Source of the DNA: an uncultured cyanobacterium
GTDB lineage: Bacteria > Cyanobacteriota > Cyanobacteriia > PCC-9006 > JAAUQQ01
DNA: 64,000 bases
Assembly (NCBI GenBank): GCA_963718615.1
Contig: OY970368.1
Location: 3,232,001-3,296,000 of the forward strand
Direction of reading: 5' to 3'
Positions 1 to 64,000 of the stretch are shown here, one piece after another. The stretch's first letter is position 1. Each line of letters starts with the position of its first letter. The notes under the pieces are model-generated. The model was not told the DNA's origin. It saw only the letters and a program-made list of their open reading frames with translations, and made no database searches. Position numbers and translations under genes: made by a program.

Positions 1-32
1 AAATAAAAAAATGATCCAGTTCAAGGCACTCT

Positions 33-285
33 TTATGCACAGTCCATAACCTCACTAGCAGTCTTCGCTTCAGTAAATGACGGCTCAAACTGCAAAACCA
101 TAATCTGCTCTGGCTGCAATCCTAATGACTCATAAACTCGACCATGCCGATCGCCAAATTCTACCTCAAACGCTGCACCCTCTGCAAGAATTTCAACGAC
201 GGTTCCCACTTGACCGCGCCATAGATTATCCTGTGGCAGATCAATGGTGAGTGCGACGACATCAAGTAAGTGAATTGAACTTAGT
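33..285 (-). pseudogene. DUF4926-family protein, 5'-truncated
   Basis: Manual translation gives SIHLLDVVALTIDLPQDNLWRGQVGTVVEILAEGAAFEVEFGDRHGRVYESLGL...MDCA*. No start codon precedes the conserved N-terminus before the next upstream in-frame stop. Confidence 0.75.
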
Positions 286-375
286 GAGATATGCCTAAAG
301 CGTGCAAAAGAGCATTACGATCGGTACTACAAAGAGCGTTTAGAGGAGAATAAAGATGATGACCGAGGAAATTAA
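274..375 (+). pseudogene. C-terminal remnant of a RelE/HigB (Gp49-like) toxin
   Basis: Frame reads IELSEICLKRAKEHYDRYY...*, resembling the Gp49-type C-terminus (IELIxxRLKxAxxHY). It overlaps the start of the XRE antitoxin; in-frame stop at 271-273. Confidence 0.55.
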
Positions 376-739
376 GGTGCAACCTAGCAGTGGCAACGTG
401 TTTGCAGATCTAGGACTTGTAAATTCTGATGAATTATGGATTAAGGCAGAACTTGTCCGACAAATCAGTAATTTGATTGACGCTAAGAACTTGACTCAAA
501 CTGAAGCAGCAAAGCTTCTTGGGATAGACCAACCTAAAGTCTCTGCTCTCTTAAACGGAAAACTCTCTGGATTCTCAACTGACCGTCTGTTTAGATTCTT
601 GAATGCTCTTGGCAGCGATGTGGAAATTCGAGTTACTCCCAAACCTAGACTAGAATCTCAGGCTCAAACAAGAATTGTTACTTATCAAGTGTCAAGACAT
701 TTGCCTGTCGCGACAATTAGAAGGCGGGGAGCCCACTGA
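356..739 (+). CDS. XRE-family HTH antitoxin (HigA-like); C-terminus extended by IS read-through
   Basis: SSGNVFADLG...LTQTEAAKLLGIDQPKVSALLNGKLSGFSTDRL motif. Residues encoded after position 682 come from the IS21. Confidence 0.85.
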   Translation: MMTEEIKVQPSSGNVFADLGLVNSDELWIKAELVRQISNLIDAKNLTQTEAAKLLGIDQPKVSALLNGKLSGFSTDRLFRFLNALGSDVEIRVTPKPRLESQAQTRIVTYQVSRHLPVATIRRRGAH

Positions 740-787
740 ATTGGCAAAAGGAAATGAGAAGCGGCAATCTCAGGTCAAGACGACAAT

Positions 788-1702
788 CTAAGATCGCTTC
801 TGGTGTGTCGATGTTTGGGAGTCAGATTCAGAGGATTTTGCCGGGAGTGCCTTCAAGTTCTCAGAGCGCTGGTGAGCGGAGCGTTTACGAAAACTGTCCG
901 CCTTGATTTCGAGAATGACCGCATGGTGAATGAGGCGGTCAACGGCGGCGACGGTCATCATGGAATCACCAAAGATGGAGTTCCACTCACTGAACGGCTG
1001 ATTGGCAGTGACCATGATGCTTTTGCGCTCATAGCGATAGGCAATGAGTTCAAAGAGAACGGAGGTTTCTGCCTCGGATTTTTGGACATAGCCGAGGTCA
1101 TCAATGATCACGAGGTCAAAGCGGTCGAGCTTTTTCAGGGCAGGCTGAAGCTGGAGATGAAGCTTTTCTTTTTGGAGATACTGCACCAGGGTGGTGGCAC
1201 AGAAGAATTTGACGCGCTTGCCCGCTTCCAGGGCGGCACGAGCGATGCCAGCGGCCAGATGGGTTTTGCCGACCCCAGAAGGTCCGAAGAAGAGACAGTT
1301 TTGGGCGTCATCAATCCACTGGGGTTCAGTGGCGAGTTTTTGAATCGGGAGAGGGTTAACCAGGGGCAGGTGTGTCCAATCGAAATTGGAAACCGTTTTG
1401 GCGTTGGGCAGTTGAGCTTCGGTGATGGCTCTTTGGAGGCGCAAAGCCTTGCGGCGGTCTGTTTCGAGTTGGCACAGGGCCAAGAGAAATTGCGCGTAGG
1501 ACCAGGTCTCTCGCATGGCTTGCTGCTCCAAGGTCTCCCAGTGGTTGAGCATATGGGATAAGCGCAGGTGCTTGAGCTGAGCGCTGAGGCTTTGGTAAGG
1601 GCTCAGCTCCGGTTGAGACGAGCTCTGGTTCTGCATCTGGGATGACGCTGCTGTGGGTGAACAGAAGGGCATCGTAGTCGTTGAGGTCATGTTGTTGGAC
1701 AT
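788..1702 (-). CDS. istB: IS21 helper AAA+ ATPase IstB (start may be 1636)
   Basis: Walker A GPSGVGKT, Walker B LVIIDDLGY, AVDRLIHH motif. Confidence 0.95.
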   Translation of the reverse strand: MSNNMTSTTTMPFCSPTAASSQMQNQSSSQPELSPYQSLSAQLKHLRLSHMLNHWETLEQQAMRETWSYAQFLLALCQLETDRRKALRLQRAITEAQLPNAKTVSNFDWTHLPLVNPLPIQKLATEPQWIDDAQNCLFFGPSGVGKTHLAAGIARAALEAGKRVKFFCATTLVQYLQKEKLHLQLQPALKKLDRFDLVIIDDLGYVQKSEAETSVLFELIAYRYERKSIMVTANQPFSEWNSIFGDSMMTVAAVDRLIHHAVILEIKADSFRKRSAHQRSENLKALPAKSSESDSQTSTHQKRS

Positions 1703-3146
1703 TCACGGTGGGGAATTCGAGTTTGGTGAGCAACTGAAAATGGAGTCTGAGCCTTGAGAGGGTGAGGGTTTTGGCCTCAATCTCTGGGAAGAGGTAGTCA
1801 GCGACCGCCGCTTCCTTGTTTTGGGTCGCCGCAATATAGAGGGCTTCGACCATGAGCACGGCGGCAGAATCAAGCTCAAAGCCAGCCTGGAGCTGTTTCC
1901 AGAGTTGGTGATAGCGCTCATTGGGCAGGAGGTCCTCTCGCCAGGTGCTGTGGAGGAAGGCCAAGGGCTTTTTGCGCAACCCTTCGATGACATGGTGATA
2001 GTCCACCGAGCGGGCGCGCCGCTTGTCCTTGTCAGTAGAACGAATCCGTTTCAACCTGAACACTTCATGGCCTTCGAGGTAGCCCATCAGGCGGTTGTGG
2101 TGCAGATGCACTTCCAGGGACCGGCCAATTAAGCGAGACGGCACGCTGTAGAGCATGCAGCGGATATCAATCGTGCTGTTGCTGCTCACCTTAGCGGTGA
2201 GGAGTTCGTAGTCCGCAGCCCGGTATTTGGGCAACGCCTGGAGATGCGCTTTCTCATGCTCATACTTATCCTGATGCTGGGCATTGAGCTTGGCCACACA
2301 GTCATTGAGCAGGTCTTGATAGTCGCTGACGCTAGCGAAGTCGGTGCTGCCGCGCAGGTACATCGCTTGGACAATGCGGTTCTTCAGATGACCGTGGGGG
2401 CCTTCAATAGAACCGTTCTCGTGGGCGATTCCCCGGTTGTTTCGCGTCGGTTGCAACCGATAGTGCTCACACAGGTCGTCATACAAGCGCGTCAGCGGTT
2501 TGGTCTTCTTCCCACCCAGATTTCGATAGGCCGCACTCAGGCTATCGGTGCGATGCTGCTTTGGAGCCCCGCCGCAGGCAAACAGGGCATTCTGCAATCC
2601 TTCGGATAGGGCGACAAAGCTTTCACCCCCCTCGATTAACTCCGCGTAGGACCAGCCGCTGTAGCCCAAGCGGTAGTGATAAATCAAGTGCTCATAGGGC
2701 TTTCCATTTATCGTCACCACCGTCCCTTTGAGTTCGGTGAAGTCGGAAAATCCTTGCACCCCCGGCTCGTGACGCAGCTCAAACATCACCTCGGGAGCTG
2801 GACCATACAGTGCTTTCCAGGTTCTCACTCGCCGCTGAAGCGTCCTGAGCACTTGCGGATATTGACCCGGATATTTGTCCTGCAAATGCTCAAATAACGT
2901 CGTCGGTTTCAGTCTTGGCTCAGCTCGCAGCATCGCCTCTAGTTCGGCTTCCCAAAGACCGTTGAGTGGATCTGGCCGGGTCCGCACCCCGGTGCCCTCT
3001 CCACTCCCCTGCTGCCACTCGTTGGCATCCATTCGTTGCGCGGTTCGCACCGAAAATTCCGCCACCGCTGCCGCATCTTGCTGCGACAGGCCATGCTCCT
3101 TTGCATTCATGTACACTCGCTGTTGATACATTATTACTCTCGACAC
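1356..3146 (-). CDS. istA: IS21 DDE transposase IstA
   Basis: HEPG..GFSDFT, HRTDSLSAA, HENGSIE, YSVPSRLIG motifs. Confidence 0.93.
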   Translation of the reverse strand: MSRVIMYQQRVYMNAKEHGLSQQDAAAVAEFSVRTAQRMDANEWQQGSGEGTGVRTRPDPLNGLWEAELEAMLRAEPRLKPTTLFEHLQDKYPGQYPQVLRTLQRRVRTWKALYGPAPEVMFELRHEPGVQGFSDFTELKGTVVTINGKPYEHLIYHYRLGYSGWSYAELIEGGESFVALSEGLQNALFACGGAPKQHRTDSLSAAYRNLGGKKTKPLTRLYDDLCEHYRLQPTRNNRGIAHENGSIEGPHGHLKNRIVQAMYLRGSTDFASVSDYQDLLNDCVAKLNAQHQDKYEHEKAHLQALPKYRAADYELLTAKVSSNSTIDIRCMLYSVPSRLIGRSLEVHLHHNRLMGYLEGHEVFRLKRIRSTDKDKRRARSVDYHHVIEGLRKKPLAFLHSTWREDLLPNERYHQLWKQLQAGFELDSAAVLMVEALYIAATQNKEAAVADYLFPEIEAKTLTLSRLRLHFQLLTKLEFPTVNVQQHDLNDYDALLFTHSSVIPDAEPELVSTGAEPLPKPQRSAQAPALIPYAQPLGDLGAASHARDLVLRAISLGPVPTRNRPPQGFAPPKSHHRSSTAQRQNGFQFRLDTPAPG

Positions 3147-3423
3147 TCGTTAGAGTCCTTTCTTTCCAGGGGGACCCTATGAGTGTCTTTTTTTGTCGAT
3201 CGCCACGCCAGTGAGCTGTCAAAGTCTCACGTCTGTCTCACGATCCAAGCCACGCTTTCGCGACAACTCCCGCCAGGAAATGTCGAGCAGCCGCCAATGC
3301 TATTGTCGTCTAACAGTTACTGCTTGATTATCGGCAGACGAGGCAAATTTTGAAACTCAACCCTCCTCTCCTATATCACTCTATTTCGCTGCAAGCTCCT
3401 GTAGGACCTGAGTGCCGAAGCCA

Positions 3424-3819
3424 CTAACCGTGATTATTATCTTGGATCTGTGCAGACGTTATCATGCCCCGATCCACAAACTTCTCTAAAGTCAGAACGG
3501 AAGGACTTAAGGCAGCAACTATTGACCGCAAATCTGCCTCTGTGTAGCCAAGTTCCTTTAATATCGCTATCTTTTCACGCACGCTTCTTAGTGCGGTTGC
3601 TTGTAACTCTTCTTCCAATATCTGATTTCTTATGTTTCTTTCACGAGATGCAGTCTTGACATCAATTAGCTTGATAATTACGTCTTTGAGGTGACCTAAT
3701 GCTTGTCCTAAACCTGTGAAATCTGTAACCCCTGGCGAAGCGTATGTGCAACAGCGCACCATTAAGCGTTCATCATTTTCCAGAGATTCAAAAGAACTAC
3801 CAATATGCAAGACCAGCAA
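3424..3819 (-). pseudogene. Hypothetical protein, probably the 3' part of a decayed cassette gene
   Basis: 131-aa ORF starts at TTG immediately after an in-frame stop; the 270 bp up to the attC-like site contain only broken frames. Confidence 0.45.
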
Positions 3820-4088
3820 CTAATCCAGCCAGCAAATGCGCATTCATCATATCCCTTCACAGAGATGCCGAAAACTCTTTTCGCTCTCTAGGTTCTTGTT
3901 CATCTGGAGGTGCAGAATCTTTATCAAGAATTGCGATCCTCGTGCGATTGCCGTCAGTATTAATAAAAGCCTGAATACCCGTCAAAAGACCAGTAGCAAA
4001 CATAATGCCACGCAAAAGTTAAGAAATTTGATAAGCTTCACCGTTGCGTTAACTCCATCCCGCCACAATCATTTTGTCCAATTGGATT

Positions 4089-4178
4089 GCATAAAATGAC
4101 CAAGTTCACCGGACGCAGATAACCTTGACAGTTTTAAACAACCAGCTTGCGGCGTTCTAGTGCAGCAACTTTTTCTGC
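4089..4178 (-). other. Degenerate integron attC-like recombination site
   Basis: Minus strand: GCAGAAA-AAGTTGCTGCACTAGAACGC...GCGTCCGGTGAACTTGGTCA-T-TTTATGC. Nested imperfect inverted repeats lie 46 bp after the deaminase stop. Confidence 0.6.
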
Positions 4179-4224
4179 GTATTATTGCTTGAAGAGAATT
4201 GTCAGACAATACAATTTAAATAGA

Positions 4225-5031
4225 CTAGTTTTGATTTCTCACTTCCCATTGAAATATTATATCATTTTCAAATATATCGATTAATTTAATGAGTACGAAA
4301 AAAGTCGATCCGACTGGTTGTATGATTGCAATCATTCCTTTTTCCATTCTCGCGAAGTGACTAGGAAACCTAAAAACCATTGGATCAGTGATGTCTCCAA
4401 AGCTGCTTGCTCCCGCAGCCACTCTTACAGCGCCATTATTACTCGAAAGATCTACAGATCCATGAGTTGGCTGTAAAGTAACCCATTTTATAGGGATGCT
4501 TCGTAAATCTGTTTTACTGAAATGCACTTCAATACTTATCCCACTGTGAACTACTGGAACACGTCTCTTGCCATTACCGTAGATTTTGTGTATTTCTCCA
4601 TATTCAAACGCTTCTTCCTCAACAGCAGCTCGTAACTTCCTATTAAAAAAACTCACGCTTATATTGTTTTCTAACAATTTCCTAAATCCTTGTGAATAAA
4701 TCGTTCCGTTAGGATCTAAGACACCTATAACAACTTCAGTTATTCCTGAGTTGATTATTAACTCTGCACAAGATTGAATATCTTGGTCATCAAATAGTTT
4801 AACGCACGGCTCTAAAGTTGTGTAGATAGTTGAGCCACGAAGTTGATCGGCACATATTTTCTCTATTGCTACACGTTCGGCATGGTCATTACCCCGTTCA
4901 CCACGATAGCCAGTTGCAAGAAGTTCTCCGCTTTTCGCGATCACAGCCCCCACCCGAGGATATTTCGTACATTTGAGGTGTTCCTCAATTGCCATTTTCA
5001 TAAAGTCTGTTTTTGAAAATATTTTTATCAT
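4225..5031 (-). CDS. Zn-dependent nucleotide deaminase (RibD/dCMP deaminase fold) with an unknown C-terminal domain
   Basis: HAE, TTLEPC-x11-C and VIGVLDPN motifs; no RibD reductase domain; AT-rich. Confidence 0.85.
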   Translation of the reverse strand: MIKIFSKTDFMKMAIEEHLKCTKYPRVGAVIAKSGELLATGYRGERGNDHAERVAIEKICADQLRGSTIYTTLEPCVKLFDDQDIQSCAELIINSGITEVVIGVLDPNGTIYSQGFRKLLENNISVSFFNRKLRAAVEEEAFEYGEIHKIYGNGKRRVPVVHSGISIEVHFSKTDLRSIPIKWVTLQPTHGSVDLSSNNGAVRVAAGASSFGDITDPMVFRFPSHFARMEKGMIAIIQPVGSTFFVLIKLIDIFENDIIFQWEVRNQN

Positions 5032-5052
5032 AGCAATTTGTATGCATAACTA

Positions 5053-5325
5053 TTAGCTTTTATGCACTATGTCTAATAACACTCTTCTGCTACTTTTATC
5101 AGGCATTATTACTTGATAACGATCCCAAGCAGCGGCTCCAATCCACGTCTCGCTATTATAGATCAATCTTGTGAGTTTGTCTGCCTTAGGCTTGTTATGC
5201 CGTAGCTTTCGACGACTTACATGCCCCTCTTCGTCTAATCCAGATCCTCGCTTACACGATATAATCTCCTCAGAGTCAATTACTCTGGTTAAGTTAGGCT
5301 CAAGTTGGGCTCTTAGAAAGTCCAT
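5053..5325 (-). CDS. Small hypothetical protein or gene fragment
   Basis: 90-aa ATG ORF preceded by ATTAGATGC (core-site-like); no motif recognised. Confidence 0.3.
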   Translation of the reverse strand: MDFLRAQLEPNLTRVIDSEEIISCKRGSGLDEEGHVSRRKLRHNKPKADKLTRLIYNSETWIGAAAWDRYQVIMPDKSSRRVLLDIVHKS

Positions 5326-5381
5326 TTGGCGGCATCTAATTTACCTGGTTAGTGATAAATCTATATGTAGGAAGTTCTTTA

Positions 5382-6185
5382 ATGGGTGAAGCTTGGAATA
5401 AAGTCCAAAAACGCAGGCAAGCAAAAGCAAAATTGTCTGAGCTAATGAGCAAGTCTGATCAGGTAATCGTTATCCATTATTCTTGCGAGAGTTTCTATGA
5501 TAGACCTGATGGGTCATCTCCAAGGATTACCTCTATTGCTGTCCGCAATCTGGATTCCGGTCAAACCACTTCTTTCTCAATCCATCAAATTGCAGAAAGG
5601 AACGGATATTCTGCGATTGCATTGGAACAGCACTACAATGAACTTGAAAAGCTTATGCTAGAAGAGTTTTATGATTTTGTAAGTCGCCATAGTTCGCATA
5701 TTTGGCTGCATTGGAATATGAGAGACATCAATTATGGTTTTCCAGCAATAGCCCACCGTTTCAAAGTTCTTCAGGGCAAACCTGAAGACGTAAATGAGTC
5801 CAAGTTAGTTGATTTGTCCCGTTTACTAATTTCGATTTACAGTGCTGATTATATTCAGCATCCTCGGCTAACAAGTTTAGTGGAAAACAATCAGATAACA
5901 CATAGAGATCTTTTAGTAGGAAAGGCTGAAGCAGATGCCTTTACCGACAAACAATATGTCAAACTTCACCAGTCAACTTTAAGGAAAGTAGATGTCCTTT
6001 CAAATATAGTTGAACGCGCTGCTGATGGCTCACTCAAAACAAATTCAACTTGGAAGGATATTTATGGAGGATACCCAGCCGCAGTTATTGAAATCATCAA
6101 AGAAAATCCTATCATCAGCGCATTGGTTGGTTTAATAGGTTTCATCAGTGCCGTTGTAGGCATCATCACTCTGTTTATCAAATAG
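5382..6185 (+). CDS. Hypothetical protein: divergent DnaQ/RNase H-like fold plus C-terminal transmembrane helix
   Basis: IHYSCESF, RITSIAV, WLHWNMRDINYGF and LVDL segments follow DEDD exonuclease motif order; hydrophobic tail IISALVGLIGFISAVVGIITLFIK. Confidence 0.65.
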   Translation: MGEAWNKVQKRRQAKAKLSELMSKSDQVIVIHYSCESFYDRPDGSSPRITSIAVRNLDSGQTTSFSIHQIAERNGYSAIALEQHYNELEKLMLEEFYDFVSRHSSHIWLHWNMRDINYGFPAIAHRFKVLQGKPEDVNESKLVDLSRLLISIYSADYIQHPRLTSLVENNQITHRDLLVGKAEADAFTDKQYVKLHQSTLRKVDVLSNIVERAADGSLKTNSTWKDIYGGYPAAVIEIIKENPIISALVGLIGFISAVVGIITLFIK

Positions 6186-6234
6186 CAAAGTTTTCTCATT
6201 AAACAAATTTTACGGCATAACAAGTTAGTGTATA

Positions 6235-6372
6235 AGACCTGTTGGATTTTAACAGAAGAAATCGCTGAAACGCGTACCAGGGTTGAGTTTTAGCCATTTT
6301 AATCAAAAAAAAGCTGAAAGTCTTACCAGGAAAAGGTCTCAAGGTTTTTTGAGCTTATAACCCAACAACTCT
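6235..6372. mobile_element. MITE, 138 bp, 18-bp TIRs, ATA duplication
   Basis: AGACCTGTTGGATTTTAA versus reverse complement of TTATAACCCAACAACTCT (14/18 match); ATA on both flanks. Confidence 0.65.
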
Positions 6373-6375
6373 ATA

Positions 6376-6505
6376 GAATTTTTCCGTATATTACCCCCAG
6401 CAAGGGAGCTAGGCAGAAGTTTTCTGTATAGCCCCAGGGCAAAAGCCGAATCTTTCCGCCTATCATCCCAATATCGGCTGATCCGCTGAAATTTTTCGGT
6501 CTATC
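6376..6505. repeat. Four spaced copies of a GAA-(T-rich)-C(C/T/G)G(T/C)(A/C)TA motif
   Basis: Copies start at 6376, 6416, 6448 and 6488 (spacing 40/32/40); the second is palindromic (CAGAA-GTT-TTCTG). Confidence 0.55.
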
Positions 6506-6641
6506 ATAACTGCTCCGCAGAACCTCCAAAAACGCTGCTAGACAAGGCTAAAGAGACAGCCTATCTCACCCATAATACTAATTGTACAGACAAAAATCAA
6601 TATTGAGGGCGGCGGCCCTATACCGCTTGCTAGGGTCATGG

Positions 6642-7781
6642 TCAATGATTTTCTCGGCCCTCCGGCAAAATCAGCATCGCATCACCAAAAGAATAGAAAC
6701 GGTAATTCTGGGCGATCGCCTCCCCATACAACCCCAACAACCGCTCCCGCCCCGTCAACGCACTCACCAACATCATCAAACTCGACTTCGGCAAGTGAAA
6801 ATTGGTAATCAAACCATCTACAACCCGCCAGTCATAACCCGGATAAATAAACAAATTCACCTTCTCTCGAATCGATTGCAAACCCCCAGATTGGGCAGCA
6901 CCCTCTAGCGATCGCACCGCCGTCGTCCCCACCGCAATCACCCGCCCCCCCCTCGCCTTCGTCGCCTCAATCTGCGCCACCGTTGCCGGCGAAACCTCTA
7001 CCCATTCCCCATGCATTTGATGATCCGTAATCCGCTCCGCCTCCACCGGACGGAACGTGCCAACCCCCACATGCAGCGTCACAAAAGCTTGGTCAATGCC
7101 CTTTGCCTTAAGTGTTTCCAGCAATTCTGGCGTAAAGTGCAGCCCCGCTGTCGGCGCAGCAACTGCACCTAAAGTTGAACTGTAAACTGTTTGATACTGT
7201 TCCGCCTCCGCTTGCGAATTCTCAATATAGGGAGGCAACGGCACCTGACCCCAACGATCGAGACAGGACCAAAACGACTCCCCCGGCGGCACAACAAATT
7301 GCAAGACTCGACCCCCCGTTGCCGGATCATGGCTGAGCACCTGGGCTTGCAGCGAAGCTTCAGGCGCTTCAAAGGCATCGGATGTTGTCCCTGGAGACTC
7401 GAAGGCGATCGCCGCCCCCGGTTTCAACCGCCGCCCCGGCTTCACCAAAGCCAACCAACGCTCCGGCCCCTGTTCCTCCAGCAATAACACTTCCACCCTT
7501 GCCCCCTGTTGGTAGGAACCGCCTAGGGTGACATTGAGCTTATGGCCATAGAGCCGAGCGGGCAAAACCCGCGTATTATTCATCACCAACAAATCCCCCG
7601 GCTGTAGCAGCTCCGGCAGCTCGTGGAAAATGCGATGCTGATGGGTCGTGACCGAATCTACCACCAAGAGACGGGCGCGATCGCGAGGGACCATCGGGTT
7701 TTGGGCGATATGGCCCTCGGGCAAATCGTAGTCATAGCTGGAGAGCAGCAGGTCGGCCTCCGCAGAAGAAACAGAAGACAA
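6642..7781 (-). CDS. queA: S-adenosylmethionine:tRNA ribosyltransferase-isomerase
   Basis: [46 protein letters not shown]. Confidence 0.97.
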
Positions 7782-7940
7782 AATCGAGAATGCTTGCTTG
7801 TGAGAAGAACAATCTCTATTCTCTCAAAAGACGCAGAAATGCATACAGAATCCGGTTATCTTGAGTTTCGTCCCCATTCCCTTGCAGTTCCCTTGCCGTT
7901 AGGGACTCGGCTGTTCATCTGACCCGTCAACCTGAGGACT

Positions 7941-8660
7941 ATGGCATCTTCCTACAAATGGCCTTTGATGGTCGCCTTCCTAGTCGCCACTGGCTTTTCG
8001 ATTTGGACAGGGGCAGAGCTCGCCCGCAAGCAGCGCCAGCCGTTTCAGCCCCGCCCAGCGGCAACCGCTCGGGCCAGCGAAGACATCAACAATTCCCGTT
8101 CAGCCCTCACGCCCTCTCAGCCGACCGAGTCAGGGAATATCACCGTTGAAAGCTGCAAAATCACCATGGCTCAGGTGCAGGATCCTCAGCCGCCCTTGAG
8201 TATTCGCGATCGCCCCACCCCCCAAGGCAACGTGATTGGGGAAATCGCCAATGACGAAATTATTGATGTGAACGGTTCTCAAGGGGACTGGTTTTCCATC
8301 AGCAACCCCGTGCAGGGATGGATTCCCCGTGGATACACCGCCTATGGTTGCAATACGAAAATCGCCCGCGTAGAATTTCCTCGGGGGAAAAAAGGGGTCG
8401 AGTTAACGGGCACCTTTGTGGGCACGGGCATCCATCAATACAAGCTACGGGCCAACCGCAACCAAACGATCACCCTAACCAGCAACGAAGGCCCCATGCC
8501 CATCCTCACAAGCCCCCAAGAGACCGTTCTGTTTTCAGGCCCGCAGGCCGGGGATCCGGAGTCTTGGTCTGGCAAGTTACCCGAGGATGGGGATTATATT
8601 TTGGAGTTGGACTCCGATTTTCGCGGCTATACCTATCGGTTTAATGTTCAAATTGATTAA
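7941..8660 (+). CDS. Membrane-anchored SH3b-domain protein with a PPC-like C-terminal domain
   Basis: N-terminal TM helix; LSIRDRP..WFSISNPVQGWI (SH3b); YKLRANRNQ...GKLPEDGDYILE. Confidence 0.7.
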   Translation: MASSYKWPLMVAFLVATGFSIWTGAELARKQRQPFQPRPAATARASEDINNSRSALTPSQPTESGNITVESCKITMAQVQDPQPPLSIRDRPTPQGNVIGEIANDEIIDVNGSQGDWFSISNPVQGWIPRGYTAYGCNTKIARVEFPRGKKGVELTGTFVGTGIHQYKLRANRNQTITLTSNEGPMPILTSPQETVLFSGPQAGDPESWSGKLPEDGDYILELDSDFRGYTYRFNVQID

Positions 8661-8668
8661 TGTTCAAA

Positions 8669-9109
8669 TTAAATAACCGCAACAAAGCGAATCGGTAAAT
8701 CCAGTCGAGGAACCTGAATCACGGCCATCGGATTCAGCGTGCTCCAAGGGCGAATAAAATGGCTGACATAAACCAATACTTCATCAGTCGTAAATTTGAC
8801 CCGATCGATACTGGGAATCTCGCGGAAACAACCTTCTCCCGCGAAGATGGCGATCGCCATCGACTGATCAAAATTGACCTTCGGCAGTTGGGTGGGATCT
8901 CCCCCATGGAGGAGCCAAACCTGAGCCATGGCTTCGAGACTCTGAAAGCCATGCTGTCCTGCTTGGGGATGGGGAGCAGTCCAAGGAAGATGGACCTCAA
9001 TAGGCAGAGGAGACTGGCGACGACTCACCTCGTGCAAGGCAACGGTAGAACTCCTCTCCACAGCACGGGAGATTTGCCGTTGCTGAGTCCGCTCTACGAT
9101 CATCACCAT
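8669..9109 (-). CDS. Hypothetical protein with a PrcB C-terminal-like domain
   Basis: LPKVNFDQSMAIAIFAGE...MAVIQVPR pattern. Confidence 0.55.
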   Translation of the reverse strand: MVMIVERTQQRQISRAVERSSTVALHEVSRRQSPLPIEVHLPWTAPHPQAGQHGFQSLEAMAQVWLLHGGDPTQLPKVNFDQSMAIAIFAGEGCFREIPSIDRVKFTTDEVLVYVSHFIRPWSTLNPMAVIQVPRLDLPIRFVAVI

Positions 9110-9226
9110 GGCCCTATCTCCAAAAGGATTGAAACAACTACCTGATATTCAAAGATGCCCAAAAAAAAAGACGATGGACAGGGGATTTCGGAGAGTCTTA
9201 CAAAGCTTAACAAAATGGGTTAAACG

Positions 9227-10006
9227 TTATACAAAACGCTTGAGTTGAACCCGATATCGTTCCTTTTTGGTCACAGAAACCTCACCAATACTGAGGCGTC
9301 CCTTGCCGCGAATGGCAACCAGATCTTCCGCTTGTAGGAGATGACTGGGCTGACTGACGGTCTTCCAGTTGACCCGCACATCGCCGCTGTTAATTAAATC
9401 CACCATTTTGCTGCGGGACATCCCAAATCCGGCGGAAGCAATTGCATCTAAGCGCATGGATGCTTCTACGGTGGTCAGTTCCTTCATTTTGGGCTCTCGC
9501 ACCCGCAGCAGGTCCAATTCCAGCGCCCGAGTTTTGACCTTGACCGATCGCACCTGGGTTAAATTCATCTCCAAAAATTCCGCCAGCTCGGGCACCACGA
9601 TCGCCTGCGCCCCCCGCTCTCCCAAGACAAGAATGTCTCCGACTTTTTCTCGAACCAAGCCCGTGCCCAGGAGCGAGCCAAGAAAATCCCGATGAGTGGC
9701 CGAATCAAACAGAAAGTTACCGGCAATTTCTAGGGCGGCAACAGTGACTTGGGATGGATCCAGGGGCAGATCGACACGGGCGATCGCCACCCGCTGCCGT
9801 TCCGCCTGGGGATAGCCACCCCAGGCCAGACAATGAACCTCGGTTAACCGCTGAAACAAATTCAGAGCCTCCGCCAACTCCGGCGGCGACAGAAAATCCG
9901 TCACCACAATGTCCCAGGTTTTAATCGCCTGTTCCGCTTGGTCGAGAACACGGGCGATCGCCTCCCGATTCTCGACCCCTTTGAGTAAATCGTCTTTAGG
10001 CAACAT
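9227..10006 (-). CDS. Photosystem II S4-domain protein (YlmH/Sll1252 family)
   Basis: TDFLSP, GGYPQAERQR, HRDFLGS, EASMRLDAIASAGFGMSRSK. Confidence 0.92.
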   Translation of the reverse strand: MLPKDDLLKGVENREAIARVLDQAEQAIKTWDIVVTDFLSPPELAEALNLFQRLTEVHCLAWGGYPQAERQRVAIARVDLPLDPSQVTVAALEIAGNFLFDSATHRDFLGSLLGTGLVREKVGDILVLGERGAQAIVVPELAEFLEMNLTQVRSVKVKTRALELDLLRVREPKMKELTTVEASMRLDAIASAGFGMSRSKMVDLINSGDVRVNWKTVSQPSHLLQAEDLVAIRGKGRLSIGEVSVTKKERYRVQLKRFV

Positions 10007-10038
10007 AGCGTTTCCTCATCCAAAGTTTCCTCAGCGTC

Positions 10039-10539
10039 CTAATCAAATACCTCCAACGTTTCCGGCTGAAACCGCCGCATAATCAGCCCCACTTGGCCAA
10101 TGAGCATTTCTGTGCCCCGGACCGCAAGCAGGTATTGACCGGCGGCGATGCGATCGCCATAGGAACTCTCATCCTTTTGTGGCAGGACCAGCGCTGGACC
10201 GCCGCCAATGAAAAAGCCCCCCATGGCCCCACCGATCGCGCCCAGCAGTCCGCCGACAATGTGATTGCCAATTTCCCCTGCCCAGGCGAAGGTATCGAGC
10301 TGGGTTGTCAGGCTAAACCCCACGCCGCCGATAAATCCAAAGGGAATCAGCCAAATGGCCATGCGCTTGGCCTGTTTCGCGGCTTTTTGCGTCGGCTCCT
10401 CCAGGCCAAATTCTTCAACCGATTGATAGCCTCGGCCCAAAATAGCAATGTTGGCCATGGGGAACGATTCCCGCTCTAGGGCGGAGTAGGCTTCTTCGGC
10501 TTTGATGCGATCGCTCAGTACCGCTACCAGGTAAGTCAT
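10039..10539 (-). CDS. Conserved cyanobacterial membrane protein
   Basis: YLVAVLSDRIKAEEAYSAL start; two Gly-rich TM helices. Confidence 0.8.
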   Translation of the reverse strand: MTYLVAVLSDRIKAEEAYSALERESFPMANIAILGRGYQSVEEFGLEEPTQKAAKQAKRMAIWLIPFGFIGGVGFSLTTQLDTFAWAGEIGNHIVGGLLGAIGGAMGGFFIGGGPALVLPQKDESSYGDRIAAGQYLLAVRGTEMLIGQVGLIMRRFQPETLEVFD

Positions 10540-10741
10540 GCAAGGCCCCTAATGGAAAAATTGTGGCAGTTCTAATAAGGATAAGGATATAAGAGGGTGA
10601 GTGGGTAATCGATGCCCTGCACTGGGTGATTTGGACGGTGTTACGCCCAGAGGCATCGAAGGGATTGGCGCTGCTCAAAAAGCGGTGGGTTGTAGAGCGA
10701 ACCTTGGGCTGGTGTAACCGCTATCGTTGGCTGAGCAAAGA

Positions 10742-13342
10742 CTATTTCGTCGCCCCGTCCCCATGCTCACCCCCCCCCTGAGCGTCTTTCGGCAGGGGTA
10801 CAAAGCGAAGTTCGTCAGTGGCACTATCCCGGACAACTTGAACCAGCTGCCGGATGGGTTCTTGGCGATCGCCCTCCGCCGAAAATGTAATCATCCCCGA
10901 TGCGCCCTCCGCCTTAAAATCACGATCCGAGAGCGCTTTCTCCAAGTCGCTGCGGCTAAAGCTGCCTTTGCCGTCTGGATTGCGATTGCGCACCGCTTTG
11001 GCGATCACCTGCACCGCGTCGTAGCTTAGAGCCGTGCGCCAACTCACCGGCCCGTGCCACAGCTGCTTCGCCTGCTCGGGGAAATTTGAATCTTGCGAAC
11101 TTTCCCTGTGCCAAGGCACACTCACCACCATCTCAAGGGCGCTGTTTCCATCGGTCGTGCGCTTAGCGGTCGTGAACGAGCTGTACAAGTCGTCCCCTCC
11201 CAAGACAGGCAACTGCGTTTGATTCTCCAGCACCACATTGAGCGCTTGAGGAAAGGTGTCACTGTTCGGGAACAGAACTAGCACATTGGCTTGCTTGTCT
11301 TTGGCGCTATCCACACTGTTCCGCGCATTAAAAGTCACACCGCTCCGCACCTCAGAAGGGCTGACGCTGTCAGCCAAATCGACGCGGTAGACAATCTCAC
11401 CACCGTACTCTTTTTCAAAGGATTTAAGCAGCGAGTTGCTGTAGTTGCTTGTAGAGTCGTAATAAACTGCTGCGCGCGGCCATTTGGAGGCATACTGAGC
11501 CAGTCCCTGGGCGGTGACGCTGTCATGGGGCACAGTGCGGAAGAAATATTCACTTTTGCCGCTCAAGTCCACGGACGTGCTCACCGAGGAGATCATGGGC
11601 AGCTTGCCCGCAGTATATTCATTCACCGTGGCCAACGATAGATCACTCGTATTGCAACAGATCACACCCACCACCTCGGGTCTGGCGCTCAAGGTTTTGG
11701 CAATATTCACGGCTGTGGCTTCGTCATTGCTGTCTTCCGCCAAGAGGATCTGGATTTTTAGACCTTGTATTCCCCCAGCCTGATTGATTTCTTCCTGGGC
11801 CTGGGCGACGCCGCGCAGAATTTCGAGGGATGCAGACAAATCCTTACCCATACCCATGGGCAAGGGCACGGCGATGGTGATGGTGTCAGCTTTTTCCAGC
11901 AGGTTCTGGGCGTTGTTTTTGTAGATGCGGGTTTCTGGATCGTTGGGTTTTTCGTCTAGGACTTCGTCAAATAGGTCGATCGCCTCCTTAAATTCTTTGT
12001 TTTCAAAGGCTTTCACCCCCGCTTCCTTTTTCTTTTGTGCTGGACTTTTCTCTTGTGCTGGACTTTTCTCCTGCGAGGGGGGGGTGGCCTCCGGCAGAAT
12101 TTTCTCGCCTTCGCTGAGGGCGGGTGGGGGAAAGGGTTCAGTGGCTGACGGTTTCGGTGCCTTGGGCCACAGCGCCCATCCCGTCAAACTCACAAGACCT
12201 ACAAGACCTACAAGGCCCAGGGCGATCGCCCCCTTCCGCGCTCGGCTCAGGCCACGGGGCCAGCACAGCACCGGAGCCGAGGGATGCTGACACACCACTG
12301 GCAACCAGGAGGCGGTGGGGAATCTATCGCGCAGGCCCTCGTCGAGGCGATCGCGGGCAATCCGCAGCGATCGGTGCAGCGCCTCCCCCCGGACAAAGCT
12401 CTCCAAAAAATAGCGCAAAAAGGCATGGGCCACCGGGTCGGGCACAAGTTCGCGCATCACCACCGTGTAGGGAATCCGCACCTCCGCGATGCTGCGGGCA
12501 ATGCCTAGGCCATCGCAGGAATTCAAAATCACTAGCTGTAGCCCTCGTTGGGCCGCCGCCTTCAGACCCAGGCTGAGTTCCCTGAGCGAGAGGGAATCTT
12601 GGTCGTTGATCTCAATCACGCCATCGGGTTGGCTAGGGCATCCGTCGAGGCTGTGGCTATGGCCCGCAAAAAACAAAATATCCCAGCCTTTGGGGTCATG
12701 GAGGCGATCGCTCAGCGCTTGCCGGGACGGCTTGGACAAAAACTCAACGTTCTCTATGGGCCTAGGCACCAACTGCCGAATCAGCGCTTGATCTGTCTCC
12801 AGACTAATTTGATCATCGTTACCCAAAACCGCCAAAATTCGCACCGGCCAGACCATTGCCTTGCCCTGAGCCGAATAGGGCGGATAGGGCATATGCAACG
12901 CCATCGTCAGATTCCTGTAGCGGCTAAACAGCGACCAGCGATGCCAGGGCAAGCGCTGCAACAACTCATCCGATGTTTTGAGGATCACCTGAGCCGATTC
13001 CTCGGGGCGTAACTCTTCCCGCAGCGCAAATTCTAGCTCCCGCGCACTACTCTGATTCAGCCAGGTTTGCATCGCATCCGTCAGGGCATCGCCAGCGGTG
13101 CGCTGCTCTTCTAAACTGGCGACATTGTGAACCTGCCCAGGCGGAAGAATAATGCGGGTTCCTTCGCGATAAATCGATTGCCACTGCCGATAAATCTCGG
13201 GAATCTGGGGCGCAGGCGGCAGTCTGCCGTCAACCGTTTGATGGGCGGCTTGGCCTGCAATACTCAAATGCATAGAGACCGCAAAGCCTTGCTCGAAGCT
13301 ACCTTCAGTTGTCTCAAACAAAATAACTTTGACAGGTGCCAC
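10742..13342 (-). CDS. CHAT protease domain - TM - TPR - branched-chain amino acid (LivJ-type) binding domain protein
   Basis: LQRLPW, FFAGHS and LNSCDGL (CHAT His/Cys); TM helix; NDPETRIYKNNA; LRGVAQAQ, YFFRTVP, WRTALSYDA. Confidence 0.85.
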   Translation of the reverse strand: MAPVKVILFETTEGSFEQGFAVSMHLSIAGQAAHQTVDGRLPPAPQIPEIYRQWQSIYREGTRIILPPGQVHNVASLEEQRTAGDALTDAMQTWLNQSSARELEFALREELRPEESAQVILKTSDELLQRLPWHRWSLFSRYRNLTMALHMPYPPYSAQGKAMVWPVRILAVLGNDDQISLETDQALIRQLVPRPIENVEFLSKPSRQALSDRLHDPKGWDILFFAGHSHSLDGCPSQPDGVIEINDQDSLSLRELSLGLKAAAQRGLQLVILNSCDGLGIARSIAEVRIPYTVVMRELVPDPVAHAFLRYFLESFVRGEALHRSLRIARDRLDEGLRDRFPTASWLPVVCQHPSAPVLCWPRGLSRARKGAIALGLVGLVGLVSLTGWALWPKAPKPSATEPFPPPALSEGEKILPEATPPSQEKSPAQEKSPAQKKKEAGVKAFENKEFKEAIDLFDEVLDEKPNDPETRIYKNNAQNLLEKADTITIAVPLPMGMGKDLSASLEILRGVAQAQEEINQAGGIQGLKIQILLAEDSNDEATAVNIAKTLSARPEVVGVICCNTSDLSLATVNEYTAGKLPMISSVSTSVDLSGKSEYFFRTVPHDSVTAQGLAQYASKWPRAAVYYDSTSNYSNSLLKSFEKEYGGEIVYRVDLADSVSPSEVRSGVTFNARNSVDSAKDKQANVLVLFPNSDTFPQALNVVLENQTQLPVLGGDDLYSSFTTAKRTTDGNSALEMVVSVPWHRESSQDSNFPEQAKQLWHGPVSWRTALSYDAVQVIAKAVRNRNPDGKGSFSRSDLEKALSDRDFKAEGASGMITFSAEGDRQEPIRQLVQVVRDSATDELRFVPLPKDAQGGGEHGDGATK

Positions 13343-13711
13343 AACCCCTAACCTCTCCTACCGAACGTCCGAGTGCCTAGACACAGATCTAGGTACGGCT
13401 CAGGTTATCTAAGATTATCGGTTGCGAAAAGAATTTTTATTCAGATCAGGAAAAGGTAATTTTTCGGTAATCCTTAATCTCCCATCCGATCGAACCCATG
13501 TTTGATCAAGTACCTTAGGGCATACGGGAACTTGGCTTTTGGAGTCGAACGCTTCTGGAGATGAGACTGCTTTGTCAGTTGCTTTTGGACAATTGGAGGA
13601 AAGTAATGTCAATGAAAGAAGAATCCCCATCTTTGTCCTAGAATGGCCTACTGGGGCAATCTCTGCCCACCGGTTCATGTTGCTCAACGTTCTTCGATCA
13701 GCTGCGTTACC

Positions 13712-15298
13712 ATGCCCAAGGTTCTTGTCTCCGATCCCATCGATCCCATCGGGATTGAAATTCTGTCCCAGGTTGCTCAGGTTGATCTTAGACCCGGTCT
13801 CTCTGAAGCAGAACTGGTGGAAATTATCCCTGAATACGATGCCCTGATGATTCGCTCCGGCACCCAGGTGACCGAGGCGGTAATTGAGGCCAGCAAACCC
13901 CTCAAGATTATTGGCCGTGCCGGGGTGGGGGTAGACAACGTTAATGTGCCTGCCGCTACCCGCAAAGGGATTGTGGTGGTGAATTCCCCGGAAGGGAACA
14001 CGATCGCGGCGGCGGAACATGCGATCACCATGATGATGTCGTTGTCACGCTACGTCCCCGATGCCAACCAGTCCACCAAAAGCGGCGGCTGGGATCGCAA
14101 AACCTTCATTGGTGCAGAGGTCTACAAGAAAACCCTAGGGGTAGTCGGCCTCGGCAAAATTGGAGCCCATGTGGCCACGGTGGCCAAGGCCATGGGCATG
14201 AAACTTCTGGCCTATGACCCGTTTATTTCCGTTGAGCGGGCGGAGCAAATCGGCTGTCGTTTGGTCGAACTGGATATGCTCTTCCGGGAGTCGGACTACA
14301 TTACGCTCCATGTGCCTAAGACCCCAGAGACAACGAATCTGATCGGTCCCCGGACGATCGCCCTGATGAAACCCACGGTGCGGATTATCAACTGCTCACG
14401 GGGGGGGGTCATTGATGAAGCGGCCCTGGCGGAGGCGATCGAGTCGGGACAGATTGCAGGAGCCGCCCTGGATGTCTTTGACAACGAGCCCCTAGAGGCC
14501 GATTCGCCCCTACGAAAACTGGGCAAGAACGTCATTTTAACGCCCCACCTGGGGGCCTCCACCGCTGAGGCTCAGGTGAACGTGGCCATGGATGTGGCCG
14601 AGCAAATTCGGGATGTGTTGCTGGGTTTACCGGCGCGATCGGCGGTGAATATTCCGGGGCTCCATCCCAGCGTCATGGAAAAAATGCGGCCCTATCTGGA
14701 GCTGGCCGAAACCCTGGGCAATTTGCTCAGTCAACTGGCCGGGGGCCGGATTCATCAGCTCGATGTGCGGCTTCAAGGCGAACTGGCCCAGCGGGATAGC
14801 AAGCCGGTGGTGATTGCTTCGCTCAAGGGTTTACTTTCCCAGGCCCTGCGGGAGCGGGTCAACTATGTCAATGCGTCCATCGAAGCCAAGGAACGGGGCA
14901 TTCGGGTAATCGAAACCCGCGACGAAGCCACCAGCGACTATTCCGGCGGTTCGCTCTATCTCTCGGCCATCGGAGCCCAGGGTGAACATGCGGTGACCGG
15001 GGCATTGTTGGGGGATAGCGAGGTGTTTATTACCAGCGTTGATGAGTTTCCGATCAATGTGTCGCCCAGCAAATATATGCTGTTTACCCGCCACCGGGAC
15101 ATGCCGGGGATCATTGGCAAAATCGGGTCGCTCTTGGGCAGCTTTAATGTCAACATTGCCAGTATGCAAGTGGGACGCAAAATTGTCCGAGGCGATGCGG
15201 TGATGGTCTTGAGCTTGGATGATCCGTTGCCCGATGGGGTCTTGACGGAAATCGTCAAAATCGACGGTATCCGCGACGCCTATACGGTCAAACTCTAG
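13712..15298 (+). CDS. serA: D-3-phosphoglycerate dehydrogenase
   Basis: MPKVLVSDP start, GRAGVGVDN, GLGKIG, TPHLGAST, C-terminal ACT domain. Confidence 0.97.
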   Translation: MPKVLVSDPIDPIGIEILSQVAQVDLRPGLSEAELVEIIPEYDALMIRSGTQVTEAVIEASKPLKIIGRAGVGVDNVNVPAATRKGIVVVNSPEGNTIAAAEHAITMMMSLSRYVPDANQSTKSGGWDRKTFIGAEVYKKTLGVVGLGKIGAHVATVAKAMGMKLLAYDPFISVERAEQIGCRLVELDMLFRESDYITLHVPKTPETTNLIGPRTIALMKPTVRIINCSRGGVIDEAALAEAIESGQIAGAALDVFDNEPLEADSPLRKLGKNVILTPHLGASTAEAQVNVAMDVAEQIRDVLLGLPARSAVNIPGLHPSVMEKMRPYLELAETLGNLLSQLAGGRIHQLDVRLQGELAQRDSKPVVIASLKGLLSQALRERVNYVNASIEAKERGIRVIETRDEATSDYSGGSLYLSAIGAQGEHAVTGALLGDSEVFITSVDEFPINVSPSKYMLFTRHRDMPGIIGKIGSLLGSFNVNIASMQVGRKIVRGDAVMVLSLDDPLPDGVLTEIVKIDGIRDAYTVKL

Positions 15299-15366
15299 CC
15301 CTCTTGCGAACTGCTGCATCGAACTGCTGCATTAAACTGCCGAATCGAACTTAGGGGGAATGGGTC

Positions 15367-16263
15367 TTGGCACAAGGGTGGTGGGAAATTCAGATTCTGT
15401 GCGAGCCTCTCCTGGAGGAAATCGTCACCTGGCGGCTCGATAAATTTGGTTGCCGGGGGTCTGCCCGCGAAGTTCAGGGCATTTCCTATCTGATCAAGAG
15501 TTACATTCCCCAAAGTCAAGTTCAGATTTTGGATCTGGGGGCACTGGCGCTGTGGCTGAAACAGGATGCGATCGCCGTTGAACAAATGCCCCCTCGGGTC
15601 ACCTGGCAGCGCATCGACGAAGAGGACTGGTCCAGCAGTTGGAAACAGCACTGGAAACCTGAGGAACTGGGCGATCGCTTCCTCATCTGTCCGGCCTGGA
15701 TTGAGCCACCGGCAACGGATCGGCTCGTGCTCACACTCGATCCCGGTGTCGCCTTTGGCACCGGAGCCCACCCCACCACTCAGCTCTGTCTAGAATCCCT
15801 AGAGATGCGGCTGACGGAGCTGGGGGATACACCGATTACCCTGGCTGATGTGGGCTGTGGGTCGGGGATTTTATCCATTGGGGCTGTTCTGCTGGGGGCG
15901 CAGCGGGTCTATGCAGTGGATACGGATCCCCTGGCGGTCAAAGCCACGGAGGAAAATCGGGATCTCAACCAGATTTCCGATCAGAGGATTACCTCTGAAT
16001 TGGGCAGCGCCGATCGGATTAAAGCCTTGGCCGACTCCGGGATTCAGTTTGATGGCATTGTCTGCAATATTTTGGCTGAAGTGATTGTGGATTTGGTGCC
16101 GACCTTTTCGGCCATCGCCCACAACAAAACCTGGGCCATCCTCAGCGGTATCCTCACCAGCCAAGCCAAAACCGTCGCCGACATCCTGGAGCAGGAAGGC
16201 TGGATTGTCGCCACCCTCTGGAAACGCAAGGAATGGTGCTGCTTTAATATCCGCCGTAGCTAA
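15367..16263 (+). CDS. prmA: Ribosomal protein L11 methyltransferase
   Basis: [42 protein letters not shown]. Confidence 0.95.
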
Positions 16264-16276
16264 AACATATTTCACG

Positions 16277-17362
16277 ATGATTCAAGCCCCTCCTCTCTCA
16301 CACCGTCTTCTGATTACCGGCGGTGCTGGCTTTATTGGTTCTAATTTTGTGCATCACTGGGCGGAAACGCATCCGGGCGATCGCCTCGTTGTCCTCGACG
16401 CCCTCACCTACGCCGGAAACCGCGCCAATCTAGCGGATCTCCAAGACTCAGCCAACCTCCGCTTTGTCCAAGGAGACATTTGCGATGGATCCCTGGTGGC
16501 TCAACTGCTGCAAGAAGAAAAGGTCGATCGCGTCGTCCACTTTGCCGCTGAGTCCCATGTCGATCGCTCCATTCTCGGTCCTGCTGCCTTTATTCAAACC
16601 AATGTCGTCGGTACATTCACGCTGTTAGAACAGTTCCGACAGTACTGGCTCGCCCAATCCCAGCCGGACGCCTATCGGTTTTTGCATGTCTCGACCGACG
16701 AAGTCTACGGCAGCCTCGGCCCCCACGACCCCGGCTTTCGCGAAACTACCCCCTTCGCCCCCAACAGCCCCTACTCCGCCTCCAAGGCCGGGAGCGATCA
16801 CCTTGTCCGGGCCTACTTCCACACCTATGGTCTGCCCACGCTGATCACCAATTGCTCCAACAACTACGGCCCCTACCATTTCCCCGAAAAGCTGATTCCC
16901 TTGATGATCATCAACATCCTCCAGGGCAAAGCCCTGCCCGTTTATGGGGATGGTCAAAATATTCGCGACTGGCTCTATGTCAGGGATCATTGTCGGGCGA
17001 TCGATCGCGTCCTCGCAGCCGGGACACCGGGCGAAACCTACAACGTTGGCGGCAACAACGAAGTCAAAAACTTGGATCTAGTCCAAACGCTTTGTGGTCT
17101 AGTCCAGGAACTGGATCCAGATCTGCCCGTCCGTCCTCCCCAAAACTTAATTACTTTCGTCAGAGACCGCCCCGGCCACGATCGCCGTTATGCCATCGAC
17201 GCGACTAAGATCCAGCGAGACCTCGGCTGGTTCCCCGAAGAAACCCTGGAAACAGGCTTACGCAAAACTGTCACTTGGTATCTCACCCATCAAGATTGGT
17301 GGCAGCCACTGCTTTCCGCCGAGTATCAAGCCTATTACAACCAGGTTTATACGGCTTCCTAG
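16277..17362 (+). CDS. rfbB: dTDP-glucose 4,6-dehydratase
   Basis: [43 protein letters not shown]. Confidence 0.96.
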
Positions 17363-17560
17363 GCAATCCGTCTCGTCCAGCCAGCGATCTCTATCGATGG
17401 AGGGGGGCAGACCCCCTTCACCCTATCGCTTTGGGAACTGGCACATTCCTCTCCCTAGAGGCAAAATAATTTTGTCATTCTAAATTATGGTGAATCTCAA
17501 TGTTGAGATTGGTTAACGCCATGGTTAACTGTGGCAATGTTGCTTGAGGAGAGATGAACG

Positions 17561-18019
17561 GTGTTTAATCTGCGTAATGGATTCATTTTGGGCTTGGCAA
17601 GTGTAGCGATCGCGACCACCGCGACTACCGCTCAAGCCCAATCCGCGACCAGTAGCTACAACTATATCGGCGGTGGTGTGAGCGACGAGGGTCTCGTGAT
17701 CAATGGCAAGGCTCAAATCACGCCCCAGTTTTCGATTCGGCCTGCGGCGATTTTGAACTACGACTTTGACGACGCAACGTTCCTCGTTCCGGTTACCTAC
17801 GACTTCGCTCAGGTTGAAGCCGGTGAAGCCAATCTTCTGCCCTTCGCAGGTGCAGGGGTTCGGATTGAAACGGACGGTGATGATAACTTTGGTGCCTTGG
17901 TAACCGGTGGTGTGGACTATCGGATTACGGAGCGTTGGACCGCCAATGGGTCGTTGAATGTCTCCTTTATCAATGATACGAACTTCGACTTTATCGTGGG
18001 TGTGGGCTACAACTTCTAG
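17561..18019 (+). CDS. Small outer-membrane beta-barrel protein
   Basis: Signal peptide (AQA), alternating beta strands, C-terminal VGVGYNF beta-signal. Confidence 0.85.
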   Translation: MFNLRNGFILGLASVAIATTATTAQAQSATSSYNYIGGGVSDEGLVINGKAQITPQFSIRPAAILNYDFDDATFLVPVTYDFAQVEAGEANLLPFAGAGVRIETDGDDNFGALVTGGVDYRITERWTANGSLNVSFINDTNFDFIVGVGYNF

Positions 18020-18053
18020 CCCTAGAGCTTCTAGCCCTAGGCCTAAGTACAAA

Positions 18054-18088
18054 AAAAGCGGGTCTGTGCTTTGCCTAGACCCGCTTTT
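18054..18088. terminator. Bidirectional intrinsic terminator
   Basis: AAAAGCGGGTCT...AGACCCGCTTTT between convergent genes. Confidence 0.8.
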
Positions 18089-18124
18089 GCTATGAATTAC
18101 AGCCCCTAGCCCTGCCAGCCTGAT

Positions 18125-18830
18125 TTACCACATGCCCTGAATCGGCTCAACGTTAACCGATTGAACATTTTGCTTCACCGCCACCTGACGGCTAGCCGAG
18201 GCATTGCCAGCCCACATGGCTTGCATCCGATCCTGACGACGGGCCTCAACCGCAGCGAAGCGGGAGCTCAGCATTTCATGTGCCATTTGAGCTTTGGACT
18301 TTGCTTGGGTGGATTTGAGCATGCTCACCACTTCATCAATCCCAGCATAGGTCGACCCACGGCGGCGCAGTTCAATGACATCCACCTGGGCATCCACCGG
18401 ATAGTTCGCAACAATTTCTAGCGGAGTCAGAGCGTTGTCATCTTTCAGGGAGTTGATGATCGCAGCCCGCAGCGCTTGCTTAGCATCTTTGCTGGTGCTG
18501 CGCGGCATGATCACTTGAGCCAGATCATCCAGCAGAGCTTCGCCTTCACCGGAGTTGAACAGGGCATCTGGCAGCCGCTAGGTCGTAGTTCACCGTTTGC
18601 GACAAAAAGCCACGGGCCTCTTCCGGTTCCACATTGGTTTCGGAGAGTACGAGATGGAGAACCCCATCGGAGATGCCTTCATCCACTAGCAGATTCAATT
18701 CATCCAGGGTCACGGACTGATGCAGTGCACCATTGATCAGCGTCAGATTATCAGCCGCTTTCGCCGCAGTGGGCAGCAGCATCGCTAAACCAAGACCGAG
18801 CAAAGCAGACAGTTTTACCGAGAATTTCAT
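18125..18830 (-). pseudogene. DUF1400-domain secreted protein with a frameshift near 18569
   Basis: Signal peptide + AADNLTL..SVTLDEL. Removing one base after NYDLAAA joins it to DALFNSGEGEALLDDLAQVI...ALRAAII..LEIVANYP, ending PIQGMW. Confidence 0.75.
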
Positions 18831-19393
18831 GTTGGCTAAATCCATTACTACATCTAACGGAGACACGAAAAGGGTGAAACAGCCTTTTCGGGAGAGGAGC
18901 AACAAGGCAGTTTAGTCTTTCGCTCTCAATTAAATAATGCCCCGACTCAACTTGAAATCACCCGAGATCTTACTGATTTATTAACAGATTAATTATCTTT
19001 TATGGATTTATATACTCGTTCAAGTTTGTGAATAAATTTATTTCATCAGTTTCTTTTCAGCAGATATATTTCCGCCAACAGCGCTAAAATTTCTCAAAAC
19101 AAGGGAAATTTGCTAAATCCCTTTTTATATAAAGACCTTAGCCTCTAGACTTTTCACTCTTTTTTCAGAAAGAAATTTCAAAATAAAATCAAAGCAGAAT
19201 ACCATAATCCTAATTTTTTTGAGAAAATGTCTAGATAATAATGCTTTGATTTTCTTTGAGAGGGCATACACTTGCTAGCCAGTGGAAAGTTTTAGACTTG
19301 GTAAAGTATCCATAACGCTACCTAGGGCAAATACACTCAGCAAATATTTGATCCAAGGCGTAGAGAGTGAGATCAGTCCAGTTCAAGCTTAAT

Positions 19394-19408
19394 TGACTTT
19401 TATTGTCA
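19394..19408. promoter_or_regulatory. Possible Fur-box-like site
   Basis: TGACTTTtATTGTCA matches 10/14 of TGATAATnATTATCA; lies upstream of ferritin. Confidence 0.3.
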
Positions 19409-19477
19409 TTAAAATTTCAAGTGCTGTAACAGGAGATGTTGTCTCTAGATAATATGTCTGCCCGCTAAAACAAGAAT

Positions 19478-19520
19478 TGTATTTTGAATTACAAGTTGAA
19501 ACAGTCTGAAATATTAGTAT
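19478..19520 (+). promoter_or_regulatory. NtcA-activated promoter
   Basis: TGTA-TTTTGAAT-TACA (GTA-N8-TAC at 19479-19492), then 22 nt, then TAGTAT (TAN3T) at 19515-19520. Confidence 0.7.
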
Positions 19521-19674
19521 TTGCGTAGCACTGAGGCTACTATTGATTTTTCGAGCTTCCAGTCACTGCCTGGTTAAGCCGGTTGTTTTTCTGCTTCCAA
19601 TTCGCAATAATAGAGGGCATAGATAAGAAAGACTGCCAATTGATGAGCCCGAACCCATTACATCAGAGAACATC

Positions 19675-20211
19675 ATGCTATCTCAAGCTCTGAGCGATCG
19701 CCTCAACCAACAAATCAATCTAGAAATGTACTCCTCCCATCTCTACCTACAAACGAGTTCCTGGTGCGCCTATAAATCTTTAGATGGCTGTGCCGAATTC
19801 TTGCGTCTCCATGCCGAGGAAGAATCGGGTCATATGAACCGTCTGCTGAATTACATGCATGAGACTGGAGCATTTGTCATTTTGGGTGGAATGGAAGCAC
19901 CACCCACGCAATTTGAGTCATTAACTGCACTGTTTGAGAAAATCTATGAGCATGAGTTATTCATCACAACAAACATTAATGATCTAGTGCATTTAGCGAA
20001 TACAGAACCCGATTACTCAACCTTGCAGTTCCTGCAATGGTATGTCGCAGAACAACATCAAGAGGAGTTTCTGTTTAAAGGGATTTTGGACAAAATTAAA
20101 TTAATTGGAACCGAAGGCCAAGGGCTGTTCTTAATTGATAAAGAAGTAGGTAAATTAGCGGCCTCTTCAGCCAAAGAAGTAACCACTATGACTTCTGAAT
20201 CTGATGTTTAG
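19675..20211 (+). CDS. ftnA: Non-heme ferritin
   Basis: LNQQINLEMYSSHLYL, HAEEESGHM, YEHE, FLQWYVAEQHQEE ferroxidase ligands. Confidence 0.93.
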   Translation: MLSQALSDRLNQQINLEMYSSHLYLQTSSWCAYKSLDGCAEFLRLHAEEESGHMNRLLNYMHETGAFVILGGMEAPPTQFESLTALFEKIYEHELFITTNINDLVHLANTEPDYSTLQFLQWYVAEQHQEEFLFKGILDKIKLIGTEGQGLFLIDKEVGKLAASSAKEVTTMTSESDV

Positions 20212-20235
20212 ACCTTCCAGTCTTTCTTTCTCACG

Positions 20236-20269
20236 AAAAAGCGGTGGGCACTCAACAGGTGCTCACCGC
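20236..20269 (-). terminator. Intrinsic terminator
   Basis: GCGGTGGGCAC/GTGCTCACCGC stem with a U-tract on the minus strand. Confidence 0.65.
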
Positions 20270-20340
20270 CTCTACTTAAAGTCATCAACCGCAGTCATGA
20301 ATAAAGGGGACTTATCCCCCATATTCTGCGTATTCAGAAT

Positions 20341-20796
20341 TTACCACATGCCTTGAACGGAGCAGTAGCCAAGGTTGCTCTGACCCAGGGCAACGCCTTG
20401 ACCCGCACCACCAGCGGGACGAGCATCAGACAACGGCATCCAAACTTTAGCGCCATTGTCGTCGCGCACCGCAATCATAAACGTACCTTGGTTCATATCG
20501 CTAGGATTGACTGCTAGCTGCTTTTCTTGGGGATAGGCCAGGATCACTTTGGACCCTAAAGACTTGACATTCGTTGGGGTACCACCGTACACGTCAGAAG
20601 GATCGCTGTAAACAGGCACTTGATTGTTGTCGAGACCGGAAACGGCACGGGGCTGATCAGGGCCACCCACGTTGGTGATAATGCGACGGCAGCCGGGATC
20701 GCTATCAATAAAGCTATTCGCAGATGCGGGTGCAATAGACCCTAGGGTTGTTACAGCAAGAGCGAGAAAAGCAACAGACTTTGCAAGCTTAATCAT
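20341..20796 (-). CDS. Secreted protein with a Cys-bracketed SH3-like domain and a VQGMW tail
   Basis: Signal peptide (PASA); CRRI...KVWMP...SNLGYC. Confidence 0.75.
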   Translation of the reverse strand: MIKLAKSVAFLALAVTTLGSIAPASANSFIDSDPGCRRIITNVGGPDQPRAVSGLDNNQVPVYSDPSDVYGGTPTNVKSLGSKVILAYPQEKQLAVNPSDMNQGTFMIAVRDDNGAKVWMPLSDARPAGGAGQGVALGQSNLGYCSVQGMW

Positions 20797-21178
20797 GGAA
20801 CGTTTGCCTTTGTTTTGAGATAAACAGGATAGAAATGCACTATCGATCGACCTGCCTTGAGGTCAACCCAGTTACTAAACACTAGACTAAACCCTAGATT
20901 TAAACACCGGGTTCAAGTTCGTATCGATATGCTTCTTCTGCTAAGGTGCCCATCAAAAACGTAAACCTACACATTCCCAGGCGAGAGCAAAGTAAGACAA
21001 TAAAGATTAGATTGAATCATCAAAATTAATTTATAAAATTCAGAAAAAATACTGTCATAACACCCCAAAAACATCGGGAAACCTATTAATAGAGATTGAG
21101 ATTCAAGAAGATCAAGAGATTCAAGATTCAACCTTAATCCTGCATCAGGCCCCGTGTGCTGTCTAATCCTCAACATCC

Positions 21179-21925
21179 ATGACTTTTTCTAGATTCCTCA
21201 CCGTCCTCAGTTTGCCGATTACACTCAACCTTGTTTTAGGAAGCAGCCTAGTCTCTCCTGCTCAAGCCGAGCCAAAACTTCTAGAAGATTTTTCATCGGT
21301 CACCCTAGAGCTCGATTTGCCCGACTCAGACCCAGAGCCTACGCAAGACGAGCCAAGTGAAGTCAAAAATCAACCGATTGAATCAGAGGTTCAGTCGGAG
21401 GTTCAATTAGAGGTCCAATCAGAGACTGAGTTAGAGGTTAAGGGAGAAACTGAGCCAGAAACCGATAGGACTGAGGCCCCTGAGCCAGCCAGCTCGATGG
21501 AAAATGCCGATGCACCGCAAACACAAACCCAGGAAGATCCAACTCGGTTGGTTTTGAGATTGCGGGAACGGCGGGTGTATGTGGTCCAGGGCGATCGCCC
21601 CCTAGTCAGCTACCCCGTCGCCATCGGCAAAGCCGGCTGGGAAACGCCAGTGGGTCAGTTCAAGGTGTTAAACAAAATTCCAGATCCAGTATGGCGACAC
21701 CCCTGGAACGGAAATTTAGTGAGTCCAGGTCCAAGCAATCCCCTAGGCCGACGTTGGATTGGCTTCTGGAGCGATGGACGAAATATGATTGGATTTCATG
21801 GAACCATCGATGAATCCTTGATTGGTCAGGCGGTTTCCCATGGCTGCGTTCGCATGAAAAATGCTGATGTGGCAGCGCTGTTTGAGTGGGCGGAAGAAGG
21901 GATGCTGGTTACGGTTGAACCCTAG
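21179..21925 (+). CDS. L,D-transpeptidase (YkuD family)
   Basis: Signal peptide, acidic linker, YPVAIGK..WETP, IGFHGT..VSHGCVRM. Confidence 0.93.
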   Translation: MTFSRFLTVLSLPITLNLVLGSSLVSPAQAEPKLLEDFSSVTLELDLPDSDPEPTQDEPSEVKNQPIESEVQSEVQLEVQSETELEVKGETEPETDRTEAPEPASSMENADAPQTQTQEDPTRLVLRLRERRVYVVQGDRPLVSYPVAIGKAGWETPVGQFKVLNKIPDPVWRHPWNGNLVSPGPSNPLGRRWIGFWSDGRNMIGFHGTIDESLIGQAVSHGCVRMKNADVAALFEWAEEGMLVTVEP

Positions 21926-21926
21926 A

Positions 21927-22964
21927 TTAAGCGATCACAGGAATCGTCTGTCCAGTCTCAGCCGCCCGCCGCATGGCATCTGCTACGCGGAGGGCATATA
22001 GACTTTCTGTGATTGATACGTAGAGCGGAGGGCGATCGGCCTGGTTTATTTCGGCCTGACTCATTTCGGTCTGACTCATCGTTGCAGAACTGCCCAAATA
22101 ATCCAAAACCATCGCCGTATCCTTGGCAAATAAGCCTCGCTTCCCCCCGACTTCTAAGGGAATTTCGCCATCGTGGCTGAGAAAAACGCCCTGGTCTTGC
22201 TCAAATCGTAGGGCACCGCGATCGCCACTCACCTCAAACAACCGCTCCGCCCGCCAAAACGCTTCACCTTTGCCATAGGTTAGCGTTCCCAAAACACCAC
22301 TGGTAAAAAAGAGCTGAGCATTGCATAAACAACTTAAAAAATAATTGGGATCATCGGGGGCGGACCAAAACTTCGCCTGACAACTGACCGAGGCCACGGG
22401 TCCAAAGGCATGGGTGAGGCGATGCACCCGTGAGAGCGCAGCCACGAGGGGAAACCCCAGGTCTTGATAGTGAAAGCTCCAGCGGCGAGGAGCAGGGGAT
22501 TTGGGGGCAATGGTTGCGTAGCGAACGTGATGGGGTGTGCCGATTCGTTCTAGATTTTCTAACAGAGACTGGTGTAAGCCGCCCAGGATCTCGATATGTT
22601 CGACGTGGAGCAGAAGTCCTTTCGCTTGGGCTAAGGAGACAAGGGCTTCCGCTTGGGCGAGGTCGAGGGAGAGGGGATATTCGACAACGACATGTTTCCC
22701 CGCTTGGAGAGCCGCTGCGGCGATGGGTCCATGGTCGCGGTTGATGGTGGCAATTACAATTAAATCGAGATCGGAGCGGGCAATGAGCGATCGCCAATCC
22801 GCTTCCACAATCACCCCAAAGGGCTGGGCAAAGGTACGGGTACGCTGGGGATCTTGGCCCGCGATCGCCACCCAGTTGGCACGCGGATCGGCCCTAAGAG
22901 CCTCGGCCCGCAGTTTAGCCGCGTAGCCTGTTCCGACTAATCCCACCCGAAGTTGTTGTTTCAC
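21927..22964 (-). CDS. bvdR: Biliverdin reductase (Gfo/Idh/MocA family)
   Basis: VGLVGTGYAA, ATINRDHG, GKHVVVEYPL, LHVEHIEILGG, ALSRVHRL. Confidence 0.8.
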   Translation of the reverse strand: MKQQLRVGLVGTGYAAKLRAEALRADPRANWVAIAGQDPQRTRTFAQPFGVIVEADWRSLIARSDLDLIVIATINRDHGPIAAAALQAGKHVVVEYPLSLDLAQAEALVSLAQAKGLLLHVEHIEILGGLHQSLLENLERIGTPHHVRYATIAPKSPAPRRWSFHYQDLGFPLVAALSRVHRLTHAFGPVASVSCQAKFWSAPDDPNYFLSCLCNAQLFFTSGVLGTLTYGKGEAFWRAERLFEVSGDRGALRFEQDQGVFLSHDGEIPLEVGGKRGLFAKDTAMVLDYLGSSATMSQTEMSQAEINQADRPPLYVSITESLYALRVADAMRRAAETGQTIPVIA

Positions 22965-23089
22965 ACTTAGATTGCTCAGATCGTTTTGCAGTAATTGATG
23001 GGTACTAAACGTATTCTATCGTTTAGGCGCGATCGCCATCCCGAGGGTCTCTCTGCCCAGTAAAATGCCTTAAACAATACAGTGCAACC

Positions 23090-24949
23090 ATGGCCTATCC
23101 GCCCATCGAAAACCACGGTATTATCGGCAATATGTACACGACGGCCCTCATCGGTCTAGATGGAACCATTGATTGGTTTTGTTTTCCACATCACGATTCA
23201 CCTAGCATTTTTGCCGCAATTCTAGACTCGCAAAAAGGTGGACATTTCAAACTCGCTCCGACGTTGCAAGATCGGTTTAATCCCTATTTGCGTCTGACGC
23301 GAAAACAGCTTTATTGGCCTGGTACGAACGTGCTGATCACCCGTTTTCTGACTCCCGAAGGGGTAGGTGAAATCATTGATTTTATGCCCGTCGGGCTTGG
23401 CCCCGATGAGATTGGCTACCATACGCTGATTCGTCAAGTCCGAGTCGTGCGGGGCGAAATGCAGTTTCATCTTGACTGTTACCCCGCCTTTAATTACGGC
23501 AGAGATGAGCACACAACCGATATTACGCCTAAGGGCGTTTGCTTCTACAGCGCCCAGATGAGCTTGGGCTTAGCCACAGAGACTCCGCTCCAGCCCAAGT
23601 CGAACCATGGCGTCGAAGCCAAGTTTTCCCTAAAGGCCGATGAAAGCGCGGTTTTTGTTCTCCAGGGCGTTGCCAGCGGTCAAAGCTGTGGCCTGCCCAT
23701 CGACCCATCCCAGGCAACGCAACTGTTCAAACATACCGTTGCCTATTGGCGCAATTGGCTCTCCCAATGTACCTATCAAGGACGCTGGCAAGAAATGGTA
23801 GAACGGTCAGCGCTGGTGCTGAAGCTTCTGACCTTTGAACCCACGGGGGCCATTATCGCTTCGCCCACCTGTAGCCTGCCCGAGGAATTAGGCGGAGAGC
23901 GCAATTGGGACTATCGCTATACCTGGATTCGGGATGCTGCTTTTACACTGTACGCCTTGCTGCGCATTGGCTTTACCGAAGAAGCCGCCGGATTTATGGA
24001 TTGGATTGAGCATCGTTGTCAAGAACTGAATCCGGATGGATCCCTACAAATTATGTACGGTATCGACGGACGCCATGAACTCCCCGAAACCGACCTAGAC
24101 CATTGGCAGGGTTATATGGGGTCCCGACCCGTGCGCATTGGCAATGGGGCCTATCAACAGCTTCAGCTTGATATTTACGGTGAATTGCTTGATTCCGTTT
24201 ATCTATATAACAAATACGGCGCACTGATTTCCTACGATCTTTGGGTCAATCTGCGACGGTTGATCAATTGGGTCTGTGCTCATTGGCAAGATTCCGACGA
24301 AGGCATTTGGGAAGTGCGCAGCGGCCAACAGCAGTTCGTCTACTCCAAACTGATGTGTTGGGTTGCGTTGGATCGGGGATTACGCCTCGCCGAAAAGCGA
24401 TCCTTTCCGGCGGATCGCGATCGCTGGCTAGGCATTCGCGATCAAATTTATGAGGAAATCATGACCCAAGGCTGGAACACAGAATTGCAAATTTTTGTGC
24501 AGTACTACGGCAGCACGGCCCTGGATGCGAGCAATTTGATCATGCCCATGGTGCTATTTTTGGCCCCCAATGATCCCCGCATGATGAAGACCTTGGAAGC
24601 GATTCAGCGATCGCCCCAAAACGGTGGGCTCGTCTCCAATCATTTAGTTTATCGCTACAACACCCAGGAAACCCAGGATGGCTTGCAGGGCGAGGAAGGC
24701 ACCTTTAATATGTGTACGTTTTGGCTGGTCGAAGCTCTCACCCGCGCCGGTCGCCGGGATCCCGCAGCCTTAGATCAAGCCCGACTGATGTTTGAGGGGA
24801 TGTTAGGCTACGCCAACCATTTGGGGCTCTATGGCGAGGAAACGGGTTCCAGCGGCGAAGCCCTCGGCAATTTTCCTCAGGCTTTTACCCATTTGGCCCT
24901 GATCAGTGCCGCCTGGAATTTAAATAAAGCTTTAGGCAAATTGGTCTAA
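23090..24949 (+). CDS. Glycoside hydrolase family 15 (trehalase/glucoamylase-like)
   Basis: [46 protein letters not shown]. Confidence 0.93.
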
Positions 24950-24998
24950 TCAAAACCTAGGGCTTTATATTTATGGAGATTGTGTTTTTTCTTGCTTC

Positions 24999-25601
24999 AT
25001 GGCCATTCCCCTGCCGATCTTAAACGGACCCATTCGCCCAGGCGCTGAGATTGTGCATGTCTACAGCGAAGGAACCCTTGCCTATTTGTATGATGCGGGT
25101 AGCGAAAACCAAATCCGAGAGCTTGAACCCTCGGTCATTCATGGTTACGAGAACGACAGTGCTGAAGATGATGCAACCCAAGAAGCGGTGGAGGAAGGGC
25201 TGTTGCTCCTCTACGCCATGGAAGATGATGGTGACATTGACGCGGAAGTGCTGATTGGCCAGCCCCTCAGCGCCGCAGAAACGACCGGAGGCGATTGGTA
25301 TCCCTATCAACAGGGCTATTTACAATTGCCCACAGGACGGCTGTATGTGCATTCCATTAGCACCTTGCCCATGGGAGCCAATGAAGGCGAAGAACTGGAA
25401 GAACAGGGGGCCGTGATCGAAACCACGGCGGGGGAATATGTCGTTACGGTCTACCGCAAAAAATGGGCCACTATGCGCAAACAGGTTGCCGAAGACGATT
25501 GGGATGAGGATACGCTGCGAACCAACGAAATCATTGTGCTGACCCCTGAAGATGAGCTGGAAGTCGATGGCGATCGCCCCACGATTTTGTTTGATGACTA
25601 A
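24999..25601 (+). CDS. Very acidic hypothetical protein
   Basis: 200-aa ATG ORF, D/E-rich, no family recognised. Confidence 0.7.
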   Translation: MAIPLPILNGPIRPGAEIVHVYSEGTLAYLYDAGSENQIRELEPSVIHGYENDSAEDDATQEAVEEGLLLLYAMEDDGDIDAEVLIGQPLSAAETTGGDWYPYQQGYLQLPTGRLYVHSISTLPMGANEGEELEEQGAVIETTAGEYVVTVYRKKWATMRKQVAEDDWDEDTLRTNEIIVLTPEDELEVDGDRPTILFDD

Positions 25602-25706
25602 TGGCTTGATCCCTAGTGCAGCGTCAACGCTAAAAATGATGAAAATAGGCCGCAGATTAGGCGCAAAATGCCTCCCCAACCTGCGGCCCTAGATTAAGTA
25701 GCAAGC

Positions 25707-25913
25707 CTAGGCGCTAGCGGGCTGGAACATGGTGTCCAGATAAATCCGGCTGGCGCGTTGGTCGCGATCGCTATTTTGCAGCAAGAACAAGGACAGGGCC
25801 GCACTAAACGTACGGTCTTGGTCCCACATTGGACGATGTTCAAGAAACTGCTTGAGGCAATCATGTAGGTCTTCTGGAATTTCGACTTGAAGACTGACAG
25901 TCTTAGCCATCAT
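25707..25913 (-). CDS. DUF2811-family protein (ribbon-helix-helix-like)
   Basis: VSLQVEIPEDLH..LKQFLE..WDQDRTFSAALSLFLLQN; GGAGG ribosome-binding site upstream. Confidence 0.85.
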   Translation of the reverse strand: MMAKTVSLQVEIPEDLHDCLKQFLEHRPMWDQDRTFSAALSLFLLQNSDRDQRASRIYLDTMFQPASA

Positions 25914-26323
25914 GCGGAACCTCCTGGGCGGTCAATGGACGAGTTTCGCGCATCGGTAGTGAAAGCAAGGAAGATGACACAGGGGAACAGGGGTGAGCCT
26001 CGGGAGCGAGTCTCCTAGTTGGGTTTTGGGGATAAAGGGGATAAATGGATGGGCTCCCCCTCCGCAAATAAGCGATTTTGCGGACTGGATTTCTGCGTGC
26101 TTTCAAGGACGTGCCGAATCATTTCATCGCAGTTATGGGGGGACTGTCAATCCGTCAAATCGCGCTAGCCAATGAGAGCGAAAGCGATCGCGTACGAAGC
26201 AATCGGGCTTTTAGGGGCATTTTCGTTACATTGCGTTGTAATTCTCTCATTTTTGCTAGCGTGAGCCAATGCTTGCCTAGAGTCCCACACAGGGCCAGTA
26301 AAGCTTAAGGTCTCGTTTGGGCC

Positions 26324-26398
26324 TGTGGAAAAACTGTGGAAAACCTACCCTGGGTTTGTGGAAAAGTAGGGGGCTTTATGTGGAAAGCTTGTGGATTG
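26324..26398. promoter_or_regulatory. Cluster of five same-orientation DnaA-box-like 9-mers
   Basis: TGTGGAAAA at 26324, 26335, 26357; TGTGGAAAG at 26379; TGTGGATTG at 26390; followed by an AT-rich tract. Confidence 0.7.
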
Positions 26399-26675
26399 CT
26401 CAATAAAAAAGCAGTTCAAAATTTAAGGATTAAAAAAATCCAGAGATTTACAACAAAAAATGAGTTTTTTCTAATCGGGCTTGACATTCCTGAGATTTTT
26501 CGAACAGTTTTGCTGCATACGTGCTCCTACGGAACTGACAGTATCCTGGGAGCCCAGGGATTTCCGCCGGATGGAGGGGGGTACTGGGCCATCGGTGAAC
26601 CCTAGACCTCCGCAGATAACCTCCACAGACAACATCCCCCCTACAATGGATTTGCTAAATCTCTTTCTCCCTCCC

Positions 26676-27626
26676 ATGACTGAGCTGCGGGCTGTTTTTA
26701 GCCGTCTTCACCAAGCCCTCGATCGCATCATTGTGGGCCAAAGCGCGCTGACCGGGCAGATACTGGTAGCGTTTTTGGCGGGGGGCCATGTGATTTTGGA
26801 GGGGGTCCCCGGTACGGGCAAAACGCTCCTGGTTAAGGTATTGTCTCAATTGATTCAGGGAGAGTTTCGGCGCATTCAGTTGACTCCGGACGTGTTGCCT
26901 TCGGATATTTTGGGCACTAACATTTTTGATCTCAATCGCAAAACATTTGTGCTCAAGCCGGGACCGATCTTTACGGAGATTTTGCTGGCGGATGAAATCA
27001 ATCGCACCCCTCCCAAGACCCAGGCTGCACTGCTAGAGGCCATGGAGGAACAGCAGGTAACGCTGGATGGCAAGACCATGGCCCTGCCGCCTTTGTTTTG
27101 GGTGGTGGCGACCCAGAACCCCTTGGAATTTGAAGGCACCTATCCCTTACCGGAGGCTCAGCTCGATCGCTTTTTCTTCAAGCTCTGGGTGGACTATCCT
27201 GAGCGGTCCGCCGAAAAGCAAATGTTGCTCAATCATCAGGCTGGATTCCGCGCTAAACAGATGGATCTCGATCGCCTCTCTCCCGTGGCAACGACCGAAC
27301 AAGTCCTCGCGGCGCGCCAAAGGTTGCAAACGGTCAAGGTAGAGGACAACCTCTTGGATTACCTATTGGCCTTGGTGGAGCGCACTCGCCAGCACAGTGA
27401 TCTGTTAATTGGGGCCTCTCCTCGGGCGGCGATCGCTTGGCTGCAAGCGGCAAAGGCAAAGGCTTGGTTGGCCGATCGCGATTATGTCACCCCGGACGAT
27501 TTGAAGTTTGTCGCGGTACCGCTGTTACGACATCGATTGATTTTGCGTCCGGAAGCTCAGCTGGATGGCTTGAAACCCGATGGGATTATTTCTGGTTTAC
27601 TCGGGCAAGTTTCTGTTCCCCGTTGA
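26676..27626 (+). CDS. MoxR-family AAA+ ATPase
   Basis: GHVILEGVPGTGKT, RIQLTPDVLPSD, LADEINRTPPKTQAALLEAM, GTYPLPEAQLDRF. Confidence 0.95.
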   Translation: MTELRAVFSRLHQALDRIIVGQSALTGQILVAFLAGGHVILEGVPGTGKTLLVKVLSQLIQGEFRRIQLTPDVLPSDILGTNIFDLNRKTFVLKPGPIFTEILLADEINRTPPKTQAALLEAMEEQQVTLDGKTMALPPLFWVVATQNPLEFEGTYPLPEAQLDRFFFKLWVDYPERSAEKQMLLNHQAGFRAKQMDLDRLSPVATTEQVLAARQRLQTVKVEDNLLDYLLALVERTRQHSDLLIGASPRAAIAWLQAAKAKAWLADRDYVTPDDLKFVAVPLLRHRLILRPEAQLDGLKPDGIISGLLGQVSVPR

Positions 27627-27693
27627 GGTGTTCCGTTAAGGTGTCTCGCTAAGGTCTATATTCACGCCCTTCTGGTCTAGTTGGATCGTAAAC

Positions 27694-28929
27694 ATGTCGG
27701 CAAAGTTTTATCCCCCCCAGCCCAATTCCGCCTTAATCCTCCTGATACAAGGGCTCTCGCAATGGATCGGTCGGTGGCAGTCTAGGGTTAAGCTCTCGAT
27801 CAGCCCAGCGGATTTGCAGGTGCTCAAACAACTGGGCCAGTCGCGAGTGATTCTCTTTCCCAATCATCCGACGTTTCATGAGCCGGTGTTGCTGTTCATG
27901 CTCTCGGCCCGATTGCGGCAGCGGTTTTATTATTTGGCGGCCTACGAGCTGTTTCGCGGTCCTATGCGCTGGTTTTTTCAAGGCATTGGGGTTTATTCCA
28001 TTCGCCGAGGGTTGGTCGATCGCGAAAGTATTCAATACACCGTCAATCTGCTGCAACAGCCCCATAGCCATTGGGTCGTCTTTTCGGAAGGACGTTGCAC
28101 CTTTCAAAGCGATCGCCTCATGCCCTTCCAAACCGGCGGCATCCAGCTTGCGTTCCAGGCGCTGAATAAACAGGCCAAAAGCCTTCCCCCTGGCACTCCC
28201 CTGCCGCCACTCTACGCGGTTCCGATTACGATTCACTATCGCTATTTACGTCCCATCGAAACAGTTGTTGACTCAACTTTGGCGGACTTAGAAGCGGCTT
28301 TAGAGGTGCCAACCCTAGCCGATCCTCAACCGGGCGATCGCTACAAACGCCTCCGATTATTAGCCGACACCGTTCTCCGTCGCATGGAAGCGGATTACGA
28401 CATCCCACCCCTCGCCACGGATCTGCCCCCGGAGGAGCAAAACTGGAACGAGCGCATCGCCCTGCTCAAACGCACACTACTGGAAACCTGCGAACAGCAT
28501 TTGGGGTTGCCCCACAATCACAATCAACCCCTGCGCGATCGCGCCTACCGCATTCAGGCTGCCTTGGGAGAGCAGGAGCCCCATGAGAAAACCCCGCTCC
28601 TGCGAGCCTCCGTTGAGCGGCTGCTCAACTTCGATACGATTTACGACGGCTATGTGGCGGAAAACCCCACCCCCGAGCGCTATCTCGACACCTTGGCTCG
28701 GCTCCAGCGGGAGGTTTTTCAGATTGATCAACCCCCCCCCAAGGGATTGCGCCGTGCCGAGGTGAAAGTGGGAGAACCGATGAATCTGGTGGATTGGTTT
28801 GAAGCCTATCAGGGCGATCGCTCCGGTACCGTTCAGCAGCTCACCGACAAGCTCCAAGCCACCGTCCAGCTCAATCTCGATCGCCTCATCCAGGCCAGCC
28901 AGACGGATGCACCGGAGGTCTCCCCATGA
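27694..28929 (+). CDS. PlsC-like glycerolipid acyltransferase
   Basis: PNHPTFHE (NHxxxxD-like), YSIRRG, FSEG, VPITIHY. Confidence 0.8.
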   Translation: MSAKFYPPQPNSALILLIQGLSQWIGRWQSRVKLSISPADLQVLKQLGQSRVILFPNHPTFHEPVLLFMLSARLRQRFYYLAAYELFRGPMRWFFQGIGVYSIRRGLVDRESIQYTVNLLQQPHSHWVVFSEGRCTFQSDRLMPFQTGGIQLAFQALNKQAKSLPPGTPLPPLYAVPITIHYRYLRPIETVVDSTLADLEAALEVPTLADPQPGDRYKRLRLLADTVLRRMEADYDIPPLATDLPPEEQNWNERIALLKRTLLETCEQHLGLPHNHNQPLRDRAYRIQAALGEQEPHEKTPLLRASVERLLNFDTIYDGYVAENPTPERYLDTLARLQREVFQIDQPPPKGLRRAEVKVGEPMNLVDWFEAYQGDRSGTVQQLTDKLQATVQLNLDRLIQASQTDAPEVSP

Positions 28930-30251
28930 TCCCAATTCCCGCCCAGCGGTTCTATGGGCTTCTGGGATTGGGGATGGCGATCGCCCTCCTCTTGGCGACG
29001 CTAGTATCCGGCTCCCTGTCCTTGGCGCTAGCGTTCTTGGTGCTTTGGGATCTGGCGATCGCCCTGCTGACGCTTCTCGATAGCCGCCGGGTCCAGCGGG
29101 TTGACGTCACTCGTCTTCTGGAGCCCCGGCTCTCCATTGGTCGAGAAAACACCGTCACGCTCCAGGTGAAAACGGGGAAAACGCCAGCGATCATTCAATT
29201 GGCCGATCACCATCCCAGGGATATTGCCGCCACTGCCCTTCCCCTGCGGCTGGCAATCCCTGCCCAGAGCCTAGAGCTTGTCTCCTATAGCGTGACGCCC
29301 CGCGTTCGCTGCGAACTCTCCTGGGGCCATATTCAGGTCCGTCAGTTGGGGCCATGGCAGTTGGCTTGGCATCCCTGGTCCATTGACCAACCCCAAACCA
29401 CCAAGGTCTATCCTGATTTGGTCGCCCTGCGAGAACTCACCATCCGTTTGGCCCTGGAGTCCTCCGGCTCCCTCCGCACCAAACTCCGCCGGGGTATGGG
29501 AACCGAATTTTCCGAATTGCGCGAATATGCCAGCGGCGACGATCCTCGCCTGATTGACTGGAAAGCCACGGCCCGTCGGGGGCGTCCCTTGGTGCGGGTG
29601 CTAGAACCCGAGCAGGAGCAGTCAGTTTTAATTTTGCTCGATCGCGGTCGTTTAATGACAGCCCAGGTCATGGGGCTCCAGCGATTTGATTGGGGGGTGA
29701 ATGCGGCATTATCCTTGGCGTTGGCGGCGTTGCATCGGGGCGATCGCGTCGGTTTAGGGGTCTTCGATCGCAAAATGCACCTCTGGATCCCCCCCGATCG
29801 AGGCACCCAACATTTGCCGCAGATCCTAGAGCGGCTCAGTCCCATTCAGCCTGTTCTTCAAGAACCCGACTATTTGGGAGCCGTTGGCACCCTCATCCGC
29901 CAACAGACCCGACGAGCCCTGGTGGTTCTGATTACCGATATCGTCGATGTCACCGCCTCGGGGGAATTGCTCGGAGCCCTCGGTCGTCTCAGCCCCCGCT
30001 ATTTACCGTTTTGTGTCACCTTGCGGGATCCCCAACTGGATCGATTGGCGGCACGCCAAGACGAAACCAGGGCAACAGAAATTGACCAAGCGTTTCGCCG
30101 TTCCGTCGCCTTAGATTTACTCAACCAACGACAGCTTGCCTTTGCTCAGCTCAAGCAGCAAGGGGTTTTGGTTTTAGATGCACCTGCCTCCTCGATCAGC
30201 AATCGGCTGGTGGATGAATATCTGCGCATCAAGCGTCGTAATCGCCTCTAG
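28926..30251 (+). CDS. DUF58 (vWA-like) protein
   Basis: GTEFSELREY..GDDPRLIDWKATAR, LLDRGRLM, GDRVGL. Confidence 0.92.
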   Translation: MIPIPAQRFYGLLGLGMAIALLLATLVSGSLSLALAFLVLWDLAIALLTLLDSRRVQRVDVTRLLEPRLSIGRENTVTLQVKTGKTPAIIQLADHHPRDIAATALPLRLAIPAQSLELVSYSVTPRVRCELSWGHIQVRQLGPWQLAWHPWSIDQPQTTKVYPDLVALRELTIRLALESSGSLRTKLRRGMGTEFSELREYASGDDPRLIDWKATARRGRPLVRVLEPEQEQSVLILLDRGRLMTAQVMGLQRFDWGVNAALSLALAALHRGDRVGLGVFDRKMHLWIPPDRGTQHLPQILERLSPIQPVLQEPDYLGAVGTLIRQQTRRALVVLITDIVDVTASGELLGALGRLSPRYLPFCVTLRDPQLDRLAARQDETRATEIDQAFRRSVALDLLNQRQLAFAQLKQQGVLVLDAPASSISNRLVDEYLRIKRRNRL

Positions 30252-30343
30252 AATTCGTTAAAGCTCCTGAAGGGAATCCGTTAAAGTGAAAAGGGGGCGT
30301 CCTTGGACGTTTTCAGAACATCACTCGTTTTACCCACAATCCT

Positions 30344-31888
30344 ATGGCGGCAGAGAACGTAACCACGCTCTTAATCAGTCTGATTGCCCTCGGCACCCTT
30401 GTCTGGGGCTATTTCCGTAGCCGCGCCTTTGGCAAACTGGGGATGCTAGCTTGGCTTCAATCCGTTTTATTGATGGCTCCCTGGCTGCTGTTTTTCGGTT
30501 TGTTTGCTCTTGGCATTTATCTCAATTTCGTGGCGGTTCTGCTACTGTTTGTCGTGGCCACGGGGGTTTATATCTACCTGGGCCGAAAAATGCGAGATCT
30601 GGGTCAAAACGAGCTGATTCGCCAACGCTTAGAACGCATGTTGGAGCAATCCAATGAAACCTCAGGGACAGAGAACGGCAGTTCCACCCCCGGTGATGCT
30701 TCCTCAGACCCAGGCCGAGACTCAGGCCGCAGCTTCGACCTGCCTGAGGTCCATCCCATTCCCAGCGAAGATCTCAAAGCCATTCAAGGCATCTTTGGAA
30801 TTGATACCTTTTTTGCCACAGAAACCATTCCCTACCAAGAAGGGGCCATCTTTAAAGGGAATCTCCGAGGCGAACCCGAAGAAACCCTCGCTCGCCTAGA
30901 AAAAAGCTTGCAGGACCGCCTTCAGGATCGCTATCGTCTCTATCTGATTCATGGCCCTGAAGACCGTCCGGTCGTCGTCATCCTGCCCACCCGCAGCGAG
31001 CCCAAACCCGCAACCCTTGGCCAATGGGTCCTTGCGGGGGCGCTTGCCTTGGCGACGGTGGTAACCGCGCTGGAGCGGGCGGGTCTCCAATACAACTTTG
31101 AAATTTTTGAACAACCCAGCCGCTGGGCTGAAACCCTGCCGATTGGTCTCTGTCTTCTCCTCGTCCTCGCCGCTCACGAAGCAGGCCATTGGTGGATGGC
31201 CCGTCGGCATGGGGCACGGTTAGGGCCTTCGTTTTTGATTCCGGCTTGGCAGTTGGGGTCCTTTGGAGCCATTACTCGCATTGAGTCGGTCCTAGCCAAT
31301 CGCACGGCGCTTTTTGATATTGCCTTTGCGGGGCCAGCGGCGGGCGGTTTGCTGTCTCTGCTGTTTCTGGTGGTGGGTCTGTTTCTCTCTCCCCAGGCCG
31401 GGAGCGTGCCGCTGCCTTCGGAGGTTCTCCAGGGATCATTGCTGGTCGGAACGTTAGCTCGCACGATTTTGGGCCACAATTTGCAAGACTTGACGATTCA
31501 AATTCATCCCTTTGTAGTGGTGGGTTGGTTAGGCTTGGTGATTACGGCACTCAATCTGATTCCCGCCGGTCAACTGGATGGCGGGCGTTTGATTCAGGCC
31601 GTCTATGGGCGGAAGATGGCGGGCCGCACCACCTTTGTGAGTTTGGTGGGATTAGCGATTTTTTCCTTGGCCAATCCGGTGGCGCTGTACTGGTCGATTG
31701 TGGTGTTGTTCTTGCAGCGGCAACCGGAGCGGCCCAGCCAAAATGAGCTGACGGAACCGGATGATACCCGAGCGGCATTGTGTTTATTGGCCTTGTTTTT
31801 GATGTTGACGGTGTTGCTACCCCTGTCGCCGGGATTGGCGGGGCGGTTGGGGATTGGCACGGAGGCTCCGCAGTTGCTGCCCTTTTAG
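30344..31888 (+). CDS. Site-2 metalloprotease (M50, EGY-like)
   Basis: HEAGH, IAFAGP, NLIPAGQLDGG. Confidence 0.93.
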   Translation: MAAENVTTLLISLIALGTLVWGYFRSRAFGKLGMLAWLQSVLLMAPWLLFFGLFALGIYLNFVAVLLLFVVATGVYIYLGRKMRDLGQNELIRQRLERMLEQSNETSGTENGSSTPGDASSDPGRDSGRSFDLPEVHPIPSEDLKAIQGIFGIDTFFATETIPYQEGAIFKGNLRGEPEETLARLEKSLQDRLQDRYRLYLIHGPEDRPVVVILPTRSEPKPATLGQWVLAGALALATVVTALERAGLQYNFEIFEQPSRWAETLPIGLCLLLVLAAHEAGHWWMARRHGARLGPSFLIPAWQLGSFGAITRIESVLANRTALFDIAFAGPAAGGLLSLLFLVVGLFLSPQAGSVPLPSEVLQGSLLVGTLARTILGHNLQDLTIQIHPFVVVGWLGLVITALNLIPAGQLDGGRLIQAVYGRKMAGRTTFVSLVGLAIFSLANPVALYWSIVVLFLQRQPERPSQNELTEPDDTRAALCLLALFLMLTVLLPLSPGLAGRLGIGTEAPQLLPF

Positions 31889-31909
31889 CGAGGGGCTTAG
31901 GGGCTGGGG

Positions 31910-34801
31910 CTAACTCTTTACGATCGTCACGGTTCCTGTGGTTCCATCGAGCCTCACCCGCTGTCCCTCCCGAAGCCTTTGGGTTGCCTGGGTAAGGTCC
32001 ATCACCGCTGGAATTCCATATTCCCGCGCCACGATCGCCCCATGGGATAACCGCCCCCCCACCTCTGCAATCACCCCCGCAGCCTGGGCCAACAACGGAG
32101 CCCAACCCGAGTCCGTGTAAGGAACCACAATAATCGTCTGGGGGGGAATGGCTTCACTGCCCGTCACTTGGCGAAAGATGCGGATGGTGCCTTCCACTTG
32201 GCCTGCACTGGCTCCAATCCCCTGGAGTTGGTTGGCGGAAGCCGTGATTGGGTCGAGGCTAGCGCTGGGACGAGGGGGTTCTTGGCCATACACCAGGGTG
32301 GCGACGGATTCGGTTTGGTCTATGGAAAATTGAGTTTTGCGGGTTTGGAGGACCGAGCGCCAAGCCGGTTTCAGGGTCTCCAAATCCTCGGCTGTTAGGC
32401 CTTCAAGGCGTTGCGGGACTGCACCGATCGCCTGGATCTGAGCTTCAATTTCAGCCCGTTCTAAAAAGAAGATATCACCGGGGTCTTCTAGCCAACCCAG
32501 CGCTAGCCATTGCTGTTCTAGGGCCACAAAGCTCCAGCGCAGCTCGGCGAGCAAACGGCTGTAGGTTTCGGTAACACGGCCTTTGAGATCAACGCGATTT
32601 TGGACGGACTTGGGGGCGGATCTTTGGCGTTTGCCCGAGTTGGGGCCGGAGGTGGGGACAACTGTCGGTTCCTGTCGAGGTTGGGGCTGCCGGAGCAGTG
32701 CTTCAATGGGGCGGGGGTCTTCGCGCCAAGTGGGAACGGCGATATCGGTGCCCACTTGGCTTAGGTAGCCGTATTCCTTGAGAAAGTCGTCTAGGGTGGG
32801 TTGGGGCTGAGCGCGCAATGCCGCTAGCGCCGCAATCTCCGGCGAAGCGGCATAGTCCAAATCTTCATCTGCAACCTTAAAGATGCCTTGGCGAATCGCT
32901 GCACTCAGGGGAGCCAAAATGCTGTAATAGGTCGCCTTCTCTAGCTGTTGTAAAAGCAGCTCAATCCGAGACCAGATCTCCAGGGGGGTCAGGGTCTCTG
33001 GGGGTTGGGAGGGGAGCGATCGCAACACCGGTCCAAACAAGGCTTGCTGATCCCGCGCAAAATCCTTTTCCAGTGACCCCTCCCGCCGCAGCAAGCGCCA
33101 TAAACCCGGCGCACTTTTTAAGGTCGATTTTAACGGCGGTTTTGAGAACTTCGCCCCCCGCGTCAAAAATTCTAAACTCTCCGGCGGCAACCCCATGCGC
33201 AAAAAGATTTCGCCCAACAGCGAAGCATTGAAATAGGCATGGGCGTGGTGTAGGGTTGCAGTCTGGTCAAAGTTTAGGTCGGTGGCGCGATCGCCCAAGA
33301 CCAACGTAAACAACTCCCCCCACACCCCACAGGTTAAGGGCTGATTAATTGACCAAGTGAGCGGACGAATTGCCCCTGGAATCACCTCCGCCGCAATTTT
33401 GCGCGTCCAAATCGGCAGCATTGTCGTGATGGGTCGCGCCTGTAGCAACCACAACTGCTCGCCATCGTAGGTCCATTCAATATCTTGCGGGATACCGTGG
33501 TAACGGGCTTCCAAATGTCGTGCTAGATAGGCAACTTGCTCTAGCAACCAGCCTGGAACATCGCCTGACGTTGTAGCGCTCCGAACTGTCACGGTTGTTT
33601 CTGGGGGGAGCTTCCAACTCTCCGCTTCAGCCAGTTGCCAATCCAGTTGCTCTGGCAGCTGAGCCCGGTATTGCTCCGGCGTAATTTTGCCAGATACCAC
33701 CGCGCTCGTGGGTCCGGCGATCGCCTCAATCACCACCACCCCAGGCTCCTGGGTCACGGGATCCCGACTAAAGGCCACACCGGAATAAACCCCCTGGACC
33801 TGTCGCTGGACGATGACCGCCATGGCTTCCTCCTCCAGACCCCGATCCTCCCGGTACTGTCGGGCAGTAGCGGCATTGTAGGAGGCGAAACAGCGGGCGA
33901 TCGCCTCCGCCAACTGATACCGACTGGTCAACTGCAACACGCTCAAATACTGCCCCGCCGCTGAAGCCTGGGCCGAGTCTTCCCCAATCGCTGAAGACCG
34001 AACCGCATAGGGCTCCTGCTCCGAAATCGGCACCGCCTGGATCAAAATCTCCGGGTCATCCCCCGGCGGCAACACCCAGCCCCCCGGCACCGGATAGCCC
34101 CAGGCTTGCAGTTGTGCCAAGGTCGCGGCTTTGCCGCCCACCTTTTGGGGGGAGAGGGGTTTGTCTAGGGCGATGAGCGATCGCTCCCCCCGAAAAAATG
34201 TAAACAGACTTTGCCCTGAGGCACTGTCCGGCTTGAGGTCAAGATCGTCAGGCATTTGGTTCAAAATCCAGTAGAGTAACCCGCACAGTAACGCCGCCGC
34301 CAGCCCGCGCCCGGACTGGGGATGCAGCAAAAACAGCATCAGGGGCATGAGCAGCAGGGCAACAACACGGCCCTGCTGGCGCTGGCGAAAAATCGTAAAG
34401 CTGATGCCGCTGAGGAAGAAGGCGATCGCCGTCGCCACCCAGTCATGGACAAAAAAGCCCCAAAAGGCATTCGTCGTTCCGGCCCCGCGCCCGCCCCAGT
34501 AACGGCCCATGACCAACGCCATCAGACCAATGATCTCCCAGGAGGAACCCAGGGGAAAAAATTGGCGTACCAATAGGACTGTTACAACGCCTTTGCCCGC
34601 TTCCGCGAGGACAGCCAGAATACCTGCGGTTTTGCCGCCGTGGTAGAAAGCGGCGGAGACGCCGACGTTGCCGGTGCCGATCTGGGAGAGCTTTTTGTGG
34701 GCGATCGCCTCCACGATCCAGCCGGTGAGCGGCAAGGCCCCCAGAATCGGACAAAGTACAAAAATCAGAAAAACACCACCGACTTGGGCAAGGGTCAACA
34801 T
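31910..34801 (-). CDS. PlsY-like membrane domain fused to a PEP-synthase-type ATP-grasp and phospho-His swivel domain
   Basis: GTGNVG, GRGAGT; VGGKAATL, VRSSAIGED, DIEW..LLQARPIT; GGRLSHGAIVAREYGIPAV. Confidence 0.88.
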   Translation of the reverse strand: MLTLAQVGGVFLIFVLCPILGALPLTGWIVEAIAHKKLSQIGTGNVGVSAAFYHGGKTAGILAVLAEAGKGVVTVLLVRQFFPLGSSWEIIGLMALVMGRYWGGRGAGTTNAFWGFFVHDWVATAIAFFLSGISFTIFRQRQQGRVVALLLMPLMLFLLHPQSGRGLAAALLCGLLYWILNQMPDDLDLKPDSASGQSLFTFFRGERSLIALDKPLSPQKVGGKAATLAQLQAWGYPVPGGWVLPPGDDPEILIQAVPISEQEPYAVRSSAIGEDSAQASAAGQYLSVLQLTSRYQLAEAIARCFASYNAATARQYREDRGLEEEAMAVIVQRQVQGVYSGVAFSRDPVTQEPGVVVIEAIAGPTSAVVSGKITPEQYRAQLPEQLDWQLAEAESWKLPPETTVTVRSATTSGDVPGWLLEQVAYLARHLEARYHGIPQDIEWTYDGEQLWLLQARPITTMLPIWTRKIAAEVIPGAIRPLTWSINQPLTCGVWGELFTLVLGDRATDLNFDQTATLHHAHAYFNASLLGEIFLRMGLPPESLEFLTRGAKFSKPPLKSTLKSAPGLWRLLRREGSLEKDFARDQQALFGPVLRSLPSQPPETLTPLEIWSRIELLLQQLEKATYYSILAPLSAAIRQGIFKVADEDLDYAASPEIAALAALRAQPQPTLDDFLKEYGYLSQVGTDIAVPTWREDPRPIEALLRQPQPRQEPTVVPTSGPNSGKRQRSAPKSVQNRVDLKGRVTETYSRLLAELRWSFVALEQQWLALGWLEDPGDIFFLERAEIEAQIQAIGAVPQRLEGLTAEDLETLKPAWRSVLQTRKTQFSIDQTESVATLVYGQEPPRPSASLDPITASANQLQGIGASAGQVEGTIRIFRQVTGSEAIPPQTIIVVPYTDSGWAPLLAQAAGVIAEVGGRLSHGAIVAREYGIPAVMDLTQATQRLREGQRVRLDGTTGTVTIVKS

Positions 34802-34851
34802 AAGAGTTCTGGGGGGAGGACGATTTTGCTGTGATGCCTAAGCAACCAAGT

Positions 34852-35379
34852 TTAAGCAACCAAGTTTCTGAAGTGATCTTGGAGGTTAGATTCAACTTTT
34901 TGCCAATTTCGGGTGATGTTAGCGTCCATATTTGTTTTGGCGATTTCCAACAGCGTTTCATCAAAGACGTAGGCTTTCGCCTGCTTCAACCAAGTTAAGA
35001 TTTCCGCCAGATGCCAGATGGAGGGTGTGCCTTCATAAACAGGCTGTGGAGCTCCGGGGTCGTTGGTAACGACTAGTTTTCTAATATTTTGTCGGGTGCA
35101 TCCTAACAGTTTGGCAACGTCTGTCAGACCGACGAGATCAGGGGTTGCTTCGGCTAAGGTTGCTTGGGGAAGGACGGCTTTGATAGTTGCGATCGCACTC
35201 GATATCGCCTCATAGGCCGACGGGGCTTCACGGGTGAAGTGGAGGAAAATAAATCCCGGCTTGCCCATGCTGATGAGAGCATCGTCACAGCCTTCTCTGT
35301 ATAATAACTCGATGTAACTTTCGGGATCAGCCTGACGATTGTTGAGGTTGAACTTTAGGGTAAAGTCGTATCTGGCCAT
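34852..35379 (-). CDS. Antitoxin-like DNA-binding protein (AlpA-like HTH)
   Basis: LYREGCDDA, FTREA, PDLVGLTDVAKLLGCTRQNIRKL, WHLAEIL. Confidence 0.8.
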   Translation of the reverse strand: MARYDFTLKFNLNNRQADPESYIELLYREGCDDALISMGKPGFIFLHFTREAPSAYEAISSAIATIKAVLPQATLAEATPDLVGLTDVAKLLGCTRQNIRKLVVTNDPGAPQPVYEGTPSIWHLAEILTWLKQAKAYVFDETLLEIAKTNMDANITRNWQKVESNLQDHFRNLVA

Positions 35380-35481
35380 GGTTTATGACTCTGCCTCAAG
35401 TGTGGTTTCTGGCGGGTGATGGGTAGGAGCATCGGGGCTTGGGTCATCTCCTACTGGCACAGGCTAGCCTTCTGGGAGTCA

Positions 35482-35499
35482 GGTTGTCAAGTGACAACC
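35482..35499. promoter_or_regulatory. Palindromic operator
   Basis: GGTTGTCA-AG-TGACAACC about 100 bp upstream of the HTH gene. Confidence 0.55.
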
Positions 35500-35650
35500 C
35501 GGCTTGGTGCGCTTGGGAACAAAGTCTCATTAAGATGAGGAGGCAGGTGCTGGGGTTGATGGGTTTGAGATTTGCGATCGCCACTTGCTCAATCAGTGCC
35601 TTGATCGATCGGTGTAAATTTTTTAGCAGTAGAGAATAAATGGGAATTTA

Positions 35651-36310
35651 ATGAACACTAAAAGTACCCAAGTAGAAGCTGGACAAGCGGTGTACACCCA
35701 GCAGACACTGGCTGTCTACGACTTCATCGTACTTGGTCTTTCAAACCAATTTGTTTGGCAATGCCCGACTCAACGGCTTGTGAAGCACTACGACCAACTC
35801 GTGACAGCCAATCATCTAGATGTTGGAGTAGGGACAGGCTACTTTCTTGATCAGTGCCAGTTTCCCTCCCCTACGCCGCGTATTACATTGATGGACCTCA
35901 ATCAGAATACACTAGAGTTTGCTTCCCAGCGTATTGCGCGATATAACCCCAAAACCTATCGTCAAAATGTTTTAGAGCCTATTAACTTAGATACGGAAAA
36001 GTTTGATTCGGTAGGAATCAACTACCTACTCCATTGCATTCCGGGCACCCTTGAGACAAAGTCGGCTGCTATCGATTATCTCAAGGCTTTGATGAATCCT
36101 GGTGCAGTTCTTTTTGGTTCAACCATTTTACAGGGTGACGTGCCCGTCAATGGGTTCGCCAAGCATTTGATGGCTGCTTACAACCAAAAAGGAATCTTTT
36201 CAAACCAAAACGACACCCTCAAAGACTTGAAGAGTATCCTTAATCAGAGATTTAAAGATGTCTCTGTTGAGGTTATCGGCTGCGTTGCACTTTTTTCAGG
36301 CCGAGTCTGA
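35651..36310 (+). CDS. Class I SAM-dependent methyltransferase
   Basis: HLDVGVGTGY, LMDLN, FDSVGINYLLHC. Confidence 0.88.
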   Translation: MNTKSTQVEAGQAVYTQQTLAVYDFIVLGLSNQFVWQCPTQRLVKHYDQLVTANHLDVGVGTGYFLDQCQFPSPTPRITLMDLNQNTLEFASQRIARYNPKTYRQNVLEPINLDTEKFDSVGINYLLHCIPGTLETKSAAIDYLKALMNPGAVLFGSTILQGDVPVNGFAKHLMAAYNQKGIFSNQNDTLKDLKSILNQRFKDVSVEVIGCVALFSGRV

Positions 36311-36392
36311 AGCCTAACGTAGGTCCTTAAATCCCCTTCGCGCTACTGCCTCCCACCTTACTGCACTTCCCCTAGAATGCCCTAGCGTGAAA

Positions 36393-38216
36393 TCATTGCC
36401 CGAGCAACTGAAGCTGATACAAACTGGCGTAGAGCCCCTGCTGATCGAGCAATTCTTCATGGGAACCCGATTCCACAAGCTGTCCCTGCTTCAAGACCAG
36501 AATCCGATCTACATTGCGAATCGTGGACAGACGGTGGGCAATAATAATCGCTGTTCGATCGACTAAAAGCGTTTCTAAAGCCGCTTGAATATCAGCCTCC
36601 GTCCCCACATCCAGATTCGAGGTTGCCTCATCTAACACCAAAATACTTGGATTGCGAATCGCCACCCGAGCAAAGGCCAAAAGCTGCTTTTGTCCCCCCG
36701 AAAGATTCGAGCCCCGCTGGCGTAATTCCGTATCATAGCCCTGGGGTAATTGCTCAATGAACGAGGCAACATTCGTCCGTTCCGCAGCCGATTGAATCGC
36801 TTCAAAGGGATAGGATTCTCCCAGGGAAATATTGCTTTTCACATCCCCCGCAAACAGAAAGCCATCTTGCAAAATCACACCAATGTGACGGCGCAGCTCC
36901 TGCTGGGGTAAATCCCGAATATCAATACCATCGACTAAAATGCGGCCTCGACTCGGTTCATACAGACGACAAAGCAATCGAATAATTGAACTTTTCCCCG
37001 CTCCCGTGGGTCCCACTAGCGCAATTTTTTCACCGGGCTTAATTTCAAAATCTAGGTCCTTCAGTACATACTCATCCGGCTTATACCCAAACCAAACCCG
37101 CTCAAACCGAATTGACCCTTGTTGATGACCATCATCTGGGGGAAGCTGGGCGAGATTATCGAGGCGATCGCGAATATCAATCGGCTCATTCAGCAAATCG
37201 CTAATCCGTTCAACCGCAGTCAGACCCGCCTGAATCGACGTAAACTTTTCCGCAAGTTGACGCAGGGGATCAAATAACCGCTGAGCAAACAAAATGAACG
37301 ATGCCAATTTACCCAGACCCAGTGGCCCTTCCAGCACTAGCAACCCACCCACATAGAGGACCCCGGCGATCGCCGCCAGAGAAATCCACTCCAACGTGGC
37401 AGAAATGGCCGAATCATTAAAAATCGTCTTATCGACTTCGCGAATGTAGCGCTGGTTGGTCGCCCGAAAGATTTCGCTATTGAATCGCTCCCGCCGAAAA
37501 ATCTGCACTACATTAATCCCCAGGACATTTTCCTGGAGCATCGAGTTGAGCACCGACAGTTCCTCCCGCGCCTTGTAGTTAGCCTTGCGGTAGCGCTGCT
37601 GAAAGAACACAATCAGCGCCGTCACGGGCAAGAGCATCACCGTCAGCATCAGCGCCAACTGCCATTGCAGCAAAAACATCATGACGACAATGGTAATCAG
37701 CGAAAAGAGATCGCTGACAATGCCGATCGCCCCCGTCGAAAACACATCCCCCAGGGCCTCAACATCACTGGTCAATCGCGTAATCAATCGCCCCACAGGC
37801 GTGCGGTCAAAGAAGCGCACGGCTAAGGACGTGACATGCTCAAACAGATCCGCCCGAATCGCCGCTGTGACCCGCTGACCCACTTCCTGGACGAGATAGC
37901 CCTGCCAGCCCCGAAACGCCAGCCGTAGCAAAATCGTCCCCAGCAGCATGAGGGAGAGCCAGTTCAGGCCCTGCGCGAGGGCAGCGCGGTCCAGAAAGGA
38001 AAACATCAAATCATCGCAAACGCTGGCATTTTCCTGGCACTGAATTAGCGAAATGGCCTGACCCAAAATAATCGGTTGGATAGCCCCGGCGATCGCCACC
38101 GGCACGAGCAAAATCAACGAAATCGTCAGCAGTTGGCCATTTTGCTTGGCATAGGGAACAAGCCGCTTGATGAGCTGCCAATCATTTTCGCGGCGACGGG
38201 GGGAAACCAGGGTCAT
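36393..38216 (-). CDS. ABC exporter, fused permease/ATPase
   Basis: Six-TM domain, GPTGAGKS, LSGGQKQ, LDEAT, IAHRL. Confidence 0.95.
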   Translation of the reverse strand: MTLVSPRRRENDWQLIKRLVPYAKQNGQLLTISLILLVPVAIAGAIQPIILGQAISLIQCQENASVCDDLMFSFLDRAALAQGLNWLSLMLLGTILLRLAFRGWQGYLVQEVGQRVTAAIRADLFEHVTSLAVRFFDRTPVGRLITRLTSDVEALGDVFSTGAIGIVSDLFSLITIVVMMFLLQWQLALMLTVMLLPVTALIVFFQQRYRKANYKAREELSVLNSMLQENVLGINVVQIFRRERFNSEIFRATNQRYIREVDKTIFNDSAISATLEWISLAAIAGVLYVGGLLVLEGPLGLGKLASFILFAQRLFDPLRQLAEKFTSIQAGLTAVERISDLLNEPIDIRDRLDNLAQLPPDDGHQQGSIRFERVWFGYKPDEYVLKDLDFEIKPGEKIALVGPTGAGKSSIIRLLCRLYEPSRGRILVDGIDIRDLPQQELRRHIGVILQDGFLFAGDVKSNISLGESYPFEAIQSAAERTNVASFIEQLPQGYDTELRQRGSNLSGGQKQLLAFARVAIRNPSILVLDEATSNLDVGTEADIQAALETLLVDRTAIIIAHRLSTIRNVDRILVLKQGQLVESGSHEELLDQQGLYASLYQLQLLGQ

Positions 38217-38247
38217 AGATGTTCACGGTGAAAGGGTTTTTAGACGT

Positions 38248-39363
38248 TTAAGAATGCAAGGGGGTATCGGGTTGCAAATCTGTTGCGGTGGTTTGGGTCA
38301 AAATCACCTGCCGTCGCTCAGCAATCAGCTTGGGTCGCAGATACAAATTTTCCACCAACACCGACGCCCCTGCAAACCAAGGCGGTACGATCAGTGCCCC
38401 GACAATGCCCAAGAGTTGCGCTCCTCCCAACACCGCCAAAAGCTGATAGAGCGGATGCACGCCGACGGAAGAGCCCACCAGCAGCGGATCCAAAACGTAG
38501 GTCTCCAGATTTTGCACAACCACAAACAAAATCAAGACCCAGAGGGGCACCCAGCCCCCAACAGAAAACGAGACTAGCAGGGCTGGAATTGCCCCCAGAA
38601 GTGGCCCTAGGAATGGAATGAGGTTGGTGAGACCAGCGATCGCCCCCAAGCCAATCGCATATTCCTTCATCCCCAGCAAGCTCAACCCCACCGTAATCCC
38701 AATACCCAACACCACCGACACCAACAGTCGTCCACGAATATAGCCCCCCATACGGCCTCCCACCGGGCGAACCTGGGAAGCTAGGCGGTCTTCCCAGGGT
38801 TGGGGAAACAACTGCAAGAGTCCCCGCAGCAGGGCGCGGCTGTCGGCGACCATATAGCCGGAAATGAGAATAGCGAGAACAATGCTGAGCAGGCTGCCCA
38901 GGATATTACGGGTCAGGCCATAGGATCTCAGGAGTAGGTTTTGGGTCGAGCCGATGACCCACCGCCCGATCGCCTGGGGATCGAGAAACTGACGGATGAG
39001 CTCCGCCTGGGTTTCGCCGAGGCGCAGGGCATTTTCTTCAACCAGGCCCCGAAAGGCTTCGACAAATGTCGGTAACCGCCGAATCAGGGTTTCGATTTGC
39101 TGTAACACCGTCGGCCCAATCACCAAGCCAGCGCCCACCAGGACCAAAATCAGCGCCACGTAGGACACCAGCGTCGCTAGCCAGCGGGGAAAGCGCCAGA
39201 CTTCGAGCTGATCCACGACTGGGGCAATGGACGCCGCCAAAATCACCGCTGTCATGACGATGAGTAAAAGGCTGCGGATTTGCCAGAGGAGGACGGTGCT
39301 GAGGGCGATCGCCCCTAAAACCAAGATGGAAGGCAGGGAAATCGTAAACCGCTGGTCGGACAT
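38248..39363 (-). CDS. AI-2E (PerM) family transporter
   Basis: GYIRG, NLIPFLGP, QNLETYVLDP..VGVHP. Confidence 0.9.
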   Translation of the reverse strand: MSDQRFTISLPSILVLGAIALSTVLLWQIRSLLLIVMTAVILAASIAPVVDQLEVWRFPRWLATLVSYVALILVLVGAGLVIGPTVLQQIETLIRRLPTFVEAFRGLVEENALRLGETQAELIRQFLDPQAIGRWVIGSTQNLLLRSYGLTRNILGSLLSIVLAILISGYMVADSRALLRGLLQLFPQPWEDRLASQVRPVGGRMGGYIRGRLLVSVVLGIGITVGLSLLGMKEYAIGLGAIAGLTNLIPFLGPLLGAIPALLVSFSVGGWVPLWVLILFVVVQNLETYVLDPLLVGSSVGVHPLYQLLAVLGGAQLLGIVGALIVPPWFAGASVLVENLYLRPKLIAERRQVILTQTTATDLQPDTPLHS

Positions 39364-39458
39364 GCAAAGCAATTCCCCGCAGAAGGGTTAAAAGGTGGGC
39401 TGGTGTTATGACCCATATTCTGCATTGTACGCGGGGTGGGGAGGGACAGGGCGGGGGG

Positions 39459-39487
39459 GTCGGGACAGGGCAATGCCCTGTCCCAAC
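39459..39487. repeat. REP-like hairpin
   Basis: GGGACAGGGCA-A-TGCCCTGTCCC inverted repeat. Confidence 0.65.
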
Positions 39488-39534
39488 AGGATTGATGCCC
39501 AGTATCAGCAATGTCAAAAAAAGACCTAATAGGT

Positions 39535-39605
39535 TCAAAAAATTTTAAACAAGGCGCTGTGCGCTAAGAGAGGAAAGAGGGAACAGACTGAAGGGTAGAG
39601 GGTAA
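39535..39605 (-). repeat. Degenerate second copy of the element downstream of the caspase-FGE gene
   Basis: About 70-bp direct repeat of 40931-40999, including GAGGAAAGAGGGAA.AGACTGAAGGGTAGAGGGTAA. Confidence 0.8.
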
Positions 39606-39747
39606 TCTTAGAGCTTTAGCGACAGAACCTTGGCGTTTTAAATACTGAACCTTGAGATTCTCAGGGCCGGAAACCCAGAACCAGCAAGAAATCCAGCTTT
39701 TTTACCGTGTTAAAATGCAGGCTACCCCTGAGCAGGAGGCTAGGCCC

Positions 39748-40320
39748 ATGACCCTCGCAACCTCAAAAAAAATGACCCTCGAAGAGTTTCTGGCCTACGA
39801 CGATGGCACAGACACCCGTTACGAGCTAGAAAACGGAGAACTGATTGCCATGCCTGCGGAGAGCGAAATTAATCGTCGAATCGCCGTCTTTCTCTTGATT
39901 TACTTCAGCCAACTGGGAATTTCGCCAGCACGTCTGACCCTGAAAACTGAAGTTGCGGTCACCAGTACCCGAGTATCCGTTCGAATCCCAGACCTGATGA
40001 TTTTGTCAGAAGAAGGCGCAACGGCTTTAGAAGGCGCGAGTCGCTCCATCGTTCTCCTCGACATGCCGCCCCCCCAGCTTGTGGTCGAAGTTGTCAGCGC
40101 TGGCCAGGAAAAACGAGACTACCGCTACAAACGCACGGAGTATGGCGCGCGGGGCATTGTGGAGTATTGGATTGTAGACCCGATCGCCCAGCAAATCACC
40201 CTGCTGGAATGGGTCGAAGGGTTGTATGAGGAACAAGTTTATGGATTGGGCGATCGCCTCCGCTCCACTCTCTTCCCCGCCTTGGATTTAACTAGCGATC
40301 GCATCCTGAGCGCGCAATAA
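39748..40320 (+). CDS. Uma2 (DUF820) endonuclease-fold protein
   Basis: MTLEEFLAYDDGTDTRYELENGEL, RIPDL, LVVEVVS, EYWIVDP. Confidence 0.93.
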   Translation: MTLATSKKMTLEEFLAYDDGTDTRYELENGELIAMPAESEINRRIAVFLLIYFSQLGISPARLTLKTEVAVTSTRVSVRIPDLMILSEEGATALEGASRSIVLLDMPPPQLVVEVVSAGQEKRDYRYKRTEYGARGIVEYWIVDPIAQQITLLEWVEGLYEEQVYGLGDRLRSTLFPALDLTSDRILSAQ

Positions 40321-40336
40321 TCGTCCGCGCAGCACT

Positions 40337-40390
40337 GTCTTTATTGTGGTTGAGTTCAGCGGTCCTCTCGCACAGGTAGTTCGCAAATGA
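40337..40390 (+). pseudogene. C-terminal remnant of the lost upstream partner gene
   Basis: VFIVVEFSGPLAQVVRK*, whose TGA overlaps the next ATG (ATGA). Confidence 0.4.
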
Positions 40391-40776
40391 GTACAGTCAA
40401 GACACTCCACGAAGAAGCCATGGACTTAGCGGAGTTGGCGGATGTGGCCAAGCTACGGGGTGAACTGGGACGGTGTCGTGAACTGCTGGTGCAGGCGTTG
40501 GAGAAGGCAATTGCGGCGGCGGATGAGATCGCGCCGAAGACAGATGCTGAGCCAACTCGCTCGATTATTCATCGCAGTGCAGCGTCGTTGGCCGTAGAGG
40601 TGGGTCAGGTGAAGGAGGCGGAACGGTTGTTGGCGGTAGCGTTGGCGGGTGATCCGCCTGCTGAGGTTGCGGAGGAGTTGAGGGATTTGTTTGTGCAGAT
40701 CAATTTGCCCTCTTATTTTGAGCGGCGGGGGTTATTGCTGGATATGGAGCGTTGGGAGTTATCGAAGGCGGGGTAA
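40387..40776 (+). CDS. All-helical (TPR-like) hypothetical protein
   Basis: LHEEAMDLAE, EPTRSIIHRSAASLA, PPAEVAEELRDL. Confidence 0.75.
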   Translation: MSTVKTLHEEAMDLAELADVAKLRGELGRCRELLVQALEKAIAAADEIAPKTDAEPTRSIIHRSAASLAVEVGQVKEAERLLAVALAGDPPAEVAEELRDLFVQINLPSYFERRGLLLDMERWELSKAG

Positions 40777-40930
40777 GCGCTATGGCTTTTAGCGGCTTGG
40801 GCAGCGGCAGCGGAGACACCGGAGGTTTTCGTCAGAGTCTCGGGCTCTTGCTTAGGACTATTGCTTGACGCTCTCCCCCCAACTTTGACGGGTATGGTCG
40901 GAGATTCCTGTTTCAAAGGACATAATTAAT

Positions 40931-41020
40931 TCAAAAATTTTAAAAAAGGCGCTTCGCGCCAGGGAGGAAAGAGGGAAAAGACTGAAGGGTAGAGGGTAAA
41001 AGATTAAGAAGTATAAAGGG
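40931..41020 (-). other. DGR-target-type 3' element: pyrimidine tract plus GGCGC-GAA-GCGCC hairpin
   Basis: Directly after the FGE-domain stop codon; GC stem with a GAA triloop at 40948-40960. Confidence 0.65.
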
Positions 41021-42946
41021 TTACGTCCTCGGCGGCAAGCAGGCGACGCGGAACCCGCTGAAGCGGTTGAGGCGGCCGCGATCGAGCCAGTCGCGATTGG
41101 CGGAGCGGCAGTTCCTAGGACCGCGCATCCAGGAGCCCCCCCGCAGGAGCCGGAGTGATTGCTCACCCTTTTGTAAACTTTTCCATGCACTTCCATCTGT
41201 CGGTGCCCCCTCGTAGCTGTCGTGCCACTCGTCCTCGCACCATTCCCACACATTCCCATGCATGTCATACAGCCCAAAGGCGTTGGGTGGAAAGCTGCCA
41301 ACATCAGTCGTTTGTTCTCGATACTTCCCCTTGCTTCCCTTGCCGTAGGTAGAGTTGCCGTTGTAATTCACCAGGTCTGGCGTAATCGTTTCTCCAAAAT
41401 AAAACGGCGTTGTCGTCCCTGCCCGACAGGCATACTCCCACTCCGCTTCGCTCGGTAACCGATAGGTTTTGCCCGTCGCCTTGCTCAGCCGCGCACAAAA
41501 CTCCTGGGCATCGTCCCAACTAATGCACTCAATGGGGCGTTTGGGTCCTTTAAAATTCGCCGGGTCTGGCTCCAGATCTCGCTGCACCTTCGGCAGGGCT
41601 GCAACCCGCTTCCACTGTTCCTGAGTGACCGCAAACTTGCCGAAGAAAAACTCTGGCACTCTGACCCGATGCTGTTGCTCAACATTGACATTGCCTAGCG
41701 CTTCTCGCCAGTTCTTATACCAATCTCGCCCTTCTTCGTTTTCCGGCGATCCCATCACAAACTCCCCACCTGGAATCCGCACCATCTCCAGCACAACGCC
41801 ATTGCCCAGGTCTTCGACAAACTGCTCCGCCGACCGGGTCTCGCGCTGGCTGATCTTGCCCCGCTCATCCACCTGCACCGTCTCAAACTCAAACCGGATG
41901 AGGTTGAGGCCGTTGGCTGGGGGCTGGACGAACGGCGGTTCGTCCCTACGGGGGGTGGGGGATGATCGGGATCCTTGGGGGATTGGCTGGGGCTTCGGTG
42001 GGTCAGGTCGGGTGCCACTGCCTCTGGCCCGCAACTCTGGCAATTGCTGCAATGCCCGGATTGCCTCCATATCCCGCCCCTGGGCCACCACCAACACCCG
42101 AATCCAAATCTGCTCCGCTAGGTCCCAGTCTCCCTGAAACATCATCCGGTACGCATCGTTCTTGAGCACCGCAATATCCGTCAACGTCGCACAGCGCGGC
42201 TGCAAAATAAAATGCAGCTTCTCCGCCGGATCCGCCGCCGTCCGAGGCATTTGTTCCGGAAACTTGCCGTGCTGCCGACACAGCCCCGGCACCCGATCGC
42301 GCAAATACTGGCCCAACCGCTCCACCGTCGCACAATTGCGCTCCCCATTCAGCCGCAACGCCTCCAGCAAGCTATAGGTAAACGCCCCATGCTCCAACGC
42401 CTCAATCTCCCAAGACTTCTGCGTCGGTCCACAGGACGAAATCGTAATAATCCCCGGCTGCGCCTCCGCCCCAACGCCACCCCCATCCCTCGCCCCCTCC
42501 GTCCGGCAGGCATCCAAGAGCAAAATCACATTGTCCGCCCCACAGCGACAGAGCCGCTCCCGGATATAGTTCACCGGAATGGCCGTGCGGTCGATCACTC
42601 TCGGATTCGCATCTTGAGGCATCAAAAAATCCTGATTCTGATGCTGCCCCCCATGGCCCGCAAAGAAAAACCAACAGTTATCCCCCTTCTCCAGAAAAGG
42701 ACTAGCAAACCGATCCTCCAGCAACGAAATTAGATTTCCCACCGTCGGGCGAGTCGAAAGCTCGTTCCCATTGGGCAACACCTGGGACGGAGAATCATCC
42801 GTAAACAGCCACACCCCCTCAAACCCCGCCTCCTGGGCAAAAAAATCCCGCACCGCCTCCGCATCCCGCTTGGCATAGCGCAGCGGCGGGAAGTTCGTCG
42901 GTACATAATCATTGATGCCAATGACAAAGGCCCAATTGCGTGACAT
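41021..42946 (-). CDS. Caspase-like (C14) peptidase fused to a C-terminal FGE-sulfatase/CLec domain; putative DGR target
   Basis: [14 protein letters not shown] and LDACR (His/Cys dyad); [39 protein letters not shown]. Confidence 0.92.
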
Positions 42947-42976
42947 GGATTTGATGCGGTGACAGGTTTCCGGCAA

Positions 42977-43008
42977 CCGTAGGGACGAACAGCTGTTCGT
43001 CCCTACGG
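42977..43008. repeat. Perfect 32-bp palindrome, GTAG-type REP
   Basis: CCGTAGGGACGAACAG|CTGTTCGTCCCTACGG. Confidence 0.85.
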
Positions 43009-43434
43009 GGATTCTGGGGATAATGGTGGACTGGCTTTCTTAAATTTCAGCGTCATCGCTCCTTTTCCGCCCGTTTTGATCCCAGACCCCATCAAACTCA
43101 CCTGACCCTCCCCATTCACCTCCACCGTCAGCTCGATCGCCTCCAACTCCATCCCCGCCACATCCCCTGCACTCTCCAGCGCATGGCGCAACACCCGCCC
43201 CGTCACCTGCAAAAAATCCGTCAGCCCCTGCTCCAATTTTTCCGCACTCACTGCCACCCGCCGGGGCTCCGCAGTGGTTACGATGCCGCCGTCCTTGGAC
43301 GTGCGCTGGGGCGTGCGCTGGGGCAAGGTCTCGTAGGGACTAGACCCCAGATTCCAGTCTCGACTGCCCTCAGAATATTGAGCGTCAGCCACCGTGACTT
43401 CGTCGGTGATGAGCCAAATGTAATCGTTTGTCAT
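43003..43434 (-). CDS. Pepco/Trypco-type peptidase co-occurring domain protein
   Basis: IWLIT start; [50 protein letters not shown]; lies immediately upstream of the caspase gene. Confidence 0.7.
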
Positions 43435-43490
43435 CTTGCAAAGGAGAGATTTCCGTGATTCTCACGACCCATTGTAGACGGGGGACGATG

Positions 43491-43520
43491 GTAGACGGAG
43501 GGCGATCGCCCCTCCCCTAA
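43491..43520 (+). repeat. Degenerate GTAG REP-like hairpin
   Basis: GTAGACGGAGGGCGATCGCCCCTCCCCTA, with a partial copy at 43474. Confidence 0.45.
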
Positions 43521-44383
43521 TCCGGCGGTGGCAACTCCAGCGGAATCTTGCCCAACAACCCCTTGCGAAAATCATCGAGAAAATGACGGGCGGTGCGTTC
43601 GCGATCGCCACTAAACCGTGCTTCCGCCACCGCAAACAAATAGTCCTCGCCCGTATGAACCCATTCATCGACGCCGTAGCGATCGCACAACAAACTCCGA
43701 GGCACAGGGGGGCGATCGAGATCCTGCAAGGCTTTGACCTGCTCGATCAGCTCAGCGGCAACCCGCTGGTTATCGTAGGCGGCTTGGCCAATGTCATCGC
43801 AGAGGGCCAGCTTAATCGCAGCGGCTTGGTCGTTGAGTTTGGCCGGGAGGACGCCAGGGGCATCGAGTAGATCTAGGTCTTTGCCCACCCGCACCCAGCG
43901 CAGCGCGCGGGTCACCCCCGGTTTTCGGGCACTTTCAACGGCGCGTTTGTCCACGAGGCGATTGATCAACGCCGACTTACCCACATTGGGAAAGCCAATC
44001 ATCACCGCCCGCACCGCCCGAGGCTTCATCCCCCGCTTCCGCCGCCGTTCGTTCATGGCAAAGCCTGCCTCCTGGGCGGCCTTGGCCAGTTCCCGGATGC
44101 CTTTGCCATGCTGGGCATCGGTAAAGCAAACGGGTTTGCCCTGGGCCGCAAACCAGGCGTGCCATTGGTCTTGGAGCTGTTGGGGAATCATGTCCACCCG
44201 ATTGAGGACCAGGACGCGTTCTTTGCTCCCGACCCATTCTTCAACGCGGGGATGGTGAGTGGCGAAGGGAATCCGGGCATCGCGCACCTCCAAGACCACG
44301 TCAACGCGCTTGAGTTGGTCGAGGAGGAGGCGTTCGGCCTTGGCAATGTGACCGGGATACCATTGAATCGAAGGGGTGGACAT
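43517..44383 (-). CDS. ylqF: Ribosome biogenesis GTPase YlqF/RbgA
   Basis: IQWYPGHIAK, EVRDARIP, GFPNVGKS, PGVTR, LLDAPG. Confidence 0.95.
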   Translation of the reverse strand: MSTPSIQWYPGHIAKAERLLLDQLKRVDVVLEVRDARIPFATHHPRVEEWVGSKERVLVLNRVDMIPQQLQDQWHAWFAAQGKPVCFTDAQHGKGIRELAKAAQEAGFAMNERRRKRGMKPRAVRAVMIGFPNVGKSALINRLVDKRAVESARKPGVTRALRWVRVGKDLDLLDAPGVLPAKLNDQAAAIKLALCDDIGQAAYDNQRVAAELIEQVKALQDLDRPPVPRSLLCDRYGVDEWVHTGEDYLFAVAEARFSGDRERTARHFLDDFRKGLLGKIPLELPPPD

Positions 44384-44432
44384 GAAGGCTGGGAAGATAG
44401 AGGCTGAAGCAGTGATCCATTAGGCATTATCC

Positions 44433-45023
44433 ATGCAAACACCGGGACATGTGATTTTGAATTTGGGGGTTTTAGGACGGCGATCGCATCCCCAGTGGAA
44501 CTGGCCCATTGCCATCGGGGCATTTTTGCCGGATGCAGCGATGTTTGGGTTTTATTTTTGGACGAAGGTTGTGCAGGGATTGCCTGACGGAGAGATCTGG
44601 AGAACCACCTATTTTTTACCAGGTTGGCAGGCTCTATTTGATGTGTTTAATTCGATTCCATTGGCATTGGTTGGGACAGGCATTGGGCTGTATTTTCGCA
44701 AGCAGGCGATCGCCCTGTTTTTCTTCAGCATTGTCCTCCACTGTCTTTGCGATTTGCCGCTGCACCATGATGATGCCCATCGACATTTTTTACCGTTGAG
44801 TCAGTTTCGGTTTGTGAGTCCGGTGTCCTATTGGGATCCGGACCATTATGGGCTTTGGGGCGCGGGGCTGGAGGCGATTTTGGTTGTGGCTGCAAGTGTG
44901 GTGTTGTGGCGGTGCTGGCGATCGCGCTGGATAAGGGGGGTTTTGGGGGCGATCGGGCTGCTTTATGTTGTCCATTATGGGGTGCTGTTGGGACAGACTT
45001 TTTCACCCATGCATGTTGGATAG
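44433..45023 (+). CDS. Putative membrane-bound metal-dependent hydrolase
   Basis: TPGH, GAFLPD, LHCLCDLPLHHDDAHRHF, SPVSYWD. Confidence 0.75.
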   Translation: MQTPGHVILNLGVLGRRSHPQWNWPIAIGAFLPDAAMFGFYFWTKVVQGLPDGEIWRTTYFLPGWQALFDVFNSIPLALVGTGIGLYFRKQAIALFFFSIVLHCLCDLPLHHDDAHRHFLPLSQFRFVSPVSYWDPDHYGLWGAGLEAILVVAASVVLWRCWRSRWIRGVLGAIGLLYVVHYGVLLGQTFSPMHVG

Positions 45024-45037
45024 GTTCTACAAATGTT

Positions 45038-45065
45038 GTATTGGGCGCGGGATTCGCGCCCCTAG
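45038..45065 (-). repeat. REP flanking the RAYT gene (downstream copy)
   Basis: TTGGGCGCGGGATTCGCGCCCCTA, identical to the copy within 45711-45738. Confidence 0.8.
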
Positions 45066-45103
45066 TGTTTTTCTGATATCAATGACCCAATGATCTGCCA
45101 GTG

Positions 45104-45625
45104 TCACCATTTGGATGGATTTTGGGGATGCAATTGGTCGATTGTCCAGCGCAGAGGGTTTTCCTGGATGTAGCTTTGTAACTTCTGACGCGAGGAGTTG
45201 TCTCGAATGATGTGTTCGTAATAGTTTCGCTGCCAAACTTTGATGCCTGGGGTATTGCGCTGCACGTTAATTTGCTTTGTGGTTTCGTATTTAAATGTTT
45301 GGATCAGTTGCCCTAATGTCGCTCGCTTCTGGAAAGAATTGCACTGGTCGGAAGGTAGAATATCCAGAATGAAATGAATGTGGTTTGGCATGATGATATA
45401 GGATGCGATCGCCACTCCCTCATTACCTGCCGCGAAATGCTCTAACTGCTTTTCTACCAAAACACCAAATTGGCTGAGCTGAACAGTTGCTCCCAAAACC
45501 TTACCGAATAAACATTCACGATGTTGAACACAAATAGTCACAAAATAGGAGCCGGGTTGACGGTAATTATACCCGCGCAAACGGATCGATCTGCGGTGAT
45601 GTCGTGCTGGGTCGTAACGTTCCAT
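45104..45625 (-). CDS. REP-associated tyrosine transposase (RAYT/TnpA-REP, HUH Y1)
   Basis: HHRRSIRLRGYNY, YFVTIC, IMPNHIH, WQRNYYEHIIR, YIQENP. Confidence 0.92.
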   Translation of the reverse strand: MERYDPARHHRRSIRLRGYNYRQPGSYFVTICVQHRECLFGKVLGATVQLSQFGVLVEKQLEHFAAGNEGVAIASYIIMPNHIHFILDILPSDQCNSFQKRATLGQLIQTFKYETTKQINVQRNTPGIKVWQRNYYEHIIRDNSSRQKLQSYIQENPLRWTIDQLHPQNPSKW

Positions 45626-45710
45626 CAAAATCATTGACCAAAACCCCATAGGTTCAGAATGCCCATTTTTCACCTAAACCCAAAATCTCCAGGGAGGCAT
45701 CACAAATCCT

Positions 45711-45796
45711 GCATTGGGCGCGGGATTCGCGCCCCTACCGAAAATCCATGGATTCCGCCCAAAACGATTAGGGTAGGGGTCGGCATTCCCGACCCT
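45711..45796. repeat. Pair of oppositely oriented GTAG REPs upstream of the RAYT gene
   Basis: Minus strand GTAGGGGCGCGAATCCCGCGCCC (from 45738); plus strand GTAGGGGTCGGCATTCCCGACCC (from 45773). Confidence 0.8.
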
Positions 45797-45970
45797 CAGG
45801 GGTCTAGGGCGCTTCACAAATTTGGTATTGGCGATGGGTGCGATCGCTAATGTATCGCAATATTGCGCAGTGTTTCGCTCTGCTTCAGGAACCGAGGGAG
45901 ATTCAAAGAGATCGCTAGGATCGGAGCATTGCTTAAATTTCATTCCAATTCCGCTAGAAAAACGCCGCTT

Positions 45971-46435
45971 ATGAGTTCTGCGATCGCCTATCCCAACGCC
46001 TCCGACCTCTCCACCGACAGCTATCTGCCCGTGGGCCTCGCCCTTTGCTTTACCAAGGAAGAAGGCGAAGTCAAGCAAGTTCAGGTGCTAGAACCGATTC
46101 CCTCTTCCACCCTAGCGACGCTTTTAGCCGGGACAACCACATCCTATCAAAAGGTCTTTGGCCTCACCCTCGGCGAGCTGTTAGAGGGTGAGCAAGTCAA
46201 ACCGCGCCCCGAATTCCCCGCCGAAGCCATGCTGGCCGAAAACTTTGCCTTCCGCGCCATCAGCGCCGCCCGCACCTACCAGCGCAACCCCGAATTCGCC
46301 ACCCAAATTCCCCCTGGCACCACCTACGATCGCCTCAACCATTCCACCGAGCGCAAGCGGGTGCTGAATGCAGACAACATCGTCGGCCAGGACGACAACG
46401 TCAAACAACATGCCTACACCCATCAGGTGTTATAA
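45971..46435 (+). CDS. Conserved cyanobacterial hypothetical protein
   Basis: GLALCFTKEEGE..VLEPIPS, ARTY, NHSTERKRVLN..DNVKQHAYTH. Confidence 0.8.
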   Translation: MSSAIAYPNASDLSTDSYLPVGLALCFTKEEGEVKQVQVLEPIPSSTLATLLAGTTTSYQKVFGLTLGELLEGEQVKPRPEFPAEAMLAENFAFRAISAARTYQRNPEFATQIPPGTTYDRLNHSTERKRVLNADNIVGQDDNVKQHAYTHQVL

Positions 46436-47773
46436 CAACCGCAATTGGGTTTGCGCCGGGGGGTCGGTGATATAGGGGGCGGCGGGTTCGCGGAGGCGAT
46501 CGCCCCACTCCTCCGACTCCTCCACCTCCCACGCTTCCCCCTCAATCAACGCTTCCGCCGCCGCCAGCAAATCGGTTTCTCTGGCTTGCAGATCGTCTCG
46601 ATGCTGAATAAACGTCTTCAAGGCTTCCAGGGGATTGAGGCCGCTATCGGCATTGAGTTCCGGCAATCGGGGTCTGGCCAGTTGGCTGGTTAACTCGGCT
46701 TGAATGGTATACTGGTGGGCGATCTGTAGGGCCTCGTGAAGAGCTTTATCGTCGATGAGTGCCAGTTGCTCCGGCTTCACTTGGTAGAGCAACCGCACGA
46801 TCGCTTCGGGGATCTCGTGGCGGGCGATCGCTTTCATCAACGCGGCCTGGGGATCCTTTGCCTTTTCCAAATTAACCCGAATGGTCTTAAAGGGTCGCAC
46901 GGGCAGCGCCTGAAACTGAAATGTCGCCTTTCCCCGTTCTAAATTGACCCAAACAAAGCCTTTTTCTTCCTTTTCCTCACTAAAATCCACCCGCTCAATA
47001 CTGCCGGGATACACCACGGGCGGCGATTCGCACAGAACCTGATGGCGATGAACATGACCAAGGGCAACGTAGTCCAGACAATCCCGCGTGAGCAGCGACA
47101 TCGGCAATGTAAAGCCCTTCCCTACAGCGAGAAAGCGTTCGGCTCCGTACATGGCAGTGTCGAGCATGGCGTGGGCTAGGAGAACGCTGGGGAGGGCTGG
47201 GTTGAGTTGGCGCAGTTCTCCCTCTAGGGCAATTCGGAGGCGATCGCGCAGGCGATCGCTCACTTCCGCCAGGGATAGTCCTTCCGTTTCCGGGCGCGTC
47301 AGCAGGGTCGATCGGGTCAGCCAGGGCAGCGTAATGATCTGAACCGGGCCATTACGGGTTTCAATGCAATGAGTTGCCAAAGCATCTCCGACGATCACCC
47401 CCGGCACCGCCAAGGTCCGGTAAATCGCTAAACTCGCACCGCCTTGGCCCTGGGAATATTGGTCATGGTTACCCACGAGCAACACCACTGGAATCTCTGC
47501 ATCCACCAGCCGCCGAAACTGACCGGCAAAGGCTTCTTGGATATAGGGCGCGGGCGTGGCATCGGGAAAGGCATCGCCTCCAAAGAGGACTAAATCGACG
47601 GGCTCACCCGAGCCTGATTCTGAGGGTCTAAGGCCCAAGGCATAGTCGATGCAGTGACTCAAGGCCGCGACAAAGTCTTCAAATCGAGTATTCAAACCCG
47701 TTTCCGGATTGATGTGACCCTGGGCAAAGCCGCTGCCGAGATGGATATCGGAGAGGTGCAGAAGTTTAATCAT
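46430..47773 (-). CDS. sbcD: Exonuclease SbcCD subunit D
   Basis: SDIHLG, GGDAF, GNHD, LGHVH, YPGSIERVDFSE. Confidence 0.93.
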   Translation of the reverse strand: MIKLLHLSDIHLGSGFAQGHINPETGLNTRFEDFVAALSHCIDYALGLRPSESGSGEPVDLVLFGGDAFPDATPAPYIQEAFAGQFRRLVDAEIPVVLLVGNHDQYSQGQGGASLAIYRTLAVPGVIVGDALATHCIETRNGPVQIITLPWLTRSTLLTRPETEGLSLAEVSDRLRDRLRIALEGELRQLNPALPSVLLAHAMLDTAMYGAERFLAVGKGFTLPMSLLTRDCLDYVALGHVHRHQVLCESPPVVYPGSIERVDFSEEKEEKGFVWVNLERGKATFQFQALPVRPFKTIRVNLEKAKDPQAALMKAIARHEIPEAIVRLLYQVKPEQLALIDDKALHEALQIAHQYTIQAELTSQLARPRLPELNADSGLNPLEALKTFIQHRDDLQARETDLLAAAEALIEGEAWEVEESEEWGDRLREPAAPYITDPPAQTQLRLL

Positions 47774-48383
47774 GGCGGAGCGAGTGCGGTTCTCGATAGA
47801 CGCCGTAGGCCGAGAACATTCCTAACAAAAAGCCAAACAAATGGCCCCACCAAGCGACCCCCATTTGCACCGGCAAAACGCCCCAGAGAAAATAGCTGTA
47901 GTTGAGCAAGACCACAACCGAAAGCATCAGCGGAATAAAGCGCCGCTCCAGGCAACCAATCACCAACAAATAGCCAAACAACGTATAAACGACCCCGCTC
48001 AAGCCATGGGCACTTTGTGGCCCCAGCAACCAATTGGCAAATCCGCCGCCAATCCAACCGATTAGAACTGTGGTCCAATAATCCTTCCGGCTTTTGGCTA
48101 AAATCAGCCAGCTAAACAGGGCAAACCCGATACTATTGCCAATCAGGTGGGCAAAATTGGCATGGGAAAAAGCCGAGAGCAGAATCCCTGGAATGCCATC
48201 CAAACTGCGCGGATGCACAGGCAAATTCCAGCGCCCGCGAAAGACAACCTGGTCGATCATTTCCTGCGCCCAGGGAATCGCTAAGATTTGCAACGGCAGA
48301 AAAAAGTTTTGCTTCACCCGCGTAATGGCGCTGGGCTGTGGTTTGGGAGAATGGGAGATTGTGTGAAAGTCGTCGGTGGTCAT
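47766..48383 (-). CDS. Rhomboid intramembrane protease
   Basis: HANFAHLIGN, GLSG, WWGHLFG. Confidence 0.9.
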   Translation of the reverse strand: MTTDDFHTISHSPKPQPSAITRVKQNFFLPLQILAIPWAQEMIDQVVFRGRWNLPVHPRSLDGIPGILLSAFSHANFAHLIGNSIGFALFSWLILAKSRKDYWTTVLIGWIGGGFANWLLGPQSAHGLSGVVYTLFGYLLVIGCLERRFIPLMLSVVVLLNYSYFLWGVLPVQMGVAWWGHLFGFLLGMFSAYGVYREPHSLRHD

Positions 48384-48431
48384 GGACGGTCTGTGCGGAG
48401 TGAGTCACCAGCTCCAGCGTAGCTTTTCTGC

Positions 48432-48803
48432 CTAGGAATTGCCCACTGCTCCCCCGCCGATGGCAGCCTGAATCTGTTCACGCCATAGGGCCGCATCGGA
48501 GAGCGCCAGACCCACTCGCTTGTAGTAGTGGTCCTTGAGGTCAATCAAAAGGGTGTTGGGTTCTCGGGTGGTGTACCAAAACTCTCGGCCTCGCTCGGTG
48601 TAGTAGGTGCCTGCCTTGATGAGGCCGGGAACAAAGGTGCCGGGGGCTCGGATTTCTCGCCAGGTGGTGATGGGGCGATCGCCCGATACCCGCAGGATTT
48701 GGCTCAGGGGCAGGGCGATCGCAGGGCTGAGATGGCAACTCCACAGGCGTTCGGGGCCGGTGAGCTGGATTTCGAGGATTTCGGGATAAAGGATGAGGTT
48801 CAT
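48432..48803 (-). CDS. Hypothetical protein (PH-like)
   Basis: IRAPGTFVPGLIKAGTYY..REFW motif. Confidence 0.75.
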   Translation of the reverse strand: MNLILYPEILEIQLTGPERLWSCHLSPAIALPLSQILRVSGDRPITTWREIRAPGTFVPGLIKAGTYYTERGREFWYTTREPNTLLIDLKDHYYKRVGLALSDAALWREQIQAAIGGGAVGNS

Positions 48804-48857
48804 CGGAATTCAGATAATGGCTGATTCAGGGGCTATAGAAATGTTCTATGGACTGTT

Positions 48858-49532
48858 CTAAAGTTGCTCAGGATCAACACCTAACGCTCGCAGCTTCTCC
48901 GCCAGCCGTAGCGCCCGCGCTTCTGCGGCCTCCGCCCGTTCCTGAGCTTTTGCGGCTAACGCTGCAATTTCCTCGTAGGTCATAAAGGGTTCTCCCGTCG
49001 ACCGGTACAACACAAGATTTCCGACTTCATTTTGCTCAAATCGAATGCCTAGTGCTGGACTAACCCACCCCTGCACGTCAGGAATGTGCTCCAAATAGTT
49101 GCCTTGCCGTACAAAGCCGCCCAGCACCTGTTGTTCTGGATCATAGAGGTAATATTCGTTGATCCCATAGCGTTCATAAAACTGAAATTTTCGATTCATT
49201 TCAATCACCGTATTACCAGGGGAAATGATCTCAAAAACCACTTGAGGGACAACGCCATCCTCTCGGTGCTGAATATAGCTGCTGCGATGCCCCTTTGGTC
49301 TCCCTAAAACAACCATCACATCAGGCGCTTGACGGATTTTGTTGTTACCTTCAACCGGATACCACAACAGGTCACCAGCCACAAAAACCTGTTCATTTGC
49401 CTCGAATAGTAAGTCAAGTCCCTTTTTGATGTAAACAATCCATTCAAACTGTTTGGTATTGTCTGCCATGGGCTGACCATCACTCGCTGGATATTCAATT
49501 TCGGCGGTTGTCTGGCGGAGTTCGCTAACCAT
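48858..49532 (-). CDS. Uma2 (DUF820) protein with coiled-coil tail
   Basis: YPASDGQPMADNT, APDVMV, VVFEIISP, EYYLYDP, LAEKLRALGVDP. Confidence 0.93.
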   Translation of the reverse strand: MVSELRQTTAEIEYPASDGQPMADNTKQFEWIVYIKKGLDLLFEANEQVFVAGDLLWYPVEGNNKIRQAPDVMVVLGRPKGHRSSYIQHREDGVVPQVVFEIISPGNTVIEMNRKFQFYERYGINEYYLYDPEQQVLGGFVRQGNYLEHIPDVQGWVSPALGIRFEQNEVGNLVLYRSTGEPFMTYEEIAALAAKAQERAEAAEARALRLAEKLRALGVDPEQL

Positions 49533-49721
49533 GGGACTCTCCAACGCTTAAGACTGGCTTTTGGCCTGCTTCCATCTTGCCCCAGAAACCGAATTTTTCC
49601 GAGGCGATCGCCCGTTGCTTCCGGATCTCCCGTAGGATATGGAAAATCTGCACGCTAAACGTCTCCCCAGATCTCAGTTTTTAGCCCATCCTCCCTTGTC
49701 GAAAGAATCCCTTGTCAAAAG

Positions 49722-50528
49722 ATGCTGAATCAACTCCTGGCTAACCCCTGGCTGATCGCCCTTCTGCTCAACACCGTCCTACTCCTCCCCGCGCTGCTTG
49801 CGCCCAAAAAGCTGCTGACGCCCTTGGGCGTTGCCCATGCCTGGGTTTTAGGCGTCACCCTCTGGGGCACGTTGGGCTGGCGTGGTTACGCGGTGGTGAT
49901 GTTTTATTTTTTAGTGGGGTCCGCCGTAACTCGCATTGGCATCGCTGAGAAAGAAGCCGCAGGCATTGCGGAAAAACGGGGCGGGGCGCGCGGCCCGGAG
50001 AACGTTTGGGGGTCCGCTGCGGTGGCCATTCTCTGCGCTGTGGGGGCGGGTTTTTTGGCCCCTCGGATAGATTCGGACGCCTCGGACGCCATGGTTTTGG
50101 CCTATCGACTGCTGGTCCTGGGCTATGTGGCCAGTTTCGCCACCAAACTCTCCGATACCACCGCCAGCGAAGTGGGCAAAGCCTACGGCAAACGCACCTT
50201 TTTGATTACAACATTGCAACCTGTGGCCCGTGGCACGGAGGGAGCCGTGAGTTTGGAGGGGACCTTAGCGGGACTGGGGGCTTCGATTGTAATTGCGGCA
50301 TTGGCTTGGCGTTTGGGCTTAATTTCCGTGGGGGGAATTGGGATTTGTGCGATCGCCGCCTTCATCGCCACCAACCTCGAAAGCGTCATCGGGGCCACGC
50401 TCCAGAATCGTCTAGACTGGCTCTCCAATGAATGGGTCAATGTGATTAATACATTAATTGGGGCGGGGGTGGCGATCGCCCTAGGAATAGTTCTCAGCAA
50501 CGTTCTCGGCAACTCGGGAAATCTATGA
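49722..50528 (+). CDS. DUF92/TIGR00297 membrane protein (VTE6-like)
   Basis: GARGPENVWGS, KLSDTTASEVG, GTEGAVSLEGT, ESVIGATLQ. Confidence 0.9.
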   Translation: MLNQLLANPWLIALLLNTVLLLPALLAPKKLLTPLGVAHAWVLGVTLWGTLGWRGYAVVMFYFLVGSAVTRIGIAEKEAAGIAEKRGGARGPENVWGSAAVAILCAVGAGFLAPRIDSDASDAMVLAYRLLVLGYVASFATKLSDTTASEVGKAYGKRTFLITTLQPVARGTEGAVSLEGTLAGLGASIVIAALAWRLGLISVGGIGICAIAAFIATNLESVIGATLQNRLDWLSNEWVNVINTLIGAGVAIALGIVLSNVLGNSGNL

Positions 50529-50630
50529 CTTCAAAAGCATTTTTGTGGATTGCGTTTGCGCTGACAAGCGTAGTCTTTCTTTTCTATTTAGATCAAAACT
50601 TAGGCCAAACCTTAGGCTAAAACTGAGATC

Positions 50631-51926
50631 TCAGAAAGATTGCCCAACGATCCAACGCATTCCTAAAAACACCAGTGCCGCTAAACTGGCCGCTGCGGGA
50701 AGAGTAACGATCCAGGTTAATAAAATCGATCGCAACGTTCCCCATTGCAACTTGCGCCAATCCCGCAGCTGCACCCAACCTACGCCTACAACTGCCCCCA
50801 CCAAAGCATGGGAGGTAGAAACGGGAAGACCCCAACGGGAGGCAGCCAGTACCGTTGTTGCCGTGGCTAATTCTGCGCAAAACCCGCTGCTGGGCTGAAG
50901 TGCAATAATCGATTCGCCAATGGTTTTAATCACCCGATGCCCTAAAATTGCCAACCCTAAGACAATCCCAACACCCCCCAAAATCAAAATTTCTAGGGGC
51001 ATTTCAAAGCGATCGCCCGGTAGCTCTTGGGTTTGCAAAAAATAGGCGATCGCCCCCACCGGAGCCACCGCATTGCCCACATCATTAGCCCCATGGGCAA
51101 AGGCGACAAAACAGGCGCTAACCACCTGAAACCGCGCAAAAATTCGCTCAATGGGATGGTTTTGCAATTCCTTCCAAGCATTCCAACTCAGTCCCGCGAC
51201 CCCGATTCCGCCTAACAGTAAGCCTAGATCCTGCTGGGGGATCGGCAAATTTGCCAGCGGCGTTCGTTCTAGGGCGGGAAAGGCGATCGCTCCAAATACA
51301 CCAAACAACAACACCGCTAGCCAAGGAATCCACTCCCACAACTGTCTCAGCGGTTGCGCTTGCATCAAAATCCAGTGCCGCACCAAGCTATAAAATCCGG
51401 CGGCGATCGCCCCACTCACCAAGGGCGTGACGATCCAAGCCAGGGAAATCTGCCCCAATGCGCCCCAGTTCACAACATCTGCGCCTGCGGCAACCAGGCC
51501 CACCCCCGCTAATGCGCCCACAACCGTATGAGAAGCGGAAACCGGTAAACCGCTGAGGGTGGCGAGATTGAGCCAAACCCCGGCAGAGAGCAGCACCGAT
51601 AGCATGGCCAACAGCCAATCCTGAGGAGCCGCATCCCAGGCACTGGGGGTGATAATGCCATTGACCAAACGGGCCGAGACTTCGTGGCCCAGCAACACCG
51701 CGCCGGTAAACTCCAGAATGCCAGCCAGGACAATCGCTTGGACCAACGTAATCGCCTTCGCACCGACGGACGTGCCCATGGCATTGGCGACATCGTTGGC
51801 CCCCAGGTTAAAGGCCAAATAGAGCCCGAGGATCGCTGCCACAATCAAGCCAGCATCAGCCAATCCCGCTGAGATGCCGGTTGTCAATGCATCCCCTGTC
51901 AGCGCACCCACGATCAGTCCATCCAT
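50631..51926 (-). CDS. PiT-family inorganic phosphate transporter
   Basis: GANDVANAMGT and HGANDVGNA repeats; GLPVSTSH. Confidence 0.93.
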   Translation of the reverse strand: MDGLIVGALTGDALTTGISAGLADAGLIVAAILGLYLAFNLGANDVANAMGTSVGAKAITLVQAIVLAGILEFTGAVLLGHEVSARLVNGIITPSAWDAAPQDWLLAMLSVLLSAGVWLNLATLSGLPVSASHTVVGALAGVGLVAAGADVVNWGALGQISLAWIVTPLVSGAIAAGFYSLVRHWILMQAQPLRQLWEWIPWLAVLLFGVFGAIAFPALERTPLANLPIPQQDLGLLLGGIGVAGLSWNAWKELQNHPIERIFARFQVVSACFVAFAHGANDVGNAVAPVGAIAYFLQTQELPGDRFEMPLEILILGGVGIVLGLAILGHRVIKTIGESIIALQPSSGFCAELATATTVLAASRWGLPVSTSHALVGAVVGVGWVQLRDWRKLQWGTLRSILLTWIVTLPAAASLAALVFLGMRWIVGQSF

Positions 51927-52915
51927 AGAAAATCCGCAATTTTATCGTCCGCTGAATTCGCGTTCTCCTCGGCAAGCGTTGCCTCGCTGGGATTGAGCAG
52001 AACCGTTGCCTGACGAACCGTGGGGCCAAGCCGTCGCGCGACTCGGCTGGGAATACCATAGTTGTAAATGACGTGACCCTGACCCGCGAGGACCACGATT
52101 TGATAATCCGGATGGGCCTGGGCAAACTGGGCGATCGCCTCCGCCATGGTTTCATCCCAGAGAACTTGAGCCGCAAAAAAGTTCTCAAAGTCCATGGTGC
52201 TGGAGTGACTGCCGTGGTGATGGGCAAACGCCCCTTGGACAAATTTGCGATAGCGGCGGTTGATTGCGTTTTCGCTGAGGTCGATGGCTGCCAGGGGCGG
52301 AATTAGGGCTTGGTCTTCTGGGGTTAAGCTCGCTAAACCTTGACGCGCCACTTTTTTGGTGATTTCAGTCGGTGTATTGAGGGCTAAGAGCGGCAATTTC
52401 TGAGCCTGGCCAAACCGCAAAATTGGCCCATAGAACGCCCAGGGAAACCCCCAGCGCGTTTCGTATTCGGTTTGGGCAATCAGATCGGCCTCGCTGATTT
52501 CACCGGCTCCATAGCGATCGAGCACCGGTTGAAACGGTCGCTGGAACATTTCAAAGGCGATCGCCAGTTGAGGATTAGCCCCGTGAAGCTGTTCCAGAAT
52601 TTTGAGCTGAGCCCGATGATCCGCCTCGCTGCTGTGAGTTTCGCCCAGATAAACAATTTGAACTGACTGAAGCTGCTGGAGGATTGCGGCGGCGGAGGCC
52701 GGGGGGGATGGGGGCTGTTCTAGACGCGAAGGATTCGGGCCAGGATTCGGGCCAGGATTCGGGCTCAGCCCTTGGGCCATGCAGCCGAGGGCTCCCAGGG
52801 TTAAAGTCCCCACGAGGAGTGAGGCGATCGCCCAAGCGACCCTGTGCCCAGACAAACTGGGTCCAGACAAACTGGGTCCAGACGGATGCGGTTTGAGAGA
52901 AGCTTGTTTGGCCAC
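51914..52915 (-). CDS. ChaN-family lipoprotein (start uncertain)
   Basis: Lipobox LGALGC, VYLGETH, AFEMF, AQVLWDETMA, LAGQGH. Confidence 0.85.
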   Translation of the reverse strand: MAKQASLKPHPSGPSLSGPSLSGHRVAWAIASLLVGTLTLGALGCMAQGLSPNPGPNPGPNPSRLEQPPSPPASAAAILQQLQSVQIVYLGETHSSEADHRAQLKILEQLHGANPQLAIAFEMFQRPFQPVLDRYGAGEISEADLIAQTEYETRWGFPWAFYGPILRFGQAQKLPLLALNTPTEITKKVARQGLASLTPEDQALIPPLAAIDLSENAINRRYRKFVQGAFAHHHGSHSSTMDFENFFAAQVLWDETMAEAIAQFAQAHPDYQIVVLAGQGHVIYNYGIPSRVARRLGPTVRQATVLLNPSEATLAEENANSADDKIADFLWMD

Positions 52916-52916
52916 G

Positions 52917-55172
52917 TTACTGACGGAAATGGGATCGAGATGAAGCCTCCTGGTTTGCAGGATTGGCATTAAAGCTTAAACTGGCGGGCAAACTTCGTCC
53001 TTGGTGATAGGCTGCGGTCTGGGTAAAGTATTGGCGCGATTCCCGCTTGCCCTGTACCCCGTTGATCACGATGCCCAACACCGACTGAGCCGACTGATGC
53101 AGCAACTCCTTGCCGCTATTGGCACTGGCCACATCCAATACCCCAGGCCTTGTCACCAATAATAGCCCATCCGTCGCATGGCCCAGGGGCAATGTGTCAG
53201 CCACCAGGGTGAGAGGCGCGGTGTCGAGCAGGACAAAGTCGAAATGCTCTTCAAAATGACGGAGGAGCGATCGCATCCGGTCCGAATCCAGCAAGGCTAG
53301 GGGATTGGGCGGAATCGTTCCAGCGGGAATCACGGTTAGATTGGGCAGCACCTGATGCATGGCAGTTTGGGGGTCAATCTGGCCGATGATCAGATCCGAG
53401 AGACCGCTGCTGGGACCCAGCCCCCAAACCCAGTGCTGGACGGGATAGCGTAAATCTGCATCAATCAGCAAAACACGATGACCGAGTTCGGCGAGGGCGA
53501 TCGCCAAATTCGCCGAAACAGTAGATTTTCCTTCCTGAGGAACAAAACTCGTAATCGCCACCGACTTTAACTGGCTATCGGGACTGAGAAACTTGAGTTT
53601 CGCCTGGAGCATCCGATAGGCTTCGCTGCTCAGGGTACTGGGCTCATCCCGCACCGAGAGTTGAGGCAAAAAAGCTTCCGCACTGCCCCGGCGCGCTAGT
53701 TTAGTGGCAGGAACGATTCCCAGCAAGGGATAGGGAAAGCGATCGCGCACATCCTTAGCGGTTTGCACCGAAGAATCCAGCAAGTCCAACAGCAGTGCCG
53801 TCGCCAGCCCCAGCAGTCCGGCTCCCAGAACGCCCGCCACTGGCAGGAGCAACTGTTTTTTCGAGATCGTCGGATCGGTCGGTGTGATCGCCGGAGACAG
53901 AACCCGCACATTGCCCAGGTTTTGATTTTCGGCAATTTGAACCTCTTGCAGCCGATCGACCAAATTTTTGTAATTGTTCTGGGTGAGTTCGACCTGGCGT
54001 TCTAGCTGGCGCTGGAGCTGATTCAAACGCGGCAAGCTATTGGCCCGCTGCTGGTAGGCTTGGCGAATCTGTCGCAGCGTCAAAAACTGATTTTGCAGGC
54101 TCTGACGATTAACTTCAACATCAACGAGATCCTGGAGCAATTTGGCCTTAATGGTATCCAGCTGAAAATTGCTGATGGCTACCCCCTGTTCGCCCAAAAC
54201 CCTCGCCACACGAGACTGGAGCAGCAAACGCAGGGAACGCTCCTGGTCCTTCAGCAACGTGACATTAGGACTCGTCTCGGTGTAAACCGCCCGTTGAAGG
54301 GCTAGCTGCTGCTGTACTGTCTCATACTGGGTTAAGGCATCTTGAACAGATTTGGATTCTCCCAGAGCGTTGAGGGCGATCGCCTGTTGCTCCGAAATCC
54401 CCAGCTTCTGCTGCAAACTCGCAGACTGAGCCACACTCCCCGACAATGCGGTTTGTACCTGGGACATCTGTTTATCCAAATCGCTAATATTGGTGACTGC
54501 GCTCTCCGCTTCCTTTTGCAGCTCCACCACCGAATTTTGCTCTTGAAAAAGCTGAAGATTGGCTTCGGCCTTGCGTAGCTGCTCCGCTACCTGGGGCAGC
54601 TTTTGACCAATAAATCCTCGTGCCGCCGCTGCTTCCTCGCGGTTGATCTGAATATTTTTCTCGATGTAAAGCTGCATGAGCTGGTTGACCAAACGAGCCG
54701 CCTGCTCAGGATCCCCCGATTCGTAGGTGACGCTGAGAATATCTGCCCCTTTAATCGGCTTAACCTCCAGGGCCTCCGCCACCGCGCTAGCCTGGAGCGG
54801 CGTTCCGTCCTCTGCCCGCAGATCGAGCTGGGCAATCACCGCTTGTAAAAGGGGAGTGCTACGCACAACCTCAGCTTCCGTATCGAGCGGCGTATTGAGC
54901 GCATTTAGCCCCTCCAGCTCCCCCGGATTTCGCCCCGGATTCCCCTGGGTCAAGAGTGACAGGGCTTCGTCTCGCTTTTTGACCAGCAATTGGCCCTCCG
55001 CCACATAGTAAGGCTGCTGGCGAGAGGCCAAAAACAGAGCCCCGGCAATAACCCCCATCCCGACAAGCACCGCAGGCAACCATCGGCGACGCAACACCAT
55101 GCCATAGGCGGCCAAATCGCCAAGGGACTCAGGTTCCGCTTGGGGGAGACGAACTTGATTAATTGACTGCAT
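52917..55172 (-). CDS. GumC/Wzc polysaccharide co-polymerase with tyrosine autokinase domain
   Basis: Two TM helices around coiled coils; EAYRML, PQEGKST, LIDADLR, LLDTAP. Confidence 0.92.
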   Translation of the reverse strand: MQSINQVRLPQAEPESLGDLAAYGMVLRRRWLPAVLVGMGVIAGALFLASRQQPYYVAEGQLLVKKRDEALSLLTQGNPGRNPGELEGLNALNTPLDTEAEVVRSTPLLQAVIAQLDLRAEDGTPLQASAVAEALEVKPIKGADILSVTYESGDPEQAARLVNQLMQLYIEKNIQINREEAAAARGFIGQKLPQVAEQLRKAEANLQLFQEQNSVVELQKEAESAVTNISDLDKQMSQVQTALSGSVAQSASLQQKLGISEQQAIALNALGESKSVQDALTQYETVQQQLALQRAVYTETSPNVTLLKDQERSLRLLLQSRVARVLGEQGVAISNFQLDTIKAKLLQDLVDVEVNRQSLQNQFLTLRQIRQAYQQRANSLPRLNQLQRQLERQVELTQNNYKNLVDRLQEVQIAENQNLGNVRVLSPAITPTDPTISKKQLLLPVAGVLGAGLLGLATALLLDLLDSSVQTAKDVRDRFPYPLLGIVPATKLARRGSAEAFLPQLSVRDEPSTLSSEAYRMLQAKLKFLSPDSQLKSVAITSFVPQEGKSTVSANLAIALAELGHRVLLIDADLRYPVQHWVWGLGPSSGLSDLIIGQIDPQTAMHQVLPNLTVIPAGTIPPNPLALLDSDRMRSLLRHFEEHFDFVLLDTAPLTLVADTLPLGHATDGLLLVTRPGVLDVASANSGKELLHQSAQSVLGIVINGVQGKRESRQYFTQTAAYHQGRSLPASLSFNANPANQEASSRSHFRQ

Positions 55173-55743
55173 TTGCTAACCCCACCTTTCAGTCATCGAA
55201 CGGTCACACTTATATAGAGAAGCCCTAACGATCACCCCCGACCCTAGCACCACAGACGGACTACTGCATCAAGCATATAGACTATGCGGCAGCAGGCCGA
55301 GGCCAAAAAGTCCGGAAGGTTTGCGGACTCTTCACAAAAACATTGAGTTTCTCAATGCAAACTTTACGAAGCCGCCATAGGATTTCGAAATACACTACGG
55401 AAAGTCTCAGCGTTATTACCGACCTGACGAGAGAATAAGTAGATGCAAAAATTACGGAAGTGACTTGCTGAACTTCAATCAAATCATAAAGGAAATGCTG
55501 AAGATAGCGTGTCGTCACTGAACTCTCACCCTAGAAAATGTATCCTAGAGTTGCGGAGAACCCGGTCTATTATCGTGATTTGAGCTTTTCTCCTGGAGAA
55601 ATACCAGCGTTTTCCGATCGCGACGCAGACCCGTGAAAGATACTGAAATTCTCTGTTGAATTGAGTTCTCTGTTGCATAAAATCGTTAGCCGTTTTTGCC
55701 GGGTTGCATTCTTAATAAAACCGACGGATTGAGATCAAATACT

Positions 55744-56961
55744 ATGGCGCAGACATCGGTAACCAATTGGCCCTTGAATCGACCCGCAAGAGTCGCGCTA
55801 CTGTCCGGGCGTCAGGTTCGGCATCACGTTTCAGATGCCATGATCTATGAGTTTGAGAACTGCGTCGCAGCAATGGATCAAGTAGATCTGTTGACCTATA
55901 ACGGGTCCCCCGATCGCGCCCGTCAAGTGTATGCCCTGACCCATCAGTGGGTTCGCTCCCATACCTTGGCCCAGTGGGTGACTCCGTCGGTGGGTCCTGT
56001 CCAATCCTTGGAGCAGGATTACGATCTCTTTGTAGTGGTCCTGAGGAATATTTTTGAAGTGGCGGCGTTGAGCTCGCTGAAGAATTGGCGCGATCGCTCC
56101 CGTCAAGCGGTTTGTATTTTGATGGAAGCTTGGGATAAACCCCACTGGCTGGAGGATCGGCGATCGCTATTTGAGTGGCTGAAGCCCTTTGATCATATTT
56201 TTCTAGGGAATGAAAACGCGGTTGCAGCAGTGCAGGCCGTTACCGGACGCCCCTGTTCCTATTTGCCCTTGGGGGTCGATGCCTTAAGCTTTTATCCCTA
56301 CGGCAAAGGCCATCGACCCGATGGCCGCGAGGCCCAGGCCCGACCCATTAAGGTTTCTTCCCTGGGACGACGCTCAGACATCACCCACCGAGCGCTGTTG
56401 GATTGGGCGCGATCGCAAAATATTTTTTACTATTACGACACCGCTTATAATCTCCACTTTGTCGACCACGAAGAGCATCGGTCGATGTATGCCAATTTGC
56501 TCAAGCGCAGTCAGTATTTTATTTGCAACTACAGTCGCATTAACGAAAATCACAACCAGCCTCGATACCAGGAAATTGCAGCTCGGTTCTATGAAGGGGC
56601 GGCAGCCGGAGCGGTTCTCATTGGCATGGCCCCTACCACCGAACGCTTCCAGGAGCAGTTTGGCTGGGAAGATGCGGTGATTCCCATGGCCTTTGATGAA
56701 CCGCAAATCGAGCAGGTGTTGCGACGGCTAGATGCGGAGCCGGAGCGCTTAGCCGCGATCCAACACCGCAATGTGATCCAGTCCTTGCGCCGCCATGACT
56801 GGGCCTATCGTTGGCGATCGCTCTTAGAAACCCTCGACATGCCGCCCCTGGCAGCGCTGCTGGCGCGCCTTGAAAAACTCAATCGCATGGCTACATCGTT
56901 AGAAAACGCTGCTCTATCGACGAATCTCAGCACTCTTCCCAGCAATTCCCATGCCGCTTGA
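55744..56961 (+). CDS. Glycosyltransferase (GT-B, CgeB-like)
   Basis: YLPLGVD, SLGRR, RFYEGAAAGAVLIG, RHDWAYRW. Confidence 0.85.
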   Translation: MAQTSVTNWPLNRPARVALLSGRQVRHHVSDAMIYEFENCVAAMDQVDLLTYNGSPDRARQVYALTHQWVRSHTLAQWVTPSVGPVQSLEQDYDLFVVVLRNIFEVAALSSLKNWRDRSRQAVCILMEAWDKPHWLEDRRSLFEWLKPFDHIFLGNENAVAAVQAVTGRPCSYLPLGVDALSFYPYGKGHRPDGREAQARPIKVSSLGRRSDITHRALLDWARSQNIFYYYDTAYNLHFVDHEEHRSMYANLLKRSQYFICNYSRINENHNQPRYQEIAARFYEGAAAGAVLIGMAPTTERFQEQFGWEDAVIPMAFDEPQIEQVLRRLDAEPERLAAIQHRNVIQSLRRHDWAYRWRSLLETLDMPPLAALLARLEKLNRMATSLENAALSTNLSTLPSNSHAA

Positions 56962-57189
56962 AGGGTTGATCTGGGGAAATTTCTAGGGAAATTACGGACG
57001 GATTCATAAAAATTTCAAGAAGTTTCTGTAAATACGGATAGTCCTTTTAGCAAGATAAACCCGGCCCTCTACAATAGGCAGGAATAAATAGGGATATAGC
57101 GCGCCGATGGTTGCGGACTATTTTTAGACGCAACGAAATTACTGTGAACGATGACTGTGAACGGTTCTTTGTGTAAGGGGCGTTGATCT

Positions 57190-58524
57190 GTGGGCGGTGG
57201 AGGAATTGCAACACGCGTTCGTACCGTGTTGAAAAGTGGAATTGCCAAGGGTGCGGCTGGGTCTTTTGGGCTCAAAGTGGTTTCCCTTGGAATCTCGTTT
57301 GTAACCAATGTGGTGCTGGCCCGTCAGCTCGGTGCAACGGACTATGGAGCCTATGTCTATGCCCTGGCCTGGATTACGTTTTTGGGGATTCCGGCCAGTT
57401 TAGGATTACCTGAGTATTTGATTCGAGAGGTAGCAATTTATCGCGCGAAGGAAGATTGGAGCCATCTGCGCGGGCTGCTGCATTGGGCCAATGGCCTGGT
57501 CCTGGTGTTGTCCCTGGGGACTGGGGCGATCGCCGCTGCGGTGATCGCCGCTTTAGATTTGTCCCCACAACTGCGCCTGATTTTTTGGCTGATGTTGTTG
57601 GTGATGCCCTTGGCTTCGCTCACGGGGTTGCGCCAGGGCACGATGAAGGGGCTCAACCGCGTGGTGGTTGGCGATTTTCCAGAACTGCTGGTGCGTCCTA
57701 CGCTCTTTCTCGGACTGGTCGGTTTGGGCATTTTGCTTTTGGGGCAAAGGCTTACCGCCGTGTGGGTCATGGGAATTTATGGGGTCACCGTTGCCCTGGC
57801 CTTTGGGGTTGGGGCTTGGCTCCTGTACCGCAGTTTGCCGGAGGCGGTGCATCGGGTTGAATCCCGCCAGATGCCGGGGCTGTGGTTCCGGGCGACGCTG
57901 CCGTTTTTGCTAATCGTGGCCATGTTTGTGGTCAATCAGCAGACAGATGTCATGATGCTGGGGTTGTTGCAGGGGACCGATGCTGCTGGCATTTACACCG
58001 TGGTGGGTCGCGGCACGCAGCTGATTCAGTTTGCGCTAATGGCGATTAGCTCGGCGACGGGGCCGACGCTGGCCGGTTTAGTCAGTCGGGAGGACTGGTC
58101 GCAGCTCAAGCAAGTCTTGACCAATAGTTCGCGGCTGTTGCTGGGGTCTACCCTGGCGATCGCCCTCACCCTCATGCTTTTGGGCCGCTGGTTTTTGGCG
58201 ATTTTCGGGCCTGAATTTGTGGCGGGCTATCCCGCACTGATTATTTTGGGCTGTGGTTACTTGATGAGCGCACCGCTAGAGCTAGCCGGTTTATTGCTGC
58301 TCATGAGTGGTCATGAACGGGAAACGGCGATCGGCACCGGCATGACCGCGACACTCAATGTGATTTTTAATGCGCTGCTGATTCCCCGCTGGGGACTGGC
58401 CGGGGCGGCGTTGGCGACGAGCCTCAGCATGGTTATCCGGGGGAGTTATTTTATGATTCGCGCTCACCAGCGACTGCACATGGTTCCCAATCCCCTGGCT
58501 TCAGGGTCCTCTCAGTCATCATGA
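57190..58524 (+). CDS. Wzx-type flippase
   Basis: LARQLGATDYG, TDVMMLG, AGIY, LIPRWGLAGAA; multiple TM helices. Confidence 0.9.
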   Translation: MGGGGIATRVRTVLKSGIAKGAAGSFGLKVVSLGISFVTNVVLARQLGATDYGAYVYALAWITFLGIPASLGLPEYLIREVAIYRAKEDWSHLRGLLHWANGLVLVLSLGTGAIAAAVIAALDLSPQLRLIFWLMLLVMPLASLTGLRQGTMKGLNRVVVGDFPELLVRPTLFLGLVGLGILLLGQRLTAVWVMGIYGVTVALAFGVGAWLLYRSLPEAVHRVESRQMPGLWFRATLPFLLIVAMFVVNQQTDVMMLGLLQGTDAAGIYTVVGRGTQLIQFALMAISSATGPTLAGLVSREDWSQLKQVLTNSSRLLLGSTLAIALTLMLLGRWFLAIFGPEFVAGYPALIILGCGYLMSAPLELAGLLLLMSGHERETAIGTGMTATLNVIFNALLIPRWGLAGAALATSLSMVIRGSYFMIRAHQRLHMVPNPLASGSSQSS

Positions 58525-59807
58525 AGGTTTTACTGCTCAATACTGCCGATCGCGACGGGGGCGCAGCACGGGCGGCCCAGCGGCTGCATCAAGGACTGGA
58601 TCATCAAGGACTGGACTGTCAAATGTGGGTACAGTCCCGCACCGGTCAAAATCCCCAGGTGCGCGGCCCCAAAACCCGGTTTGCCCAGGGGGTGGCCCAA
58701 GCCCGTCTGAGTCTTGATGCCCTGCCGCTCAAGCGTTATCCCCAGCGTCAAGACCAAACCTTTTCGGTCCAGTGGGTGCCGGATCAGCTTGCACCGGCGA
58801 TCGCCCAATGGCAGCCCGACGTGATCAATCTCCACTGGATCAACGAAGCCTTTGTGCGGCTGGAGTCCTTGGCCCAATGGCATCGTCCCCTGGTCTGGAC
58901 GCTCCACGATATGTGGCCCTTTACCGGCGGCTGTCACTACGCCTTTGATTGCGATCGCTACACCGAACAGTGCGGCCAATGCCCCCAATTAGGGAGCGAT
59001 CGCCCCCAGGATCTCTCGCACCAAATCTGGCAACGCAAAGCCCAAACCTGGAAAAATCTTGATCTCACCGTTGTCACCGTCAGCCACTGGCTTGCCGACT
59101 GTGCCCGGCGCAGTTCGTTGTTTGGCCCGCGACCGATCGAAGTGATTGCCAACGGCATTGATACCGAGCTCTATCGACCCATTGACCGGCAGTGGGCAAG
59201 GCAGTTGTTGCAATTGCCCCAGGATAAGGCGCTGATTTTGTTTGGGGCGGTTTCGGCGACGGGCGATCGCCGCAAGGGATTTCATCTGTTGCAGCCTGCG
59301 TTGCAGCGGTTGTGTCGGGCTGAGGAATGGCGCGATCGCCTAGAGCTTGTGGTGTTTGGGTCCGAGCAACCCGCCGATCCGCCGGATTTTGGCACGCAGG
59401 TTCACTATCTGGGCAGTTTCCGAGACGATTTGTCCCTGGCCTTGGTCTATGCAGCAGCGGATTTGTTTGTCTTACCCTCCCTGGAAGAAAATTTAGCCAA
59501 CACGATCATGGAAGCCCTCGCCTGCGGGACGCCCTGCGTGGCCTTTAAGGTGGGCGGCATGCCGGACTTAATCGAGCATGAGCGCAATGGCTATTTGGCC
59601 CAGCCCTACGACATTAAGGATTTGGCCCAGGGATTGGCCTGGGTATTGAGCGATCCCGCGCGGCGGCATCGGCTCTCCGCCCGCAGCCGCGAAAAAGTCC
59701 TGGAAGAATTCACCCAAGCCCGCCAGGCCCAGGCTTACAAACAGCTTTTTCGCTATCTTTTGTCTGAATCTCGTCTGTCTGAATCTCATCAGGAGGAGCC
59801 GTCATGA
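58521..59807 (+). CDS. GT4 glycosyltransferase (WcaC-like)
   Basis: GGAARAA, INLHW, WTLHDMW..TGGCHY, EENLANTIMEALACGTP. Confidence 0.92.
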   Translation: MKVLLLNTADRDGGAARAAQRLHQGLDHQGLDCQMWVQSRTGQNPQVRGPKTRFAQGVAQARLSLDALPLKRYPQRQDQTFSVQWVPDQLAPAIAQWQPDVINLHWINEAFVRLESLAQWHRPLVWTLHDMWPFTGGCHYAFDCDRYTEQCGQCPQLGSDRPQDLSHQIWQRKAQTWKNLDLTVVTVSHWLADCARRSSLFGPRPIEVIANGIDTELYRPIDRQWARQLLQLPQDKALILFGAVSATGDRRKGFHLLQPALQRLCRAEEWRDRLELVVFGSEQPADPPDFGTQVHYLGSFRDDLSLALVYAAADLFVLPSLEENLANTIMEALACGTPCVAFKVGGMPDLIEHERNGYLAQPYDIKDLAQGLAWVLSDPARRHRLSARSREKVLEEFTQARQAQAYKQLFRYLLSESRLSESHQEEPS

Positions 59808-61123
59808 CAACGTTTGCCCTCCTGATGCGCACCTTGCGCCGCCTTGAACCTTGGGTGGCGGGCATCTTCTTTTTCTATTTTCTGGGAGTCAACGTGCCGC
59901 CCTTTGCGGTGTCTGCGCTCAATGCCCTGAGTTATCCTGTGATCTTGGTTTTGCTAGGGAGCTGTTGGCGGCAGGTGCTCAGCACGCTCACCGTGGATCT
60001 GCCCCTACTCTTGCTCCATCTCCTGGGCTTCGGCTCGATTCTTTGGTCTGCCGCACCTGAGTTTACGGGGGATGAATCGAAGACACTGATTCGAGCGGGA
60101 CTGTTTGGGGTGTATTTGGCGGTGCGGTTTGGTTTGGCAGGCACAATTCAGTTGATTCGCTGGCCATTTATGGTGGGGGCGATCGCCAGTTTCCTGGCGG
60201 GTGCAGCCCTACCCAGCTATGGGGTTCACCTTACCGACGAATGGGCAGGGTCTTGGAAAGGTGTTTTTATTTTTAAGAACCTTTTTGCTTCCCAGATGGT
60301 CCTCTCCTGTGTCTTATTTGTCTTACTGGCCTTGGGATTACGACAGTGGCGCTACTGGGGATTGACGGCACTGTCGCTGTTGCTACTGGTCCTGAGCCGA
60401 GGCAAAACCGCCATGGCCAGTTTGGCGCTGGTTCTGTATTTATTGCCCCTCTATTTCTTTATTCGACAGCAACTCAAACTTCGGGGTCTGCTGCTAGTGA
60501 CTGGGCTACTGGTGACCTTGATGGTGACCCTGGTCGGTTATTTGAATCTTGAGCTGATCGTGGTCGATTTTCTGGGCAAAAACCTTGAATTTAACGGTCG
60601 TTTACCCATCTGGACGCTGATGCTGGAAAAGGGCATGGAACGGTTTTGGCTGGGCTATGGCTATACGGCCTTTTGGACATCCCATGCGTCCGACTATATT
60701 CTGACCCACACCTGGGCCGCCGGAGCTAGGTCTGCGGGGCTGCGGTTTAATGCCCACAATGGTTACATCGATTTATTCCTACAGCTCGGATTTGTGGGAC
60801 TCGCTTGCTTTTTTCTCAGCTTTATCCGCACGGTTTGGCAAGCCTTGCGGCTATTGGTGGCCACCCAGGCCATCGAGTTTTTCTGGATTTTGCTGACGCT
60901 CTTTGCAATCTTTCTGGTGAATTTGGCCGATAGTTTGAGTATTGCCTCCAGCGGCAGCCATTGGAGCCTCTATGTGGCCTGTGCGGTAATTACGGCTGTG
61001 GAATACCAGCAGCTGCGAAAGGCCGAGCGGAGACCTGGAGTTGGCGCTAATGTTGATGAGCCCCTCTTGAGGGCATCTCCCCGTGACATGGGCCAACCCT
61101 TCCCCGCTCCTAGGATGGAGTAA
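59804..61123 (+). CDS. O-antigen ligase/Wzy polymerase family protein
   Basis: WKGVF..KN, SRGKTA, NGRLPIW, LGYGY, AHNGYID. Confidence 0.9.
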   Translation: MTTFALLMRTLRRLEPWVAGIFFFYFLGVNVPPFAVSALNALSYPVILVLLGSCWRQVLSTLTVDLPLLLLHLLGFGSILWSAAPEFTGDESKTLIRAGLFGVYLAVRFGLAGTIQLIRWPFMVGAIASFLAGAALPSYGVHLTDEWAGSWKGVFIFKNLFASQMVLSCVLFVLLALGLRQWRYWGLTALSLLLLVLSRGKTAMASLALVLYLLPLYFFIRQQLKLRGLLLVTGLLVTLMVTLVGYLNLELIVVDFLGKNLEFNGRLPIWTLMLEKGMERFWLGYGYTAFWTSHASDYILTHTWAAGARSAGLRFNAHNGYIDLFLQLGFVGLACFFLSFIRTVWQALRLLVATQAIEFFWILLTLFAIFLVNLADSLSIASSGSHWSLYVACAVITAVEYQQLRKAERRPGVGANVDEPLLRASPRDMGQPFPAPRME

Positions 61124-61208
61124 CGGAAGATTGCCCCCAGATTATACGGACCTGGCTGTGCCACCTCTGCTGCGTTTTTTCTTGTGTTGACCTGTTTTGA
61201 GCCCCGCC

Positions 61209-62438
61209 ATGAAAATTTTATTTCTAACCACTGTCTTGCCCAGCCGCAAGCTTCACGGTAGCGAAATTGCTTCCCAAAATATTATTGATGCCTTGGGCCA
61301 AGCCGGTTGTGACGTCGAAGTCTTGGGCTATGGTCGCCAGGAAGATGGTGAGCTCGAAATCGCGCCCGGAGAAGTGCTGGTGGCGGAACGTGCCGTAGAA
61401 ACCAAGCAGGTGAAATACAAAGCGGCATTGTGGTTTGCCCAGAGCTTGATGTGGCGATTGCCCTATTCTGCGGCCAAGTATTACACCACCGACTATGTGG
61501 AGCAGGTGCGATCGCGTCTCTCCCCCCAGGGTTTTGATGCCATCGTCATCGACCATTCCCAATTGGGCTGGCTGCTGCCGCTGATTCGCTCCACCGCGAA
61601 GCGCCTTGCCATCCAGCCTCCCCCGCTCATTTTTAGCGCCCATAACATCGAGCACGAGATCTACCGCCAACACCAGCACAGCGCGAGTAATCCCTTGAGC
61701 CGCTGGGTCTATGGCCGAGAAGCCCGGACTATTCAGCAGCTGGAGGACCAATTGGCCCAGGGCGTCAACCAGGTTTGGACGCTCACCGACCACGATGCCC
61801 AATATTTTTCCCAGGTGGCTCCTCGGACGCAGGCCTACGCCCTGAGCCTGCCGTCTGGGCTAGACCGATCAACGCTGAACTCAACCCCAGACCCCTTAGA
61901 TCCCTTGCCCAAACGGCCCGAGCCCCAGTTTGATATCGGCCTCATCGGCAGTTGGCCCTGGAAACCCAATGAAGAGGGCCTGCGCTGGTTTCTCGATGAA
62001 GTTTATCCCCATTTGCCCCAAAGCCTGTCGATTCAAGTGGCAGGACGCGGTGCCGATTGGCTGCATCATCGCTACCCCAACGTCACCTATCGCGGCTTTG
62101 TCCCCAGTGCCCAGGATTTCATGGCCTCGGCGAAAGTCGTTGCAATTCCCACCCTGAGCGGCGGTGGGATTCAAATTAAGACCCTGGATGCGATCGCTAC
62201 AGGTTCCCTAATAGTCGGCACCGGCATCGCCCTGCGCGGCATCCCCAACCCGCCGGATACGGTTCGCTTAGCCGACGATCCTGAGGATTTTGCCAAAGCG
62301 CTGCAAGAGGCTGTCCATCAGCCCAGTTTGCCCGCAGCCTGGAAGGCCAGTGCTCGCACTTGGGATCGCGATCGCCAACAGCAATTTCTACGGGACGTCC
62401 AAAACGCCCTATCGCAGCTATCTGCCCCAACTTGTTAA
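61209..62438 (+). CDS. GT4-like glycosyltransferase
   Basis: HNIEHE, WKPNEEGLRWF, GGGIQIKTLDA. Confidence 0.87.
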   Translation: MKILFLTTVLPSRKLHGSEIASQNIIDALGQAGCDVEVLGYGRQEDGELEIAPGEVLVAERAVETKQVKYKAALWFAQSLMWRLPYSAAKYYTTDYVEQVRSRLSPQGFDAIVIDHSQLGWLLPLIRSTAKRLAIQPPPLIFSAHNIEHEIYRQHQHSASNPLSRWVYGREARTIQQLEDQLAQGVNQVWTLTDHDAQYFSQVAPRTQAYALSLPSGLDRSTLNSTPDPLDPLPKRPEPQFDIGLIGSWPWKPNEEGLRWFLDEVYPHLPQSLSIQVAGRGADWLHHRYPNVTYRGFVPSAQDFMASAKVVAIPTLSGGGIQIKTLDAIATGSLIVGTGIALRGIPNPPDTVRLADDPEDFAKALQEAVHQPSLPAAWKASARTWDRDRQQQFLRDVQNALSQLSAPTC

Positions 62439-62551
62439 TAATTTCATAAAGAGACGGTAAAATCAGCCAGAATGGCCTTGATTCACAACCGTGATATCCC
62501 GTAGAAATAAGGCTGGCTTTGTTAAGGCTTAGAAGAAGAGGGAATTCTCTG

Positions 62552-63610
62552 ATGAAGGTTTTAGTAACAGGTTCCAGTGGATTGATCGGCTCTGAAGCGG
62601 TGACCTATTACGACCAAGAGGGTCATGAGGTTATTGGTGTCGATAACAACATGCGGGCCGAGTTCTTTGGCAGCAATGGCGATACCCTGTGGAATCTGCA
62701 ACGCCTTAAGGACAGCACGCAGCAATTTAAGTCCTATAGCATTGACATTCGCGATCGCGACGGCCTCTCTGAGCTCTTCCAAAATCACAAGTTTGACCTG
62801 ATCATTCACTGTGCCGCCCAGCCTTCCCACGACAAAGCCTGCCAGATTCCGCTCCAAGATTTTGAGGTCAATGCCCTCGGCACAATCAATTTGCTAGAGA
62901 CCACAAGGCAGTTTTGCCCAGAAGCTGTGTTCATCCACATGAGCACCAACAAGGTCTACGGCGACGGCCCCAACCATTTGCCTTTAGTGGAGCAAGACAC
63001 CCGCTACGAATACGCTCGCCCCGAAGACTTTAATGGCATTGCAGAAACCTTTTCCATTGACCAATGTCTCCATTCCCTCTTTGGTGCCTCAAAAACCGCA
63101 GCGGATGTGGTGGCGCAGGAATATGGTCGCTATTTCAATATGAATGTGGGGGTGTTTCGGGGGGGCTGTTTGACCGGGCCGTCCCACTCGGGTGTGGAGC
63201 TCCACGGGTTTCTCTCGTACCTGGTGAAGGTGGCCTTGAGCGGTGGCACCTACAAGGTGTTTGGCTACAAGGGCAAGCAGGTGCGGGATAATATCCACAG
63301 CTACGATGTCATCCAAGCCTTTGAAGCCTTTCGCCGCAATCCCCAGCCCGGTGGCGTCTATAACCTCGGTGGCGGACGGGACAACAGCGTTTCGATTTTG
63401 GAAGCCTTTGCCCTCATCGAAGAAATTAGCGGCAAAACAGTGAACTGGGTGTATGTCGATCAAAATCGGATCGGCGACCACATTTGCTACATTTCCGATT
63501 TGACGCGGTTAAAGACAGATTTCCCGGACTGGGGAATCACGCGCAGCCTGCGCACGATTTTTGAGGAAATGATCGAAGCTGAAGCCGCTCGCCTTAGCGT
63601 TGCCGTTTAA
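62552..63610 (+). CDS. NAD-dependent epimerase/dehydratase (CDP-paratose epimerase-like)
   Basis: [34 protein letters not shown]. Confidence 0.9.
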
Positions 63611-63633
63611 TCCGATTTCTTTTTTCAGTGCCC

Positions 63634-64000
63634 ATGACTTCATCCCCTGCTCGACGGATTCTGCTGTTTGAACTGGATACCCGAGGCCATCATCCCGGCT
63701 ATCTCCAGCATTTGGTGAAGTATTGGAACGAAAAAAATCTGACTGGGCAACTCGATATTTTGGTGAGCCAAGCCTTTTTGCAACAGCATGCCAATATTGT
63801 GGTGCTGGCCGAGCAGGCTCCCCAGGGCAATGTTCGATTTGTCGGCCTGCGGGATGAGGAAGAAGCCCTGCTGTTTGATAGCGCCGCGCTAGAGGGCTCG
63901 TTCAAGGGCCGGATTGTGCGGGCGTTTCAGGAATGGAAGTTGCTGCGTCGATACGCCAAGGCGTTACAAGCCGATGTGGCCTTTTTGATGTACCTGGACA
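63634..64000 (+). CDS. Probable glycosyltransferase, cut by the window end
   Basis: MTSSPARRILLFELDTRGHHPGYLQHL...; frame open to the edge; EPS context. Confidence 0.65.
   Translation, partial: MTSSPARRILLFELDTRGHHPGYLQHLVKYWNEKNLTGQLDILVSQAFLQQHANIVVLAEQAPQGNVRFVGLRDEEEALLFDSAALEGSFKGRIVRAFQEWKLLRRYAKALQADVAFLMYLD

Follow-up and report, generated by a model that had tools for sequence, protein, structure and literature searches.

Does the lectin-like sensor of a cyanobacterial protease module still undergo hypermutation, or does it keep the marks of a diversifying system that its genome no longer has? The question was raised by a 64,000-nucleotide stretch of an uncultured cyanobacterium (hereafter the window), in which a small Pepco gene lies directly upstream of a gene that joins a caspase-like protease to a C-terminal FGE/CLec domain. 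The last codons of this second gene resemble the variable repeat (VR) of a DGR, and a sequence-only reading of the window had described the pair as a diversifying module. We give a probability of about 0.7 to the reading that this is a defence-type Pepco/orthocaspase-CLec module and that the tip of its sensor is a DGR variable repeat now retired. The features of the locus are collected in Table 1.

Table 1. Features of the Pepco/caspase-FGE locus and its 3' flank, in window coordinates.
Feature	Coordinates	Strand	Description
Pepco gene	43003..43434	minus	143 aa; PF24393 E 1.5e-25, model positions 1-112 of 112
Perfect palindrome, 28 nt	42979..43006	none	core GGGACGAAC-N4-GTTCGTCCC; between the Pepco and caspase-FGE genes
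Orthocaspase-FGE/CLec gene	41021..42946	minus	641 aa from the ATG used by orthologs
Peptidase_C14 (caspase) domain	42233..42940	minus	PF00656 E 1.8e-20, residues 13-248
FGE-sulfatase (C-type-lectin-like) domain	41042..41788	minus	PF03781 E 2.3e-53, residues 397-645 of 651
Probable fossil variable repeat (VR)	41024..41146	minus	41 codons, LRGGSW through the final sense codon; ends in IMH-like CCGAGGACG
Pyrimidine-rich tract	40961..41020	minus	common to the VR flanks of paralogs and of relatives' DGR targets
All-GC hairpin GGCGC-GAA-GCGCC with T/A run	40938..40960	minus	terminator scan; position-equivalent of the DGR target hairpin
129-aa ORF	40387-40776	plus	between the two flank copies; Pfam
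Uma2 gene	39652-40320	plus	between the two flank copies; Pfam
Second distal-flank copy (end of the tract, hairpin and T run)	39538..39605	minus	61/68 nt, slightly decayed; 1.33 kb farther downstream

The longest ORF of the caspase-FGE gene (41021..42976, 651 codons) starts at a TTG at 42976. Homologs of its product are numerous, with at least 2051 at E ≤ 1e-50 when 8000 candidates were scored, and PF00656 and PF03781 were both present in all 120 of the homologs listed; the nearest protein among 5.8 billion was 68% identical. The protease domain is assigned to Peptidase C14 (orthocaspase) with a His-Cys catalytic dyad, the His lying in FAGHGG and the Cys in LDACR (H98/C147 in the 641-aa numbering, His108/Cys157 in the 651-aa numbering). 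Both residues were invariant in 50 of 50 aligned orthologs, and the dyad is intact, as had been claimed. The NCBIfam model caspase_w_EACC1 scored 64 bits, below its cut-off of 140 bits, and the protease therefore falls outside that subfamily.

The FGE-sulfatase domain is presumed to be the ligand sensor. Its solved relatives are PvdO (5hha, E 2.6e-40) and TvpA, a DGR variable protein of Treponema denticola (2y3c, E 1.5e-20 over residues 501-648), and by its sequence the domain would be a lectin-like binding module, as in TvpA. An identity as a catalytic FGE, EgtB or PvdO enzyme was rejected on the NCBIfam scores (PvdO, 168 bits against a cut-off of 500; EgtB, 53 against 360). The window protein and TvpA share an FGE-type C-type-lectin fold that bears the VR; unlike the window protein, TvpA as described in PMC5758913 is a lipoprotein without a protease domain, from a genome with an active DGR.

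The Pepco gene is present in a single copy in its genome, and its stop codon is separated from the ATG of the caspase-FGE gene by 56 nt. The intervening palindrome overlaps the Pepco stop codon and belongs to a family of small repeats scattered over the genome, which has 8 full copies; its 12-nt half-sites occur 24 and 23 times where 0.4 would be expected. PF24393 was found in all 46 Pepco homologs. An AlphaFold2 model of the monomer, of modest confidence (mean pLDDT 62), predicts an N-terminal strand, disordered residues 13-52, a long helix (64-93) and a beta-hairpin (99-132); the C-terminus, after the KFKK motif, is a Pro-rich tail of 11 residues. The search for solved structural relatives returned none at E ≤ 1, and a complex prediction with four copies of residues 55-143, run without controls, scored 0.13 against a mark of 0.42, a value that weighs neither way on oligomerisation.

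The terminal codons quoted in the sequence-only reading are the exact 3' end of the minus-strand ORF, and its statement that the variable codons are nearly all NNC or NNT compares with 23 C- or T-ending codons among the 28 that it quoted. At the third position the final 36 sense codons have C in 22, G in 10, T in 4 and A in none, and over the whole ORF of 651 codons it is G in 292, C in 153, T in 136 and A in 70. C stands in the third position of 24 of the 41 VR codons versus 45 of the 200 codons upstream (Fisher p = 9.6e-6), and the adenine content of the VR is 0.11 versus 0.27 upstream. No comparable shift was seen in three FGE paralogs from this genome in which the VR-type motif is missing (C-final codons 18/41 vs 0.32, 9/41 vs 0.30 and 6/41 vs 0.10). 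The TGG codon fits adenine mutagenesis, since the templates of related genomes have AGG at that codon, and this leaves ATG, which had been singled out as the exception among the variable codons, as the sole codon that needs a change at a non-adenine. The 41 VR-like codons are placed as in a DGR target, at the 3' end of the FGE/CLec ORF and reaching its stop, and in an alignment of 50 orthologs 10 of the 25 columns that vary most fall within the last 45 residues, where they alternate with invariant framework residues.

Beyond the stop codon, the GC-rich end GCCGCCGAGGACG is followed by a 60-nt pyrimidine-rich tract and then by a hairpin. The IMH-like end, the tract and the GAA-loop hairpin had been read from the letters 3' of the variable codons, and all three are present; the hairpin was also picked up by a terminator scan. 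The pyrimidine fraction of the tract is 0.82 over its first 45 nt, within the range of 33 VR-type flanks (0.60-0.91) as opposed to that found after 11 templates (0.33-0.58). The stem-loop occupies 40948-40960 and is continued by TTTTTTAAAA; in the centroid fold of the flank its stem alone was kept. All-GC hairpins with a T-rich tail were found in 25 of the 33 VR-type flanks versus none of the 11 template flanks, and the identical 13-mer hairpin lies 3' of DGR-adjacent targets in the related genomes G030 and G018. The window VR thus carries an IMH-like GAGGAC boundary and a downstream inverted repeat, a hairpin of a kind that the templates lack and whose role in homing is putative. In the BPP-1 phage the DGR target site consists of an IMH and a hairpin or cruciform (Guo et al. 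2011, PMC3240598), for which that study gives stems of 7-10 bp, 4-nt GRNA loops and a spacing of 4-34 bp. The window hairpin departs from this phage rule: it has a 5-bp stem and a 3-nt GAA loop, lies 60 nt beyond the stop and runs into a stretch of T. The hairpin and T run also score as an intrinsic-terminator-like site, and the structure looks like a plain terminator as well.

Counterparts of this whole 3' end were found in related genomes, G003 and most of which are fragmented assemblies. In G003 a caspase-FGE target, avd, RT and template (TR) follow each other in that order. The TR differs from the adjacent VR at 15 of 28 adenine sites and at no other site in the first 122 nt, and the caspase-FGE gene there shifts frame about 40 codons before the VR. 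This DGR-adjacent target also has the FGE domain closest to that of the window (73% nucleotide identity over 718 nt). The G030 TR was compared with a full-length ortholog of the window gene and showed changes at 14 of 30 adenines and 2 of 90 other sites; the G002 TR differs from two local VRs at 14/29 and 18/29 adenines, with 2/97 non-adenine changes each. True TR/VR pairs in the relatives have 0-3 non-adenine mismatches. In five further genomes that bear an ortholog, a degenerate template-start pattern was matched in G001 and G013 and missed in G009, G024 and G028, a miss being weak evidence because the pattern is narrow. The 3' end of the window gene is therefore a DGR variable-repeat module, as had been proposed, being homologous, flank included, to VRs that are paired with templates beside the RTs of relatives.

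Of these foreign templates the G003 TR is the best match to the window VR (75.7% over 115 nt, with a 6-nt gap). Changes fall on 16/26 to 17/28 of its adenines versus 12/82 to 15/92 of the other sites (p = 8e-6 for 16/26 vs 12/82), although such an enrichment is to be expected for any paralog owing to the AAC codons at ligand-binding positions; 17 of the 32 mismatches are at adenines. Aligned with the window, the G003 cassette matched only the FGE domain and the VR, and no trace of avd, RT or TR was seen downstream of the window gene, in agreement with the earlier remark that neither an RT nor a template is local to the module.

These comparisons also bear on whether the gene was ever diversified in place. 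The FGE domain, VR-like end and flank could instead be copies, made by duplication or by domain swapping, of those of a true DGR target, the flank being kept as a good terminator. The caspase and FGE parts do have different closest relatives, the DGR-adjacent gene of G003 matching the FGE half only, and the terminator score of the hairpin and T run would suit such a history. That 3' modules move or duplicate is seen from the second flank copy in the window and from an orphan fragment at 944 kb of the genome, which consists of a VR and its flank and has no FGE domain. Against this, the G030 template agrees with the full-length ortholog at 88 of 90 non-adenine sites, and the variable codons of the VR coincide both with the most variable columns of the 50 orthologs and with the Asn codons of the templates. 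DGR diversification of this orthologous group therefore does occur, and we consider a copied end unlikely.

Whether the repeat could still be rewritten depends on the rest of the genome, which is represented by one contig of 6.1 Mb estimated to be 100% complete. RVT_1 gave no match in this complete contig, while the same search was positive in 18 of 31 genomes scanned (the window's own genome not being among the 18) and detected the DGR RTs of relatives at E 1e-18 to 1e-24. A tblastn search of the genome with nine of these RTs reached E 0.11 at best, a profile built from them reached E 1 against all six-frame ORFs, and a search of the genome for Avd found none. A search of the whole genome with the VR and its flank, which the sequence-only reading had suggested as a way to look for a cognate template, returned, apart from the VR itself, only paralog ends (69-70% identical) and copies of the flank, none of which is a template. 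The sole template-like piece in the genome is a truncated remnant at 5133887-5133983 (5.13 Mb), which is 75-86% identical to the TRs of relatives over its own 5' part only and lacks their 3' RNA region. As a template of the window VR this remnant was rejected, with non-adenine mismatches at 12/52 to 13/55 sites versus 3-6/55 for five other VR ends. Among nine in-genome candidates the adenine share of mismatches was 57% for the remnant and 15-25% for the eight paralog ends, where the criterion given in PMC7517822 is more than 80% of mismatches at template adenines. None of the public sequencing runs contains the stretch (best share of sampled words 0.08, all in metagenomes).

The window VR is accordingly probably not an active DGR target, as the assembled genome provides neither an RT nor a template with adenine-only mismatches. 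The hypervariable, diversifying receptor of the sequence-only reading is thus not borne out in this genome, which has no RVT_1 match, no Avd and only a truncated, non-cognate remnant. That reading had also named the absence of RT and template from the genome or its relatives as the outcome that would speak against it; both are absent from the genome and both are present in relatives, so that on its own terms the claim half fails. With no cognate template, the VR is described as a former target on the strength of its homology and composition and not of a TR/VR pair that differs at adenines only.

A VR that is still diversified in trans, with RT and template on a plasmid, in an infecting or lysogenic phage, or with an RT too divergent to be detected, seems very improbable. 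The assembly is a single contig, so a plasmid-borne RT would escape the search, and trans-acting, incomplete DGR loci are known in other bacteria according to PMC10907252. The genome also keeps nine VR-type gene ends despite having no RT, each with its pyrimidine tract and its IMH-like GAGGAC boundary, and seven of them with the all-GC hairpin. Three independent RT searches and the Avd search were negative, however, the only template-like piece is the one rejected above, and the same partial decay is found in the G002 ortholog, which has 7/92 non-adenine mismatches and two in-frame TAG stops. It is similarly a long shot that the nine ends are standing landing pads, on which an RT and template from a phage, a plasmid or an unassembled replicon could re-diversify the whole set of death-module sensors at once; if so, receptor diversification would be a horizontally supplied, on-and-off trait and not a resident one.

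For a retired repeat, the following history is proposed. In an ancestor, a cyanobacterial DGR cassette may have stood next to, or acted on, the caspase-FGE gene, and mutagenic retrohoming would have rewritten the C-type-lectin-like FGE domain over its final ~40 codons. The marks of this would be the segment poor in A and rich in NNC codons, the IMH-like end and the hairpin beyond it. The genome would later have lost its reverse transcriptases. As nine VR-type ends and one truncated remnant were kept through this loss, the VR would now be fixed and drifting by ordinary mutation, and with the hypermutation system apparently gone the sensor tip is probably no longer diversified.

The architecture itself is common and already in print. 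Variable proteins of cyanobacterial DGRs that begin with an orthocaspase and end in a CLec/FGE domain, remote targets included, have been described (Vallota-Eastman et al. 2020, PMC7517822). The domain order in these proteins is like that of the window protein and the VR is likewise at the 3' end of an FGE-type CLec domain, and relatives of the window genome carry genes of this type next to avd-RT-TR. Unlike those proteins as described there, the window gene is in a genome without an RT or a cognate template and misses the >80% adenine criterion, both with its best in-genome candidate and with its best foreign template.

Pepco adjoins a caspase-FGE ortholog in six relatives' loci (L020, L022, L024, L025, L028 and, in part, L026). 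The neighbouring ORFs and families that were inspected included neither an NTPase (STAND, MoxR) nor a vWA component, and the module is a minimal two-gene form, Pepco plus caspase-FGE, without a retroelement. In 2020 Kaur et al. reportedly described conflict systems of multicellular bacteria that contain peptidases and have FGE sensors diversified by DGRs. The peptidase conflict systems treated by Dore et al. (2024, PMC10907252) follow the same logic, a hypervariable CLec sensor with a peptidase effector and small Trypco/Pepco-type partners; the window module differs from these conflict systems in the missing NTPase or vWA component and retroelement.

For the SsPepco-SsAvs4 pair of Streptomyces subrutilus, a 2025 preprint by Evans et al. 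(PMC12642450) shows that Pepco is an effector which forms pores once a protease has activated it, and the role of adaptor assigned to Pepco by the sequence-only reading gives way to that of effector. The partners given in the preprint have FGE among their sensors and cysteine proteases among their enzymes, and FGE-fused proteases are listed. The window module has the two marks of a Pepco-protease module, a Pepco-family protein and an adjacent sensor-fused protease with intact catalytic residues, and as in SsPepco-SsAvs4 the small PF24393 protein is encoded immediately upstream of this protease. It differs from that pair in having a caspase-like Cys protease instead of a trypsin-like one and a CLec sensor instead of a STAND ATPase, and its Pepco is a 143-aa protein with a long disordered insert, unlike SsPepco. 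The conserved Ile cleavage site that the preprint gives for partners of serine proteases was not located in the window Pepco. Most members of its subfamily have almost no C-terminal tail, unlike SsPepco (just 2-6 residues after KFK in most of 47 aligned sequences); as a 2-kDa tail is cut from the Streptomyces protein, activation of Pepco may work differently here.

By analogy with these homologs, the C-terminal lectin-like domain would bind a ligand, most likely a phage or other foreign component, and binding would activate the N-terminal caspase-like protease. The protease may then cut the neighbouring Pepco, which would permeabilise the membrane and kill the cell, on the model demonstrated with the Streptomyces Pepco and its trypsin-type protease. 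Candidate cut sites are the conserved basic KFKK before the Pro-rich tail and a conserved RR before the helix.

Alternatively, the orthocaspase-CLec protein could tune a regulatory or developmental pathway or a cell-death programme, with Pepco as a co-regulated substrate or partner and no antiviral role. A regulatory role has been read into orthocaspase-bearing variable proteins of cyanobacterial DGRs (PMC7517822), and PADLOC matched its generic 'caspase' model alone (E 2.3e-15) and assigned no defined defence system to the module. The tight adjacency of Pepco in the six relatives' loci argues against such a role, as does the toxicity of the Pepco-protease pair in PMC12642450, which is triggered by a phage protein and needs both Pepco and the protease active site; we regard a non-antiviral function as quite unlikely.

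For the reading of such loci, an FGE/CLec domain that closes with codons of DGR-like type is not the same as ongoing hypermutation, and RT and template need to be searched for genome-wide. The genome is a clean example of DGR decay, its closed chromosome having nine ends of VR type and one truncated template but no RT, while intact cassettes persist in genomes of the same family, one of them beside the closest homolog of the window sensor domain. It could serve to ask what becomes of a diversified sensor repertoire after its diversifier is lost. The locus is also a natural caspase-type Pepco pair, and provides material for asking whether the trypsin-type activation of the pore toxin carries over to it.

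The window spans bases 3,232,001-3,296,000 of a genome assembled as a single contig of 6,095,823 bases and rated 100% complete. It consists of a Pepco gene and, 56 nt downstream, a caspase-FGE gene whose product carries a Peptidase_C14 domain (residues 13-248) and an FGE-sulfatase domain (residues 397-645; Pfam). The GTPase gene upstream, and the 129-aa ORF and Uma2 gene downstream on the opposite strand, are unrelated to it; the 129-aa ORF matched no family in Pfam, NCBIfam or PADLOC. The catalytic caspase His and Cys are both present, as the sequence-only reading had stated, and were invariant in 50/50 aligned full-length orthologs. Since 2051 caspase-FGE homologs were obtained at E <= 1e-50 (8000 candidates scored) and both domains occurred in all 120 homologs among the matches listed, the architecture is common. 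A dispersed small palindromic repeat (core GGGACGAAC-N4-GTTCGTCCC) is present in the module as one full and one half copy; the genome holds 8 full copies, with half-sites numbering 24 and 23 against 0.4 expected, and copies also occur in flanks of variable repeats (VRs) of paralogs and relatives.

Coordinates of the module and related features (G000:C1, the window's own genome and contig; L handles, extracted loci; other positions, window)
Feature	Position	Strand	Description
Pepco gene	43003..43434	-	143-aa ORF; Pfam Pepco, E 1.5e-25, whole model covered
Caspase-FGE gene	42946 (ATG) to 41021; longest-ORF start TTG 42976	-	ORF call and Pfam
Palindromic repeat, full copy	42979-43006		overlaps Pepco stop codon
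Palindromic repeat, half copy	41938-41946		within Pro-rich linker of caspase-FGE ORF
Second distal VR-flank copy	39538-39605		61/68 nt same as first, 1.33 kb downstream of it
Multi-copy element, one copy	2280-2417		behind best, non-significant matches to DGR RT query
Template remnant	G000:C1:about 5,133,887-5,133,983 (L006:1476-1572), outside window		Asn-rich FGE C-terminus copy
Orphan VR-type end	G000:C1:944459-944729, outside window		~45 FGE C-terminus codons, several Asn codons retained
Repeats and ORF	G000:C1:6034514-6036103, outside window		tandem long peptide-like repeats, ORF ~188 aa
G003 target	L035:2740-2990 (G003:C103)		reading frame shifts ~40 codons ahead of its VR
Pepco-linked G002 ortholog	L025:477-1415 (G002:C95)		2 in-frame TAG stops in caspase part

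The codon string on which a receptor diversified by a diversity-generating retroelement (DGR) had been proposed is the real 3' end of the caspase-FGE ORF. Third-position C was found in 24 of the last 41 codons versus 45 of the 200 before them (p = 9.6e-6), and adenine content was 0.11 versus 0.27; three FGE paralogs of the same genome without a VR-type motif showed no comparable shift. The TGG codon, a possible exception to adenine mutagenesis, turned out not to be one, as it pairs with AGG in relatives' templates and an adenine change alone suffices. When 50 orthologs were aligned, the last 45 residues held 10 of the 25 columns with the highest variability, and the variable C-terminal columns coincided with the template Asn-codon positions, interleaved with the invariant residues R602, G603, G604, W606, C613, R618 and R633.

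Among the relatives' genomes, mostly fragmented assemblies, DGR-type reverse transcriptases (RTs) of ~360-390 aa adjoin FGE-domain genes in G002, G003, G007, G013, G018 and G030, and the translated templates are Asn-rich copies of the FGE C-terminus. True template/VR pairs show the expected adenine-biased pattern: changed adenine sites numbered 15/28 for the G003 template and its adjacent VR (no non-adenine change in the first 122 nt), 14/31 for the G030 template and its adjacent VR (non-adenine 3/95), and 14/29 and 18/29 for the two local VRs of G002 (non-adenine 2/97 each). In G003 the target also encodes a caspase-FGE protein, and avd, RT and template come after it. Of the FGE domains, that of this target is nearest in nucleotide sequence to the one in the window (73% over 718 nt, reaching 30 nt beyond the stop). 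Either the reading-frame change in this target is genuine or it stems from an assembly error, the genome being fragmented. The full-length G030 ortholog (55% identity) matches the G030 template at 88/90 non-adenine sites and differs at 14/30 adenine sites, with one extra codon. Because the G003 and G030 genes match their own templates except mainly at adenines, genes of this orthologous group are DGR targets in other genomes. The Pepco-linked G002 ortholog has 7/92 non-adenine mismatches to the G002 template and seems to be a target in decay within a genome where a DGR is still present.

The template and RT search that the sequence-only reading had proposed was run genome-wide and recovered neither an RT nor a cognate template from the single assembled contig; an RT carried on a plasmid would escape it. 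The RVT_1 family search, which found RTs in 18 of 31 genomes scanned, none of them this one, gave 0 matches here. With nine relatives' DGR-type RTs as queries, tblastn reached a best E of 0.11, to a multi-copy element with at least 13 near-identical matches genome-wide, within ORFs of ~384-393 aa. A profile of the same nine RTs reached a best E of 1 against all six-frame ORFs, and a relative's Avd gave no match. The VR and its flank recovered only paralog ends from the whole genome (69-70% identity, mismatches at all bases) and no template. The anticipated adenine-specific mismatches to paralogs did not materialize: among nine in-genome template candidates, the adenine share was 15-25% for eight paralog ends and 57% for a template-like remnant. 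The best template anywhere was that of G003 (75.7% over 115 nt). Differences fell at 16/26 adenine and 12/82 other sites in an ungapped comparison of 108 nt (p = 8e-6), and at 17/28 and 15/92 in a gapped one of 126 nt with a 6-nt gap. The two are far from a live pair; the VR is much closer to this template at framework than at Asn-codon positions.

A motif scan of the window's genome gave 11 matches: nine VR-type ends, one template-type remnant and one unrelated. The remnant, at 5.13 Mb in the 550 bp that separate tandem small FGE genes, has no adjoining RT. Its identity to relatives' templates is 75-86%, and the match takes in some bases ahead of the template start. Their 3' part and conserved downstream RNA region are missing from it; an inverted repeat occupies the place of the latter. 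As template of the window VR it was rejected, with 13/55 non-adenine mismatches versus 3-6/55 for five better-fitting VR ends. An intact cassette is present on a G003 contig that can be aligned to this FGE cluster; the RT of that contig has no counterpart in the cluster. At 6.03 Mb, two more VR ends show similarity to a third G003 template, and the 1.8-kb gap between their FGE genes, filled by tandem repeats and an ORF, holds no template. The simplest reading is that several family cassettes were lost from this genome and their targets retained.

Past the caspase-FGE stop, the sequence has a GC-rich end, then a pyrimidine tract of 60 nt, and after this the hairpin GGCGC-GAA-GCGCC with a T run behind it. 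Flanks of 33 VR-type ends (9 from the window's genome, 24 from relatives) were compared with 11 template flanks. The pyrimidine share was 60-91% over 45 nt past the stop in the 33 ends, and an all-GC hairpin with a T-rich tail was found 22-76 nt past the stop in 25 of them and in 0/11 template flanks. The flank is part of the VR module. The identical 13-mer hairpin lies 3' of DGR-adjacent targets in G030 and G018. Because the phage DGR rule in the accessible part of PMC3240598 (stems 7-10 bp, GRNA loops, spacing 4-34 bp) differs from the window hairpin, and the hairpin and T run also score as a terminator in a terminator scan, a homing role is put forward tentatively. The two flank copies in the window bracket the Uma2 gene and the 129-aa ORF (plus strand), and may be the scar of a rearrangement that removed former sequence 3' of the VR. 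The orphan VR-type end, whose flank is the closest relative of that of the caspase-FGE gene, keeps the pyrimidine tract, hairpin and T run and has no FGE domain upstream.

The Pepco gene is single-copy in the window's genome; Pepco adjoins the caspase-FGE ortholog in six relatives' loci, and none stands beside the G030 ortholog. In the predicted Pepco model (pLDDT 62), a strand leads into a disordered insert, next come a long helix and a beta-hairpin, and a Pro-rich tail of 11 residues stands after KFKK. Most of 47 subfamily members end 2-6 residues past KFK, and RR ahead of the helix is common to them; either motif may mark the protease cut site. In a 2025 preprint, a Streptomyces Pepco is shown to form pre-assembled, denaturation-resistant beta-barrels; the neighbouring protease removes the C-terminal tail and cell killing follows; toxicity requires Pepco and the protease active site, and cysteine proteases and FGE-fused proteases are named as partners (PMC12642450). 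Cyanobacterial DGR variable proteins of the orthocaspase-CLec type have already been published (PMC7517822). What is uncommon in the present system is only its clean RT-less state with putative homing signals retained.
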